Part shown: one piece after another, positions 1-20,408 of the stretch
How the letters are laid out: each line of letters begins with the position of its first letter
Numbering within the stretch: position 1 is the stretch's first letter
Translations under genes and position numbers: made by a program
IMG/VR virus record: IMGVR_UViG_3300029181_000143
Length of the DNA stretch: 20,408 bases
From: a virus
Lineage: Duplodnaviria; Heunggongvirae; Uroviricota; Caudoviricetes
Strand: one strand, 5' to 3'
The notes under the pieces: generated by a model
Databases searched by the model: none
Told to the model about the DNA's origin: nothing
Seen by the model: only the letters and a program-made list of their open reading frames with translations

Positions 1-1
1 A

Positions 2-1296
2 TTAATTTTTCATTGCTTCGTTATGGGGCATGGTTGGGGCAAACTCGCTTAACTGTGTATTTAACAAAGCTACCTGTGCATTATTGTTTTCAGACATCCA
101 TTTTCCGTATACCTGAAATACCATTTGCGCATCTGCATGGCCCATCTGGTTTGCTATAAATGCCGGATTAGCACCAGCTGTCAGCGACCAGCAGGCATAA
201 GTATGTCTCGACTGATATGATTTTCGATGGCGGAGTCCGGCACTTTTATCGCTGCGTCCCACATCTGCCTTATTGAGTCAACGGTAAAATGGTCACCATA
301 ATTTTTTACTCTCGCTGACACTTCAGGTTGAAAAACAAAGGTGCATTTATGTTTTTCTGTTCTGCCATACTCTCTGAGGTGAACATCAATGATATGCTCT
401 TTGCTCAGTCTCGTTAATGTCATCTGACTCCGGAGAGCGTCGATTGCTGGCTTAATAAGATGAATGACCCGATTGGTTCCCGCCTGTGTTTTTGGTACCG
501 TGAAACGGTCTTTTGCTAAATTTCTCCTGATCATCATTGTTCCATTTTTCAGATCTATGTCCTCCCATCCAAGTGCACACAGCTCACCAGGGCGAACGCC
601 AGTATAAACAGAAACACACCATAAATTTTTGGCTTGCTGATTTCTGCACGCATCGATAAGACGGATGAATTCCTCCCGCGAAAGAGGATCCGGAATGGTT
701 CTTGATTCCTTTAATGGCGAGATCCCCTTAAACGGGTTATCTGCCAGGTAACCGTTATCAACACCAAACTGGAACACGGCGTTAAGATTTGTCATGTAAT
801 TATTTACAGTTACAGCCGATCTCCCTGGTTGTGTAACAATATAGTTACTTTTGGGGATCTGGTATCCAGTCAGTAGCTCTTTACGAACCTCCAGTAATTT
901 TTCTTTATTAATCGATGAGGCAAGATTTTTTTCACCGATTATGCTCAGGATATTTTTGATGACGGCACGGTATGTGTTGAGTGATGTTTTTGCGACTTCA
1001 GTTTCTTTCAGTGCCAGAAATTTTTCAGCCAGTTCTTTTATGGTTAAATCTTGTCGAGTCTCACCAAATTTTTCCAGATTGCGTGAGGAGGGAAACTGTT
1101 TTGCATAGTCGAAAACACCAGTTTTTATTGCGTAACAAACAGAGGCGCGTAGCTCACCTGCAACGCGCCTGTTTTTTGCTGTGTCAGGAACCCCCAGGTT
1201 TTCCCTGACTCTTACGCCTTTATAAACAAACCAGATACGTAATTTCCCTCCATGGTTTTCCACGCCTGTCGGATATTTCATTTCAACTTCTCTCAT
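2..1296 (-). pseudogene. intQ: Phage tyrosine integrase split into two reading frames: N-terminal ORF 181..1296 (371 aa) and C-terminal catalytic ORF 2..262 (86 aa), overlapping at 181..262
   Basis: The C-terminal ORF carries the tyrosine-recombinase box II (LRHRKSYQSRHTYACW...GH...VYGKW) with the catalytic Tyr. The N-terminal ORF has the core-binding and catalytic-domain upstream part (TGVRPGEL, NRVIHL). The two frames switch near a T4 run at 244..247. The gene ends at the window edge (stop at 2..4), so the att site lies outside. Confidence 0.75.
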
Positions 1297-1315
1297 TAGT
1301 TAGTGTGGCTTTTAG

Positions 1316-1567
1316 TCAAGTAAGATGACGTCTTGGTCTTGCTGATGCCTGGCGCTCAATCCAGCGATCAATTTCTTCCAGGTTGTAAAAGCATGGACTG
1401 TTATCCCATGGCATACCGTCATGAGCGACATGCTTATATTCCCTTCCTTCCATAAACGATTTTTCCCGGGCCTTTTTTAACGTACCTTTTTTTATTCCTT
1501 TCAGCGCAATTAACTGCTCTTCGGATACCCATTTGCCGGGAGAGACAATCATGATTACTTCGCTCAT
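1316..1567 (-). CDS. Excisionase-like (Xis/DUF1233-type) small DNA-binding protein
   Basis: An 83-aa ORF immediately upstream of int on the same strand, with an IVSPGKWVSEEQL...WIERQ signature recalled from Rac/Qin-type excisionase-like proteins. Confidence 0.6.
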   Translation of the reverse strand: MSEVIMIVSPGKWVSEEQLIALKGIKKGTLKKAREKSFMEGREYKHVAHDGMPWDNSPCFYNLEEIDRWIERQASARPRRHLT

Positions 1568-1639
1568 CGATTTCTTTATCTCTTACATCAGACGAGCGCC
1601 GGTTGCAGAATACCAGTCACAACCGGCGACAGTTGAACA

Positions 1640-4111
1640 TTAAGAATCAGCCTGACTCGGGATCAGTTTTTGCCAGATAACTGAAACGTATTTTGCCTGG
1701 TAACGGGCGTCATCAAGTGCATTATGGCGCTCACCTTCGAATGGAATAGCCGTTCTGGCATCGAAGTCTATGGCTTTCCCCAGCTCAACGATTGTGCGTA
1801 CATCGCGATCGTTGTAGTAACGCCACGGGCAGGGGATCCCCTGCCGTTCGTATGAACGGCGCAAAATCGTGTTGTCGAAGTTGGCTCCATTTCCCCAAAC
1901 CTGAACAAAAAATTCACCGGAGTTTTCGTCGATAAATTCCCGCAATTGTAACAGTGCATCATCTAACGGGATTTCATCGGTCATAATGGCCGATTGCGCT
2001 TCGCGTGATTGCTTAAGCCACCATTTAATGGTGTCCCGATCAATGACTCCGCCAGCAGTTTCCAGATCGATAGTCTTACTAAATTCCGGTCCCATATCTC
2101 CGGTTTGCGGATCGAAAAATATTGCACCTATTGAGATGATCGGGGCATCAGGATTTTTTCCCATGGTTTCAAGGTCGATCATTAGATGGTCACACGTCCT
2201 GCTGGTGGATGTGATTTCGTGATGACCGTTCACCTTAATTGAGTGATCTGCCGTCTCGCCAGTTTCATTATCGCTATCGTGATGCTGATTGCCGCCAGCG
2301 TTCTCCTTGTGTGGATGTTCAGCGCCTTCCATTTCCTCCGGATCATCTTCCTGAACTTCAACCTGATACTCTTCATCGAATGTTTCTTGGTATGTTGCGT
2401 CGCCCATCACCGCGCCACAATCAGGGCAGTTGCCGCCGCCGGTCTGACCGCAGGCGGTGCAGACTTTTTCCACTTCCTGTTGCGCCACTGATTCAGGCTG
2501 TTTCGTTTCTGGCTCGTTTTGTAACGCATTTGGGCTGTTTTGTTCCGCTTTTTGGTAGTTCCGTTCCGATTCATGCTGGTTCTGGTTCACAGAATCGCGG
2601 GTCTGGATCCCCTTAACCCATTTCGGATCATTCGGGTCACTAATCCCTTCAACAAATTCACCACGTGATGCAGCAAGCAACTTATCGGCGTCAGGCTGGC
2701 TGATATTGGCTGCCTGCATAATTTTGTTTACTTCGTCAGCGGTAACTTTTATCGGCTCTGGTTGTTCTGAATCTTCAGCGGTATCTACATTTTGCGGTAA
2801 GCCCGTGTATGTGCCATTTTTTCGGGCAAAATATTCTTCTTTTGTGATTTCAGTGGCGCCAGCAGCCAGTGCCTTATCCAGACCAGAAAGTTTGTTTGCG
2901 CGACCGTATTTTTCTCCGTCCTTATCTGCGAAGAGGAAATAGAACGGCCCCTCACGCTCTACAGATGGTTCAGCTTCCGGTGCGGTTTCATTTTTTGGGA
3001 TATCAGATACCTCAGTTTCCACTGCATCAGTTTGTGTTTCTGATGACTTGAGAACATCAACAGTGCCCAGGTCTGTTTCTTCATTCTCAAACACGCCCTT
3101 TGTCGTCAGGTATTCGCAGATATATTTGTTCAGTGCTACGGGATCTTTGTGAATGTCGATCGGACGCTCACGGACAAGGCCAAAAATAGTTTGGCGGTCG
3201 TAGCGAAGGGCATCAGGCTGTTTGCGTATTGATGCCGAGATACGCTTCCAGTCTTCGCGGTCGTTGTCGATAACTTCATTTTTTGCCCAGCGATGGATGC
3301 TGCTGTCAATGTTTCCGGCATCCACATCACCAGGCCAGAGAGCGTAGGCCAGTTCGTCATCCAGTGTTTTCCATGTCTGCTTGTATTCGCGATGAATGGC
3401 AGCAATGACCGGGCTGATTTTTCCTGTTGAATTTTCAGTGTACTGTTGATTGGCTCTGGCGCGGGCGAGATCAACAACAGACGTGTATTTTCCGGTTTCC
3501 TTGCGTTCACCTTCGCGACGTTTTTTCCAGATGCGCATCTCTGCCTGAATTTCGGGCCATTTAGCACCAGGAATACATTTATGCTTAACCCACCCAATGG
3601 CGTGCAACTTAAGCTCCGGATACATGGCGTTAACTTCTGGCATTTTCATCAACGCTTCAACGATATGTCCGTTGAATGTTGCCATGTCTTCCTGCAACAA
3701 TTCCTGTGCGCTAATAACCATATCAACGGTGATGTTTTCACATGTGTCGAACTTAACCATGACAGCGTTCTGTACTTCAGGGGCCAGCTTGTCAAAAGTG
3801 ACGTTCATCGGATCGGATTCAGTCTCAACCGGGACAAAAGAAGCAGACTCCTCATCCCAGCGGTTTTCCTGCATATATTCAGCATCCCATGAATCGAGGG
3901 CAGGGCGGGGTATACCAGGTTTATCCTCGCAGACAATAAATTTATAAGCGCAGTCCTGAGCAGCCGGATAATGTTCCAGGAATTGCCAGTGAAATTTTGC
4001 TCGAGCACGGCGTTCGTCGCCAGCTTCAATGGCTGTGGCTACAGCCACAGCGCCTTCTTCCCTTGTTGCCAGTTCGTCAGGAATAGCGGCGCAAATAAAG
4101 ACTTTACTCAT
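1640..4111 (-). CDS. 823-aa putative exonuclease: RecE-like N-terminal and central region with a C-terminal DnaQ-like DEDDh 3'-5' exonuclease domain
   Basis: Long intact ORF with a GAGG Shine-Dalgarno. The C-terminus carries Exo I (MIDLETMG), Exo II (VWGNGANFDNT) and Exo III (HNALDDARYQ) motifs. A central CxxC-x7-CxxC (CTACGQTGGGNCPDCG) and acidic linkers are present. The N-terminal segment matches what I recall of YdfE/RecE-family proteins. Confidence 0.8.
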   Translation of the reverse strand: MSKVFICAAIPDELATREEGAVAVATAIEAGDERRARAKFHWQFLEHYPAAQDCAYKFIVCEDKPGIPRPALDSWDAEYMQENRWDEESASFVPVETESDPMNVTFDKLAPEVQNAVMVKFDTCENITVDMVISAQELLQEDMATFNGHIVEALMKMPEVNAMYPELKLHAIGWVKHKCIPGAKWPEIQAEMRIWKKRREGERKETGKYTSVVDLARARANQQYTENSTGKISPVIAAIHREYKQTWKTLDDELAYALWPGDVDAGNIDSSIHRWAKNEVIDNDREDWKRISASIRKQPDALRYDRQTIFGLVRERPIDIHKDPVALNKYICEYLTTKGVFENEETDLGTVDVLKSSETQTDAVETEVSDIPKNETAPEAEPSVEREGPFYFLFADKDGEKYGRANKLSGLDKALAAGATEITKEEYFARKNGTYTGLPQNVDTAEDSEQPEPIKVTADEVNKIMQAANISQPDADKLLAASRGEFVEGISDPNDPKWVKGIQTRDSVNQNQHESERNYQKAEQNSPNALQNEPETKQPESVAQQEVEKVCTACGQTGGGNCPDCGAVMGDATYQETFDEEYQVEVQEDDPEEMEGAEHPHKENAGGNQHHDSDNETGETADHSIKVNGHHEITSTSRTCDHLMIDLETMGKNPDAPIISIGAIFFDPQTGDMGPEFSKTIDLETAGGVIDRDTIKWWLKQSREAQSAIMTDEIPLDDALLQLREFIDENSGEFFVQVWGNGANFDNTILRRSYERQGIPCPWRYYNDRDVRTIVELGKAIDFDARTAIPFEGERHNALDDARYQAKYVSVIWQKLIPSQADS

Positions 4112-4204
4112 TTTGTTTTAACCTCATGACAGATTTAAGGATGAACAAATCCCTGCCATTGCTGGCATATAAGAATGAAACCGGATATTTATTACGGAAC
4201 TGTT

Positions 4205-4405
4205 TTAAAGACCTGCCGGGATTTCGATATTATCCTGGTGAATAACTTTATCGACCGGGTAACAGTTACCGGGAATTTTCTGTTCGGTTGCTGCAGTCAT
4301 ACACTCCTGCATTGTCCTGTGAACACTGACTGCAATATCAACTGGCACTCCGGAAACAAGAAAAACTGTCAGAACAAGCGCAAATGCTGAATTTATTGTG
4401 CACAT
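4205..4405 (-). CDS. ydfD: YdfD-like small lysis/membrane protein (66 aa)
   Basis: Translation MCTINSAFALVLTVFLVSGVPVDIAVSV... has a hydrophobic N-terminus. It sits directly downstream of dicB as in Qin. The start is taken at the internal Met of the 81-aa ORF. Confidence 0.65.
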   Translation of the reverse strand: MCTINSAFALVLTVFLVSGVPVDIAVSVHRTMQECMTAATEQKIPGNCYPVDKVIHQDNIEIPAGL

Positions 4406-4581
4406 CCTTTTGGCATCAGACGTAAACGAGCCAGCATTGAAACAATGCATATTTTATTTAATAGCTCCCGTTCTTGTTTTCTCTTGTTAATGGCATCTTC
4501 AGTAAATACAGGGTTACTGATAGTGACACCAATTTCAAAACAACCTTCAGACGTATTAACGTTTGGTAATAACGTTTTCAT
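4393..4581 (-). CDS. dicB: Cell division inhibitor DicB (62 aa)
   Basis: Translation MKTLLPNVNTSEGCFEIGVTISNPVFTEDAINKRKQERELLNKICIVSMLARLRLMPKGCAQ matches recalled DicB. It lies downstream of dicF. Confidence 0.85.
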   Translation of the reverse strand: MKTLLPNVNTSEGCFEIGVTISNPVFTEDAINKRKQERELLNKICIVSMLARLRLMPKGCAQ

Positions 4582-4750
4582 TATCGCGCCCTCAACAATG
4601 AGTTTTGTGATGCGGTGCCTGGTGCCTCCAGGTGACGTTAACCAGTTAACAATTAACGCCGGATACAGAGAATCCACCCATAACACTGTTTTTGGTTTTA
4701 ACTGTTCCGCGTGCGCTCAGCCGCATTCACCACATCACAAAATTCACTTT

Positions 4751-4808
4751 AAAAAGGGCGGCAGAGCAGTCACGGAGTAAAACTGATACCGCCAAACGTC
4801 ACCAGAAA
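4751..4808 (-). ncRNA. dicF: DicF small regulatory RNA (53-nt processed form plus U-tail)
   Basis: The reverse complement reads TTTCTGGTGACGTTTGGCGGTATCAGTTTTACTCCGTGACTGCTCTGCCGCCCTTTTT, which is the recalled DicF sequence. It ends in a GC-rich hairpin (GGCGG...CCGCC) followed by a U-run. Confidence 0.85.
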
Positions 4809-5148
4809 ATTGATAACAGAGGGCGTTGCAGCGGGGTTGTCACTTAAGCGTATGGTCAACCTGACAACCCGGTGTCCTCAACGGGGAAGGAATAACCCCG
4901 CCATACTTACCGCCGCGCCATTTCGCGGGTTGCCACAACCGGAAGCGCACGGTCGACGAAAATTTAACGACAGGCTATCTATGAACCAGCTACCTCGCCG
5001 TGCGCTTTCGCGTTATGGTCTGACTTTTCAGGGAAATATCCTTTCAGTAAACTGTCAGTGCCGGATGCTCACCCGTGTCCGGCGCACGCACTCCACCTCA
5101 CCCGTGGAGAACTCCTTAATTACCAACCTTAGCTTCGTTGGTTAGCTA

Positions 5149-5367
5149 TTAACGCGGGTATGTAATCATTCTGGCAATGCTTAATGCCGCTGCTTTTTCC
5201 AGATTGGTGATATCCTGCTCCAGAGAGAACAGATTTTCAGCCTGCTTAGCCCTGGCTTCATTAGCCCATTTCAGATCCTGCGCTGCATTAATTTTCTGGT
5301 GCATCCACTCATAAAGTTCATCATCGGTATAGTCTGGCGCGATGATAACGGGTTCTCGTTTCTGCAT
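5149..5367 (-). CDS. ydfC: YdfC-like prophage protein (72 aa)
   Basis: Translation MQKREPVIIAPDYTDDELYEWMHQKINAAQDLKWANEARAKQ... and its position in the dicB operon between ydfB and dicF. Confidence 0.7.
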   Translation of the reverse strand: MQKREPVIIAPDYTDDELYEWMHQKINAAQDLKWANEARAKQAENLFSLEQDITNLEKAAALSIARMITYPR

Positions 5368-5396
5368 ACTGATTCCTTGCGGTGCTGTTTCGCTTA

Positions 5397-5525
5397 TCAG
5401 CCGTTAGATTTTGCCGAACTGGAAAGCGCCTGTTTAAATTCGCTGAAGCTGAGAGCTTCTTCGCCTTCGGCAAGGCCTTCGAAGTATTCTTCGTAAGCCT
5501 TTTCCATGATTGTGTCGAAATCCAT
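5397..5525 (-). CDS. ydfB: YdfB-like small protein (42 aa)
   Basis: Hand-translated minus-strand ORF MDFDTIMEKAYEEYFEGLAEGEEALSFSEFKQALSSSAKSNG, absent from the ORF track because it is under 60 aa. It starts 2 nt after the ydfA stop. Confidence 0.75.
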   Translation of the reverse strand: MDFDTIMEKAYEEYFEGLAEGEEALSFSEFKQALSSSAKSNG

Positions 5526-5526
5526 A

Positions 5527-5682
5527 TCACCCACCTGAATTTCTTTCCAGCCAGCGACGCGCTCCAGATTCGGTTTTAAACGTTTTGCTTTTGGTATACG
5601 TCATTGCGGTGAACGTGCCGTCCTGGTTTGGAAACACGCCGTACACCAGAGATTCGTTGTTGCCAAGATCGATAGTATCCAT
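5527..5682 (-). CDS. ydfA: YdfA-like small protein (51 aa, DUF1391-type)
   Basis: Translation MDTIDLGNNESLVYGVFPNQDGTFTAMTYTKSKTFKTESGARRWLERNSGG. It is the first gene of the dicB operon downstream of dicA. Confidence 0.75.
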   Translation of the reverse strand: MDTIDLGNNESLVYGVFPNQDGTFTAMTYTKSKTFKTESGARRWLERNSGG

Positions 5683-5796
5683 GCTGACCTCATTTCCCCT
5701 TAACGCCGGGGTAGCGGAACTGTTTGCTGAGAACACCGTGCGGTGTCTTGATGGAAAATAATTTAGAATAACCTAACATGAGAGGCAAGTGTTTTT

Positions 5797-5814
5797 TGTT
5801 AGATTGATCTAACA
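5797..5814. promoter_or_regulatory. Palindromic operator TGTTAGA-N4-TCTAACA (putative DicA site controlling the dicB operon promoter)
   Basis: A perfect inverted repeat, ttgttagattgatctaacaa, lies between the dicA 3' end and ydfA. A second copy with the same half-sites is in the dicA-dicC intergenic region, and an extra half-site cctaaca is at 5772..5778. Confidence 0.5.
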
Positions 5815-5850
5815 AAAAGGGTGGGCGCAACTAATCACTTGAAAAGAATG

Positions 5851-6258
5851 TTATTTTATTGATTTATTTTTACGCGCTTTAAGCATTTCTTCGAAGAGTT
5901 TGTTGAAGTTTTCTACTCTTGCGCGCATTTCAGACAGCAAGGCTTCCTGCTCGGAAGATGGAAGAGCATCGAATAATTCGATCAATTCTTTGTGGTTGGG
6001 AGTTAGCTCTGTTTCCACATGAAGTTCTTGTGCAGGCACTGGTGCCTTGTCTTCGTCACCAAACATTAGCCATGTAGGTGAGCACTTCAGAGCATCCGCT
6101 AAAGCAAACAATCGTTTTCCGACTGGCTGGGTTTCGTCTCTTTCCCATTGTGAAATTGTGACGTGAGCAACTCCAGCGAGGCGCGCGGCTTCTCGTTGTG
6201 TTAAGCGTAATTCTTTTCGTCGCGCCAGAACTCGCTGGCCCAGGGTTCTTGTATCCAT
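5851..6258 (-). CDS. dicA: HTH XRE-family repressor, DicA-like (135 aa)
   Basis: N-terminal HTH (LGQRVLARRKELRLTQREAARLAGVAHVTISQWER). It is divergent from a Cro-like gene and upstream of the ydfA-ydfB-ydfC-dicF-dicB operon. Confidence 0.8.
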   Translation of the reverse strand: MDTRTLGQRVLARRKELRLTQREAARLAGVAHVTISQWERDETQPVGKRLFALADALKCSPTWLMFGDEDKAPVPAQELHVETELTPNHKELIELFDALPSSEQEALLSEMRARVENFNKLFEEMLKARKNKSIK

Positions 6259-6307
6259 AGTTAGGTAATTCTAATTTTTCTTGACTTAGGTATCCCGCGC
6301 ACAATAA

Positions 6308-6325
6308 TGTTAGAAAAGTCTAACA
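6308..6325. promoter_or_regulatory. Operator palindrome TGTTAGA-aaag-TCTAACA in the dicA/dicC divergent promoter region
   Basis: Inverted repeat with the same half-sites as the 5797..5814 palindrome, located between the divergent dicA and dicC starts. Confidence 0.5.
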
Positions 6326-6338
6326 AGAGGGGGATTTG

Positions 6339-6566
6339 ATGCTTAAAGTTGACGCAATTACTTTTTTTGGCAGCAAAACAAAGCTTGCCAATGCCGCAGG
6401 AGTGAGGCTGGCAAGTGTTGCTGCTTGGGGGATACTGGTTCCTGAAGGTCGCGCGATGCGTCTACAGGAGGCATCTGGCGGGGAGCTTCAGTATGATCCC
6501 AAAGTTTATGATGAATATCGTAAGACGAAGCGGGCGGGGCGGTTGAACAATGAAAATCACTCCTGA
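6339..6566 (+). CDS. dicC: Cro/YdaS-like small DNA-binding protein DicC (75 aa)
   Basis: Translation MLKVDAITFFGSKTKLANAAGVRLASVAAWG...RAMRLQEASGGELQYD. It is divergent from dicA, with an AGAGGGGG Shine-Dalgarno 6 nt upstream of the ATG. Confidence 0.75.
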   Translation: MLKVDAITFFGSKTKLANAAGVRLASVAAWGILVPEGRAMRLQEASGGELQYDPKVYDEYRKTKRAGRLNNENHS

Positions 6567-6897
6567 ACAGGCTCGTGAGGCTCTGGATGCCTGGATATGT
6601 CGACCAGGAATGACACAGGAGCAGGCGACGATATTAATCACTGAAGCATTCTGGGCTTTGAAAGAGCGCCCGAACATCGATGTTCAGCGTGTCACAGATG
6701 AAGGTGGCGCGGTTGATCAGCGAGCGCTTGGTGTTAATCGAGTGAAGATATTCGAACGCTGGAAGGCTATCGACACCAGGGATAAGCGTGAAAAGTTCAC
6801 GGCGCTAGTGCCTGCGATTATGGAGGCTAAACATAATCTGTCGCGAGTGCCGGAAGAGCGAAGTTATGCAGCGCATACTGGCTTTCTATCAGGGTAA
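6550..6897 (+). CDS. Hypothetical protein in the cII position (YdaT/YdfX-like), 115 aa
   Basis: ORF whose start overlaps the dicC stop by 17 nt. Function is inferred from position only. Confidence 0.55.
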   Translation: MKITPEQAREALDAWICRPGMTQEQATILITEAFWALKERPNIDVQRVTDEGGAVDQRALGVNRVKIFERWKAIDTRDKREKFTALVPAIMEAKHNLSRVPEERSYAAHTGFLSG

Positions 6898-6915
6898 TTT
6901 TCAGGACGTGGCGCA

Positions 6916-7405
6916 GTGAGTGCACCGGCAACCATTCTTGATATGTGCTGTGGCAGCCGCATGTTCTGGTTCGATAAGTCTGACGAACGGGCGATATTTA
7001 GCGATATCAGAAAAGAAGGATACACATTACGCAATGGGAGACGCTTGATTATCAGCCCTGACATTATCGCAGATTTTCGTGCATTATCATTTGCAGACGC
7101 ATCTTTTTCGATGGTTGTATTAGACCCTCCGCATCTTGAGCGTGTTGGTGATAACGCCTGGATGGGAAAGAAATATGGACGGCTGAATAAAGATGCCTGG
7201 CGTGATGATTTGCGACAGAGATTTAAAGAAGCTTTTCGGGTGTTGAGGCCGCACGGCGTTCTGATTTTTTAATGGAATGAAACGCAAATACCGGTAAGCC
7301 AGATTCTGGCACTGACAGATAGAAAGCCTGTTATCTGTCAACGAACAGGGAAAAAACGATAAAACCCACTGGATTATTTTTATGAAAGAGGCATCCAGTG
7401 AGTAG
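6916..7405 (+). pseudogene. Small SAM-dependent methyltransferase (phage Dam-like; motif I LDMCCGS, motif IV DPPH) disrupted by an in-frame TAA and a +1 frameshift
   Basis: The 118-aa ORF ends at TAA 7270..7272. Protein-like sequence continues in frame (WNETQIPVSQILALTDRKPVICQRTGKK) and then in the +1 frame after an A6 run at 7351..7356 (DKTHWIIFMKEASSE, stop 7403..7405). Confidence 0.55.
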
Positions 7406-7534
7406 ATTCGTAAGGTTACAGATACGTATATCTGAATAATTAAATTCAGTTCTGTAAATAAAACTTAATCCTTAACCGGATGGATTTCTGCACCCTCAGA
7501 ACATCAGGAGGCCGCCCGAAAGGGCGGTAGTGAA

Positions 7535-7645
7535 ATGCGAAAGTTCAAAATTATTATTGAAACGGGAATAGCTGGTGGAGATTTTGAGGATGTATTCGAA
7601 GTGGACGATGACGCAACACCTGATGAAATTCATGACGGAGCATAA
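7535..7645 (+). CDS. Small acidic ORF (36 aa, MRKFKIIIETGIAGGDFEDVFEVDDDATPDEIHDGA)
   Basis: AGGAG Shine-Dalgarno at 7506..7510 is separated from the ATG by a GAAA-loop hairpin (7512..7527). Protein-like sequence continues after the TAA to 7717. Confidence 0.3.
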   Translation: MRKFKIIIETGIAGGDFEDVFEVDDDATPDEIHDGA

Positions 7646-7694
7646 GAAATTTTCTTTAACTACTGCAATTACTCATACCACGAAATAAAAGACG

Positions 7695-7886
7695 ATGAGG
7701 AAGAACAAAGTGGCTGATTTTTGTTCAGCTAAATATAACATCAGTTTTGAAGAGCGGGATGAACTATTAATGGACTATGGTGAGTTACGCGGTGGAAGTG
7801 CTGCTGATGTCGAATCCTAGCGTGATGACTATGAAGCGGGAAAAACTCCGGTCGAAGCATATTGTGATGAGTGGGGCGATGAATGA
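7695..7886 (+). pseudogene. Small ORF with an in-frame amber codon at 7818..7820 (41 aa before the stop, 63 codons if read through)
   Basis: Hand translation MRKNKVADFCSAKYNISFEERDELLMDYGELRGGSAADVES*RDDYEAGKTPVEAYCDEWGDE. Its stop overlaps the next ATG in an ATGA arrangement. Confidence 0.3.
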
Positions 7887-8170
7887 GCGAGATTAATTAT
7901 CAGGAAGGGCATGAAACGGCGGGGCAAGCAAAACCAGTGACATGGCGATATCGCTACGTGAAAAAAGGCGTTACGGACTTTCAGGGGAAGTAGTGGTCTG
8001 GTGACTGGAAATATGTACCGAAAAAAGAGGATTGTAACGACAGGCCGAACTATCAAATTCAGGCCTTATTCACTGCCTCACCAGTCCCGGTTACATCAGA
8101 AGAATTGGTTAAAGCTGTGCACTTTTATGAACAACTAAAACGCGAAAATCCACCAACATCCGGCAACTAG
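7883..8170 (+). pseudogene. Small ORF with an in-frame amber codon at 7991..7993 (36 aa before the stop, 95 codons if read through)
   Basis: Hand translation MSEINYQEGHETAGQAKPVTWRYRYVKKGVTDFQGK*WSGDWKYVPKKEDCNDRPNYQIQALFTASPVPVTSEELVKAVHFYEQLKRENPPTSGN. It is ATGA-coupled to the upstream ORF. Confidence 0.35.
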
Positions 8171-8424
8171 ATTAATGGGTTAACTATGTCGGTTAAACGA
8201 CCAGCCAACTGAAAAAGCGGAAACCTGATTACAGGTTGCCAGATAAGGCAATGAGCTACCTGGCGCGGAACGGACTGATAAGTATGGGGAATGTTTTACG
8301 ATGAACCTTTAGACTAAAGAGTTTGTAACGCTATGTAAGTGATTTTTTCTGGTTTAGATATTTATATGTCCGGCCAAATTGAGGTGTGTTTAAATGTAAT
8401 TGCACATTGATTGTAGGAGGAATA

Positions 8425-8604
8425 ATGAAAAACGCATTGCAGTTTTTGTTTGTTGCGTTCTGGTTGTTCGCATCATGTATGCCCATCATCTTCACAGCAA
8501 GGTATATGGAAAAAGTTGATGTTTTGATATTAATATTTGGATATATAAATGCCCTTTTTTTAGGGGTGTTCATGGCGGTCATATGCATTGAATACTGGCG
8601 GTAA
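8425..8604 (+). CDS. Orphan small membrane protein (59 aa, two predicted transmembrane helices)
   Basis: Translation MKNALQFLFVAFWLFASCMPIIFTARYMEKVDVLILIFGYINALFLGVFMAVICIEYWR. AGGAGG Shine-Dalgarno 6 nt upstream of the ATG. The gene and its upstream region are markedly AT-rich compared with neighbours. Confidence 0.45.
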   Translation: MKNALQFLFVAFWLFASCMPIIFTARYMEKVDVLILIFGYINALFLGVFMAVICIEYWR

Positions 8605-8752
8605 ATACAGCGAACTCCATTGGTTTAGTTGGATATTTACTGTGCTGGACAAAAACGGTTTGCGGGGAAATCTTAGTTAAGTAGAATGACTGCGGGTGCT
8701 TGAGGCTATCTGCCTCGGGCACGAACACCAACGGCAGGTAGAGAAAAGCCCC

Positions 8753-10628
8753 AGTTAACATTACGCGTCCTGCAAGACGCTTAACATTAATCTGAGGCCG
8801 ATTTCATGCCAGACACATGTAGGTTAGCCTCTTACGTGCCGAAAGGCAAGGAGAAGCAGGCTATTGTTAACACCAAGCTGTAATGTCCCCTTTGAACCAT
8901 TCTAAAATGTCCCCAGACAATTCTCTGGGGGATTTTTCATGACCAAAGAAACTGTTACGATGAGTCATAAGGAACTCCACCGACTTCAGATTATTCAGGA
9001 GTCAATTAATCGACATATTACTCAGGAACAAGCTGCGGCACGCATTGGCATTTCTATTCGGCAGGTTAAACGTCTGGTGCAACGGTATAGAAATGAAGGG
9101 CCTTCTGGTCTGGTTTCCCACCGACGTGGAAAGCGTCCTAATAATTCCTTTTCTACTGAATTCAGAGCAACAGTAATTTCACTCCTCAAAGGCCGTTACG
9201 CTGATTTTGGACCTACGTTTGCGTGCGAAAAATTGCGCGAGATACACGGTTTATCTTTATCCGTTGAAACTCTCAGAAAGTGGATGATAGAAGAGGGGGG
9301 TATGGCGTGAACGCCGTCGTAAAATTGCCCGTATATATCAACGCCGCATGCGACGACCATCTTACGGTGAACTGATCCAGATTGATGGCTCACCTCATGA
9401 CTGGTTTGAAAATCGAGGCCCAGATGTACACTGATCGTTTTCATTGATGATGCCACCAGTGCGTTGATGGCGTTGCGTTTTGTGCCTGCTGAAACAACCC
9501 GGGCTTACATGGAAACCCTCCGGGGTTACCTTAATGATCATGGCGTACCGCTCGCTCTCTACTCTGATAGACACAGTATATTCAGGGTAAATAACCCAGA
9601 GCGGGAAGGTGAGCTGACCCAGTTCACTCGTGCGATAAAGACACTGGGCATCGAGCCAATCCATGCCAACAGCCCGCAGGCAAAAGGGCGGGTAGAGCGC
9701 GCCAATCAGACACTACAGGACAGGCTGGTCAAAGAAATGCGGCTTCAGAATATCAGTGATATTGAAACAGCAAATGCATGGTTGCCGACCTTTATTGAAG
9801 CCTATAACAACCGGTTCGCTACGTCGCCTCGTACTACTGATAATGCTCATCTTGATGTGCACCATTCTGAAGAGGAACTGGGTTATATCTTCAGCCTACA
9901 GGCGAAGCGCGTTCTGTCTAAAAATCTCACTTTCCAGTACAAAAGCAGTGCGTTTCAGGTACGCAGTGAGGGCCGGGGATATCGACTTAGGCATTCGGTT
10001 GTTACTGTATGCGAGAACTTTGACGGTGAAATTAACGTTCTGTATGACGGGAAAGCGCTGGGCTGGGAAAAGTATGTTGATGGCCCGGAGCCTATACCAC
10101 TGGATGATGAAAAGAGTGTCCATGAACGAGTGGATAATGCCCGTATTGATTTACGCTCAAAATACTATGTTAAACCTAAAGCTGACCATCCCTGGCTTAC
10201 GCGCCGAACGCAAAGTCATCAGCAAGTTAAGCCCCCGAAGTTACCTAAAAAGAAGCCTGATCCCGATAAAAAAGATTGAAACCAAGATCGATTCGGTTGA
10301 GTGCATATCCATTCATAGGGTAGATTCTTAAGTCGCGTTTCTGGTGTTCATTTTCGGGTGGTTTGTTACTTGTTTTACCGGGGATATGCCAGAAACGCGC
10401 TGAGTCAGTCTGGGCGGTGCGCGTAATGAGGCGTTATGGTAAATAGCCTATGCTAATGTCCGCTAAGAGCAAGAAGCGGAAGTTGGCAGTTTTGTGGACT
10501 GTCCCCACAAAAGTGACTACAGAAATAGTTGCAATTCATAATTGATCATGGGTTGTCAGTTAAACTCGTGGCGATTTAAATAGACTAATTGGGAGTGCGT
10601 CCATTACTTATATCTTGTAATGTTAACT
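8753..10628 (+). mobile_element. Insertion sequence carrying a DDE (rve-type) transposase; the ends are tentative
   Basis: The transposase gene occupies 8939..10279. The ends are placed at a 12-bp inverted match (agttaacattac at 8753..8764 and gtaatgttaact at 10617..10628). No target-site duplication was recognised. Confidence 0.45.
8939..10279 (+). pseudogene. IS transposase (N-terminal HTH plus DDE integrase core; ISNCY/IS481-like by eye) broken into three segments by two frameshifts
   Basis: N-terminal ORF 8939..9310 and C-terminal ORF 9464..10279 are in the same frame. The intervening 9300..9425 encodes conserved-looking sequence (SYGELIQIDGSPHDWFENRGP) in another frame. The shifts sit at a G6 run (9293..9300) and at GGCCCA (about 9417). 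DDE residues occur in QIDGS, FIDDATS and KGRVERAN. Confidence 0.7.
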
Positions 10629-10669
10629 ATCAGAAATGATACAAAGATAATATGTCTTTAAAGAAAAGG

Positions 10670-10701
10670 CTGATGGCGAAAAGTGGCCCGATGAGGGCCA
10701 C
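10670..10701 (-). terminator. Rho-independent terminator downstream of flxA
   Basis: Stem gtggccc/gggccac with loop gatga, followed on the minus strand by CUUUUCGCC. Confidence 0.5.
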
Positions 10702-10715
10702 AATACGGCTGTCAC

Positions 10716-11048
10716 TTAGACGTAAATATCAATGGTGCCAGCGGTATTTGTATCGTCTTTTTTCTCTTCTTTTTTATCAGGCTGAACTGTCGCGTCTTTA
10801 TTCTTTTTCTCTGCCTGCTGCCTTAACAACTGCTCCAGTTGAGCCCTGAGGCTTTCAATTTGCTTCTGTACCAATGCAGCCATTTCTTTTTTCTGCTGTG
10901 TCGTCATCCCCTCTTCCGATGAGATTTTCCCAAGCTTTTCAGTCAGCACCTGAATTTGTCTTGTGATTTTGGCTATTTCTGATGTTCCTTCCGGGGCGGA
11001 GTTGTTTGAAATAACGGTTGAGGTATTTCCCTGAATTGTGACAGACAT
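10716..11048 (-). CDS. flxA: FlxA (FliA-regulated prophage protein), 110 aa
   Basis: Translation MSVTIQGNTSTVISNNSAPEGTSEIAKITRQIQVLTEKLGKISSEEGMTTQQKKEMAALVQKQIESLRAQLEQ... matches recalled FlxA. AAGGAG Shine-Dalgarno upstream. Confidence 0.9.
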   Translation of the reverse strand: MSVTIQGNTSTVISNNSAPEGTSEIAKITRQIQVLTEKLGKISSEEGMTTQQKKEMAALVQKQIESLRAQLEQLLRQQAEKKNKDATVQPDKKEEKKDDTNTAGTIDIYV

Positions 11049-11071
11049 AGATTTCTCCTTTTAAAAAAGCA

Positions 11072-11098
11072 CTATCGGCATGCACAAAAAAATCTTTA
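11072..11098 (-). promoter_or_regulatory. Sigma-28 (FliA) promoter of flxA
   Basis: The minus strand reads TAAAGATT-N11-GCCGATAG, against the consensus TAAAGTTT-N11-GCCGATAA, about 25 nt upstream of the flxA ATG. Confidence 0.7.
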
Positions 11099-11250
11099 AT
11101 CGTATTTCTTGTGTCATTAATTGTTTGATGTTCAGATTGTTTTCCTCGCGGGCTGGCGCGCCTCAGAAAGTAAAGCTTGTTGACAGGGGTAAACGTTCGG
11201 CAATAATTTTCTGCCGCATGCGGGTGTTGCATAAAACGTGCTACGTTCCT

Positions 11251-11556
11251 TTATCGACAGGTCAGGTCACCGCTCACCCGCCGACGAGAAAGCAACACTG
11301 ACATGCTAAAGCAAAAAATAGATGAATAAGTTGAGTTGTGCATATGTAGCCTGACCGTCACAAAGTATATGGTGTCTGTACCAGTAAGATGATGGCCGGA
11401 CTCTTTAAAAACGAGCTGACCTGCACAATACAGGATGGACTTAGCAATGGCTGCTCCTGGCACAAAGCGGACAGTGATCACCGTTCTTACGACTACTTTC
11501 TGACTTCCTTCGTGACTTGCCCTAAGCATGTTGTAGTGCGATACTTGTAATGACAT
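11251..11556 (-). CDS. ydfV: YdfV-like hypothetical ORF (101 aa); coding status doubtful
   Basis: ORF between flxA and relB, as in K-12 Qin gene order. It has no recognisable motifs and an atypical composition. Confidence 0.3.
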   Translation of the reverse strand: MSLQVSHYNMLRASHEGSQKVVVRTVITVRFVPGAAIAKSILYCAGQLVFKESGHHLTGTDTIYFVTVRLHMHNSTYSSIFCFSMSVLLSRRRVSGDLTCR

Positions 11557-11569
11557 TTGTAATTACAAG
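11544..11569. promoter_or_regulatory. relBE operator/promoter (relO-like inverted and direct TTGTAAT repeats)
   Basis: CTTGTAATgacatttgtaATTACAAG palindrome immediately upstream of the relB Shine-Dalgarno and ATG. Confidence 0.6.
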
Positions 11570-11580
11570 AGGTGTAAGAC

Positions 11581-11820
11581 ATGGGTAGCATTAACCTGCG
11601 TATTGACGATGAACTTAAAGCGCGTTCTTACGCCGCGCTTGAAAAAATGGGTGTAACTCCTTCTGAAGCGCTTCGTCTCATGCTCGAGTATATCGCTGAC
11701 AATGAACGCTTGCCGTTCAAACAGACACTCCTGAGTGATGAAGATGCTGAACTTGTGGAGATAGTGAAAGAACGGCTTCGTAATCCTAAGCCAGTACGTG
11801 TGACGCTGGATGAACTCTGA
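11581..11820 (+). CDS. relB: RelB antitoxin (79 aa)
   Basis: Translation MGSINLRIDDELKARSYAALEKMGVTPSEALRLMLEYIADNERLPFKQTLLSDEDAELVEIVKERLRNPKPVRVTLDEL. Confidence 0.9.
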   Translation: MGSINLRIDDELKARSYAALEKMGVTPSEALRLMLEYIADNERLPFKQTLLSDEDAELVEIVKERLRNPKPVRVTLDEL

Positions 11821-12107
11821 TGGCGTATTTTCTGGATTTTGACGAGCGGGCACTAAAGGAATGGCGAAAGCTGGGCTCGACGGTACGTGAACAGTTGAAA
11901 AAGAAGCTGGTTGAAGTACTTGAGTCACCCCGGATTGAAGCAAACAAGCTCCGTGGTATGCCTGATTGTTACAAGATTAAGCTCCGGTCTTCAGGCTATC
12001 GCCTTGTATACCAGGTTATAGACGAGAAAGTTGTCGTTTTCGTGATTTCTGTTGGGAAAAGAGAACGCTCGGAAGTATATAGCGAGGCGGTCAAACGCAT
12101 TCTCTGA
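11820..12107 (+). CDS. relE: RelE mRNA-interferase toxin (95 aa)
   Basis: Translation MAYFLDFDERALKEWRKLGSTVREQLKKKLVEVLESPRIEANKLRGMPDCYKIKLRSSGYRLVYQVIDEKVVVFVISVGKRERSEVYSEAVKRIL. Its start is adjacent to the relB stop. Confidence 0.9.
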   Translation: MAYFLDFDERALKEWRKLGSTVREQLKKKLVEVLESPRIEANKLRGMPDCYKIKLRSSGYRLVYQVIDEKVVVFVISVGKRERSEVYSEAVKRIL

Positions 12108-12178
12108 ACCAAAGCATGACATCTCTGTTTCGCACCGAAGGTGACACTTCTGCTTTGCGTTGACAGGAGAAGCAGGCT

Positions 12179-12334
12179 ATGAAGCAGCAAAAGGCGATGT
12201 TAATCGCCCTGATCGTCATCTGTTTAACCGTCATAGTGACGGCACTGGTAACGAGGAAAGACCTCTGCGAGGTACGAATCCGAACCGGCCAGACGGAGGT
12301 CGCTGTCTTCACAGCTTACGAACCTGAGGAGTAA
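12179..12334 (+). CDS. hokD: Hok-family membrane toxin HokD/RelF (51 aa)
   Basis: Hand translation MKQQKAMLIALIVICLTVIVTALVTRKDLCEVRIRTGQTEVAVFTAYEPEE, absent from the ORF track because it is under 60 aa. It is the third gene after relBE. Confidence 0.85.
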   Translation: MKQQKAMLIALIVICLTVIVTALVTRKDLCEVRIRTGQTEVAVFTAYEPEE

Positions 12335-12402
12335 GAGACCCGGCGGGGGAGAAATCCCTCGCCACCTCTGATGTGGCAGGCATCCTCAACGCACCCGCAC
12401 TT

Positions 12403-12432
12403 AACCCGCTTCGGCGGGTTTTTGTTTTTATT
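12403..12432 (+). terminator. Rho-independent terminator after hokD
   Basis: aaCCCGCttcgGCGGGtttttgtttttatttt: GC stem with a UUCG loop and a T-run. Confidence 0.6.
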
Positions 12433-12550
12433 TTCAACGCGTTTGAAGTTCTGGACGGTGCCGGAATAGAATCAAAAATACTTAAGTAGCGCGCAGGGAT
12501 AAGAGGGATGGTCCCTTAAAGGGGAGAGCTAATTATCCGGAAGGATTCTG

Positions 12551-12802
12551 ATGATGAACATCGAAGAACTGCGTAAAATTTTTTGTGAAGATGGCCTCTA
12601 TGCTGTGTGCGTTGAAAATGGAAATCTTGTTAGTCATTACCGCATTATGTGTTTGCGAAAGAATGGGGCTGCGTTAATTAATTTTGTGGATGCTCGGGTC
12701 ACGGACGGATTTATCTTGCGCGAAGGTGAGTTTGTCACTTCATTACAGGCATTGAAAGAGATCGGAATAAAAGCTGGCTTTTCTGCTTTTTCAGGAGAAT
12801 AA
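12551..12802 (+). CDS. rem: Rem-like prophage protein (83 aa)
   Basis: An 83-aa ORF in the position of rem (between hokD and ydfU) in Qin gene order. Confidence 0.65.
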   Translation: MMNIEELRKIFCEDGLYAVCVENGNLVSHYRIMCLRKNGAALINFVDARVTDGFILREGEFVTSLQALKEIGIKAGFSAFSGE

Positions 12803-12868
12803 ACTCATCTACAATCTTGCGCGGGGCTGAACTCCCGCTGAGTAACACCGTGCCACCGGAGAAAACCG

Positions 12869-13147
12869 ATGGCACGCAACGCAAAATATTACAATTCTGA
12901 TAATTCGCCCGTTCTTGCCTGCACGCACGGGCGGTATTCTCACGCATTCAAGTCTGAATGGTTCCAGCACCCTCCATGCACTGCAGAACAGGCCGAATGG
13001 CTGATTCATTCTTACCGCAGGCGCGGGTTCGAGGTTAAGAAAGCTCTCAGTCTCGACTATCGGCACTGGATAATCTCTGTCAGGCTGCCTTATTCCGAAC
13101 GCCCACCACGTGCGTCCCGCACTTTCCAGCAACGGATCTGGAGGTAA
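12869..13147 (+). CDS. Basic 92-aa hypothetical protein translationally coupled to ydfU
   Basis: GGAG Shine-Dalgarno 8 nt upstream of its ATG. Its TAA (13145..13147) sits inside the GGAGG Shine-Dalgarno of the downstream GTG start. Confidence 0.45.
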   Translation: MARNAKYYNSDNSPVLACTHGRYSHAFKSEWFQHPPCTAEQAEWLIHSYRRRGFEVKKALSLDYRHWIISVRLPYSERPPRASRTFQQRIWR

Positions 13148-13148
13148 C

Positions 13149-14198
13149 GTGCGGGTATTACTTAGACCTGTTCTGGTGCCTGAGCTTGGGCTGGTGGTCC
13201 TTAAGCCGGGCCGTGAATCCATACAGATATTTCATAATCCTCGAGTGCTGGTGGAACCGGAACCAAAAAGCATGCGTAATCTGCCATCCGGAGTCGTTCC
13301 TGCCGTTCGCCAGCCGCTGGCGGAAGACAAAACATTGCTGCCGTTTTTTAGTAACGAACGGGTGATTCGTGCTGCTGGCGGCGTTGGCGCATTGTCCGAC
13401 TGGCTATTACGTCATGTTACATCCTGCCAGTGGCCTAATGGCGATTACCATCACACTGAAACAGTCATTCACCGTTATGGTACCGGCGCAATGGTGTTGT
13501 GCTGGCACTGCGACAACCAACTGCGTGACCAGACATCGGAATCACTGGAGCTGCTTGCTCAACAAAATCTGACAGCATGGGTGATTGACGTCATCCGTCA
13601 CGCAATAAGCGGTACGCAGGAGCGGGAATTATCTTTGGCTGAATTATCCTGGTGGGCGGTCTGCAATCAGGTGGTGGATGCACTACCTGAGGCTGTATCG
13701 CGTCGTTCGCTGGGATTACCAGCGGAAAAAATCTGCTCGGTGTACCGCGAAAGCGACATCGTACCGGGAGAGCAGACCGCCACCAGCATATTGAAACAAC
13801 GCACAAAAAATCTTGCACCGTTGCCTTACGCCCACCAGCAACAAAAATCACCACAGGAAAAGACGGTGGTAAGCATCACCGTTGATCCAGAGTCTCCGGA
13901 ATCTTTCATGAAGCTGCCTAAACGTCGCCGCTGGGTTAAGGAGAAATACACACGTTGGGTTAAGACACAGCCGTGTGCTTGCTGCGGTATGCCAGCCGAC
14001 GATCCGCATCATCTGATTGGTCACGGGCAGGGCGGAATGGGAACAAAAGCACATGATCTCTTTGTGTTGCCTTTGTGCAGAAAGCATCACAACGAGCTGC
14101 ATACGGATACAGTGGCATTTGAAGATAAGTATGGCTCCCAACTGGAGCTGATATTTCGTTTTATCGATCGCGCGCTGGCAATTGGCGTACTGGCGTAA
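13149..14198 (+). CDS. ydfU: YdfU (DUF968) protein with a C-terminal HNH-like motif, 349 aa from a GTG start
   Basis: C-terminus CACCGMPADDPHHLIGHG...LCRKHHNELH resembles an HNH / His-Me finger. GGAGG Shine-Dalgarno 5 nt upstream of GTG 13149. The ORF track extends to 13110, but the 349-aa length matches recalled YdfU. Confidence 0.75.
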   Translation: MRVLLRPVLVPELGLVVLKPGRESIQIFHNPRVLVEPEPKSMRNLPSGVVPAVRQPLAEDKTLLPFFSNERVIRAAGGVGALSDWLLRHVTSCQWPNGDYHHTETVIHRYGTGAMVLCWHCDNQLRDQTSESLELLAQQNLTAWVIDVIRHAISGTQERELSLAELSWWAVCNQVVDALPEAVSRRSLGLPAEKICSVYRESDIVPGEQTATSILKQRTKNLAPLPYAHQQQKSPQEKTVVSITVDPESPESFMKLPKRRRWVKEKYTRWVKTQPCACCGMPADDPHHLIGHGQGGMGTKAHDLFVLPLCRKHHNELHTDTVAFEDKYGSQLELIFRFIDRALAIGVLA

Positions 14199-14211
14199 GT
14201 GGAGAACGAGC

Positions 14212-14964
14212 ATGAACCTTGAAGCCTTACCAAAATATTACTCCCCAAAATCTCCAAAATTGAGCGATGACGCTCCAGCGACAGGCACCGGTTGTTTAAC
14301 AATTACGGATGTAATGGCAGCGCAGGGGATGGTGCAGTCGAAAGCACCACTTGGGTTGGCCTTATTTCTGGCAAAAGTTGGTGTTCAGGACCCTCAGTTT
14401 GCGATTGAAGGCCTGCTAAATTACGCGATGGCACTGGATAACCCGACATTGAACAAATTGAGTGAAGAAATCCGGTTACAGATTATTCCTTACCTCGTGA
14501 GTTTTGCCTTTGCTGATTACTCCAGGTCTGCGGCAAGTAAGGCTCGCTGTGAGCATTGTTCAGGTACGGGATTTTATAATGTATTGCGCGAAGTGGTGAA
14601 ACACTACAGACGCGGGGAATCTGTAATCAAGGAAGAATGGGTGAAGGAACTATGTCAGCATTGCCATGGTAAGGGCGAAGCCAGCACAGCGTGCAGAGGG
14701 TGTAAGGGTAAAGGGATTGTTCTGGATGAAAAAAGAACCCGGTTTCATGGCGTACCGGTATATAAGATTTGTGGGCGTTGTAATGGAAACCGGTTTAGTC
14801 GTTTACCGACCACGCTGGCACGACGTCATGTCCAGAAGCTGGTACCAGACCTGACCGATTATCAGTGGTATAAGGGGTATGCGGACGTCATTGGTAAACT
14901 GGTAACAAAGTGCTGGCAGGAAGAAGCATACGCGGAAGCGCAATTGAGGAAGGTGACGAGATAA
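14212..14964 (+). CDS. quuQ: Q-family late-gene antiterminator (250 aa)
   Basis: Translation from MNLEALPKYYSPKSP... contains a Cys-rich zinc-binding region (CEHCSGTG...CQHCHGKG...CRGCKGKG...CGRCNG). It lies upstream of a late-promoter-like element. Confidence 0.85.
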   Translation: MNLEALPKYYSPKSPKLSDDAPATGTGCLTITDVMAAQGMVQSKAPLGLALFLAKVGVQDPQFAIEGLLNYAMALDNPTLNKLSEEIRLQIIPYLVSFAFADYSRSAASKARCEHCSGTGFYNVLREVVKHYRRGESVIKEEWVKELCQHCHGKGEASTACRGCKGKGIVLDEKRTRFHGVPVYKICGRCNGNRFSRLPTTLARRHVQKLVPDLTDYQWYKGYADVIGKLVTKCWQEEAYAEAQLRKVTR

Positions 14965-14995
14965 ATGATTTTTGCTGAAGATGGCGACATGATGT

Positions 14996-15024
14996 TTGCA
15001 TTTTTCAAAAAATATGGATAAAAT
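14996..15024 (+). promoter_or_regulatory. Sigma-70 promoter-like element (-35 TTGCAT, 17-bp spacer, -10 TAAAAT); candidate pR'-type late promoter
   Basis: Near-consensus hexamers about 35 bp downstream of the quuQ stop, followed about 45 nt later by an intrinsic terminator. Confidence 0.5.
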
Positions 15025-15069
15025 TTTTTCAACGATGGGCTTTGTATACCCGACGTTAAGAAAAAGTAG

Positions 15070-15098
15070 AAAACCCGCTGATGAGCGGGTTTTGTGCT
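15070..15098 (+). terminator. Rho-independent terminator (candidate tR'-like)
   Basis: aaACCCGCTgatgAGCGGGTtttgtgcttt hairpin with a T-run. Confidence 0.6.
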
Positions 15099-15385
15099 TT
15101 AAATGGGGCAATGGTAATGTTGAATCTCATCCCGGGACTCATGTCTGTTAACTTATTATTTAGCTGGTGACTTGGTTATTTGCCTGATGTTTAAAATGTT
15201 TTCTTCCAGTACAATGTCCCTAAACACAATGAGTCTGCTTATTATATTATTAGCAGAGCTATTACGGCCAAAGTACAGCATAAGCTTTTAAAGCCAATCA
15301 ACCAGTCATCAAGACAGACGGGGTTATTCATAAAAACTCTCCATGTGTGATCCGATGGGGCCTGAAATTAAAGCTTTAATATAGC

Positions 15386-15598
15386 TCATGAAAGGTAAAC
15401 ATTGGCAGCTGAAGGGCCACGCAGACCATTTATCCGGCAAAATTCCACGCGTAATCCGGTGGTAATTTCTTCTGCATCGCGGAGATTGAGCGCTGAGACA
15501 TGAAGCTGGACATCGATACGACCATCGGATGGGGTGATAAGACCCTTGCCGCTTTTGCCGTCAAAGGTTTTGACAATTCCTGTCATTTTACGGGACAA
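15386..15598 (-). CDS. cspF: Cold-shock protein family CspF (70 aa)
   Basis: Translation [38 protein letters not shown]... has the cold-shock-domain fold signature with degenerate RNP motifs, typical of CspF. Confidence 0.85.
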
Positions 15599-15898
15599 AA
15601 AAATTCCTTAATACTGATAACTTGGCGCACTATACACACGTTCCTGAAGAAAGCTATAGTTTTTTGATGGGGTTGAAGATGGCTGGATGTCTAAAATAAA
15701 CATTGCTTCATATGTTCAACTATGCGTTAATGATTGCGTCGGTTTGAAGAACAGACGATATACGAAGTAGTTTACTAAAGCAGTTCTCATTTCAGGTGTT
15801 ATTCACTTATTCCTTCTTTGAGTCTCTCCAATTAAGTACGAAGTCGTTTCTGTTATGCAAACCATTTATGCCGAAAGGCTCAAGTTAAGGAATGTAGA

Positions 15899-16114
15899 AT
15901 GTCAAATAAAATGACTGGTTTAGTAAAATGGTTTAACGCTGATAAAGGTTTCGGCTTTATTTCTCCTGTTGATGGTAGTAAAGATGTGTTTGTGCATTTT
16001 TCTGCGATTCAGAATGATAATTATCGAACCTTATTTGAAGGTCAAAAGGTTACCTTCTCTATAGAGAGTGGTGCTAAAGGTCCTGCAGCAGCAAATGTCA
16101 TCATTACTGATTAA
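15899..16114 (+). CDS. cspB: Cold-shock protein CspB (71 aa)
   Basis: Translation [67 protein letters not shown] with RNP1 (KGFGFI) and RNP2 (VFVHF), preceded by a long AT-rich 5' leader. Confidence 0.9.
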
Positions 16115-16394
16115 AATTCATCGCTCGTCTGTATACGATAACGAAGAAGGCTGATGCCTGAGTAGAGATACGGACAGAGTAGTGAATATTGGATCTCTTT
16201 AATAAAAAGTAAGGAGGTCCAATACATGAAACAATGGCTAGCATATTTAGCAAAATCTTAATCAGGAAAAGTATGCTAACCATTGTGGTGAAGTGCAGGT
16301 TTGCTGCATGAATAGTTTTACAGCAGAAGCTAACTGCTGGCATGGCAAAACAAAGTGCGTAAGTGGATGACTCCCACAAAAAGCACCACAATCT

Positions 16395-16420
16395 CAAACC
16401 CGCTCAGGCGGGTTTTTTAT
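16395..16420 (+). terminator. Rho-independent terminator between convergent cspB and the ydfK-like gene
   Basis: aaACCCGCtcagGCGGGTtttttatt hairpin with a T-run. Confidence 0.6.
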
Positions 16421-16477
16421 TATCTGCTTTAAATATATTATTAAAATATAAAAAATACTTGTTACTAATAAAATCAA

Positions 16478-16648
16478 TCAGGCTACAGCTTTAAGATTTG
16501 TCTGGAATACTTTGTTGCAATGAGGGCAGATCAAAAGGGCACCTTTTTGTACTCTTGAAAAACTGTGTTCTGACTCTTGGGTGCAGTTTGGGCAGGAACA
16601 TTTAACGAGATAATTACGGCGTGATTTTGAGTTTTTACGTTCTGACAT
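16478..16648 (-). CDS. ydfK: YdfK/YnaE-like small zinc-ribbon protein (56 aa)
   Basis: Translation MSERKNSKSRRNYLVKCSCPNCTQESEHSFSRVQKGALLICPHCNKVFQTNLKAVA with two CxxC pairs. The start is taken at the internal Met of the 73-aa ORF. Confidence 0.6.
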   Translation of the reverse strand: MSERKNSKSRRNYLVKCSCPNCTQESEHSFSRVQKGALLICPHCNKVFQTNLKAVA

Positions 16649-16867
16649 AGGCTTTTCCTGTATAAATGGCCGTATACAGTACACTAAATATGAAAACATT
16701 TCTCGTATTATTATTTTATATATGACTTTCTTTCAAAATAATTACCCACATTTTTAATGTGTATGTTTTTTTAGCGCCGTTGAGAACAACGTGTGCTGTC
16801 AAAACTACCCCGTAGACTCCGATCTTTTCAAACATATTGCACCATCCGTGTACATCGGGGTGAGGAT

Positions 16868-17083
16868 ATGAAATCAATGGATAAGTTAACAACAGGTGTT
16901 GCCTATGGCACATCGGCGGGTAATGCTGGTTTCTGGGCATTGCAGTTACTCGATAAAGTAACTCCGTCACAGTGGGCTGCAATCGGTGTGCTGGGTAGCC
17001 TGGTTTTTGGCCTGCTGACGTATCTGACAAATCTTTATTTCAAGATTAAAGAAGACAGGCGTAAGGCTGCGAGAGGAGAGTAA
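16868..17083 (+). CDS. essQ: S21-type pinholin (71 aa)
   Basis: Translation [71 protein letters not shown] has two transmembrane segments and a basic C-terminus. GAGG Shine-Dalgarno upstream. It is the first gene of the lysis cassette. Confidence 0.8.
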
Positions 17084-17087
17084 TCCA

Positions 17088-17395
17088 ATGACTCAAGACT
17101 ATGAACTGGTTGTGAAAGGAGTCCGTAATTTTGAGAATAAAGTTACGGTAACTGTAGCCTTACAGGACAAAGAACGCTTTGACGGTGAAATTTTTGACCT
17201 GGATGTCGCCATGGACCGTGTTGAAGGAGCTGCGCTGGAGTTTTATGAGGCAGCAGCCAGAAGGAGCGTCCGGCAAGTCTTCCTGGAAGTAGCAGAAAAA
17301 TTGTCAGAAAAAGTTGAGTCTTATCTGCAGCATCAGTACTCCTTTAAGATTGAAAATCCTGCCAATAAGCACGAGCGTCCTCATCATAAATATAT

Positions 17396-17399
<4 letters not shown>
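17088..17399 (+). CDS. ydfR: YdfR-like protein (103 aa)
   Basis: ORF tightly packed between the holin and the endolysin, as in Qin. Confidence 0.75.
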
Positions 17400-18423
<1,024 letters not shown>

Positions 18424-18786
18424 GGTAATATTAAATCGGAACATTTACATCGCGGAATGTAAAATTTAAATAAAAAGGACTCTTCCATGAGCCAAAATTC
18501 CTGAAATCTTAAGGGTAAGATAAAAGGTCTTAATCAGAATGACACGTTATTATTAATAAATAAAGCTATTCTTTCATTGCTGTGTTTTTCTTTACAAAAG
18601 TAATCCTTGCTATGGGTGGTTAATCATGCGTTAATGGTGTTCTGGTTTGTTACAAATTTATCTGAAGCAGTCATTGTTATAATTTTATTATTTGTACCTC
18701 TTGAGATTTCCTTGTTGGTTTTTCTCTCTGATATTTTTTTTCGGACCATTCTGCCCAAGGGCTAATTTCTTCAAAAGGTAATAATT

Positions 18787-18999
18787 ATGTCTAACAAAAT
18801 GACTGGTTTAGTGAAATGGTTTAACCCTGAAAAAGGTTTTGGTTTCATCACGCCGAAAGATGGCAGCAAAGATGTGTTTGTCCATTTCTCAGCAATTCAG
18901 AGCAACGATTTCAAAACATTAACTGAGAATCAGGAAGTTGAATTTGGTATTGAGAACGGACCTAAAGGTCCTGCCGCTGTTCATGTAGTGGCGCTTTGA
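18787..18999 (+). CDS. cspI: Cold-shock protein CspI (70 aa)
   Basis: Translation [70 protein letters not shown], preceded by a long AT-rich leader. Confidence 0.9.
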
Positions 19000-19030
19000 G
19001 GTAGACAATATTACAAACCATATTCACTTT

Positions 19031-19198
19031 AGATGCCCGTGTTGTCATGGTTCCCAGTATAGAACATCATCTTTTGATGTTTCTGACATGAATCCTTTCG
19101 GGGCAAAATGTATCTTTTGTAAATCAATGATGATTACATTTGATAATATTTCACAATACTTAAATGCCAGCCGTCTGTCGTTGGATTTAAAAAAGTGA
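19031..19198 (+). CDS. YnfN-like small zinc-ribbon ORF with no in-frame ATG at its 5' end (possible 5' frameshift or 36-aa product from ATG 19088)
   Basis: The open frame reads RCPCCHGSQYRTSSFDVSDMNPFGAKCIFCKSMMITFDN... (CxxC...CxxC). An ATG at 19033 is in a different frame. Confidence 0.3.
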   Translation, partial: RCPCCHGSQYRTSSFDVSDMNPFGAKCIFCKSMMITFDNISQYLNASRLSLDLKK

Positions 19199-19204
19199 AA
19201 ATGA

Positions 19205-19227
19205 AGGCTCCTTCGGGAGCTTTTTTG
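19205..19227 (+). terminator. Rho-independent terminator
   Basis: gGCTCCttcgGGAGCtttttt hairpin with a T6 run. Confidence 0.55.
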
Positions 19228-19270
19228 CTTGGTATCTATTCGATGGATACTCACATACTACGGTAACATC

Positions 19271-19501
19271 ATGAAAAAAATCATAGTTTTTTTTAACTCT
19301 GAACCTGCAGTGGTAGTGCCAGCGATGACTGGAGTTAACACCATCATGCGTGAATATCCAAATGGCGAAAAAACACACCTTACTGTAATGGCCGCAGGGT
19401 TTCCATCTCTGACCGGAGATCATAAAGTCATTTATGTAGCCGCGGATCGACATGTTACTTCAGAAGAAATTCTGGAAGCAGCAATAAGGCTCTTGAGTTG
19501 A
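19271..19501 (+). CDS. Small hypothetical prophage protein (76 aa; possibly YnfO-like)
   Basis: ORF starting MKKIIVFFNSEPAVVVPAMTGVNTIMREYPNGEK..., taken from the internal ATG of the 90-aa ORF. Confidence 0.5.
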   Translation: MKKIIVFFNSEPAVVVPAMTGVNTIMREYPNGEKTHLTVMAAGFPSLTGDHKVIYVAADRHVTSEEILEAAIRLLS

Positions 19502-19669
19502 TTTGATGCTATTGTATTGATAATTCAGGAAAATTTTCTTTGTCTGTTTGTGTAAAATTTAGACTATCGTATGTTGATTATTGCGATGTTTCATCTTATC
19601 TTTTACACGTTTGCACCATATAATCGACTTACTGTGTAACTGGAAAGTCATAACAGACTAAAAGAGGAA

Positions 19670-19846
19670 ATGATGAATATTGAAAACTTAAAAACAAAAG
19701 CAGAAGCAGATATTTCTGAATATATAACAAAAAAAATTATTGAACTTAAGAAAAAGACCGGGAAAGAAGTTACCAGTATTCAGTTTACCGCACGGGAAAA
19801 AATGACGGGTCTTGAAAGCTATGATGTCAAGATTAATTTAATCTGA
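19670..19846 (+). CDS. gnsB: GnsB-like protein (58 aa)
   Basis: Hand translation MMNIENLKTKAEADISEYITKKIIELKKKTGKEVTSIQFTAREKMTGLESYDVKINLI. AAGAGG Shine-Dalgarno upstream. Confidence 0.8.
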   Translation: MMNIENLKTKAEADISEYITKKIIELKKKTGKEVTSIQFTAREKMTGLESYDVKINLI

Positions 19847-19997
19847 TGTATTCAATAATAAAATTTATCCATAAACCTCGTTTTTACGGGGTTTTGTTAT
19901 ATTTGAATGGTTCCGAATATCTAAATCACAATTGTTGATGGTTTTTATTAAACCAATGCAGTCCGGCTCAGGAGTGAGAGAAGCCGGACGTTATGGT

Positions 19998-20408
19998 TTA
20001 GCGTGGTAAGATCTGTGTAGTTTTCTGGATGCTTTCAGTAAATAGTAATGAATTATCAAAGGAATAGTAATATCTTTTTTGTTCGTGGATATTTGTAACC
20101 CACCGAAAAACTCCTGCTTTAGCAAGGTTTCTTCTGTATTCCTGAAATGTGATCTCTCTGGATTTCAGCTTATTAGAGGTCGTTTCTATAAGATGCCTAT
20201 CCTTTGAAAATTTGACAGACACAATGTTTTTTAGGCCCTTTAATAACACTGTATTATCATTTTTTAATACAATATGAACATTCTCTGTGGCTAAATAGTA
20301 AATGTAATGTGAGACATTGTGACGTTTTAGCTCAGAATAAAACCATTGATAGTTTAAATCGTTTCGAACTTTATCAAATATTTGTTTAAAAATGACTACC
20401 TGATCCAT
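19998..20408 (-). CDS. ydfO: YdfO (DUF1398) protein, 136 aa; the start codon is the last 3 nt of the window
   Basis: Complete ORF with a stop at 19998, at the expected position next to gnsB. Confidence 0.8.

What the first reader, a model, noticed from the sequence alone, without database searches (positions are those of the whole stretch)
7535..8170. Three tandem small ORFs each interrupted by a single in-frame stop
ORF 7535..7645 ends in TAA but protein-like sequence runs on to 7717. ORF 7695..7886 has an amber at 7818. ORF 7883..8170 has an amber at 7991, followed by 58 stop-free codons. The last two are ATGA-coupled. None of the three stops is in a homopolymer, so sequencing error is unlikely. 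Three independent nonsense lesions with no frameshifts in adjacent genes could mean decay, genuinely short peptides, or suppression-dependent expression.
Basis: seen in the sequence. Interest (0 to 1): 0.45.

Follow-up and report, generated by a model that had tools for sequence, protein, structure and literature searches.

The report
Decayed small genes in Qin prophage
The three interrupted small reading frames are ordinary dead genes (pseudogenes) of phage accessory proteins inside the well-known Qin cryptic prophage of E. coli, each knocked out by a point mutation that intact relatives lack.

Summary
The three in-frame stops are real: TAA 7643-7645, TAG 7818-7820 and TAG 7991-7993. The window is a Qin-type cryptic prophage of E. 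coli. Intact homologues in Rac/Qin-like prophages and phages encode full-length proteins of 60 aa (Pfam DUF7167), 58 aa and 119-171 aa. They carry AAA (Lys), TGG (Trp) and CAG (Gln) where the window has stops.

Among 5,426 complete E. coli genomes, the stop alleles occur in 483, 506 and 1,159 genomes. All copies are chromosomal; the first two alleles are always single-copy. The sense alleles of genes 1 and 2 occur in about 1,220-1,280 genomes.

RefSeq already marks genes 1 and 3 here as pseudogenes. Gene 2 has also lost its ATG (GTG at 7710). Gene 3 really extends to 8304 and carries further lesions:
- a 90-bp deletion
- a 4-bp frameshift

The neighbouring methyltransferase is frameshifted, an IS fragment lies downstream, and K-12 has deleted the whole segment.

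There is no tRNA in the window. TAG replaces two different amino acids. Intact neighbouring genes end in TAA and TAG. Suppression or recoding is therefore not supported.

Verdict: routine prophage decay, low interest. One unexplained curiosity remains: all three stops fall at codon 37.

The parts
7535..7717 (+). Gene 1 pseudogene: a DUF7167-family small acidic phage protein, ancestrally 60 aa. Lys37 AAA->TAA at 7643-7645. The ancestral stop is TGA 7715-7717.
   Evidence: Translation. Pfam PF23768 E=1.9e-13 when the stop is read as Lys, and PHROG 1997. AAA in L002, L005, L006 and L007. PGAP marks it 'DUF7167 family protein, internal stop'. The TAA allele is in 483 genomes and the AAA alleles in 1,221 + 223 genomes.
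7710..7886 (+). Gene 2 pseudogene: PHROG 519 small acidic protein, ancestrally 58 aa. The start is ATG->GTG at 7710. Trp37 TGG->TAG at 7818-7820. The ancestral stop is TGA 7884-7886.
   Evidence: ATG start in 164 of 164 surveyed homologues. The TAG allele is in 506 genomes and the TGG allele in 1,278 genomes.
7883..8304 (+). Gene 3 pseudogene: PHROG 660 protein, ancestrally 171 aa, with a 119-aa variant also known. Lesions: Gln37 CAG->TAG at 7991-7993; a 90-bp in-frame deletion at junction 8146/8147; a second CAG->TAG at 8168-8170; a 4-bp deletion at 8200/8201. The ancestral TGA 8302-8304 is now out of frame.
   Evidence: PGAP marks it 'frameshifted; internal stop' over the same span (L001 8484-8905 = window 7883-8304). 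The TAG37 allele is in 1,159 genomes.
7506..7534 (+). Translation-initiation region of gene 1. AGGAGG (7506-7511) is followed by a GC-rich GAAA-loop hairpin (7511-7528), then 6-7 nt to ATG 7535.
   Evidence: Sequence. RNA fold -16.9 kcal/mol, z = -3.0. Conserved in homologues. Its function is inferred, not tested.
6916..7405 (+). Upstream neighbour: a SAM-dependent methyltransferase pseudogene (frameshifted, internal stop). It lies just right of a ~1.56-kb deletion junction at 6827-6829.
   Evidence: PGAP annotation of the identical segment (L001 7562-8006 = window 6961-7405). ORF list. Window-versus-L001 alignment.
8939..10279 (+). Downstream neighbour: fragments of an IS1202-like ISEsa1 transposase (an HTH ORF and a transposase truncated at its C-terminus).

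Best explanation
The region holds three adjacent, translationally coupled accessory genes of a lambdoid (Rac/Qin-type) phage early region. They have become pseudogenes in the Qin cryptic prophage of E. coli.

Each was inactivated by an ordinary point substitution:
- gene 1, AAA->TAA
- gene 2, TGG->TAG
- gene 3, CAG->TAG

The gene 3 amber is the most widespread, and probably the oldest. It is also found in Rac-like prophages whose genes 1 and 2 are intact. The gene 1 and gene 2 stops are confined to the Qin-like haplotype, where they appear fixed.

After inactivation the genes kept decaying. Gene 2 lost its ATG. Gene 3 acquired a 90-bp deletion, a second amber and a 4-bp frameshift.

No full-length products are made. 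At most, 36-residue N-terminal fragments could be translated, and there is no sign that these are selected.

Shown here: the lesions, their ancestral states and their population distribution. Inferred: the order of events and the lack of expression.
For: Identity of the element: the window is syntenic with Qin (integrase, xis, exonuclease, ydfD, dicB, ydfC/B/A, dicA-like, dicC-like ... ydfW, flxA, ydfV, relBE, hokD, rem, ydfU, ydfT).

Ancestral states:
- Intact orthologues of 60, 58 and 119/171 aa exist in phages and prophages.
- They have sense codons at all three stop positions.
- Family profiles span the stop positions.
- In 168 surveyed loci, gene 1 is intact in 161 and gene 2 in 159. Gene 3 was detected in 158 of them and is full-length in 69. 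Other lineages carry lesions at other places.

Population distribution:
- The stop alleles occur in 483, 506 and 1,159 of 5,426 genomes. All copies are chromosomal; the first two alleles are always single-copy and the third has a median of one copy per genome, at most two.
- No exact single-base revertant exists on the same haplotype.
- The sense alleles of genes 1 and 2 occur in 1,221 and 1,278 genomes.

Selection: pN/pS against an intact homologue is about 0.2 on both sides of the stops (0.20 upstream, 0.18 downstream). The full-length proteins were therefore the selected unit for most of the divergence, and the stops are late events.

Chance expectation: about 50 lineage-specific substitutions were counted, and 4.5-5.7% of random substitutions in these genes create stops. 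That gives 2-3 nonsense changes expected, so three is not an excess.

Extra lesions and surroundings: for the genes themselves. The methyltransferase is frameshifted and an IS fragment lies next door. K-12 Qin lacks window 6830-10094 altogether. RefSeq PGAP calls genes 1 and 3 pseudogenes.
Against: Downstream of the stops, few missense changes have accumulated. Gene 2 has 0 missense and 2 synonymous lineage-specific changes downstream. Relaxed constraint after the stops therefore cannot be demonstrated; the numbers are too small either way.

All three stops lie at codon 37 of their genes. A simple mutational null gives this a probability of about 1e-4. This was noticed post hoc.

Expression was not measured.
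Confidence: 0.93

Rival explanations
1. Genuinely short products. The 36-residue N-terminal peptides of the three genes are expressed and retained as functional micro-proteins, which would explain why each stop sits at codon 37.
For: All three truncated ORFs are exactly 36 codons from the homologous starts. The chance of identical codon index is about 6e-5 to 1.5e-4 under a simple null. The Shine-Dalgarno/hairpin initiation region of gene 1 is intact. The stop alleles persist in about 480-1,160 genomes.
Against: Gene 2's N-terminal part shows 9 missense against 4 synonymous lineage-specific changes, including Trp16Arg and His17Asp, and loss of its ATG.

The three stops arose at different depths and on different haplotypes, so they are not a coordinated event.

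K-12 and other strains have deleted the segment.

Other lineages inactivate the same genes at other positions: codons 2, 58 and 44, and indels.

Persistence in many genomes is expected from vertical inheritance of a chromosomal cryptic prophage.
Confidence: 0.04
2. Suppression- or readthrough-dependent expression. Full-length proteins are still made through a suppressor tRNA, programmed readthrough or a reassigned stop codon.
For: Open, protein-like frames continue after each stop. The downstream segments still look constrained in comparison with intact homologues. The gene 3 TAG replaces Gln, the amino acid inserted by supE-type suppressors and by TAG-recoded phages (known from the literature, not tested here).
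Against: The window has no tRNA gene.

Two different stop codons are involved (TAA and TAG). TAG replaces Trp in gene 2 and Gln in gene 3, so there is no coherent decoding rule.

Intact genes of the same prophage end in TAA (6 genes) and TAG (1 gene).

Most homologues have sense codons rather than conserved stops.

Gene 3 also has a frameshift, a deletion and a second amber that readthrough could not repair. Gene 2 has lost its ATG.

The low downstream pN/pS is equally expected if the stops are simply recent.
Confidence: 0.02
3. Sequencing or assembly artefact: the stops are errors in this one sequence.
For: None beyond the general possibility.
Against: The identical alleles are present in 483, 506 and 1,159 independent complete genomes and in a deposited phage record. 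The stops are not in homopolymers.
Confidence: 0.005

Closest known systems
Pseudogenes of cryptic (grounded) prophages of E. coli, specifically Qin (K-12 b1545-b1579 region)
   Same: The gene neighbourhood and names match (dicB, ydfD, dicA/dicC, ydfW, flxA, relBE, hokD, rem, ydfU, ydfT). The decay is of the same mixed kind: point nonsense mutations, frameshifts, deletions and IS insertion. This is as described in general for Qin and Rac (PMC6379469). RefSeq annotates two of the three as pseudogenes.
   Different: This Qin variant retains a segment (window 6830-10094) that K-12 Qin has lost. The three pseudogenes therefore have no K-12 gene names.
Intact orthologues in Rac/Qin-like temperate phages, e.g. 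Escherichia phage vB_EcoS-689R5 (ON470583.1) genes URC08891-URC08893, and RefSeq WP_001224662.1 (DUF7167) and WP_000753060.1
   Same: The order, overlaps (ATGGCTGA and ATGA coupling) and position between the replication genes and the hok/Q region are the same. DNA identity is 88-92%.
   Different: The orthologues are uninterrupted: Lys, Trp and Gln at codon 37. Gene 3 is 119 aa there, or 171 aa in L087 and L072.
Stop-codon-recoded phages (TAG->Gln, e.g. crAss-like and Lak phages) and programmed readthrough (e.g. the Q-beta A1 protein); recalled from the literature
   Same: Only the superficial picture is shared: in-frame TAG with open frame beyond, and TAG in the place of Gln in gene 3.
   Different: There is no suppressor tRNA. 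TAG also replaces Trp, and TAA replaces Lys. TAA and TAG serve as real terminators in the same element. The stops are not conserved among homologues.

Membership tests
Qin-type cryptic prophage of E. coli | Synteny with K-12 Qin marker genes (dicB-ydfD, dicA/dicC, ydfW, flxA, ydfV, relBE, hokD, rem, ydfU, ydfT/quuQ, cspB/F) | tested here: met
   Annotation of the 99.9%-identical region in NZ_CP027462.1. Comparison with the MG1655 feature 'cryptic prophage Qin'.
Qin-type cryptic prophage of E. coli | Defective state: lesions in several phage genes, IS insertions and deletions | tested here: met
   Methyltransferase, gene 1 and gene 3 are flagged as pseudogenes, with ISEsa1 fragments nearby. A 1.56-kb deletion relative to the best matches. 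Inability to form phage was not tested.
Nonsense-inactivated pseudogene | Full-length intact orthologues exist with a sense codon at the position of the stop | tested here: met
   AAA, TGG and CAG in L002, L005 and L007. 161 of 168 and 159 of 168 loci are intact for genes 1 and 2. Sense alleles occur in about 1,220-1,280 genomes.
Nonsense-inactivated pseudogene | Relaxed selection or further lesions after the stop | tested here: inconclusive
   Further lesions are clear for gene 3 (deletion, frameshift, second amber) and gene 2 (start-codon loss). For gene 1, and for the substitution pattern downstream of the stops, there are too few lineage-specific changes to test. pN/pS against intact homologues is about 0.2 on both sides.
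Pfam DUF7167 (PF23768), gene 1 | Score above the gathering threshold over the whole 60-position model | tested here: met
   50.7 bits against a cut-off of 24.4, model positions 1-60, with the stop read as Lys. The intact orthologue scores 55.1 bits.
Programmed stop-codon readthrough or suppression | The stop codon is conserved among homologues at that position | tested here: not met
   Homologues have sense codons. The stops are confined to one haplotype each, except gene 2 TAG, which is also seen on two rare haplotypes.
Programmed stop-codon readthrough or suppression | A cognate suppressor tRNA or readthrough signal is present | tested here: not met
   No tRNA in the 20.4-kb window. The rest of the host genome and any downstream RNA signals were not examined.
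Stop-codon reassignment (alternative genetic code phage) | The reassigned codon is not used as a terminator, and maps consistently to one amino acid | tested here: not met
   TAA ends 6 and TAG ends 1 of 13 intact ORFs checked. TAG aligns to Trp in gene 2 and to Gln in gene 3.

The most novel reading that the evidence does not exclude
The positions of the stops may not be random. All three lie exactly at codon 37 (+108 nt from each homologous start). The gene 2 Trp37 amber also occurs on three different sequence backgrounds (window type, L006, L045).

The most novel reading not excluded is that something favours truncation at this point. It could be selection for about 36-residue N-terminal peptides of these acidic phage proteins, for example as retained inhibitors or anti-defence fragments. 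It could instead be a position-specific mutational process.

The evidence does not exclude this, but it offers no mechanism either. The coincidence was noticed after the fact.
Probability: 0.03. Interest if true: 0.5.

Novelty: already known. Interest (0 to 1): 0.08.

Why it matters
It matters little beyond correct annotation. The region should be annotated as three pseudogenes: 7535-7717, 7710-7886 and 7883-8304. It should not be annotated as six short ORFs or as a recoding candidate.

The case is a clean illustration of stepwise decay of dispensable accessory genes in a vertically inherited cryptic prophage, with dated layers:
- the gene 3 amber, shared with Rac-like prophages
- the gene 1 and gene 2 stops, specific to the Qin haplotype
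- later indels
- complete deletion of the segment in K-12

The functions of the intact proteins (DUF7167, PHROG 519, PHROG 660) remain unknown. Those functions would be the only biologically interesting follow-up.

Tried and rejected
- tRNA or suppressor search in the window: none found.
- Promoter/terminator scan of 7250-8450: nothing above shuffle expectation.
- PDB sequence search with the intact proteins: only insignificant or spurious hits.
- NCBIfam: no family.
- Pfam for genes 2 and 3: no family.
- Literature: no paper mentions DUF7167, and nothing was found on PhiR42_1. Only general accounts of Qin decay exist.
- Single-base 'revertant' alleles on the window haplotype: none exact, so the immediate ancestors of the stop alleles are not among the 5,426 genomes.
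- The L006-type gene 2 amber allele in complete E. coli genomes: no match.
- dN/dS upstream versus downstream of the stops: no difference (0.20 vs 0.18). This cannot by itself separate recent decay from readthrough, and lineage-specific counts are too small.
- A Dcm (CCWGG) deamination hotspot was considered for the gene 2 amber. The window reads TCC-TAG, which would derive from CCTGG. The TCC-TGG ancestor was not found, and the other two amber haplotypes read GCA-TAG, which is not a Dcm site. This is left as a possibility for this haplotype only.
- Sequencing error: rejected.

Full report
**Observation**

- The frame from ATG 7535 meets TAA at 7643-7645 and stays open to TGA 7715-7717.
- The frame through 7695-7886 has TAG at 7818-7820.
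- The frame from ATG 7883, which overlaps TGA 7884-7886, has TAG at 7991-7993. It is then open for 58 codons to TAG 8168-8170.

None of the stops is in a homopolymer.

**Context**

The window is a Qin-type cryptic prophage of E. coli. An 851-bp query around the finding matches 2,564 of 5,426 complete E. coli genomes. The whole window matches several chromosomes at 99.9%, apart from one 1.56-kb deletion in the window.

In the RefSeq annotation of the identical segment (NZ_CP027462.1) the neighbours are, in order:
- integrase, excisionase, exonuclease, ydfD, dicB, ydfC/B/A
- a DicA-like repressor, a Cro/DicC-like protein, ydaT-family, O-like and DUF977 genes
- a frameshifted SAM-methyltransferase
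- the three genes of the finding
- ISEsa1 transposase fragments
- ydfW, flxA, ydfV, relBE, hokD, rem, ydfU, ydfT

These are the marker genes of K-12 Qin. PGAP already marks gene 1 as 'DUF7167 family protein, internal stop'. It marks gene 3 as 'hypothetical protein, frameshifted; internal stop', spanning window 7883-8304. K-12 Qin lacks window 6830-10094 entirely.

**What the genes are**

Related Rac/Qin-like prophages and phages, at 88-92% DNA identity, carry uninterrupted versions.
- Gene 1 is a 60-aa DUF7167 protein.
- Gene 2 is a 58-aa protein whose ATG overlaps the end of gene 1 (ATGGCTGA).
- Gene 3 is ATGA-coupled to gene 2 and encodes 119 aa, or 171 aa in a longer form (L072 and L087).

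Profile matches cover the whole lengths, across the stop positions: Pfam PF23768 and PHROG 1997 for gene 1, PHROG 519 for gene 2, and PHROG 660 for gene 3. All are of unknown function. PDB and NCBIfam searches add nothing.

**The lesions**

In the DNA alignment the window's stops correspond to sense codons in the intact genes.
- TAA corresponds to AAA (Lys37 of gene 1).
- The first TAG corresponds to TGG (Trp37 of gene 2, counted from the homologous start at 7710).
- The second TAG corresponds to CAG (Gln37 of gene 3).

Further damage is present.
- The start of gene 2 is GTG in the window but ATG in all 164 homologues surveyed.
- Against the 171-aa form, gene 3 has a 90-bp in-frame deletion between two (E/D)NPP-coding repeats (junction 8146/8147).
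- Gene 3 has a 4-bp deletion at 8200/8201. The ancestral TGA at 8302-8304 is therefore out of frame: 516 - 90 - 4 = 422 nt, which equals 7883-8304.

The statement that there are no frameshifts thus holds only within 7535-8170.

**Population view**

I used 55-mers centred on the mutated base, so that every 28-base megablast seed must contain it.

| Allele | Complete genomes (of 5,426) |
|---|---|
| Gene 1 TAA | 483 |
| Gene 2 TAG | 506 |
| Gene 3 TAG (codon 37) | 1,159 |
| Gene 1 AAA, commonest intact haplotype | 1,221 |
| Gene 1 AAA, second haplotype | 223 |
| Gene 2 TGG, commonest intact haplotype | 1,278 |

All stop-allele copies are chromosomal. The gene 1 and gene 2 stop alleles are always single-copy. 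The gene 3 allele has a median of one copy per genome and at most two.

Single-base revertants on the window's own haplotype were not found as exact matches. These counts are lower bounds, because flanking variation removes seeds.

In 168 loci (the window, annotated records and IMG/VR contigs), gene 1 is intact in 161 and gene 2 in 159. Gene 3 was detected in 158 of them. It is full-length in 69 and otherwise a patchwork of variants. The codon-37 TAG is present in 39 loci. It is usually combined with +1 or +2 slippage in the A6 run at 7961-7966, and it often lies in prophages whose genes 1 and 2 are intact.

Other lineages are hit elsewhere:
- gene 1: codon 2 TGA and codon 58 TAA
- gene 2: codon 44 TGA and a 1-bp deletion

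The picture is repeated, independent loss of dispensable accessory genes. The gene 3 amber is the most widespread, and probably the oldest, of the window's three. The gene 1 and gene 2 stops are specific to the Qin-like haplotype.

**Selection and chance**

Nei-Gojobori counts against an intact homologue give pooled pN/pS of 0.20 upstream and 0.18 downstream of the stops. For most of the divergence the whole proteins were under purifying selection, so the stops are late events. This does not itself exclude readthrough.

Polarised, lineage-specific changes number about 50: 23 synonymous, 25 missense and the nonsense changes. Of random substitutions in these genes, 4.5-5.7% would create stops. 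Two to three nonsense changes are therefore about what neutral change would give. Gene 2's first 36 codons carry 9 missense against 4 synonymous lineage-specific changes, which argues against a conserved short peptide.

**Rival readings**

Suppression or recoding is not supported.
- ARAGORN finds no tRNA in the window.
- Both TAA and TAG are involved, and TAG stands for Trp in one gene and Gln in another.
- Intact ORFs of the same element end in TAA (6), TGA (6) and TAG (1).
- Gene 3 has lesions that readthrough cannot repair.

Sequencing error is excluded.

**An unexplained detail**

Counted from the homologous starts, each stop is at codon 37 (+108 nt). Under a simple mutational null, the chance that three independent nonsense hits share a codon index is about 6e-5 to 1.5e-4.

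The gene 2 Trp37 amber also occurs on two other haplotypes: L006, and L045, which differs from intact L007 at only 3 of 177 bases. The L006-type allele was not found in the complete E. coli genomes.

I found no sequence similarity around the three stops and no mechanism. The three events sit at different depths of the population, and other lineages carry lesions elsewhere. I therefore treat this as a post-hoc coincidence, and record it as such.

**Comparison and verdict**

This is the ordinary decay of a grounded prophage, as described in general terms for Qin and Rac (PMC6379469). It is already flagged in RefSeq.

It is not a member of any recoding or readthrough class. The defining features tested all fail: a conserved stop, a suppressor tRNA, a consistent codon meaning, and avoidance of the codon as a terminator.

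Novelty: already known. Interest: low (0.08).

Noticed in passing
window 7643, 7818, 7991 (relative to starts 7535, 7710, 7883): All three premature stops are at codon 37 of their genes, each +108 nt from the homologous start. A simple mutational null gives about 6e-5 to 1.5e-4 for a shared codon index. No mechanism was found. It is probably a post-hoc coincidence.
   Followed up: partly
window 7818-7820; L006 (ON470580.1) and L045 (IMGVR_UViG_2703718816_000016): The same Trp37 TGG->TAG change in gene 2 occurs on three different flanking haplotypes. L045 differs from intact L007 at only 3 of 177 bases. This is either recurrent mutation or spread by recombination. In the window the codon context TCC-TAG would derive from a Dcm site (CCTGG). 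The other two contexts (GCA-TAG) would not.
   Followed up: partly
window 7506-7537: The strong Shine-Dalgarno sequence AGGAGG lies 23 nt before the ATG of gene 1, but a GC-rich GAAA-loop hairpin sits between them (-16.9 kcal/mol, z = -3.0). If folded, it would bring the Shine-Dalgarno sequence to about 7 nt from the start. This resembles the arrangement reported for T4 gene 38 (recalled from memory). It is conserved in homologues.
   Followed up: partly
window 7961-7966 (A6 run in gene 3); L002, L005, L090, L144: Among alleles carrying the gene 3 amber, the A run is A6, A7 or A8. With A8 the alternative frame is open for 85 codons, and it is annotated as a protein in phage records (URC10046.1). 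That is probably an annotation artefact of a pseudogene.
   Followed up: partly
window 6827-6829: The window lacks about 1.56 kb present in all best-matching genomes: the 3' part of the ydaT-family gene, the O-like gene, the DUF977 gene and the 5' part of the methyltransferase region. The left edge of this deletion coincides with the left edge of the larger K-12 Qin deletion, which removes window 6830-10094. This suggests a recombination-prone junction.
   Followed up: partly
window 8939-10279: Fragments of an IS1202-like ISEsa1 element (an HTH ORF of 123 aa and a transposase truncated at its C-terminus) lie directly downstream of the pseudogene cluster.
   Followed up: no
PP818812.1 (hit H34): A record named 'Actinobacillus phage vB_Apl-pPE4' carries this E. 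coli Rac/Qin-like segment at 89.9% identity over 85% of the query. That is an unexpected host label for a typical E. coli lambdoid region.
   Followed up: no
PV340562.1 (L004): The record 'Escherichia phage PhiR42_1, complete genome' (host ECOR13) is 99.1% identical here. It contains the same three stops, the IS fragments, and relBE and hokD, so it looks like a Qin-type prophage region deposited as a phage. Its annotation calls the truncated 36-aa ORF of gene 1 and an out-of-frame ORF as hypothetical proteins.
   Followed up: no

What the first reader, a model, noticed from the sequence alone, without database searches (positions are those of the whole stretch)
8330..8604. AT-rich orphan gene for a 59-aa two-helix membrane protein next to the IS
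It has a near-perfect AGGAGG Shine-Dalgarno, two hydrophobic helices and a base composition well below its neighbours, which suggests a separately acquired moron. Small two-helix membrane proteins in prophage accessory regions are often superinfection-exclusion, abortive-infection or toxin-like factors. I do not recognise the sequence.
Basis: inference. Interest (0 to 1): 0.5.

Follow-up and report, generated by a model that had tools for sequence, protein, structure and literature searches.

The report
Unannotated small prophage membrane protein gene
The 59-codon reading frame is a real gene under selection for a tiny two-helix membrane protein carried by defective E. coli prophages just upstream of a hok/sok toxin cassette; RefSeq leaves it unannotated, and what it does is still unknown.

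Summary
An ATG at 8425 opens a 59-codon frame that ends at TAA 8602-8604. A perfect AGGAGG lies 4 nt upstream, and the frame sits in a 341-bp AT-rich block (35.5% GC; window 44.6%).

The window is a Qin-type lambdoid prophage of E. coli. The gene is real. A search of 1.84 billion protein representatives found one diverged sister branch: 59 aa, 42% identical, no gaps, E. coli only. Between the two branches pN is 0.33 and pS is 0.74 (Fisher p = 1.5e-5). In neutral simulations the frame survived in 0.24% of runs. It is intact in 153 of 154 type-A loci and 18 of 18 type-B loci.

Type A occurs in 1566 and type B in 1045 of 5426 complete E. coli genomes. RefSeq annotated neither in any sampled genome. 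No Pfam, PHROGs, NCBIfam, PADLOC or PDB relative exists.

The gene fills a variable cargo slot between the last nin-type gene and a hok/sok cassette. It is not directly next to the IS. In the window that IS cuts hok at its start codon. Type B also lies 5' of a hok remnant.

No own promoter, terminator or antisense RNA was found. The product is a predicted helical hairpin with conserved membrane-embedded polar residues. A lipobox-like motif gives a rival reading. Function is inferred only. It is a new family of a familiar kind.

The parts
8306..8646 (.). AT-rich cargo block (35.5% GC) that carries the gene. It is bounded on the left by the stop codon of the upstream nin-type pseudogene (8302-8304) and on the right by the start of hok-cassette homology (8647).
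   Evidence: The hok homology of Stx phages begins at window 8647-8648. A related prophage (L221) keeps window 8143-8304 and 8652-8864 but has 1.3 kb of other genes between them. The type B locus aligns from about 8306 to about 8630.
8307..8319 (.). 13-bp palindrome CTTTAG-a-CTAAAG at the left edge of the block. Its role is unknown.
   Evidence: The homologous position in type B reads CTTCAG-t-CTGAAG, so two changes keep the dyad. Only two lineages are available, so this is a lead and not a finding.
8415..8420 (+). Shine-Dalgarno sequence AGGAGG, 4 nt upstream of the ATG.
   Evidence: Read directly from the sequence. Some alleles have AGGGGG (position 8418 A/G). Type B has a weaker AGGGA.
8425..8604 (+). 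Coding sequence of the 59-aa membrane protein (type A), stop codon included.
   Evidence: A gap-free 59-aa sister branch has 42% identity. pN is 0.33 and pS 0.74, with Fisher p = 1.5e-5. The frame is intact in 153/154 and 18/18 loci.
8434..8493 (+). Hydrophobic segment 1 (residues 4-23). It contains the invariant W13, S17, C18, P20, I21 and I22. Residues 8-18 also fit a lipobox rule.
   Evidence: Hydropathy is, invariant columns, the AlphaFold2 helix 2-24, and the PS00013 rule match in both branches.
8494..8520 (+). Short connecting loop (residues 24-32). It is variable between branches and acidic in type B.
   Evidence: Alignment is, charges.
8521..8589 (+). Hydrophobic segment 2 (residues 33-55), with invariant L36, F38, G39, N42, A43 and L44 and near-invariant G47 and F49. 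The conserved C-terminal motif I-E-x-W-R follows at 8587-8601.
8555..8561 (+). T7 run inside codons 44-46. Rare database variants are frameshifted here.
   Evidence: Protein variants P0019, P0022, P0024 and P0025 change frame at this point. None of the 154 loci examined carries such a shift except L087, a low-identity assembly.
8647..8865 (+). Context: the 5' part of a hok/sok/mok cassette (promoter, hok mRNA leader, Sok region). Its hok reading frame is cut off at the ATG.
   Evidence: Rfam RF01794 hits 8694-8865 at 98.8 bits. Alignment with intact cassettes shows the break after GGCTAT.
8866..8896 (+). Context: left terminal inverted repeat of the IS1202-family (ISEsa1-like) element that interrupts hok.
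7883..8304 (+). Context: the upstream nin-type gene, here a frameshifted pseudogene. Its stop codon marks the left border of the cargo slot.
   Evidence: RefSeq annotation of the same sequence in IAI1. An intact 152-aa form is found in L221.

Best explanation
**Shown.** Bases 8425-8604 are a real protein-coding gene that has evolved under purifying selection. It founds a two-branch family found only in Escherichia and Shigella prophages. It is carried on a 341-bp AT-rich block. [quoted passage not shown]

**Inferred from sequence.** The product is a 59-aa helical hairpin in the inner membrane. The N and C termini are probably cytoplasmic. The conserved residues lie inside the bilayer (W13, S17-C18-x-P20, G39-x-x-N42, G47) and in a C-terminal I-E-x-W-R motif. 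This pattern fits a protein that works by packing its helices against itself or against another membrane protein.

**Inferred from context.** The gene points the same way as the early-right operon. It has a strong ribosome-binding site but no recognisable promoter, terminator or antisense RNA of its own. It is therefore probably made by read-through when the prophage early operon is de-repressed, and not as a constitutive lysogen gene.

**Guess.** Its role is most likely that of a phage accessory factor acting on the cell membrane. That could mean perturbing the membrane or modulating a host membrane protein, with exclusion of other phages as one possible outcome.
For: **Gene reality.**
- An all-against-all HMMER search returned a 59-aa homologue (P0036/P0041) aligned 1-59 to 1-59 without gaps, at 42% identity.
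- At DNA level the two frames are 59% identical. Differences by codon position are 25, 17 and 31. pS is 0.74 and pN 0.33, and the corrected dN/dS is about 0.14. Fisher p = 1.5e-5.
- Neutral simulations of equal divergence kept start, stop and open frame in 0.24% of runs. None reached the observed 25 identical residues.
- Flanking DNA aligns with gaps. The ORF aligns with none.
- The opposite-strand 85-aa frame has 2 stops in the sister branch.
- The frame is intact in 153/154 type A and 18/18 type B loci.

**Membrane hairpin.**
- Hydropathy.
- AlphaFold2 helices 2-24 and 30-58.
- Type B has R2-K3 at the N terminus and an acidic loop.

**Cargo slot.**

**Linkage to hok in both branches.**
- The window has the hok leader at 8647-8865.
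- Type B has a hok C-terminal fragment 55 nt after its stop codon. Its locus is a collinear prophage skeleton.

**Transcription signals and distribution.**
- No promoter or terminator was found in the window.
- Distribution: 1566 and 1045 of 5426 genomes.
Against: - Within each branch nearly all polymorphisms change the amino acid: A16V, V31I, I37M, Y40H, M53I/T and Y57C, against one synonymous change. Recent selection is therefore not demonstrated.
- Rare frameshifted or chimeric forms exist in the protein database.
- dS is at saturation, so the dN/dS value is rough.
- There is no expression evidence of any kind. No paper contains the peptide.
- RefSeq does not call the gene.
- The consensus promoter scan is crude, and AT-rich DNA can hide weak promoters. 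In the type B remnant no phage operon is left upstream, so read-through cannot explain expression there.
- The functional statement rests on analogy only.
Confidence: 0.6

Rival explanations
1. The protein is the precursor of a small lipoprotein. Residues 1-17 would be a signal peptide cut by signal peptidase II before the invariant Cys18. This would leave a 42-aa lipid-modified protein held in the inner membrane by one C-terminal helix.
For: - Both branches satisfy the PROSITE PS00013 lipobox rule (LFVAFWLFASC and LCISIWIVISC). Cys is at position 18 and a K or R lies in the first 7 residues.
- S17 and C18 are invariant.
- All variants seen keep them.
Against: - Shuffling the residues of segment 1 meets the rule in 6-7% of cases, so the match is weak evidence.
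- The residues after the Cys (MPIIF, VPIIL) are hydrophobic and extend the stretch to 20 residues. That looks like a plain membrane helix.
- Position -3 is F or V, not the usual L (my knowledge of lipobox statistics).
- No dedicated predictor could be run.
Confidence: 0.18
2. It is a membrane-damaging toxin of the type I kind, like its neighbour Hok. It would be kept silent by an unrecognised antisense RNA or by mRNA folding.
For: - It is small and very hydrophobic.
- It lies beside hok in both branches.
- A 12-nt complementarity links the 5' leader (8360-8371) to codons 39-42 (8539-8550).
Against: - No profile similarity to Hok: hhalign probability is 0.2%.
- No Rfam hit lies in the block.
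- There is no excess RNA structure on either strand (z = -1.3 and 0.0).
- No antisense promoter was found in the window.
- The SD is not obviously sequestered.
- The frame stays intact in the type B remnant, where no regulator is evident.
Confidence: 0.12
3. It works together with the hok/sok cassette, for example by tuning Hok action or hok expression. That would explain why it travels with the cassette.
For: The gene lies immediately 5' of hok sequences in both branches, although they are only 42% identical in protein. No terminator separates it from the hok promoter.
Against: - hok cassettes of the same subtype occur without it in 933W and Sakai Sp11.
- It persists intact where hok is destroyed, both in the window and in type B.
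- Shared ancestry of the whole region explains the linkage equally well, because the type B locus is a collinear skeleton.
Confidence: 0.08
4. The frame is a non-functional leftover or a chance ORF in T-rich DNA, and its hydrophobicity is a by-product of composition.
For: - T-rich DNA gives hydrophobic translations. Stop-free random frames of this composition have a mean GRAVY of 0.57.
- Polymorphism within each branch is almost all non-synonymous.
- RefSeq does not annotate the gene.
- The surrounding prophage genes are pseudogenes.
Against: - Between-branch comparison gives pN 0.33 against pS 0.74, with p = 1.5e-5.
- The neutral model keeps the frame in 0.24% of runs.
- Start and stop positions are identical and there are no indels.
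- A frame this long and this hydrophobic arises in 0.05% of shuffles.
- A perfect SD is present.
Confidence: 0.05
5. The real gene is the 85-aa frame on the opposite strand (8331-8588). Some phage submitters annotate this frame, once as 'hornerin'.
For: It is annotated in PhiR42_1 and in vB_EcoS-640R1 / 813R8.
Against: - The frame is broken by 2 stops in the sister branch.
- It has no family match.
- Its sequence is low-complexity.
- The codon-position pattern fits the + strand frame.
Confidence: 0.01
6. It is a class II holin or pinholin.
For: It has two membrane helices, is small, and probably has an N-in/C-in topology.
Against: - Only four residues follow helix 2, so there is no charged cytoplasmic tail.
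- The gene lies about 8 kb from the lysis cassette (essD, ydfR, rrrQ, rzpQ).
- There is no conserved dual start.
- No PHROGs or Pfam holin family matches.
Confidence: 0.02

Closest known systems
Prophage 'morons' and other accessory cargo genes of lambdoid phages (concept of Hendrix and colleagues; example: the HK97 gp15 inner-membrane exclusion protein) - from my knowledge
   Same: It is a single small gene of atypical, AT-rich composition. It sits in a slot that holds different cargo, or none, in related prophages. The product is predicted to be an inner-membrane protein.
   Different: No promoter or terminator of its own was detected. It lies inside the early-right (nin-type) operon in the same orientation. 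It has no sequence relation to any described moron product.
Hok/Gef family type I toxins (Pfam PF01848) with Sok antisense RNA
   Same: It is a small hydrophobic prophage-borne protein and is physically adjacent to a hok cassette in both branches. [quoted passage not shown]
   Different: It has two hydrophobic segments where Hok has one. There is no profile similarity and no Pfam hit. No antisense RNA, mok-like leader frame or fold-back structure was found.
Small membrane superinfection-exclusion proteins (T4 Imm, P22 SieA, HK97 gp15) - from my knowledge
   Same: Phage-encoded, small, with predicted membrane helices.
   Different: There is no homology. Expression in the lysogen, which exclusion needs, is not supported by a promoter. 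No defence model matches. No phenotype is known.
Class II holins / pinholins (e.g. phage 21 S21) - from my knowledge
   Same: Two helices, under 100 aa, probably N-in/C-in.
   Different: There is no charged C-terminal tail, the gene is not in the lysis cassette, there is no dual start, and no family matches.
Small phage lipoproteins (Cor, Llp, Rz1) - from my knowledge
   Same: A lipobox-like motif with an invariant Cys18 after a basic N terminus and a hydrophobic stretch.
   Different: A second membrane helix follows. The residues after the Cys are hydrophobic. There is no homology, and lipid modification has not been tested.

Membership tests
Protein-coding gene under purifying selection | The reading frame, start and stop are retained in diverged homologues, with fewer non-synonymous than synonymous changes per site. 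| tested here: met
   A 59-aa gap-free sister branch exists. pN is 0.33 and pS 0.74, Fisher p = 1.5e-5. Neutral simulations retain the frame in 0.24% of runs.
Protein-coding gene under purifying selection | Evidence of transcription and translation. | not testable with these tools
   No expression data were available. The peptide strings are in no searchable paper.
Two-helix (hairpin) inner-membrane protein | Two hydrophobic stretches of about 20 residues separated by a short polar loop. | tested here: met
   The Kyte-Doolittle 19-residue window peaks at 2.1 and 2.4. AlphaFold2 gives helices 2-24 and 30-58 at pLDDT 71.5. The pattern is conserved in type B.
Two-helix (hairpin) inner-membrane protein | Experimentally defined topology and membrane location. 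| not testable with these tools
   Only a positive-inside argument is available: type B has R2-K3 at the N terminus and an acidic loop.
Moron (autonomous accessory gene in a prophage) | Base composition differs from the neighbouring phage genes. | tested here: met
   35.5% GC, against 42.5% on the left and 50% on the right.
Moron (autonomous accessory gene in a prophage) | The gene is inserted between genes that are adjacent, or separated by other cargo, in related phages. | tested here: met
   L221 has the same upstream gene and hok cassette with 1.3 kb of different genes between them. hok abuts other genes directly in 933W and Sp11. No genome was found with an empty slot.
Moron (autonomous accessory gene in a prophage) | Own promoter and own terminator. 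| tested here: not met
   The consensus scan of 8100-8950 found no promoter and no terminator next to the gene. The scan is crude, so weak signals are not excluded.
Type I toxin-antitoxin toxin | A small hydrophobic protein of under about 60 aa. | tested here: met
   59 aa, GRAVY 1.31.
Type I toxin-antitoxin toxin | A cognate antisense or divergent small RNA with complementarity to the toxin mRNA. | tested here: not met
   There is no Rfam hit in 8306-8646, no antisense promoter and no excess structure on either strand.
Type I toxin-antitoxin toxin | Toxicity on expression. | not testable with these tools
   This needs an experiment.
Hok/Gef family (PF01848) | Sequence or profile similarity to Hok proteins. 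| tested here: not met
   Pfam gives no hit at E up to 10. hhalign against a Hok alignment gives probability 0.2%.
Class II holin / pinholin | A charged cytoplasmic C-terminal tail, and a position in the lysis cassette next to the endolysin. | tested here: not met
   The C terminus is E-Y-W-R only. The lysis genes lie about 8 kb away.
Bacterial lipoprotein precursor | A lipobox before an invariant Cys, after a basic n-region and a hydrophobic h-region. | tested here: inconclusive
   The PS00013 rule is met in both branches. It is also met by 6-7% of shuffles of the same segment. The residues after the Cys are hydrophobic.
Known anti-phage defence systems (PADLOC models) | A match to a defence-system protein model. 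| tested here: not met
   There were no hits at E up to 10 for either branch.

The most novel reading that the evidence does not exclude
The protein is a domesticated prophage factor with a real cellular role. In B2-phylogroup E. coli it is the only reading frame still intact in a prophage skeleton at the ttcA/Rac attachment site. The integrase, a replication-region gene and hok are all reduced to fragments there. Both branches sit 5' of hok. The most novel reading is that it is a new kind of small membrane partner of the Hok toxin pathway, or an independent membrane-level phage-exclusion factor, that the host keeps for its own benefit.
Probability: 0.12. Interest if true: 0.6.

Novelty: new member of a known kind. 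Interest (0 to 1): 0.35.

Why it matters
Between them, the two branches occur in about 2600 of 5426 complete E. coli genomes (29% and 19%; co-occurrence in one genome was not checked), including IAI1, LF82 and ST131 lineages. RefSeq called neither branch in any genome sampled, and K-12 lacks the segment altogether. The small-protein work done in K-12 could therefore never have seen it.

It is a clean example of a conserved small membrane protein that falls through annotation. It is also a ready candidate for tests of prophage-encoded membrane factors and of what travels with hok/sok cassettes. If it proved to have no phenotype it would simply be one more uncharacterised phage accessory gene.

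Tried and rejected
**Family and structure searches that found nothing.**
- Pfam, PHROGs, NCBIfam and PADLOC scans found no family. The only entry was a sub-threshold TIGR03647 match for type B (14.5 bits against a cut-off of 26). I treat it as a compositional match.
- A PDB sequence profile search gave nothing at E up to 10.
- Foldseek of the AlphaFold2 model against viral structures gave only generic hairpins, with best E = 0.65.
- A profile search of the 5.8-billion-protein set and a metagenome scan found no third branch.
- A genome scan of 185,579 species representatives found only E. coli and Shigella.

**Ideas tested and dropped.**
- Descent from a hok duplication: rejected by hhalign.
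- A structured RNA or sRNA in place of a gene: Rfam found nothing in the block, and folding z-scores were -1.3 and 0.0.
- The opposite-strand 85-aa frame: rejected.
- The 72-aa GTG start and a holin-like dual start: rejected. The extension is not conserved and the GAGG lies only 1 nt from the GTG.

**Searches that came back empty.**
- I searched E. coli genomes for a precise empty-site joint between the upstream gene and hok. None appeared in the sampled hits.
- Peptide-string searches and a ribosome-profiling search of the paper library gave nothing usable.

Full report
**Where the window comes from**

The window is a Qin-type defective lambdoid prophage of Escherichia coli. A 701-base query around the finding matches E. 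coli chromosomes at 99.7-100% identity. The RefSeq annotation of the same DNA in IAI1 and in strain mip270_04 lists these genes in order:
- integrase, exonuclease, ydfD, dicB, ydfC/B/A, dicA and dicC;
- a YdaT-family gene, a replication-type gene and a DUF977 gene;
- three pseudogenes;
- a gap with no annotation;
- an IS1202-like (ISEsa1 family) element;
- ydfW, flxA, ydfV, relB, relE, hokD, rem, ydfU, the Q-type antiterminator, cspF, cspB and the lysis genes.

Rfam supports this picture with DicF at 4756-4807 and two cspA-type leaders. The finding lies in the unannotated gap.

**Checking the observation**

The sequence shows AGGAGG at 8415-8420, ATG at 8425 and TAA at 8602-8604. This gives a 59-aa product, MKNALQFLFVAFWLFASCMPIIFTARYMEKVDVLILIFGYINALFLGVFMAVICIEYWR.
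- There are two hydrophobic stretches, at residues 4-23 and 33-55. GRAVY is 1.31.
- AlphaFold2, run on a ten-sequence alignment, gives helices 2-24 and 30-58 at mean pLDDT 71.5.
- The ORF is 36.7% GC and the surrounding block 8306-8646 is 35.5%. The left flank is 42.5%, the right flank 50% and the whole window 44.6%.

T-rich DNA tends to translate into hydrophobic peptides, so I tested chance. In 20000 shuffles of the block, an ATG frame of at least 59 codons on that strand arose in 2.7%. One that was also as hydrophobic arose in 0.05%.

Two details need correcting. The gene is not directly beside the IS, and it is not a strict orphan. Both points are covered below.

**Is it a gene?**

Close copies are common but say little. 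The DNA is present at 95% identity or more in 1566 of 5426 complete E. coli genomes. It is in three phage records and in many viral and metagenome contigs.

Across 154 loci the frame is intact in 153. The exception, L087, is a low-identity assembly with single-base deletions in homopolymers. Nearly all polymorphisms within this set change the amino acid: A16V, V31I, I37M, Y40H, M53I/T and Y57C, against one synonymous change. The close copies therefore cannot show selection.

The decisive result came from the exhaustive HMMER search of 1.84 billion representatives. It returned P0036, also 59 aa, aligned end to end without gaps at 42% identity. I call its cluster type B. Type B occurs in 1045 of 5426 genomes.

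Comparing the two coding sequences:
- They are 59% identical.
- Differences by codon position are 25, 17 and 31.
- pS is 0.74 (saturated) and pN is 0.33.
- The corrected dN/dS is about 0.14, and Fisher p = 1.5e-5.

I imposed 73 random substitutions on the window ORF in neutral simulations. Start, stop and open frame survived in 0.24% of runs. No run reached the observed 25 identical residues.

Other points agree:
- The flanks align only with gaps. The ORF aligns with none.
- The 85-aa opposite-strand frame, which some phage submitters annotate, has two stops in type B.
- The 72-aa GTG-start form is not conserved. Type B has a stop 6 codons upstream of its ATG.

I conclude that this is a real gene that has been under purifying selection for most of its history.

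**How far the family reaches**

These searches found nothing beyond the two branches:
- a profile of both branches against 5.8 billion proteins;
- a metagenome scan;
- a scan of one genome from each of 185,579 species.

All sources are Escherichia or Shigella. GenBank submitters sometimes call it 'hypothetical protein'. RefSeq annotates nothing there in any of 40 and 30 sampled genomes. K-12 lacks the whole segment, because dicC-ydfX abuts ydfW. This explains why K-12 small-protein studies never met it.

**Anatomy of the locus**

Homology of other hok cassettes (Stx phages, 933W, Sakai Sp11) to the window begins at 8647-8648. In those phages hok follows a different gene directly, with no homologue of this ORF.

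On the left, the upstream nin-type gene ends at 8302-8304. In viral contig L221 the same upstream gene (intact, 152 aa) and the same hok cassette are separated by 1.3 kb. That stretch encodes an antirepressor-like protein and a reverse-strand ORF.

So 8306-8646 is one alternative filling of a variable cargo slot. This meets two of the three moron criteria, composition and insertion polymorphism. The third criterion, an own promoter and terminator, is not met by the consensus scans.

The gene is co-oriented with the early-right operon in the intact phage vB_EcoS-640R1. The order there is cro-like, cII-like, O-like, small genes, this ORF, mok/hok, ydfU, rusA and Q. The simplest inference is expression by read-through when that operon is de-repressed.

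**The true neighbour**

Bases 8647-8865 are the promoter and leader of a hok/sok/mok cassette (Rfam RF01794 at 98.8 bits). Alignment with intact cassettes shows that the hok frame is cut exactly at its ATG by the IS end at 8866.

**The type B locus**

Type B lies between ttcA and uspF, the Rac attachment region, in B2-phylogroup strains such as LF82, ST131 and ATCC 11775. It is a collinear prophage skeleton with this order:
- an integrase fragment;
- a fragment matching window 6830-6901;
- the intact 59-codon gene;
- 55 nt later, a fragment 80% identical to the C-terminal half of hok.

The gene is therefore 5' of hok in both branches, and it is the only intact frame in that skeleton. Shared ancestry of the region explains the linkage without any functional coupling. 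hok cassettes exist without the gene, and the gene persists where hok is dead. I therefore rate a functional link as a minority reading.

**What the protein looks like**

Invariant positions between the branches are M1, L5, L8, W13, S17, C18, P20, I21, I22, T24, L36, F38, G39, N42, A43, L44, E56, W58 and R59. G47, F49 and I55 are nearly invariant. The loop is variable.

Type B has R2-K3 at the N terminus and an acidic loop. By the positive-inside rule (established knowledge) this points to N-in, loop-out, C-in. Conserved Ser, Cys, Pro, Gly and Asn residues inside membrane helices are typical of helix-helix packing surfaces. This is inference, not a test.

A rival reading is that residues 8-18 form a lipobox. 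Both branches meet the PS00013 rule, but so do 6-7% of shuffles of the same segment. The residues after Cys18 are also hydrophobic.

**Comparison with known families**

- There is no Pfam, PHROGs, NCBIfam, PADLOC or PDB relative.
- Foldseek finds only generic hairpins.
- A suspected resemblance to the Hok membrane helix was tested and rejected, with hhalign probability 0.2%.
- It is not a class II holin. It has no charged tail, is not in the lysis cassette and has no dual start.
- It lacks the antisense RNA that defines type I toxins.
- It works like the broad class of small prophage-encoded membrane accessory proteins, but it belongs to no named family.

**Verdict**

This is a new, narrowly distributed family of a familiar kind. 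It is a useful annotation correction and a reasonable experimental candidate, but not a surprise to a specialist. I score interest at 0.35.

Noticed in passing
window 8647-8865, with the break at 8865/8866: This is the promoter and leader of a hok/sok/mok cassette (Rfam sok hit 8694-8865, 98.8 bits). The hok reading frame is cut off exactly at its ATG by the end of an IS. The Rfam hit is on the hok-mRNA strand. In 933W the annotated sokW RNA lies on the opposite strand, which would place Sok at about 8744-8814 (-).
   Followed up: yes
window 8866-12163: A 3.3-kb unit is bounded by imperfect inverted repeats. The ends read TGTTAACACCAAGC... and ...GCGTTGACA, about 22 of 30 matching, and have the TGT/ACA termini described for the IS1202 family (PMC10132070). 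The unit is flanked by a 15-bp direct repeat, GGAGAAGCAGGCTAT, at 8851-8865 and 12164-12178. It contains the decayed ISEsa1-like transposase, flxA, ydfV, relB and relE. It sits between the hok leader and the hokD reading frame (ATG 12179). This would explain why hokD (relF) lacks its mok/sok leader and follows relBE. PMC10132070 reports that no target duplication was detected for ISEsa1 itself.
   Followed up: partly
window 10130-10279: The K-12 'protein YdfW' (49 aa) is the C-terminal end of the IS1202-family transposase frame 9464-10279. The translations are identical.
   Followed up: yes
window 8307-8319; L088 5877-5889: A 13-bp palindrome, CTTTAGaCTAAAG, lies directly after the stop codon of the upstream gene. 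The homologous site in type B reads CTTCAGtCTGAAG, so two changes preserve the dyad. It could be a protein-binding or recombination site at the edge of the cargo block. Only two lineages are available.
   Followed up: no
window 8533-8544 (codons 37 and 40): Type A alleles come as I37/Y40 (127 loci) or M37/H40 (26 loci). No intermediates were seen. M37/H40 is also the type B state, while the codon between them keeps the type A spelling. Either the pair is coupled on one helix face or the changes are parallel.
   Followed up: no
L088 4990-6300 (the ttcA-uspF region of B2-phylogroup E. coli): This is a heavily deleted prophage skeleton, collinear with the window. It runs integrase fragment, DUF977-region fragment, the intact 59-codon gene, then a hok C-terminal fragment. 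In some strains it lies next to remnants of a sit-type metal transporter.
   Followed up: partly
window 8555-8561: There is a T7 run inside the gene. Several database protein variants (55 aa, ending ...FFRGVHGGHVH) are frameshifted here. They could be sequencing errors or real slippage alleles.
   Followed up: no
L221 3018-4352: In a related prophage the same slot between the upstream gene and hok carries a 226-aa antirepressor-like ORF (+) and a 95-aa ORF (-). This marks the site as a cargo hot spot. Neither ORF was scanned against any family library, so 'antirepressor-like' is my reading of the translated sequence and not a tool result.
   Followed up: partly
window 4756-4807 (-), 15738-16130 (+), 18641-19026 (+): The DicF sRNA and two cspA-type thermoregulator leaders are present, as expected for Qin.
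   Followed up: no

What the first reader, a model, noticed from the sequence alone, without database searches (positions are those of the whole stretch)
12869..14198. Basic 92-aa ORF translationally coupled to the HNH-motif protein YdfU
The small ORF's stop lies within the GGAGG Shine-Dalgarno of ydfU's GTG start, only 1 nt before the GTG. YdfU's C-terminus looks like a His-Me finger nuclease. The pair sits just upstream of the Q antiterminator, where lambdoid phages carry NinG/NinH-type genes, so it could be a nuclease with a small DNA-binding partner. As far as I recall, the small ORF is not annotated in K-12.
Basis: inference. Interest (0 to 1): 0.45.

Follow-up and report, generated by a model that had tools for sequence, protein, structure and literature searches.

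The report
Conserved small phage gene before ydfU
The 92-codon reading frame just upstream of ydfU in the E. coli K-12 Qin prophage is a real, conserved phage gene of unknown function that the reference K-12 annotation omits, and it sits tightly against a known HNH-type nuclease gene; this is a useful annotation fix but not a new kind of system.

Summary
Window 12869-13147 (+) is a basic 92-aa ORF. Its TAA follows a GGAGG and lies 1 nt before the GTG of ydfU (13149-14198). The curated MG1655 record has no gene there, but NCBI's pipeline annotates it in other K-12 genomes (WP_012304870.1).

The frame is open in all 25 alleles examined. Its 66-aa core is under strong purifying selection (dN/dS 0.07-0.25), while the 26-aa N-terminal extension is weakly constrained and predicted disordered. 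The protein belongs to phrog_1212, a small Enterobacterales-phage family with no Pfam match and no informative fold match.

The idea of a dedicated nuclease partner is only weakly supported. In 52 loci the small gene precedes NinG (19), RusA (12, not HNH), YbcO-type HNH (10) or DUF968 (7), usually after a DUF1367/NinB-like gene. YdfU paralogs and most DUF1367 phages lack it. What is conserved is its slot in the nin-type recombination module, plus a 3' end (TGG-A/GGG-stop) that serves as the ribosome-binding site of whichever nuclease gene follows.

Verdict: known hypothetical gene, known nuclease, modest interest.

The parts
12858..12861 (+). GGAG Shine-Dalgarno of the small ORF, 7 nt before its ATG
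   Evidence: Read directly from the sequence. It is present in the K-12 and O157 alleles and weaker in other alleles.
12869..13147 (+). Small ORF, 92 aa plus TAA. It is a member of phrog_1212 and identical to RefSeq WP_012304870.1. It is not annotated in NC_000913.3, where it would be complement(1644306..1644584).
   Evidence: The frame is open in 25 of 25 alleles. Whole-gene dN/dS is 0.10-0.41.
12869..12946 (+). Codons 1-26: an N-terminal extension specific to the Escherichia lineage. It is weakly constrained and predicted disordered.
   Evidence: dN/dS is 0.3-1.1 and variable columns by codon position are 14/15/13. A 2-codon indel occurs in one allele. pLDDT is below 50 for residues 1-21. 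The extension is absent from the 66-aa members in other genera.
12947..13144 (+). Codons 27-92: the conserved core of the family. Predicted elements are beta 28-33, alpha 39-52, beta 56-60, beta 67-75 and a basic tail with helix 84-91. W91 is invariant.
   Evidence: The phrog_1212 match covers residues 27-92 with E 1.7e-35. dN/dS is 0.07-0.25 and variable columns are 9/12/39. AF2 pLDDT is mostly above 90. Alignment A2.
13140..13144 (+). GGAGG Shine-Dalgarno of ydfU, formed by the last two sense codons (TGG AGG) of the small ORF
   Evidence: Across the family the gene ends TGG-(A/G)GG-stop, and the next gene starts 1-4 nt later or overlaps, whatever that gene encodes.
13145..13151 (+). Coupling junction: TAA stop (13145-13147), one C (13148), GTG start of ydfU (13149-13151)
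   Evidence: The junction is identical in five loci at 77-90% protein identity.
13149..14198 (+). ydfU, 349 aa, DUF968 protein
   Evidence: PF06147 with E 1.4e-76 and phrog_96 'HNH endonuclease' with E 2.8e-171. Annotated as b1560.
13314..13718 (+). YdfU residues 56-190: a confidently modelled helical domain of unknown fold family. It has a beta-beta-alpha element at 105-125 and invariant C93, H101, C118 and C121, which may form a zinc site.
   Evidence: AF2 model and invariant columns. There is no significant match to Orf/NinB, DUF1367 or YdfU's own HNH domain.
13731..13883 (+). YdfU residues 195-245: a low-confidence linker. A mosaic recombination joint lies at about 13899, just after it.
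   Evidence: pLDDT is below 50. Many megablast hits end at query position 1360, which is window 13899.
13896..14195 (+). YdfU residues 250-349: the HNH/His-Me finger nuclease domain. The motif is C276-x2-C279 ... D285-x-H287-H288 ... C310-x3-H314 ... H318, encoded at nt 13974-14102.
14212..14964 (+). ydfT (quuQ), the Q-type antiterminator immediately downstream. It marks the end of the nin-like region.
   Evidence: PF03589 with E 3.6e-54. Annotation.
12551..12802 (+). rem, the upstream neighbour in K-12. It is not part of the module, because a mosaic joint at about 12852 separates it from the small ORF.
   Evidence: rem is replaced by other genes in most loci that carry the small ORF.

Best explanation
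The 92-aa ORF is a genuine protein-coding phage gene. It consists of the 66-aa phrog_1212 core plus a weakly constrained, disordered N-terminal extension found in the Escherichia lineage.

It belongs to the nin-type recombination block that lies between the replication genes and Q in lambdoid prophages. In relatives the order is: Orf/NinB-like mediator (DUF1367 or YbcN), then the small gene, then a junction- or branch-processing nuclease (NinG, RusA, YbcO-type HNH or DUF968), then Q. In Qin the following nuclease is YdfU, whose C-terminal domain is a Ref/YbcO-like HNH (His-Me finger) nuclease.

The last two sense codons of the small gene (TGG AGG) form the Shine-Dalgarno of ydfU, and its stop lies 1 nt before the GTG. 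Ribosomes finishing the small ORF are therefore expected to reinitiate on ydfU, so the nuclease would be made only when, and in proportion to how much, the small ORF is translated. This coupling is inferred from the sequence arrangement, not shown.

The protein itself is most likely a small, usually basic accessory factor of phage recombination or late replication. It may bind DNA or another recombination protein. It is facultative and not specific to HNH enzymes, so it is not an obligatory nuclease subunit.

Shown: coding status, conservation, gene order, junction anatomy, and the HNH fold of YdfU. Inferred: translational coupling, and any biochemical role of the small protein.
For: Coding status:
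- The frame is open in 25/25 alleles.
- Core dN/dS is 0.07-0.25, with variable columns 9/12/39 by codon position. The last 23 codons give 2/1/12, meaning an invariant protein with many synonymous changes.
- All other frames contain stops in homologs.

Family:
- phrog_1212, E 1.7e-35.
- 129 clusters at 90% identity, and only 60 representatives at 50% identity among 1.84 billion proteins.
- Homologs occur in Gifsy-1/2, mEp237, phiES15, PY54, N15 (Orf QD1), GF-2 and Klebsiella phages.

Context in 52 loci:
- Upstream gene: DUF1367 in 37 and YbcN in 1.
- Downstream gene: NinG 19, RusA 12, YbcO-type HNH 10, DUF968 7.
- Intergenic distances run from -25 to +5 nt in most loci.

Junction:
- TGG-(A/G)GG-stop followed by a start 1-4 nt later, regardless of the downstream family.
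- Stop-1 nt-GTG in five diverged E. coli loci, and a TGATG overlap in Klebsiella.

Module linkage:
- In E. coli the homology blocks start about 17 nt upstream of the small ORF and run into ydfU.
- Divergent 90/92-aa alleles are again followed by DUF968 at a 1-nt gap.

YdfU nuclease; PMC5714182.

Charge: family median pI is 9.7.
Against: - No expression or protein evidence was found for K-12. The literature and accession searches were empty.
- A strong Rho-dependent terminator has been reported upstream of ydfU: ydfU is derepressed in rho/nusG mutants and rem is not (PMC9160355). The region is C>G rich. This suggests that in the resident prophage this stretch may be poorly translated.
- Tight spacing of genes is common in phage operons, so the coupling arrangement is not evidence of a functional partnership.
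- A few family members are not basic (pI 6.6-8.2).
Confidence: 0.6

Rival explanations
1. Dedicated partner: the small basic protein is a DNA-binding or regulatory subunit that physically works with the YdfU HNH nuclease. The two are made in fixed proportion through translational coupling.
For: - The stop-1 nt-GTG junction with the SD inside the small ORF is conserved.
- In E. coli the small ORF and the N-terminal 250 codons of ydfU always travel as one block.
- One natural in-frame fusion, small::YdfU, exists (P0174).
- The protein is basic.
- In 36 of 52 loci the downstream gene is a His-Me finger nuclease: NinG, YbcO-type or DUF968.
Against: - In 12 of 52 loci the downstream gene is RusA, which has a different fold and mechanism.
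- The downstream nuclease family changes while the small gene stays the same.
- A full-length YdfU paralog (57% identity) sits behind a KilA-N gene with no small-gene homolog within 3 kb.
- The P0174 fusion is a single record with one member sequence.
- No complex prediction or binding data could be obtained with these tools.
Confidence: 0.15
2. Unrelated accessory gene: the small protein acts on something other than the phage's own recombination enzymes, for example a host protein or a defence or exclusion function. It merely occupies a permissive slot in the nin region, and its tight spacing reflects ordinary phage operon packing.
For: - The family is narrow (Enterobacterales only, 60 representatives) and facultative.
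- DUF1367/NinB-like genes occur in 320 phage records, against about 55-60 records for the small gene.
- Lambda and DLP12 nin regions lack it.
- In N15/PY54-type phages it lies in a different context, after an RdgC-like gene and before an unknown ORF with a 48-nt gap.
- Some GenBank records label it 'toxin to Rem'.
Against: - Its position between an Orf-like mediator and a junction nuclease is strikingly constant: 38/52 upstream and 48/52 downstream.
- There are no PADLOC defence-system hits.
- The 'toxin to Rem' label has no literature behind it, and rem is absent from most loci that carry the gene.
Confidence: 0.22
3. Mainly an RNA-level element: the rem-ydfU spacer is the Rho-dependent terminator (nin-type tR) that keeps ydfU and Q silent, and the ORF is incidental.
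For: - A Rho-dependent terminator upstream of ydfU has been reported, ranked among the strongest prophage terminators (PMC9160355).
- C/G ratios reach 1.8 across 12800-13150, in a window whose overall composition is G>C.
- The curated MG1655 annotation treats the stretch as non-coding.
Against: - Protein-level purifying selection cannot be explained by an RNA element: dN/dS is 0.07-0.25, with abundant synonymous change over an invariant C-terminal peptide.
- Homologs down to 35-45% protein identity keep the same 66-aa protein in other genera.
- The two roles are not exclusive. An untranslated ORF is a natural Rho entry site.
Confidence: 0.03

Closest known systems
phrog_1212 / RefSeq WP_012304870.1 and WP_010917803.1 (hypothetical proteins; homologs Gifsy-2 STM1021.1n, mEp237 gp51, PY54 ORF47, N15 Orf QD1)
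   Same: The small ORF is this family. It is identical to WP_012304870.1, and the phrog_1212 match over residues 27-92 has E 1.7e-35. It shares the 66-aa core and the invariant Trp.
   Different: The Escherichia alleles carry a 24-26-aa N-terminal extension that the 66-aa members lack. No member has a described function.
Lambda NinG(Rap)/NinH pair and the small Nin proteins (NinD, NinE, NinF)
   Same: The genomic slot is the same: small genes packed around a branch-specific His-Me nuclease just upstream of Q. In DLP12, NinE occupies the equivalent position between YbcN and YbcO.
   Different: There is no detectable homology. hhalign probabilities are below 1% against NinB, D, E, F, G, H and Ren, and no Pfam Nin family is hit by any of 34 members. 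The predicted fold is beta-alpha-beta-beta plus a helix, not the Fis-like helix-turn-helix of NinH (PMC7166090). NinH lies downstream of NinG, whereas this gene lies upstream of the nuclease.
His-Me finger group 7 (DUF968 + DUF1364/YbcO, PDB 3g27) and P1 Ref (RecA-dependent HNH nuclease, PDB 3plw)
   Different: YdfU has an extra 250-residue N-terminal part of unknown fold family. It is not detectably Orf-like, unlike the Gram-positive 'Orf-HNH' fusions discussed in PMC4118853. No nuclease activity or RecA dependence has been shown for YdfU.
Translationally coupled phage/operon gene pairs (termination-reinitiation)
   Same: The stop codon of the upstream gene lies 1 nt from the start of the downstream gene, and the SD is embedded in the upstream coding sequence. 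This arrangement is conserved across genera.
   Different: Here the SD-bearing 3' end belongs to the small gene and is reused with four unrelated downstream genes. The coupling itself has not been measured.

Membership tests
Protein-coding gene (versus a chance ORF) | Reading frame intact in diverged homologs | tested here: met
   25/25 distinct alleles are open, and the one indel is 6 nt. All other frames have stops in homologs.
Protein-coding gene (versus a chance ORF) | Purifying selection at the protein level (dN/dS well below 1, with an excess of third-position changes) | tested here: met
   Core dN/dS is 0.07-0.25 with variable columns 9/12/39. The N-terminal 26 codons are only weakly constrained (0.3-1.1; 14/15/13).
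Protein-coding gene (versus a chance ORF) | Evidence of translation or of the protein product | not testable with these tools
   No Ribo-seq or proteomics data were available. Literature searches by accession and coordinate found nothing.
phrog_1212 | Significant full-length match to the family profile | tested here: met
   E 1.7e-35, residues 27-92 against profile positions 1-66 of 66.
HNH / His-Me finger nuclease (YdfU C-terminus) | Profile match to a His-Me finger family | tested here: met
   PF06147 DUF968 scores 256.8 bits against a cutoff of 27.8. HNHc_6 scores 26.3 bits, just under its 26.6 cutoff. phrog_96 'HNH endonuclease' has E 2.8e-171. DUF968 is classified as His-Me finger group 7 in PMC5714182.
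HNH / His-Me finger nuclease (YdfU C-terminus) | Beta-beta-alpha-metal fold | tested here: met
HNH / His-Me finger nuclease (YdfU C-terminus) | Conserved catalytic His and metal/zinc ligands | tested here: met
   C276, C279, D284, D285, H287, H288, D303, C310, H314 and H318 are invariant in 57 homologs.
HNH / His-Me finger nuclease (YdfU C-terminus) | Nuclease activity | not testable with these tools
   No biochemical data were found for YdfU.
NinH-type (Fis-like) small DNA-binding protein | Sequence homology to NinH and a helix-turn-helix fold | tested here: not met
   hhalign probability is 0.2%. The model is beta-alpha-beta-beta-alpha.
NinE / NinF / NinD families | Match to the Pfam or lambda/DLP12 sequences | tested here: not met
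   No Nin family is hit by any of 34 members even at E<=10. hhalign probability is at most 0.15%.
Orf/NinB-HNH fusion (as proposed for Gram-positive DUF968/HNHc_6 proteins) | N-terminal domain homologous to Orf/NinB or DUF1367 | tested here: not met
Translational coupling (termination-reinitiation) | Stop of the upstream ORF within a few nt of the downstream start, with the SD inside the upstream ORF | tested here: met
   The junction is GGAGG-TAA-C-GTG, and the arrangement is conserved.
Translational coupling (termination-reinitiation) | Downstream translation depends on upstream translation | not testable with these tools
   This needs reporter fusions carrying start or stop mutations in the small ORF.
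Obligate two-gene nuclease system (small subunit + HNH) | The two genes co-occur consistently, and the partner family is constant | tested here: not met
   Downstream partners are NinG 19, RusA 12, YbcO-type 10, DUF968 7 and none 4. A YdfU paralog occurs without the small gene.
Toxin-antitoxin or defence system | Match to known defence/TA models, and a fixed pairing with rem | tested here: not met
   There are no PADLOC hits. rem is absent from most loci carrying the gene. The 'toxin to Rem' label is unsupported.

The most novel reading that the evidence does not exclude
phrog_1212 proteins are a general adaptor for phage recombination. In this reading, a 66-aa module is made just before, and in proportion to, whichever junction nuclease follows it (NinG, RusA, YbcO-type HNH or DUF968/YdfU). 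It recruits or licenses these structurally unrelated nucleases on intermediates prepared by the upstream Orf/NinB-like mediator. Such an adaptor would be a previously unrecognised third component of the lambdoid Orf-Rap/RusA pathway.
Probability: 0.15. Interest if true: 0.55.

Novelty: already known. Interest (0 to 1): 0.28.

Why it matters
- Annotation: a 92-aa gene under clear purifying selection is missing from the curated reference annotation of E. coli K-12 MG1655 (it would be complement(1644306..1644584), between rem and ydfU). It is already called by PGAP elsewhere, so adding it is a simple, well-supported correction.
- Biology: the work defines a consistent gene-order rule in Enterobacterales lambdoid prophages. 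An Orf-like mediator is followed by the small phrog_1212 gene, then by a junction nuclease. The small gene's last codons supply the ribosome-binding site for whichever nuclease follows. This gives a concrete handle for testing whether nuclease expression in these prophages is gated by translation of the small ORF, which may tie in with the reported Rho-dependent silencing of ydfU.
- Limits: none of this changes what is known about HNH nucleases, and the function of the small protein remains open.

Tried and rejected
2. Homology to lambda or DLP12 NinE, NinF, NinD, NinH, NinG, NinB or Ren. hhalign probabilities are below 1%, and there are no Pfam hits for 34 members at E<=10.
4. A duplicated, degenerate HNH in the YdfU N-part ('CQWPNGDYHH...LCWHCDNQL' versus 'CCGMPADDPHH...LCRKHHNEL'). 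hhalign aligns the two stretches, but with E 0.24 and probability 0.25%. I keep it only as a passing note.
5. The antisense 137-aa ORF 12809-13222(-). It is open only in K-12.
6. Defence or TA role. PADLOC gave no hits, and the 'toxin to Rem' label could not be traced.
7. Small gene as an obligate partner of DUF1367. DUF1367 occurs in 320 phage records, many of them Vibrio and Pseudomonas phages, while the small gene occurs in about 55-60, all from Enterobacterales.
The afdb50 fold library was unavailable. Single-sequence PDB searches with YdfU found nothing. The viral-contig scans returned mostly near-identical loci.
Full report
**Where we are.** The window is the E. coli K-12 Qin cryptic prophage. 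The gene order on the + strand is relB, relE, hokD, rem (12551-12802), the 92-aa ORF (12869-13147), ydfU (13149-14198) and ydfT/quuQ (14212-14964).

**Observation.**
- The ORF runs from ATG 12869 to TAA 13145-13147, with a GGAG 7 nt upstream.
- The junction reads ATC TGG AGG TAA C GTG. The GGAGG (13140-13144) is made by the last two sense codons, the stop follows it, and one base separates the stop from the GTG of ydfU.
- The protein is basic, with pI 10.2 and net charge +9.
- The curated MG1655 record NC_000913.3 has no feature in the 346 nt between rem and ydfU. PGAP annotates exactly this ORF as hypothetical protein WP_012304870.1 in K-12 derivatives such as XL1-Blue, and annotates homologs in nearly all E. 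coli genomes listed.

**Is it a gene?** Yes.
- Among 86 copies (25 distinct alleles, down to 77% protein identity) the frame is always open, and the only length change is a 6-nt indel.
- Nei-Gojobori dN/dS for codons 27-92 is 0.07-0.25. Variable alignment columns fall 9/12/39 on codon positions 1/2/3.
- The last 23 codons encode an invariant peptide despite 12 variable third positions.
- Codons 1-26 behave differently: dN/dS is 0.3-1.1 with no third-position excess (14/15/13).
- All other frames acquire stops in diverged homologs, including the antisense 137-aa ORF at 12809-13222.

**What family?**
- The protein has no Pfam or NCBIfam match. It matches phrog_1212 ('unknown function') over residues 27-92 at E 1.7e-35.
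- An exhaustive HMMER scan of 1.84 billion representatives found only 60 clusters at 50% identity. Typical members are 66 aa and come from Enterobacterales phages and prophages: Gifsy-1/2, mEp237, phiES15, SPN3UB, Klebsiella prophages, Edwardsiella GF-2, Erwinia 59, PY54 and N15 Orf QD1.
- The Escherichia alleles alone carry the 24-26-aa N-terminal extension.
- AlphaFold2 with a 34-sequence alignment gives a confident core, with pLDDT above 90 for about residues 30-75. The elements are beta 28-33, alpha 39-52, beta 56-60, beta 67-75 and a C-terminal helix 84-91. Residues 1-21 are disordered.
- Weak SH2 hits from a PDB profile search (E about 0.7) are not backed by the fold search.
- Profile comparisons with lambda NinB, D, E, F, G, H and Ren, and with DLP12 NinE, are all negative.

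**YdfU.**
- Residues 160-346 match DUF968 (E 1.4e-76). There are sub-threshold hits to HNHc_6 and RecA_dep_nuc. The whole protein matches phrog_96 'HNH endonuclease'.
- In 57 homologs (50-90% identity) the motif C276-x2-C279, D284-D285, H287-H288, D303, C310, H314 and H318 is invariant.
- The AF2 model has three parts: a confident C-terminal domain (about 250-349), a disordered linker (195-245) and a confident helical N-part (56-190).
- This agrees with the published classification of YdfU and YbcO in His-Me finger group 7 (PMC5714182).
- The N-terminal 250 residues are not detectably Orf/NinB- or DUF1367-like, in contrast to the Gram-positive Orf-HNH fusions discussed in PMC4118853.
- The N-part carries invariant C93, H101, C118 and C121 around a predicted beta-beta-alpha element. 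This may be a zinc site, but similarity to the protein's own HNH domain is not significant.

**Context.** I compared 52 loci: this window, diverged E. coli prophages, sequenced phages, and 41 species-representative Enterobacteriaceae genomes.
- The gene downstream of the small ORF is NinG in 19 loci, RusA in 12, a YbcO-type small HNH in 10, DUF968 in 7 and something else in 4.
- The upstream gene is DUF1367 (often annotated NinB/Orf-like) in 37 loci and YbcN in 1.
- Spacing is tight on both sides, mostly -25 to +5 nt.
- Across the family the gene ends TGG-(A/G)GG-stop. The next gene starts 1-4 nt later or overlaps, whatever that gene is. The terminal Trp-Arg/Gly codons thus double as the downstream gene's Shine-Dalgarno.
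- The Trp is retained even in PY54, where the next gene is 48 nt away, so it is also constrained at the protein level.
- In E. coli, homology blocks begin about 17 nt upstream of the small ORF and continue into ydfU. They often end at about 13899, the start of the HNH domain. A diverged 90-aa allele is again followed by DUF968 at a 1-nt gap.
- Against an obligate partnership, a full-length YdfU paralog (57% identity) lies behind a KilA-N gene with no small-gene homolog within 3 kb.
- Lambda and DLP12 nin regions lack the small gene.
- DUF1367-like genes occur in 320 phage records, against about 55-60 for the small gene.

**Interpretation.**
- Firmly supported: this is a real, conserved phage gene in the nin-type recombination block, arranged for translational coupling with the following nuclease gene, and YdfU is an HNH-fold protein.
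- Not supported: that the small protein is the dedicated partner of the HNH nuclease. The downstream nuclease family varies and includes RusA, and both neighbours occur without the small gene.
- My best guess is a facultative, usually basic accessory factor acting at the step between an Orf-like mediator and junction processing. The gene's 3' end also serves as the translational entry point for the nuclease.
- A published Rho-dependent terminator upstream of ydfU fits a picture in which translation of this ORF would also determine whether transcription reaches ydfU and Q in the resident prophage. In that study ydfU was derepressed in rho/nusG mutants and rem was not (PMC9160355), and the RNA across 12800-13150 is C>G rich. 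This link is inference only.

**Novelty and score.**
- The ORF is already a RefSeq protein and a PHROG family, and homologs are annotated as hypothetical proteins in many phages. YdfU's His-Me finger status was published in 2017.
- The new elements are modest. First, there is a gap in the MG1655 reference annotation. Second, selection differs between the core and the extension. Third, there is a conserved slot and coupling rule with interchangeable nucleases.
- Interest is about 0.28.
- The most novel reading not excluded is a general adaptor for unrelated junction nucleases, with probability about 0.15.

Noticed in passing
window 12809-13222 (- strand): A 137-aa antisense ORF covers the whole small ORF. 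It is open only in the K-12 allele and has 1-2 stops in every diverged homolog, so it is not a gene.
   Followed up: yes
window 13110-13148: K-12 has an in-frame GTG at 13110 that would extend ydfU to 362 aa and overlap the small ORF by 38 nt. Homologs lack this start, and the conserved N-terminus MR(V/A)LL supports GTG 13149.
   Followed up: yes
window ~12852 and ~13899: Many megablast hits share these two end points. One lies just upstream of the small ORF's SD. The other is at ydfU codon ~250, the boundary between the disordered linker and the HNH domain. The HNH domain therefore seems to be exchanged separately from the small ORF plus the YdfU N-part.
   Followed up: partly
window 13425-13523 (YdfU residues 93-125): Invariant C93, H101, C118 and C121 surround a predicted beta-beta-alpha element. 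This may be a second zinc-binding or degenerate His-Me-like motif in the N-terminal part. By eye it resembles the C-terminal HNH motif, but hhalign gives E 0.24.
   Followed up: partly
window 14199-14211: K-12 Qin has only 13 nt between ydfU and ydfT. Most related prophages carry a rusA (Holliday junction resolvase) gene between DUF968 and Q.
   Followed up: no
window 12800-13150: The RNA is C-rich and G-poor, with C/G up to 1.8, while the whole window is G>C. A JBC 2022 study lists a very strong Rho-dependent terminator upstream of ydfU, with ydfU but not rem derepressed in rho/nusG mutants. The exact terminator position was not given in the text I could read.
   Followed up: partly
L222 (ON470583.1) 1801-2079 and similar GenBank phage records: The small ORF homolog is labelled 'toxin to Rem' in a few deposited phage genomes. 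No literature basis was found, and that locus has no rem gene.
   Followed up: partly
P0174 (438 aa); also P0173, P0179, P0279: One database record encodes an in-frame fusion of the small protein to YdfU (...FQQR|MRVLL...). Several other records show internal tandem duplications within ydfU homologs. All are single records and may be assembly or mutation artefacts.
   Followed up: no
window 12821-12838: A hairpin, GCGGGG-CTGAA-CTCCCGC, lies in the rem to small-ORF spacer without a T-tract. It was not called as an intrinsic terminator by the scan. A canonical terminator-like hairpin with a T-run lies after hokD at 12403-12420.
   Followed up: no
L216/L217 (E. coli DX6, PCP06235) 2326-3315: A second YdfU-like lineage (329 aa, 57% identity, same domain layout) occurs in a different prophage type. 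It lies behind RusA and a KilA-N gene, without the small ORF.
   Followed up: yes

What the first reader, a model, noticed from the sequence alone, without database searches (positions are those of the whole stretch)
16211..16420. An 11-codon ORF with a perfect Shine-Dalgarno, followed by hairpins and a terminator
TAAGGAGGT sits 8 nt upstream of ATG 16226 and encodes MKQWLAYLAKS. About 40 nt later come stems gtgcag..ctgcat and cagcag..ctgctg, then an intrinsic terminator at 16395..16420. A strong ribosome-binding site for a very short ORF is unlikely to be accidental. It could be a leader peptide or attenuator, a small protein, or a small RNA.
Basis: seen in the sequence. Interest (0 to 1): 0.45.

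Follow-up and report, generated by a model that had tools for sequence, protein, structure and literature searches.

The report
Structured 3' UTR RNA of cspB
The tiny ORF with a perfect ribosome-binding site is real in the sequence, but it sits inside the folded tail of the cold-shock gene cspB's messenger RNA, where its ribosome-binding site is base-paired shut; the conserved feature is an undescribed RNA structure, not the peptide.

Summary
The window is the E. coli K-12 cryptic prophage Qin, reverse-complemented. The finding lies in the roughly 300-nt 3' UTR of cspB, between cspB and the convergent ynfU. The SD is at 16210-16218, the ATG at 16226, the stop at 16259-16261, the stems at 16293-16309 and 16322-16338, and the terminator at 16396-16418.

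The SD is the 3' arm of a 15-bp hairpin (-18.3 kcal/mol, SD unpaired probability below 1%). Its 5' arm resembles the 16S anti-SD.

The SD, ATG and ORF occur only in the Escherichia (Qin-type) lineage. There the ORF varies mostly non-synonymously (5 non-synonymous or nonsense sites against 1 synonymous).

The two "stems" are helices P2 and P3 of a 166-nt multi-helix RNA domain (16230-16395). This domain follows cspB-like genes in prophages, phage-plasmids and islands of at least 10 enterobacterial genera. About 97% of its base pairs are kept, and 10 pairs show compensatory changes. No reading frame is conserved through it, and it matches no Rfam family.

Best reading: a conserved structured 3' UTR of the csp mRNA, most likely acting in cis on mRNA fate. 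The ORF is a lineage-specific, probably silent by-product. A leader-peptide attenuator is not supported. Function is inferred, not shown.

The parts
15899..16114 (+). cspB coding sequence, the gene whose mRNA carries the finding in its 3' UTR
   Evidence: Annotated cspB in MG1655. The Rfam cspA thermoregulator match covers 15738-16130.
16116..16187 (+). H1: long imperfect hairpin at the start of the 3' UTR, with the conserved apical motif ..AACGAAGA..GG....CC UGAGUAGA..
   Evidence: MFE fold. RNAalifold on 13 homologues gives 17 pairs, 11 with changes on both sides.
16187..16224 (+). H2: 15-bp hairpin. The 5' arm UAUUGGAUCUCUUUA is anti-SD-like, the loop is AUAAAAAG, and the 3' arm UAAGGAGGUCCAAUA contains the SD. 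Found in the Escherichia lineage only.
   Evidence: -18.3 kcal/mol, z = -7.2. The opposite strand folds at only -11.2 kcal/mol because two G.U pairs become mismatches. SD unpaired probability is below 1% at 15, 37 and 42 C. Within-lineage changes in the arms mostly keep pairing.
16210..16218 (+). Shine-Dalgarno-like 9-mer TAAGGAGGT
   Evidence: Perfect in 153 of 162 Qin-type copies; GGAGA in 7 and GGCGG in 2.
16226..16261 (+). 11-codon ORF MKQWLAYLAKS. Codons 2-7 form the 5' arm of helix P0.
   Evidence: Variants are MKQWPAYLAKS, MKQWPAYLAIT, MKQWPAYLVIT and MKQ*. Absent outside the Escherichia-type UTR.
16230..16395 (+). Conserved multi-helix RNA domain. P0 is 16231-16245/16272-16286. P1 is 16287-16290/16384-16387. 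P2 is 16293-16298/16304-16309. P3 is 16322-16326/16334-16338, with loop AAGCUAA. P4 is 16363-16366/16374-16377.
   Evidence: Covariance model R1 hit of 161 bits, the only copy in the window. On 27 sequences, 97.8% of cells are paired, 10 pairs changed on both sides, and 0 of 500 shuffles reached that; slid controls gave 17-52%. On 52 distinct sequences, 96.6% of cells are paired.
16396..16418 (+). Intrinsic terminator of the cspB transcript: AAACCCGC-UCAG-GCGGGUUU followed by a U-run
   Evidence: Terminator scan, MFE fold, and the sequence.
16478..16648 (-). ynfU (context): a convergent zinc-ribbon small-protein gene, so no co-oriented gene follows the terminator until essQ at 16868
   Evidence: Annotation. 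Pfam YnfU match at 3.5e-31.

Best explanation
The region is the roughly 300-nt 3' untranslated region of the cold-shock gene cspB in prophage Qin. It is transcribed from the cspB promoter and ends at the intrinsic terminator at 16396-16418. It is a chain of RNA structures: hairpin H1, hairpin H2, a 166-nt junction domain (P0-P4), and the terminator. H1 and the P0-P4 domain are conserved, with compensatory base changes, downstream of cspB-like genes carried by lambdoid prophages, phage-plasmids and genomic islands across Enterobacteriaceae. This is shown. The 'perfect' Shine-Dalgarno is the 3' arm of H2 and is base-paired to an anti-SD-like 5' arm. The 11-codon ORF overlaps the 5' arm of P0. 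Both are peculiar to the Escherichia lineage and show no constraint at the peptide level. The ORF is therefore most likely untranslated, or only weakly translated, and a by-product of RNA-level sequence. This is inferred from thermodynamics and comparative data. The most likely function, also inferred and not shown, is a cis-acting 3' end domain. It would set the fate of the csp mRNA by shielding it from 3'-5' exonucleases and RNase E entry, and by forming or reinforcing the transcript end. In clades that lack a separate terminator, the closing helix P1 is directly followed by a U-run. The conserved single-stranded junctions probably serve as a recognition surface for a protein.
For: Location: between cspB and the convergent ynfU, with nothing annotated there in NC_000913.3 or by PGAP. 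Structure: the 3' UTR has MFE -104.2 kcal/mol with z = -6.7. H2 folds at -18.3 kcal/mol with z = -7.2. SD unpaired probability is below 1% at 15, 37 and 42 C, and opening the ribosome docking site costs about 23 kcal/mol against 15 for cspB's own start. Conservation: the core pattern was found in at least 120 viral contigs, 26 GTDB species genomes in about 10 genera, and 53 metagenome contigs. Every copy with enough upstream DNA follows a cspB-like gene, except the IS-disrupted ones. It is present in 1716 of 5426 complete E. coli genomes. Covariation: 97.8% of cells paired, 10 pairs with two-sided changes, 0 of 500 shuffles as high, and slid controls of 17-52% with at most 2 such pairs. The result repeats on 52 distinct sequences. 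H1 has 11 of 17 pairs with two-sided changes. Strand: about 40 G.U cells against about 4 A.C cells, so the csp sense strand is the functional one. Not coding: 1-nt indels in the P2-P3 linker break every frame in 4 clades, and there is no conserved start. ORF: restricted to the Escherichia-type UTR. Among 38 Qin-type haplotypes there are 5 non-synonymous or nonsense sites against 1 synonymous, and site density is 0.167 against 0.056 in cspB. No promoter-like site lies on the + strand between cspB and the terminator. In PHB10-type copies no canonical terminator follows; P1 is followed by UUCUUAUUUUUU.
Against: No expression, processing, ribosome-occupancy or half-life data for this region could be retrieved, so function is inferred only. 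The SD is a perfect 9-mer and the ATG is invariant in all 162 Qin-type copies, and the ATG itself sits in a short unpaired linker. Translation after hairpin melting, for example by Csp RNA chaperones in the cold, therefore cannot be excluded. Covariation rests on about 6 clades, so independent events are few. A naive all-against-all scan yields many spurious covarying columns from a single clade split. The homologue set was collected with sequence anchors in P3 and the P3-P4 linker, so the invariance of those segments is partly by construction. A generic stability role does not explain why the junction sequences are so strongly conserved.
Confidence: 0.6

Rival explanations
1. The conserved domain is released from, or accumulates as, a stable 3'-UTR-derived RNA. 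This RNA would act in trans, as a base-pairing sRNA or as a sponge or decoy for an RNA-binding protein such as Hfq, ProQ, Csp proteins or the co-travelling YnfU zinc-ribbon protein.
For: It shares the mRNA terminator, which has a 6-U tail. It is more conserved than flanking non-coding DNA: site density is 0.067 in the core and 0 in the P0 3' half, against 0.375 in the downstream spacer. It has invariant single-stranded segments, the loop AAGCUAA and the linker AAAGUGCGUAAG. YnfU-like and CspF-like genes co-occur within 3 kb in 3 of 4 clades.
Against: No internal promoter is predicted. A RIL-seq-derived table lists cspF.cspB.IGR and the cspB CDS but no cspB 3' UTR node. That test is weak, because cspB is poorly expressed at 37 C. 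Invariance of the putative seeds is partly imposed by the search pattern. Cyrano-type phage-plasmids keep the domain without YnfU or CspF. There is no excess 5'UTR-3'UTR complementarity.
Confidence: 0.2
2. The 11-codon ORF is translated and matters. It would act either as a small protein or as a cis-acting translated leader: ribosome passage would unfold P0 and change the fate of the transcript, gated by opening of the SD hairpin (for example by Csp chaperones in the cold).
For: The SD is a perfect 9-mer with ideal spacing. The ATG and TAA are invariant and the SD is perfect in 153 of 162 Escherichia copies. The ATG lies in an unpaired linker. The ORF overlaps the 5' arm of P0, so translation would necessarily remodel the domain.
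Against: The SD is more than 99% paired at 15-42 C, in a -18.3 kcal/mol stem. SD-weakening alleles (GGAGA, which also strengthens the stem, and GGCGG) and a W4stop allele exist. There are 5 non-synonymous sites against 1 synonymous. The SD, ATG and ORF are absent in all other clades that keep the domain. The ORF is not annotated in K-12, although the neighbouring ynfU was discovered by initiation profiling.
Confidence: 0.12
3. Classical leader-peptide transcription attenuator: translation of the short ORF decides whether the terminator at 16396-16418 forms, controlling read-through into downstream genes (essQ and the lysis cassette).
For: Superficial anatomy: a short ORF, then hairpins, then an intrinsic terminator. 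There is a weak sub-threshold Rfam resemblance to Trp_leader (21.7 bits against the gathering score of 41).
Against: The element is downstream of its gene. The next gene is the convergent ynfU, and essQ starts 450 nt after the terminator. The stop codon lies 135 nt before the terminator. No upstream segment shows conserved complementarity to a terminator arm (inspection). There are no runs of regulatory codons. The terminator hairpin is absent in clades that keep the other hairpins. Read-through in these phages is already provided by the Q antiterminator gene upstream.
Confidence: 0.03
4. Relic or chance: the SD plus ATG is a remnant of a lost phage gene start or a fortuitous purine-rich hairpin arm, and the whole UTR has no function beyond termination.
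For: The SD plus ATG is only mildly improbable. The H2 position holds unrelated hairpins in other clades. Prophage Qin is cryptic and mosaic.
Against: BLAST of 16182-16262 finds no related gene start elsewhere. H1 and P0-P4 keep pairing through compensatory changes across genera and replicon types. That is not expected for functionless DNA.
Confidence: 0.05

Closest known systems
3'-UTR-embedded regulatory RNAs and 3'-UTR-derived sRNAs of enterobacteria (e.g. CpxQ, SdhX, MicL, DapZ; from general knowledge)
   Same: Lies between a stop codon and the mRNA's own intrinsic terminator. More conserved than neutral spacer. No promoter of its own is predicted.
   Different: Those are typically 50-100 nt, with a single-stranded seed and Hfq dependence. 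Here there is a 166-nt multi-helix junction plus a second conserved hairpin. No Hfq or ProQ evidence, processing site or target is known.
Leader-peptide transcription attenuators (trpL, thrL, hisL, pheL, pyrL)
   Same: A short ORF with an SD, followed by hairpins and a rho-independent terminator.
   Different: Those sit 5' of the regulated operon, have regulatory codons, and have mutually exclusive terminator and antiterminator pairings. None of these features is present. Here the SD is sequestered and the ORF is not conserved.
cspA-family 5' UTR thermoregulator (Rfam RF01766)
   Same: Same gene family and same transcript. It is a large structured UTR controlling a cold-shock mRNA, and it is present upstream of every cspB-like gene that carries the domain.
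   Different: That element is the 5' UTR plus coding region. The present element is the 3' UTR and matches no Rfam model.
icaR 3' UTR anti-SD element of Staphylococcus aureus, and SD-sequestering hairpins in general
   Same: A 3' UTR contains an anti-SD-like pyrimidine stretch (GGAUCUCUUUA, compared with the 16S 3' end GGAUCACCUCCUUA) that pairs with an SD sequence.
   Different: In icaR the 3' UTR motif pairs with the SD of the gene's own 5' UTR. Here it pairs locally with an SD-like sequence 8 nt away, and no 5'-3' UTR complementarity above shuffles was found.
Dual-function RNAs with very small ORFs (Spot 42/SpfP 15 aa, SgrS/SgrT)
   Same: A tiny ORF embedded in a structured, conserved RNA.
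   Different: In those cases the ORF is conserved and its translation is demonstrated. Here the ORF is lineage-specific and evolves neutrally.

Membership tests
Leader-peptide transcription attenuator | Short ORF lies in the 5' leader of co-oriented regulated genes | tested here: not met
   The ORF is 111 nt downstream of the cspB stop. The next gene, ynfU, is convergent. essQ starts at 16868, 450 nt past the terminator.
Leader-peptide transcription attenuator | Mutually exclusive antiterminator and terminator pairing coupled to ribosome position | tested here: not met
   The terminator is an isolated hairpin in the MFE and centroid folds. No conserved upstream complement to its arms was found. 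The terminator is absent in clades that keep P0-P4.
Leader-peptide transcription attenuator | Regulatory codon runs, and conservation of the leader ORF in homologous loci | tested here: not met
   MKQWLAYLAKS has no repeated regulatory codons. The ORF is absent outside the Escherichia-type UTR.
Small protein gene | ORF and start codon conserved across homologous loci, with purifying selection | tested here: not met
   Restricted to one lineage. Five non-synonymous or nonsense sites against one synonymous, including a W4stop allele. Site density is three times that of cspB.
Small protein gene | Accessible ribosome-binding site | tested here: not met
   SD unpaired probability is below 1% at 15, 37 and 42 C. 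The opening cost is about 23 kcal/mol.
Small protein gene | Ribosome occupancy or detectable product | not testable with these tools
   The supplements of the relevant initiation-profiling papers are not held, or are truncated before this coordinate.
Conserved structured RNA motif (Rfam-type family) | Base pairs maintained through compensatory substitutions in diverged homologues, on one strand | tested here: met
   97.8% and 96.6% of cells paired. Ten pairs with two-sided changes. 0 of 500 shuffles as high, and slid controls far lower. H1 has 11 of 17 pairs with two-sided changes. The G.U against A.C asymmetry favours the + strand.
Any existing Rfam 15 family | Match at or above the gathering score | tested here: not met
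   No hit over 16131-16480 at gathering score. The best sub-threshold hits are terminator-driven: Trp_leader at 21.7 against 41, and isrK at 18.3 against 50. Five diverged homologous loci also gave no hit over the domain.
3'-UTR-derived Hfq/ProQ-dependent sRNA | Shares the parental mRNA's terminator and has no promoter of its own, or only an internal one | tested here: met
   The domain ends 1 nt before the cspB terminator. There is no + strand promoter-like site in 16115-16400.
3'-UTR-derived Hfq/ProQ-dependent sRNA | Stable processed species, chaperone binding and trans targets | not testable with these tools
   The only indirect evidence is that a RIL-seq-derived table has no cspB 3' UTR node. 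Those conditions do not induce cspB.
tRNA-like / tmRNA-like element | Cloverleaf recognised by ARAGORN | tested here: not met
   ARAGORN called 0 genes in the window.

The most novel reading that the evidence does not exclude
The H1 and P0-P4 RNA is a previously undescribed, specifically recognised riboregulatory domain, binding a protein or other ligand, that mobile elements carry together with a cold-shock chaperone gene. In Escherichia the SD hairpin and mini-ORF would form an added switch. Melting of H2 (for example by accumulated Csp chaperones in the cold) would let a ribosome load and unzip P0, changing the stability or termination of the csp transcript. This would be an autoregulatory 3'-UTR translation switch.
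Probability: 0.15. Interest if true: 0.7.

Novelty: new member of a known kind. Interest (0 to 1): 0.45.

Why it matters
E. coli K-12 is the most intensively annotated bacterium, yet this 166-nt covarying RNA domain next to cspB is unannotated. It is absent from Rfam and from the searchable literature. It travels with cold-shock chaperone genes on prophages, phage-plasmids and islands in many enterobacteria, which suggests a dedicated post-transcriptional control layer for mobile csp genes. If it controls mRNA half-life or termination, it would add a 3'-UTR component to the cold-shock paradigm, which so far centres on the 5' UTR thermosensor. The case also carries a caution for small-ORF hunting: a textbook SD plus ATG can be the arm of an RNA hairpin.

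Tried and rejected
1. Rfam at gathering score and at E<=10, on the window and on five diverged loci: no family covers the element.
2. A coding reading of the conserved core. A Cys-rich frame (..ADRCDEVQVCCMNSLKAEANCL) is open in several clades, but 1-nt indels break it in four clades and it has no conserved start. The 97-aa antisense ORF, annotated as a hypothetical protein in phage PhiR42_1, and the 41-aa sense ORF of PHB10 have no Pfam match.
3. 5'UTR-3'UTR pairing in the manner of icaR: duplex energies are no better than shuffles, with z between -1.1 and +1.5.
4. tRNA-like fold: ARAGORN found nothing.
5. A paralogous copy after cspI or elsewhere in the window: none. The second-best covariance-model hit is the antisense of P0 at 22.8 bits.
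6. Origin of the SD/ATG segment from another gene start: BLAST finds only Qin-type phages.
7. An alternative switch between the P0 extension and an extended P1: the extension of P1 has no two-sided changes and is broken in 8 of 27 sequences, so a switch is not supported.
8. A scan for tertiary or pseudoknot covariation was swamped by clade-level correlations.
9. Literature. There is no paper containing the peptide or an E. coli cspB 3' UTR. Ribosome-profiling supplements are not held or are truncated. The term-seq supplement files that are held list no 3' end at 164103x-164105x, which is inconclusive.
10. Relaxed pattern scans meant to find diverged P3 variants found none.
11. A protein-based locus search returned only identical Qin-type copies. 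These were useful only for the polymorphism survey.

Full report
WHERE THIS IS

The window is the cryptic lambdoid prophage Qin of E. coli K-12, reverse-complemented (NC_000913.3 1632277-1652745; window position x corresponds to about 1657453 - x). On the + strand the local gene order is:
- ydfU
- ydfT (Q antiterminator)
- ynfS(-) and cspF(-)
- cspB (15899-16114, +)
- the finding
- ynfU (16478-16648, -)
- essQ (16868-, +) and the lysis genes

Neither the curated K-12 record nor PGAP annotates anything between cspB and ynfU. The finding is therefore the 3' untranslated region of cspB.

- TAAGGAGGT is at 16210-16218.
- ATG is at 16226, and the ORF ends with TAA at 16259-16261 (MKQWLAYLAKS).
- The two stems are at 16293-16309 and 16321-16339.
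- The terminator is AAACCCGC-UCAG-GCGGGUUU plus a U-run at 16396-16418.

The 9-mer SD is expected 0.10 times in a window of this composition. AGGAGG-N4-9-ATG occurs twice against 0.89 expected. The SD plus ATG alone is therefore suggestive, not compelling.

THE SD IS LOCKED AWAY

The whole 310-nt UTR folds far better than shuffles, at -104.2 kcal/mol with z = -6.7. In that fold the SD is the 3' arm of a 15-bp hairpin, H2 (16187-16224). Its 5' arm, UAUUGGAUCUCUUUA, resembles the 16S rRNA 3' tail.

H2 alone folds at -18.3 kcal/mol with z = -7.2. The opposite strand folds at only -11.2 kcal/mol, because two G.U pairs become mismatches there, so the hairpin is an RNA-level feature of the + strand.

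The probability that any SD base is unpaired is below 1% at 15, 37 and 42 C. Freeing the ribosome docking site costs about 23 kcal/mol, against about 15 for cspB's own start, which is itself structured. The ATG sits in a 6-nt linker between H2 and the next helix.

WHAT IS CONSERVED IS RNA STRUCTURE, NOT THE ORF

A BLAST search showed that 16280-16422 recurs at 82% identity in the phage-plasmid Cyrano and at 75% in phage PHB10. In both it lies downstream of a cspB-like gene, and in Cyrano that gene is unannotated.

A pattern built from two conserved segments retrieved:
- at least 120 viral contigs;
- 26 species-representative genomes, from Escherichia, Shigella, Enterobacter, Kluyvera, Kosakonia, Phytobacter, Raoultella, Superficieibacter and Pseudescherichia;
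- 53 metagenome contigs.

Every copy with enough upstream sequence follows a cspB-like gene. The exceptions are two copies disrupted by IS elements. In complete E. coli genomes the region is present in 1716 of 5426.

An alignment of 27 distinct sequences supports a five-helix domain (window 16230-16395):
- P0 is a long hairpin, 16231-16245/16272-16286.
- P1 is a closing stem, GGUG/CACC.
- P4 is GUGG/CCAC.

In this alignment 97.8% of sequence-pair cells form standard pairs. Ten pairs show changes on both sides, and 0 of 500 shuffles reach this. Shifting partners by 1-3 columns gives 17-52% pairing and at most 2 such pairs.

A covariance model built from the alignment finds exactly one copy in the window, at 161 bits. 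The statistics hold on 52 distinct sequences. G.U pairs outnumber A.C about ten to one, so the csp sense strand is the functional strand.

The first hairpin of the UTR, H1 (16116-16187), also covaries, with 11 of 17 pairs changed on both sides.

One caveat applies. The sequences fall into about six clades, so independent compensatory events are few. A naive all-against-all scan yields many spurious correlations from a single clade split. In addition, P3 and the P3-P4 linker were used as search anchors, so their invariance is partly by construction.

THE ELEMENT IS NOT PROTEIN-CODING

One frame through P2-P3 is open in several clades (..CDEVQVCCMNSLKAEANCL). It lacks a conserved start, and 1-nt indels in the P2-P3 linker shift it in four clades. 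Compensatory stem changes are non-conservative in that frame. The antisense 97-aa ORF and the 41-aa ORF annotated in phage records have no family match.

THE 11-CODON ORF ITSELF

The SD, ATG and ORF occur only in the Escherichia (Qin-type) form of the UTR. All other clades carry unrelated sequence at the H2 position, in Cyrano-type copies a different hairpin, and they have no ATG.

Among 162 Qin-type copies (38 haplotypes), the ORF has 6 segregating sites in 36 nt. Five are non-synonymous or nonsense (W4stop, L5P, A9V, K10I, S11T) and one is synonymous. In cspB there are 12 segregating sites in 216 nt, carrying 13 variant alleles (6 synonymous, 7 non-synonymous). The 3' half of P0 has no variable site at all.

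SD variants exist. GGAGA occurs in 7 copies and turns a U.G pair into U-A, strengthening the stem. GGCGG occurs in 2 copies. Arm changes in H2 are mostly pair-preserving, and half of its loop positions vary.

The pattern fits selection on RNA pairing and none on the peptide. On the other side, the ATG and TAA are invariant and the SD is perfect in 153 of 162 copies. Overall divergence in this lineage is low, so that conservation carries little weight.

THE ATTENUATOR READING FAILS

- The element follows its gene rather than preceding one.
- The next gene is convergent, and the next co-oriented gene starts 450 nt after the terminator.
- The stop codon is 135 nt before the terminator.
- Nothing conserved competes with the terminator arms.
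- There are no regulatory codons.
- The GC-rich terminator is missing in clades that retain P0-P4. There the closing helix P1 is followed directly by a U-run and no other terminator-like site is found.
- Read-through of terminators in these phages is already provided by Q.

WHAT IT MOST LIKELY DOES

Shown: this is a conserved, strand-specific, multi-helix RNA at the 3' end of mobile cspB-like mRNAs. It has no promoter of its own and ends at, or itself forms, the transcript terminus.

Inferred: it acts in cis on the csp transcript. csp mRNAs are regulated chiefly through stability and are cleared by 3' exonucleases and RNase E (general knowledge of the cold-shock response). A folded 3' domain with conserved single-stranded junctions is well placed to block or recruit such factors.

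I put about 0.6 on the statement that this is a structured 3' UTR in which the ORF is incidental and silent. Within that, the specific cis-stability role is the most likely function but is unproven.

The rivals are:
- a 3'-derived trans-acting or protein-sponging RNA (0.2). YnfU-like and CspF-like genes co-travel in three of four clades, but not in Cyrano-type phage-plasmids, and a RIL-seq-derived table has no node for this UTR (a weak test);
- a translated cis-acting mini-ORF gated by H2 melting (0.12);
- a relic with no function (0.05);
- a classical attenuator (0.03).

COMPARISON WITH WHAT IS KNOWN

No Rfam 15 family matches, at the gathering score or convincingly at E<=10, in the window or in five diverged homologues. 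Only the cspA 5' UTR thermoregulator upstream is found. Full-text searches found no paper mentioning the peptide or an E. coli cspB 3' UTR element.

The neighbouring ynfU was discovered by initiation-site ribosome profiling. The tables that would show whether this ORF was also seen are not available here.

In kind, the element resembles 3'-UTR-embedded regulatory RNAs. It is not a member of any described family, so I classify it as a new member of a known kind.

VERDICT

The mini-ORF by itself is of low interest. The conserved, undescribed 3' UTR domain it sits in gives the locus moderate interest.

Noticed in passing
L004 1952-2370 (phage Cyrano OV696614): An unannotated cspB-like gene with a cspA-type 5' UTR (RF01766, 187 bits) lies in a 850-bp 'empty' gap between hicB and dnaE of this phage-plasmid. 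The same 3' UTR domain follows it at L004 2466-2616.
   Followed up: partly
L138 about 4424-4627 (Raoultella lignicola): The P2-P3 linker of the domain carries a 7-fold tandem expansion of CCTGAAAG. The copy still scores 110 bits with the covariance model.
   Followed up: no
L023, L080; E. coli hits H2-H7: IS elements have repeatedly landed in this cassette. IS1 sits in cspB (L023). An IS3-family element cuts the domain inside P0 (L080). IS1 or IS200C lies within the cspB-ynfU stretch in several complete genomes.
   Followed up: partly
L131 2941-3070; L005 3288-3489: Rfam STnc100 sRNA hits (68 and 53 bits) lie 0.5-1.2 kb downstream of the csp 3' domain in two other cassettes. There is no such hit in the Qin window.
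   Followed up: no
window 16104-16379 (-) and L005 1950-2075 (+): Phage GenBank records annotate 'hypothetical proteins' directly over the RNA domain: XSB42601.1 (antisense) in PhiR42_1 and QBJ00788.1 (41 aa, sense) in PHB10. Neither frame is conserved and neither has a Pfam match, so they are probably mis-annotations.
   Followed up: yes
window 16233-16310 (+): A second small ORF lies in the +1 frame (MASIFSKILIRKSMLTIVVKCRFAA, 25 aa). It starts 15 nt after the SD and runs through P0 and P2. It is not conserved outside the Escherichia lineage.
   Followed up: partly
window 15386-15598 (-), 16478-16648 (-), and homologous loci: A CspF-like gene (divergent from cspB) and a YnfU-like zinc-ribbon gene travel with cspB and the RNA domain in three of four clades. 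YnfU lies either convergent downstream or upstream of cspF. Both are absent in Cyrano-type phage-plasmids.
   Followed up: partly
window 4756-4807 (-), 8694-8865 (+), 18641-19026 (+): Other RNA features of the window were recovered by Rfam: DicF, the sok antitoxin of hokD, and a second cspA-type thermoregulator (cspI). cspI has no copy of the 3' domain.
   Followed up: yes
window 16249: The window differs from K-12 MG1655 by A instead of G at this position (codon 8, TTA against TTG, both Leu). In 37 of 38 Qin-type haplotypes the base is G.
   Followed up: yes
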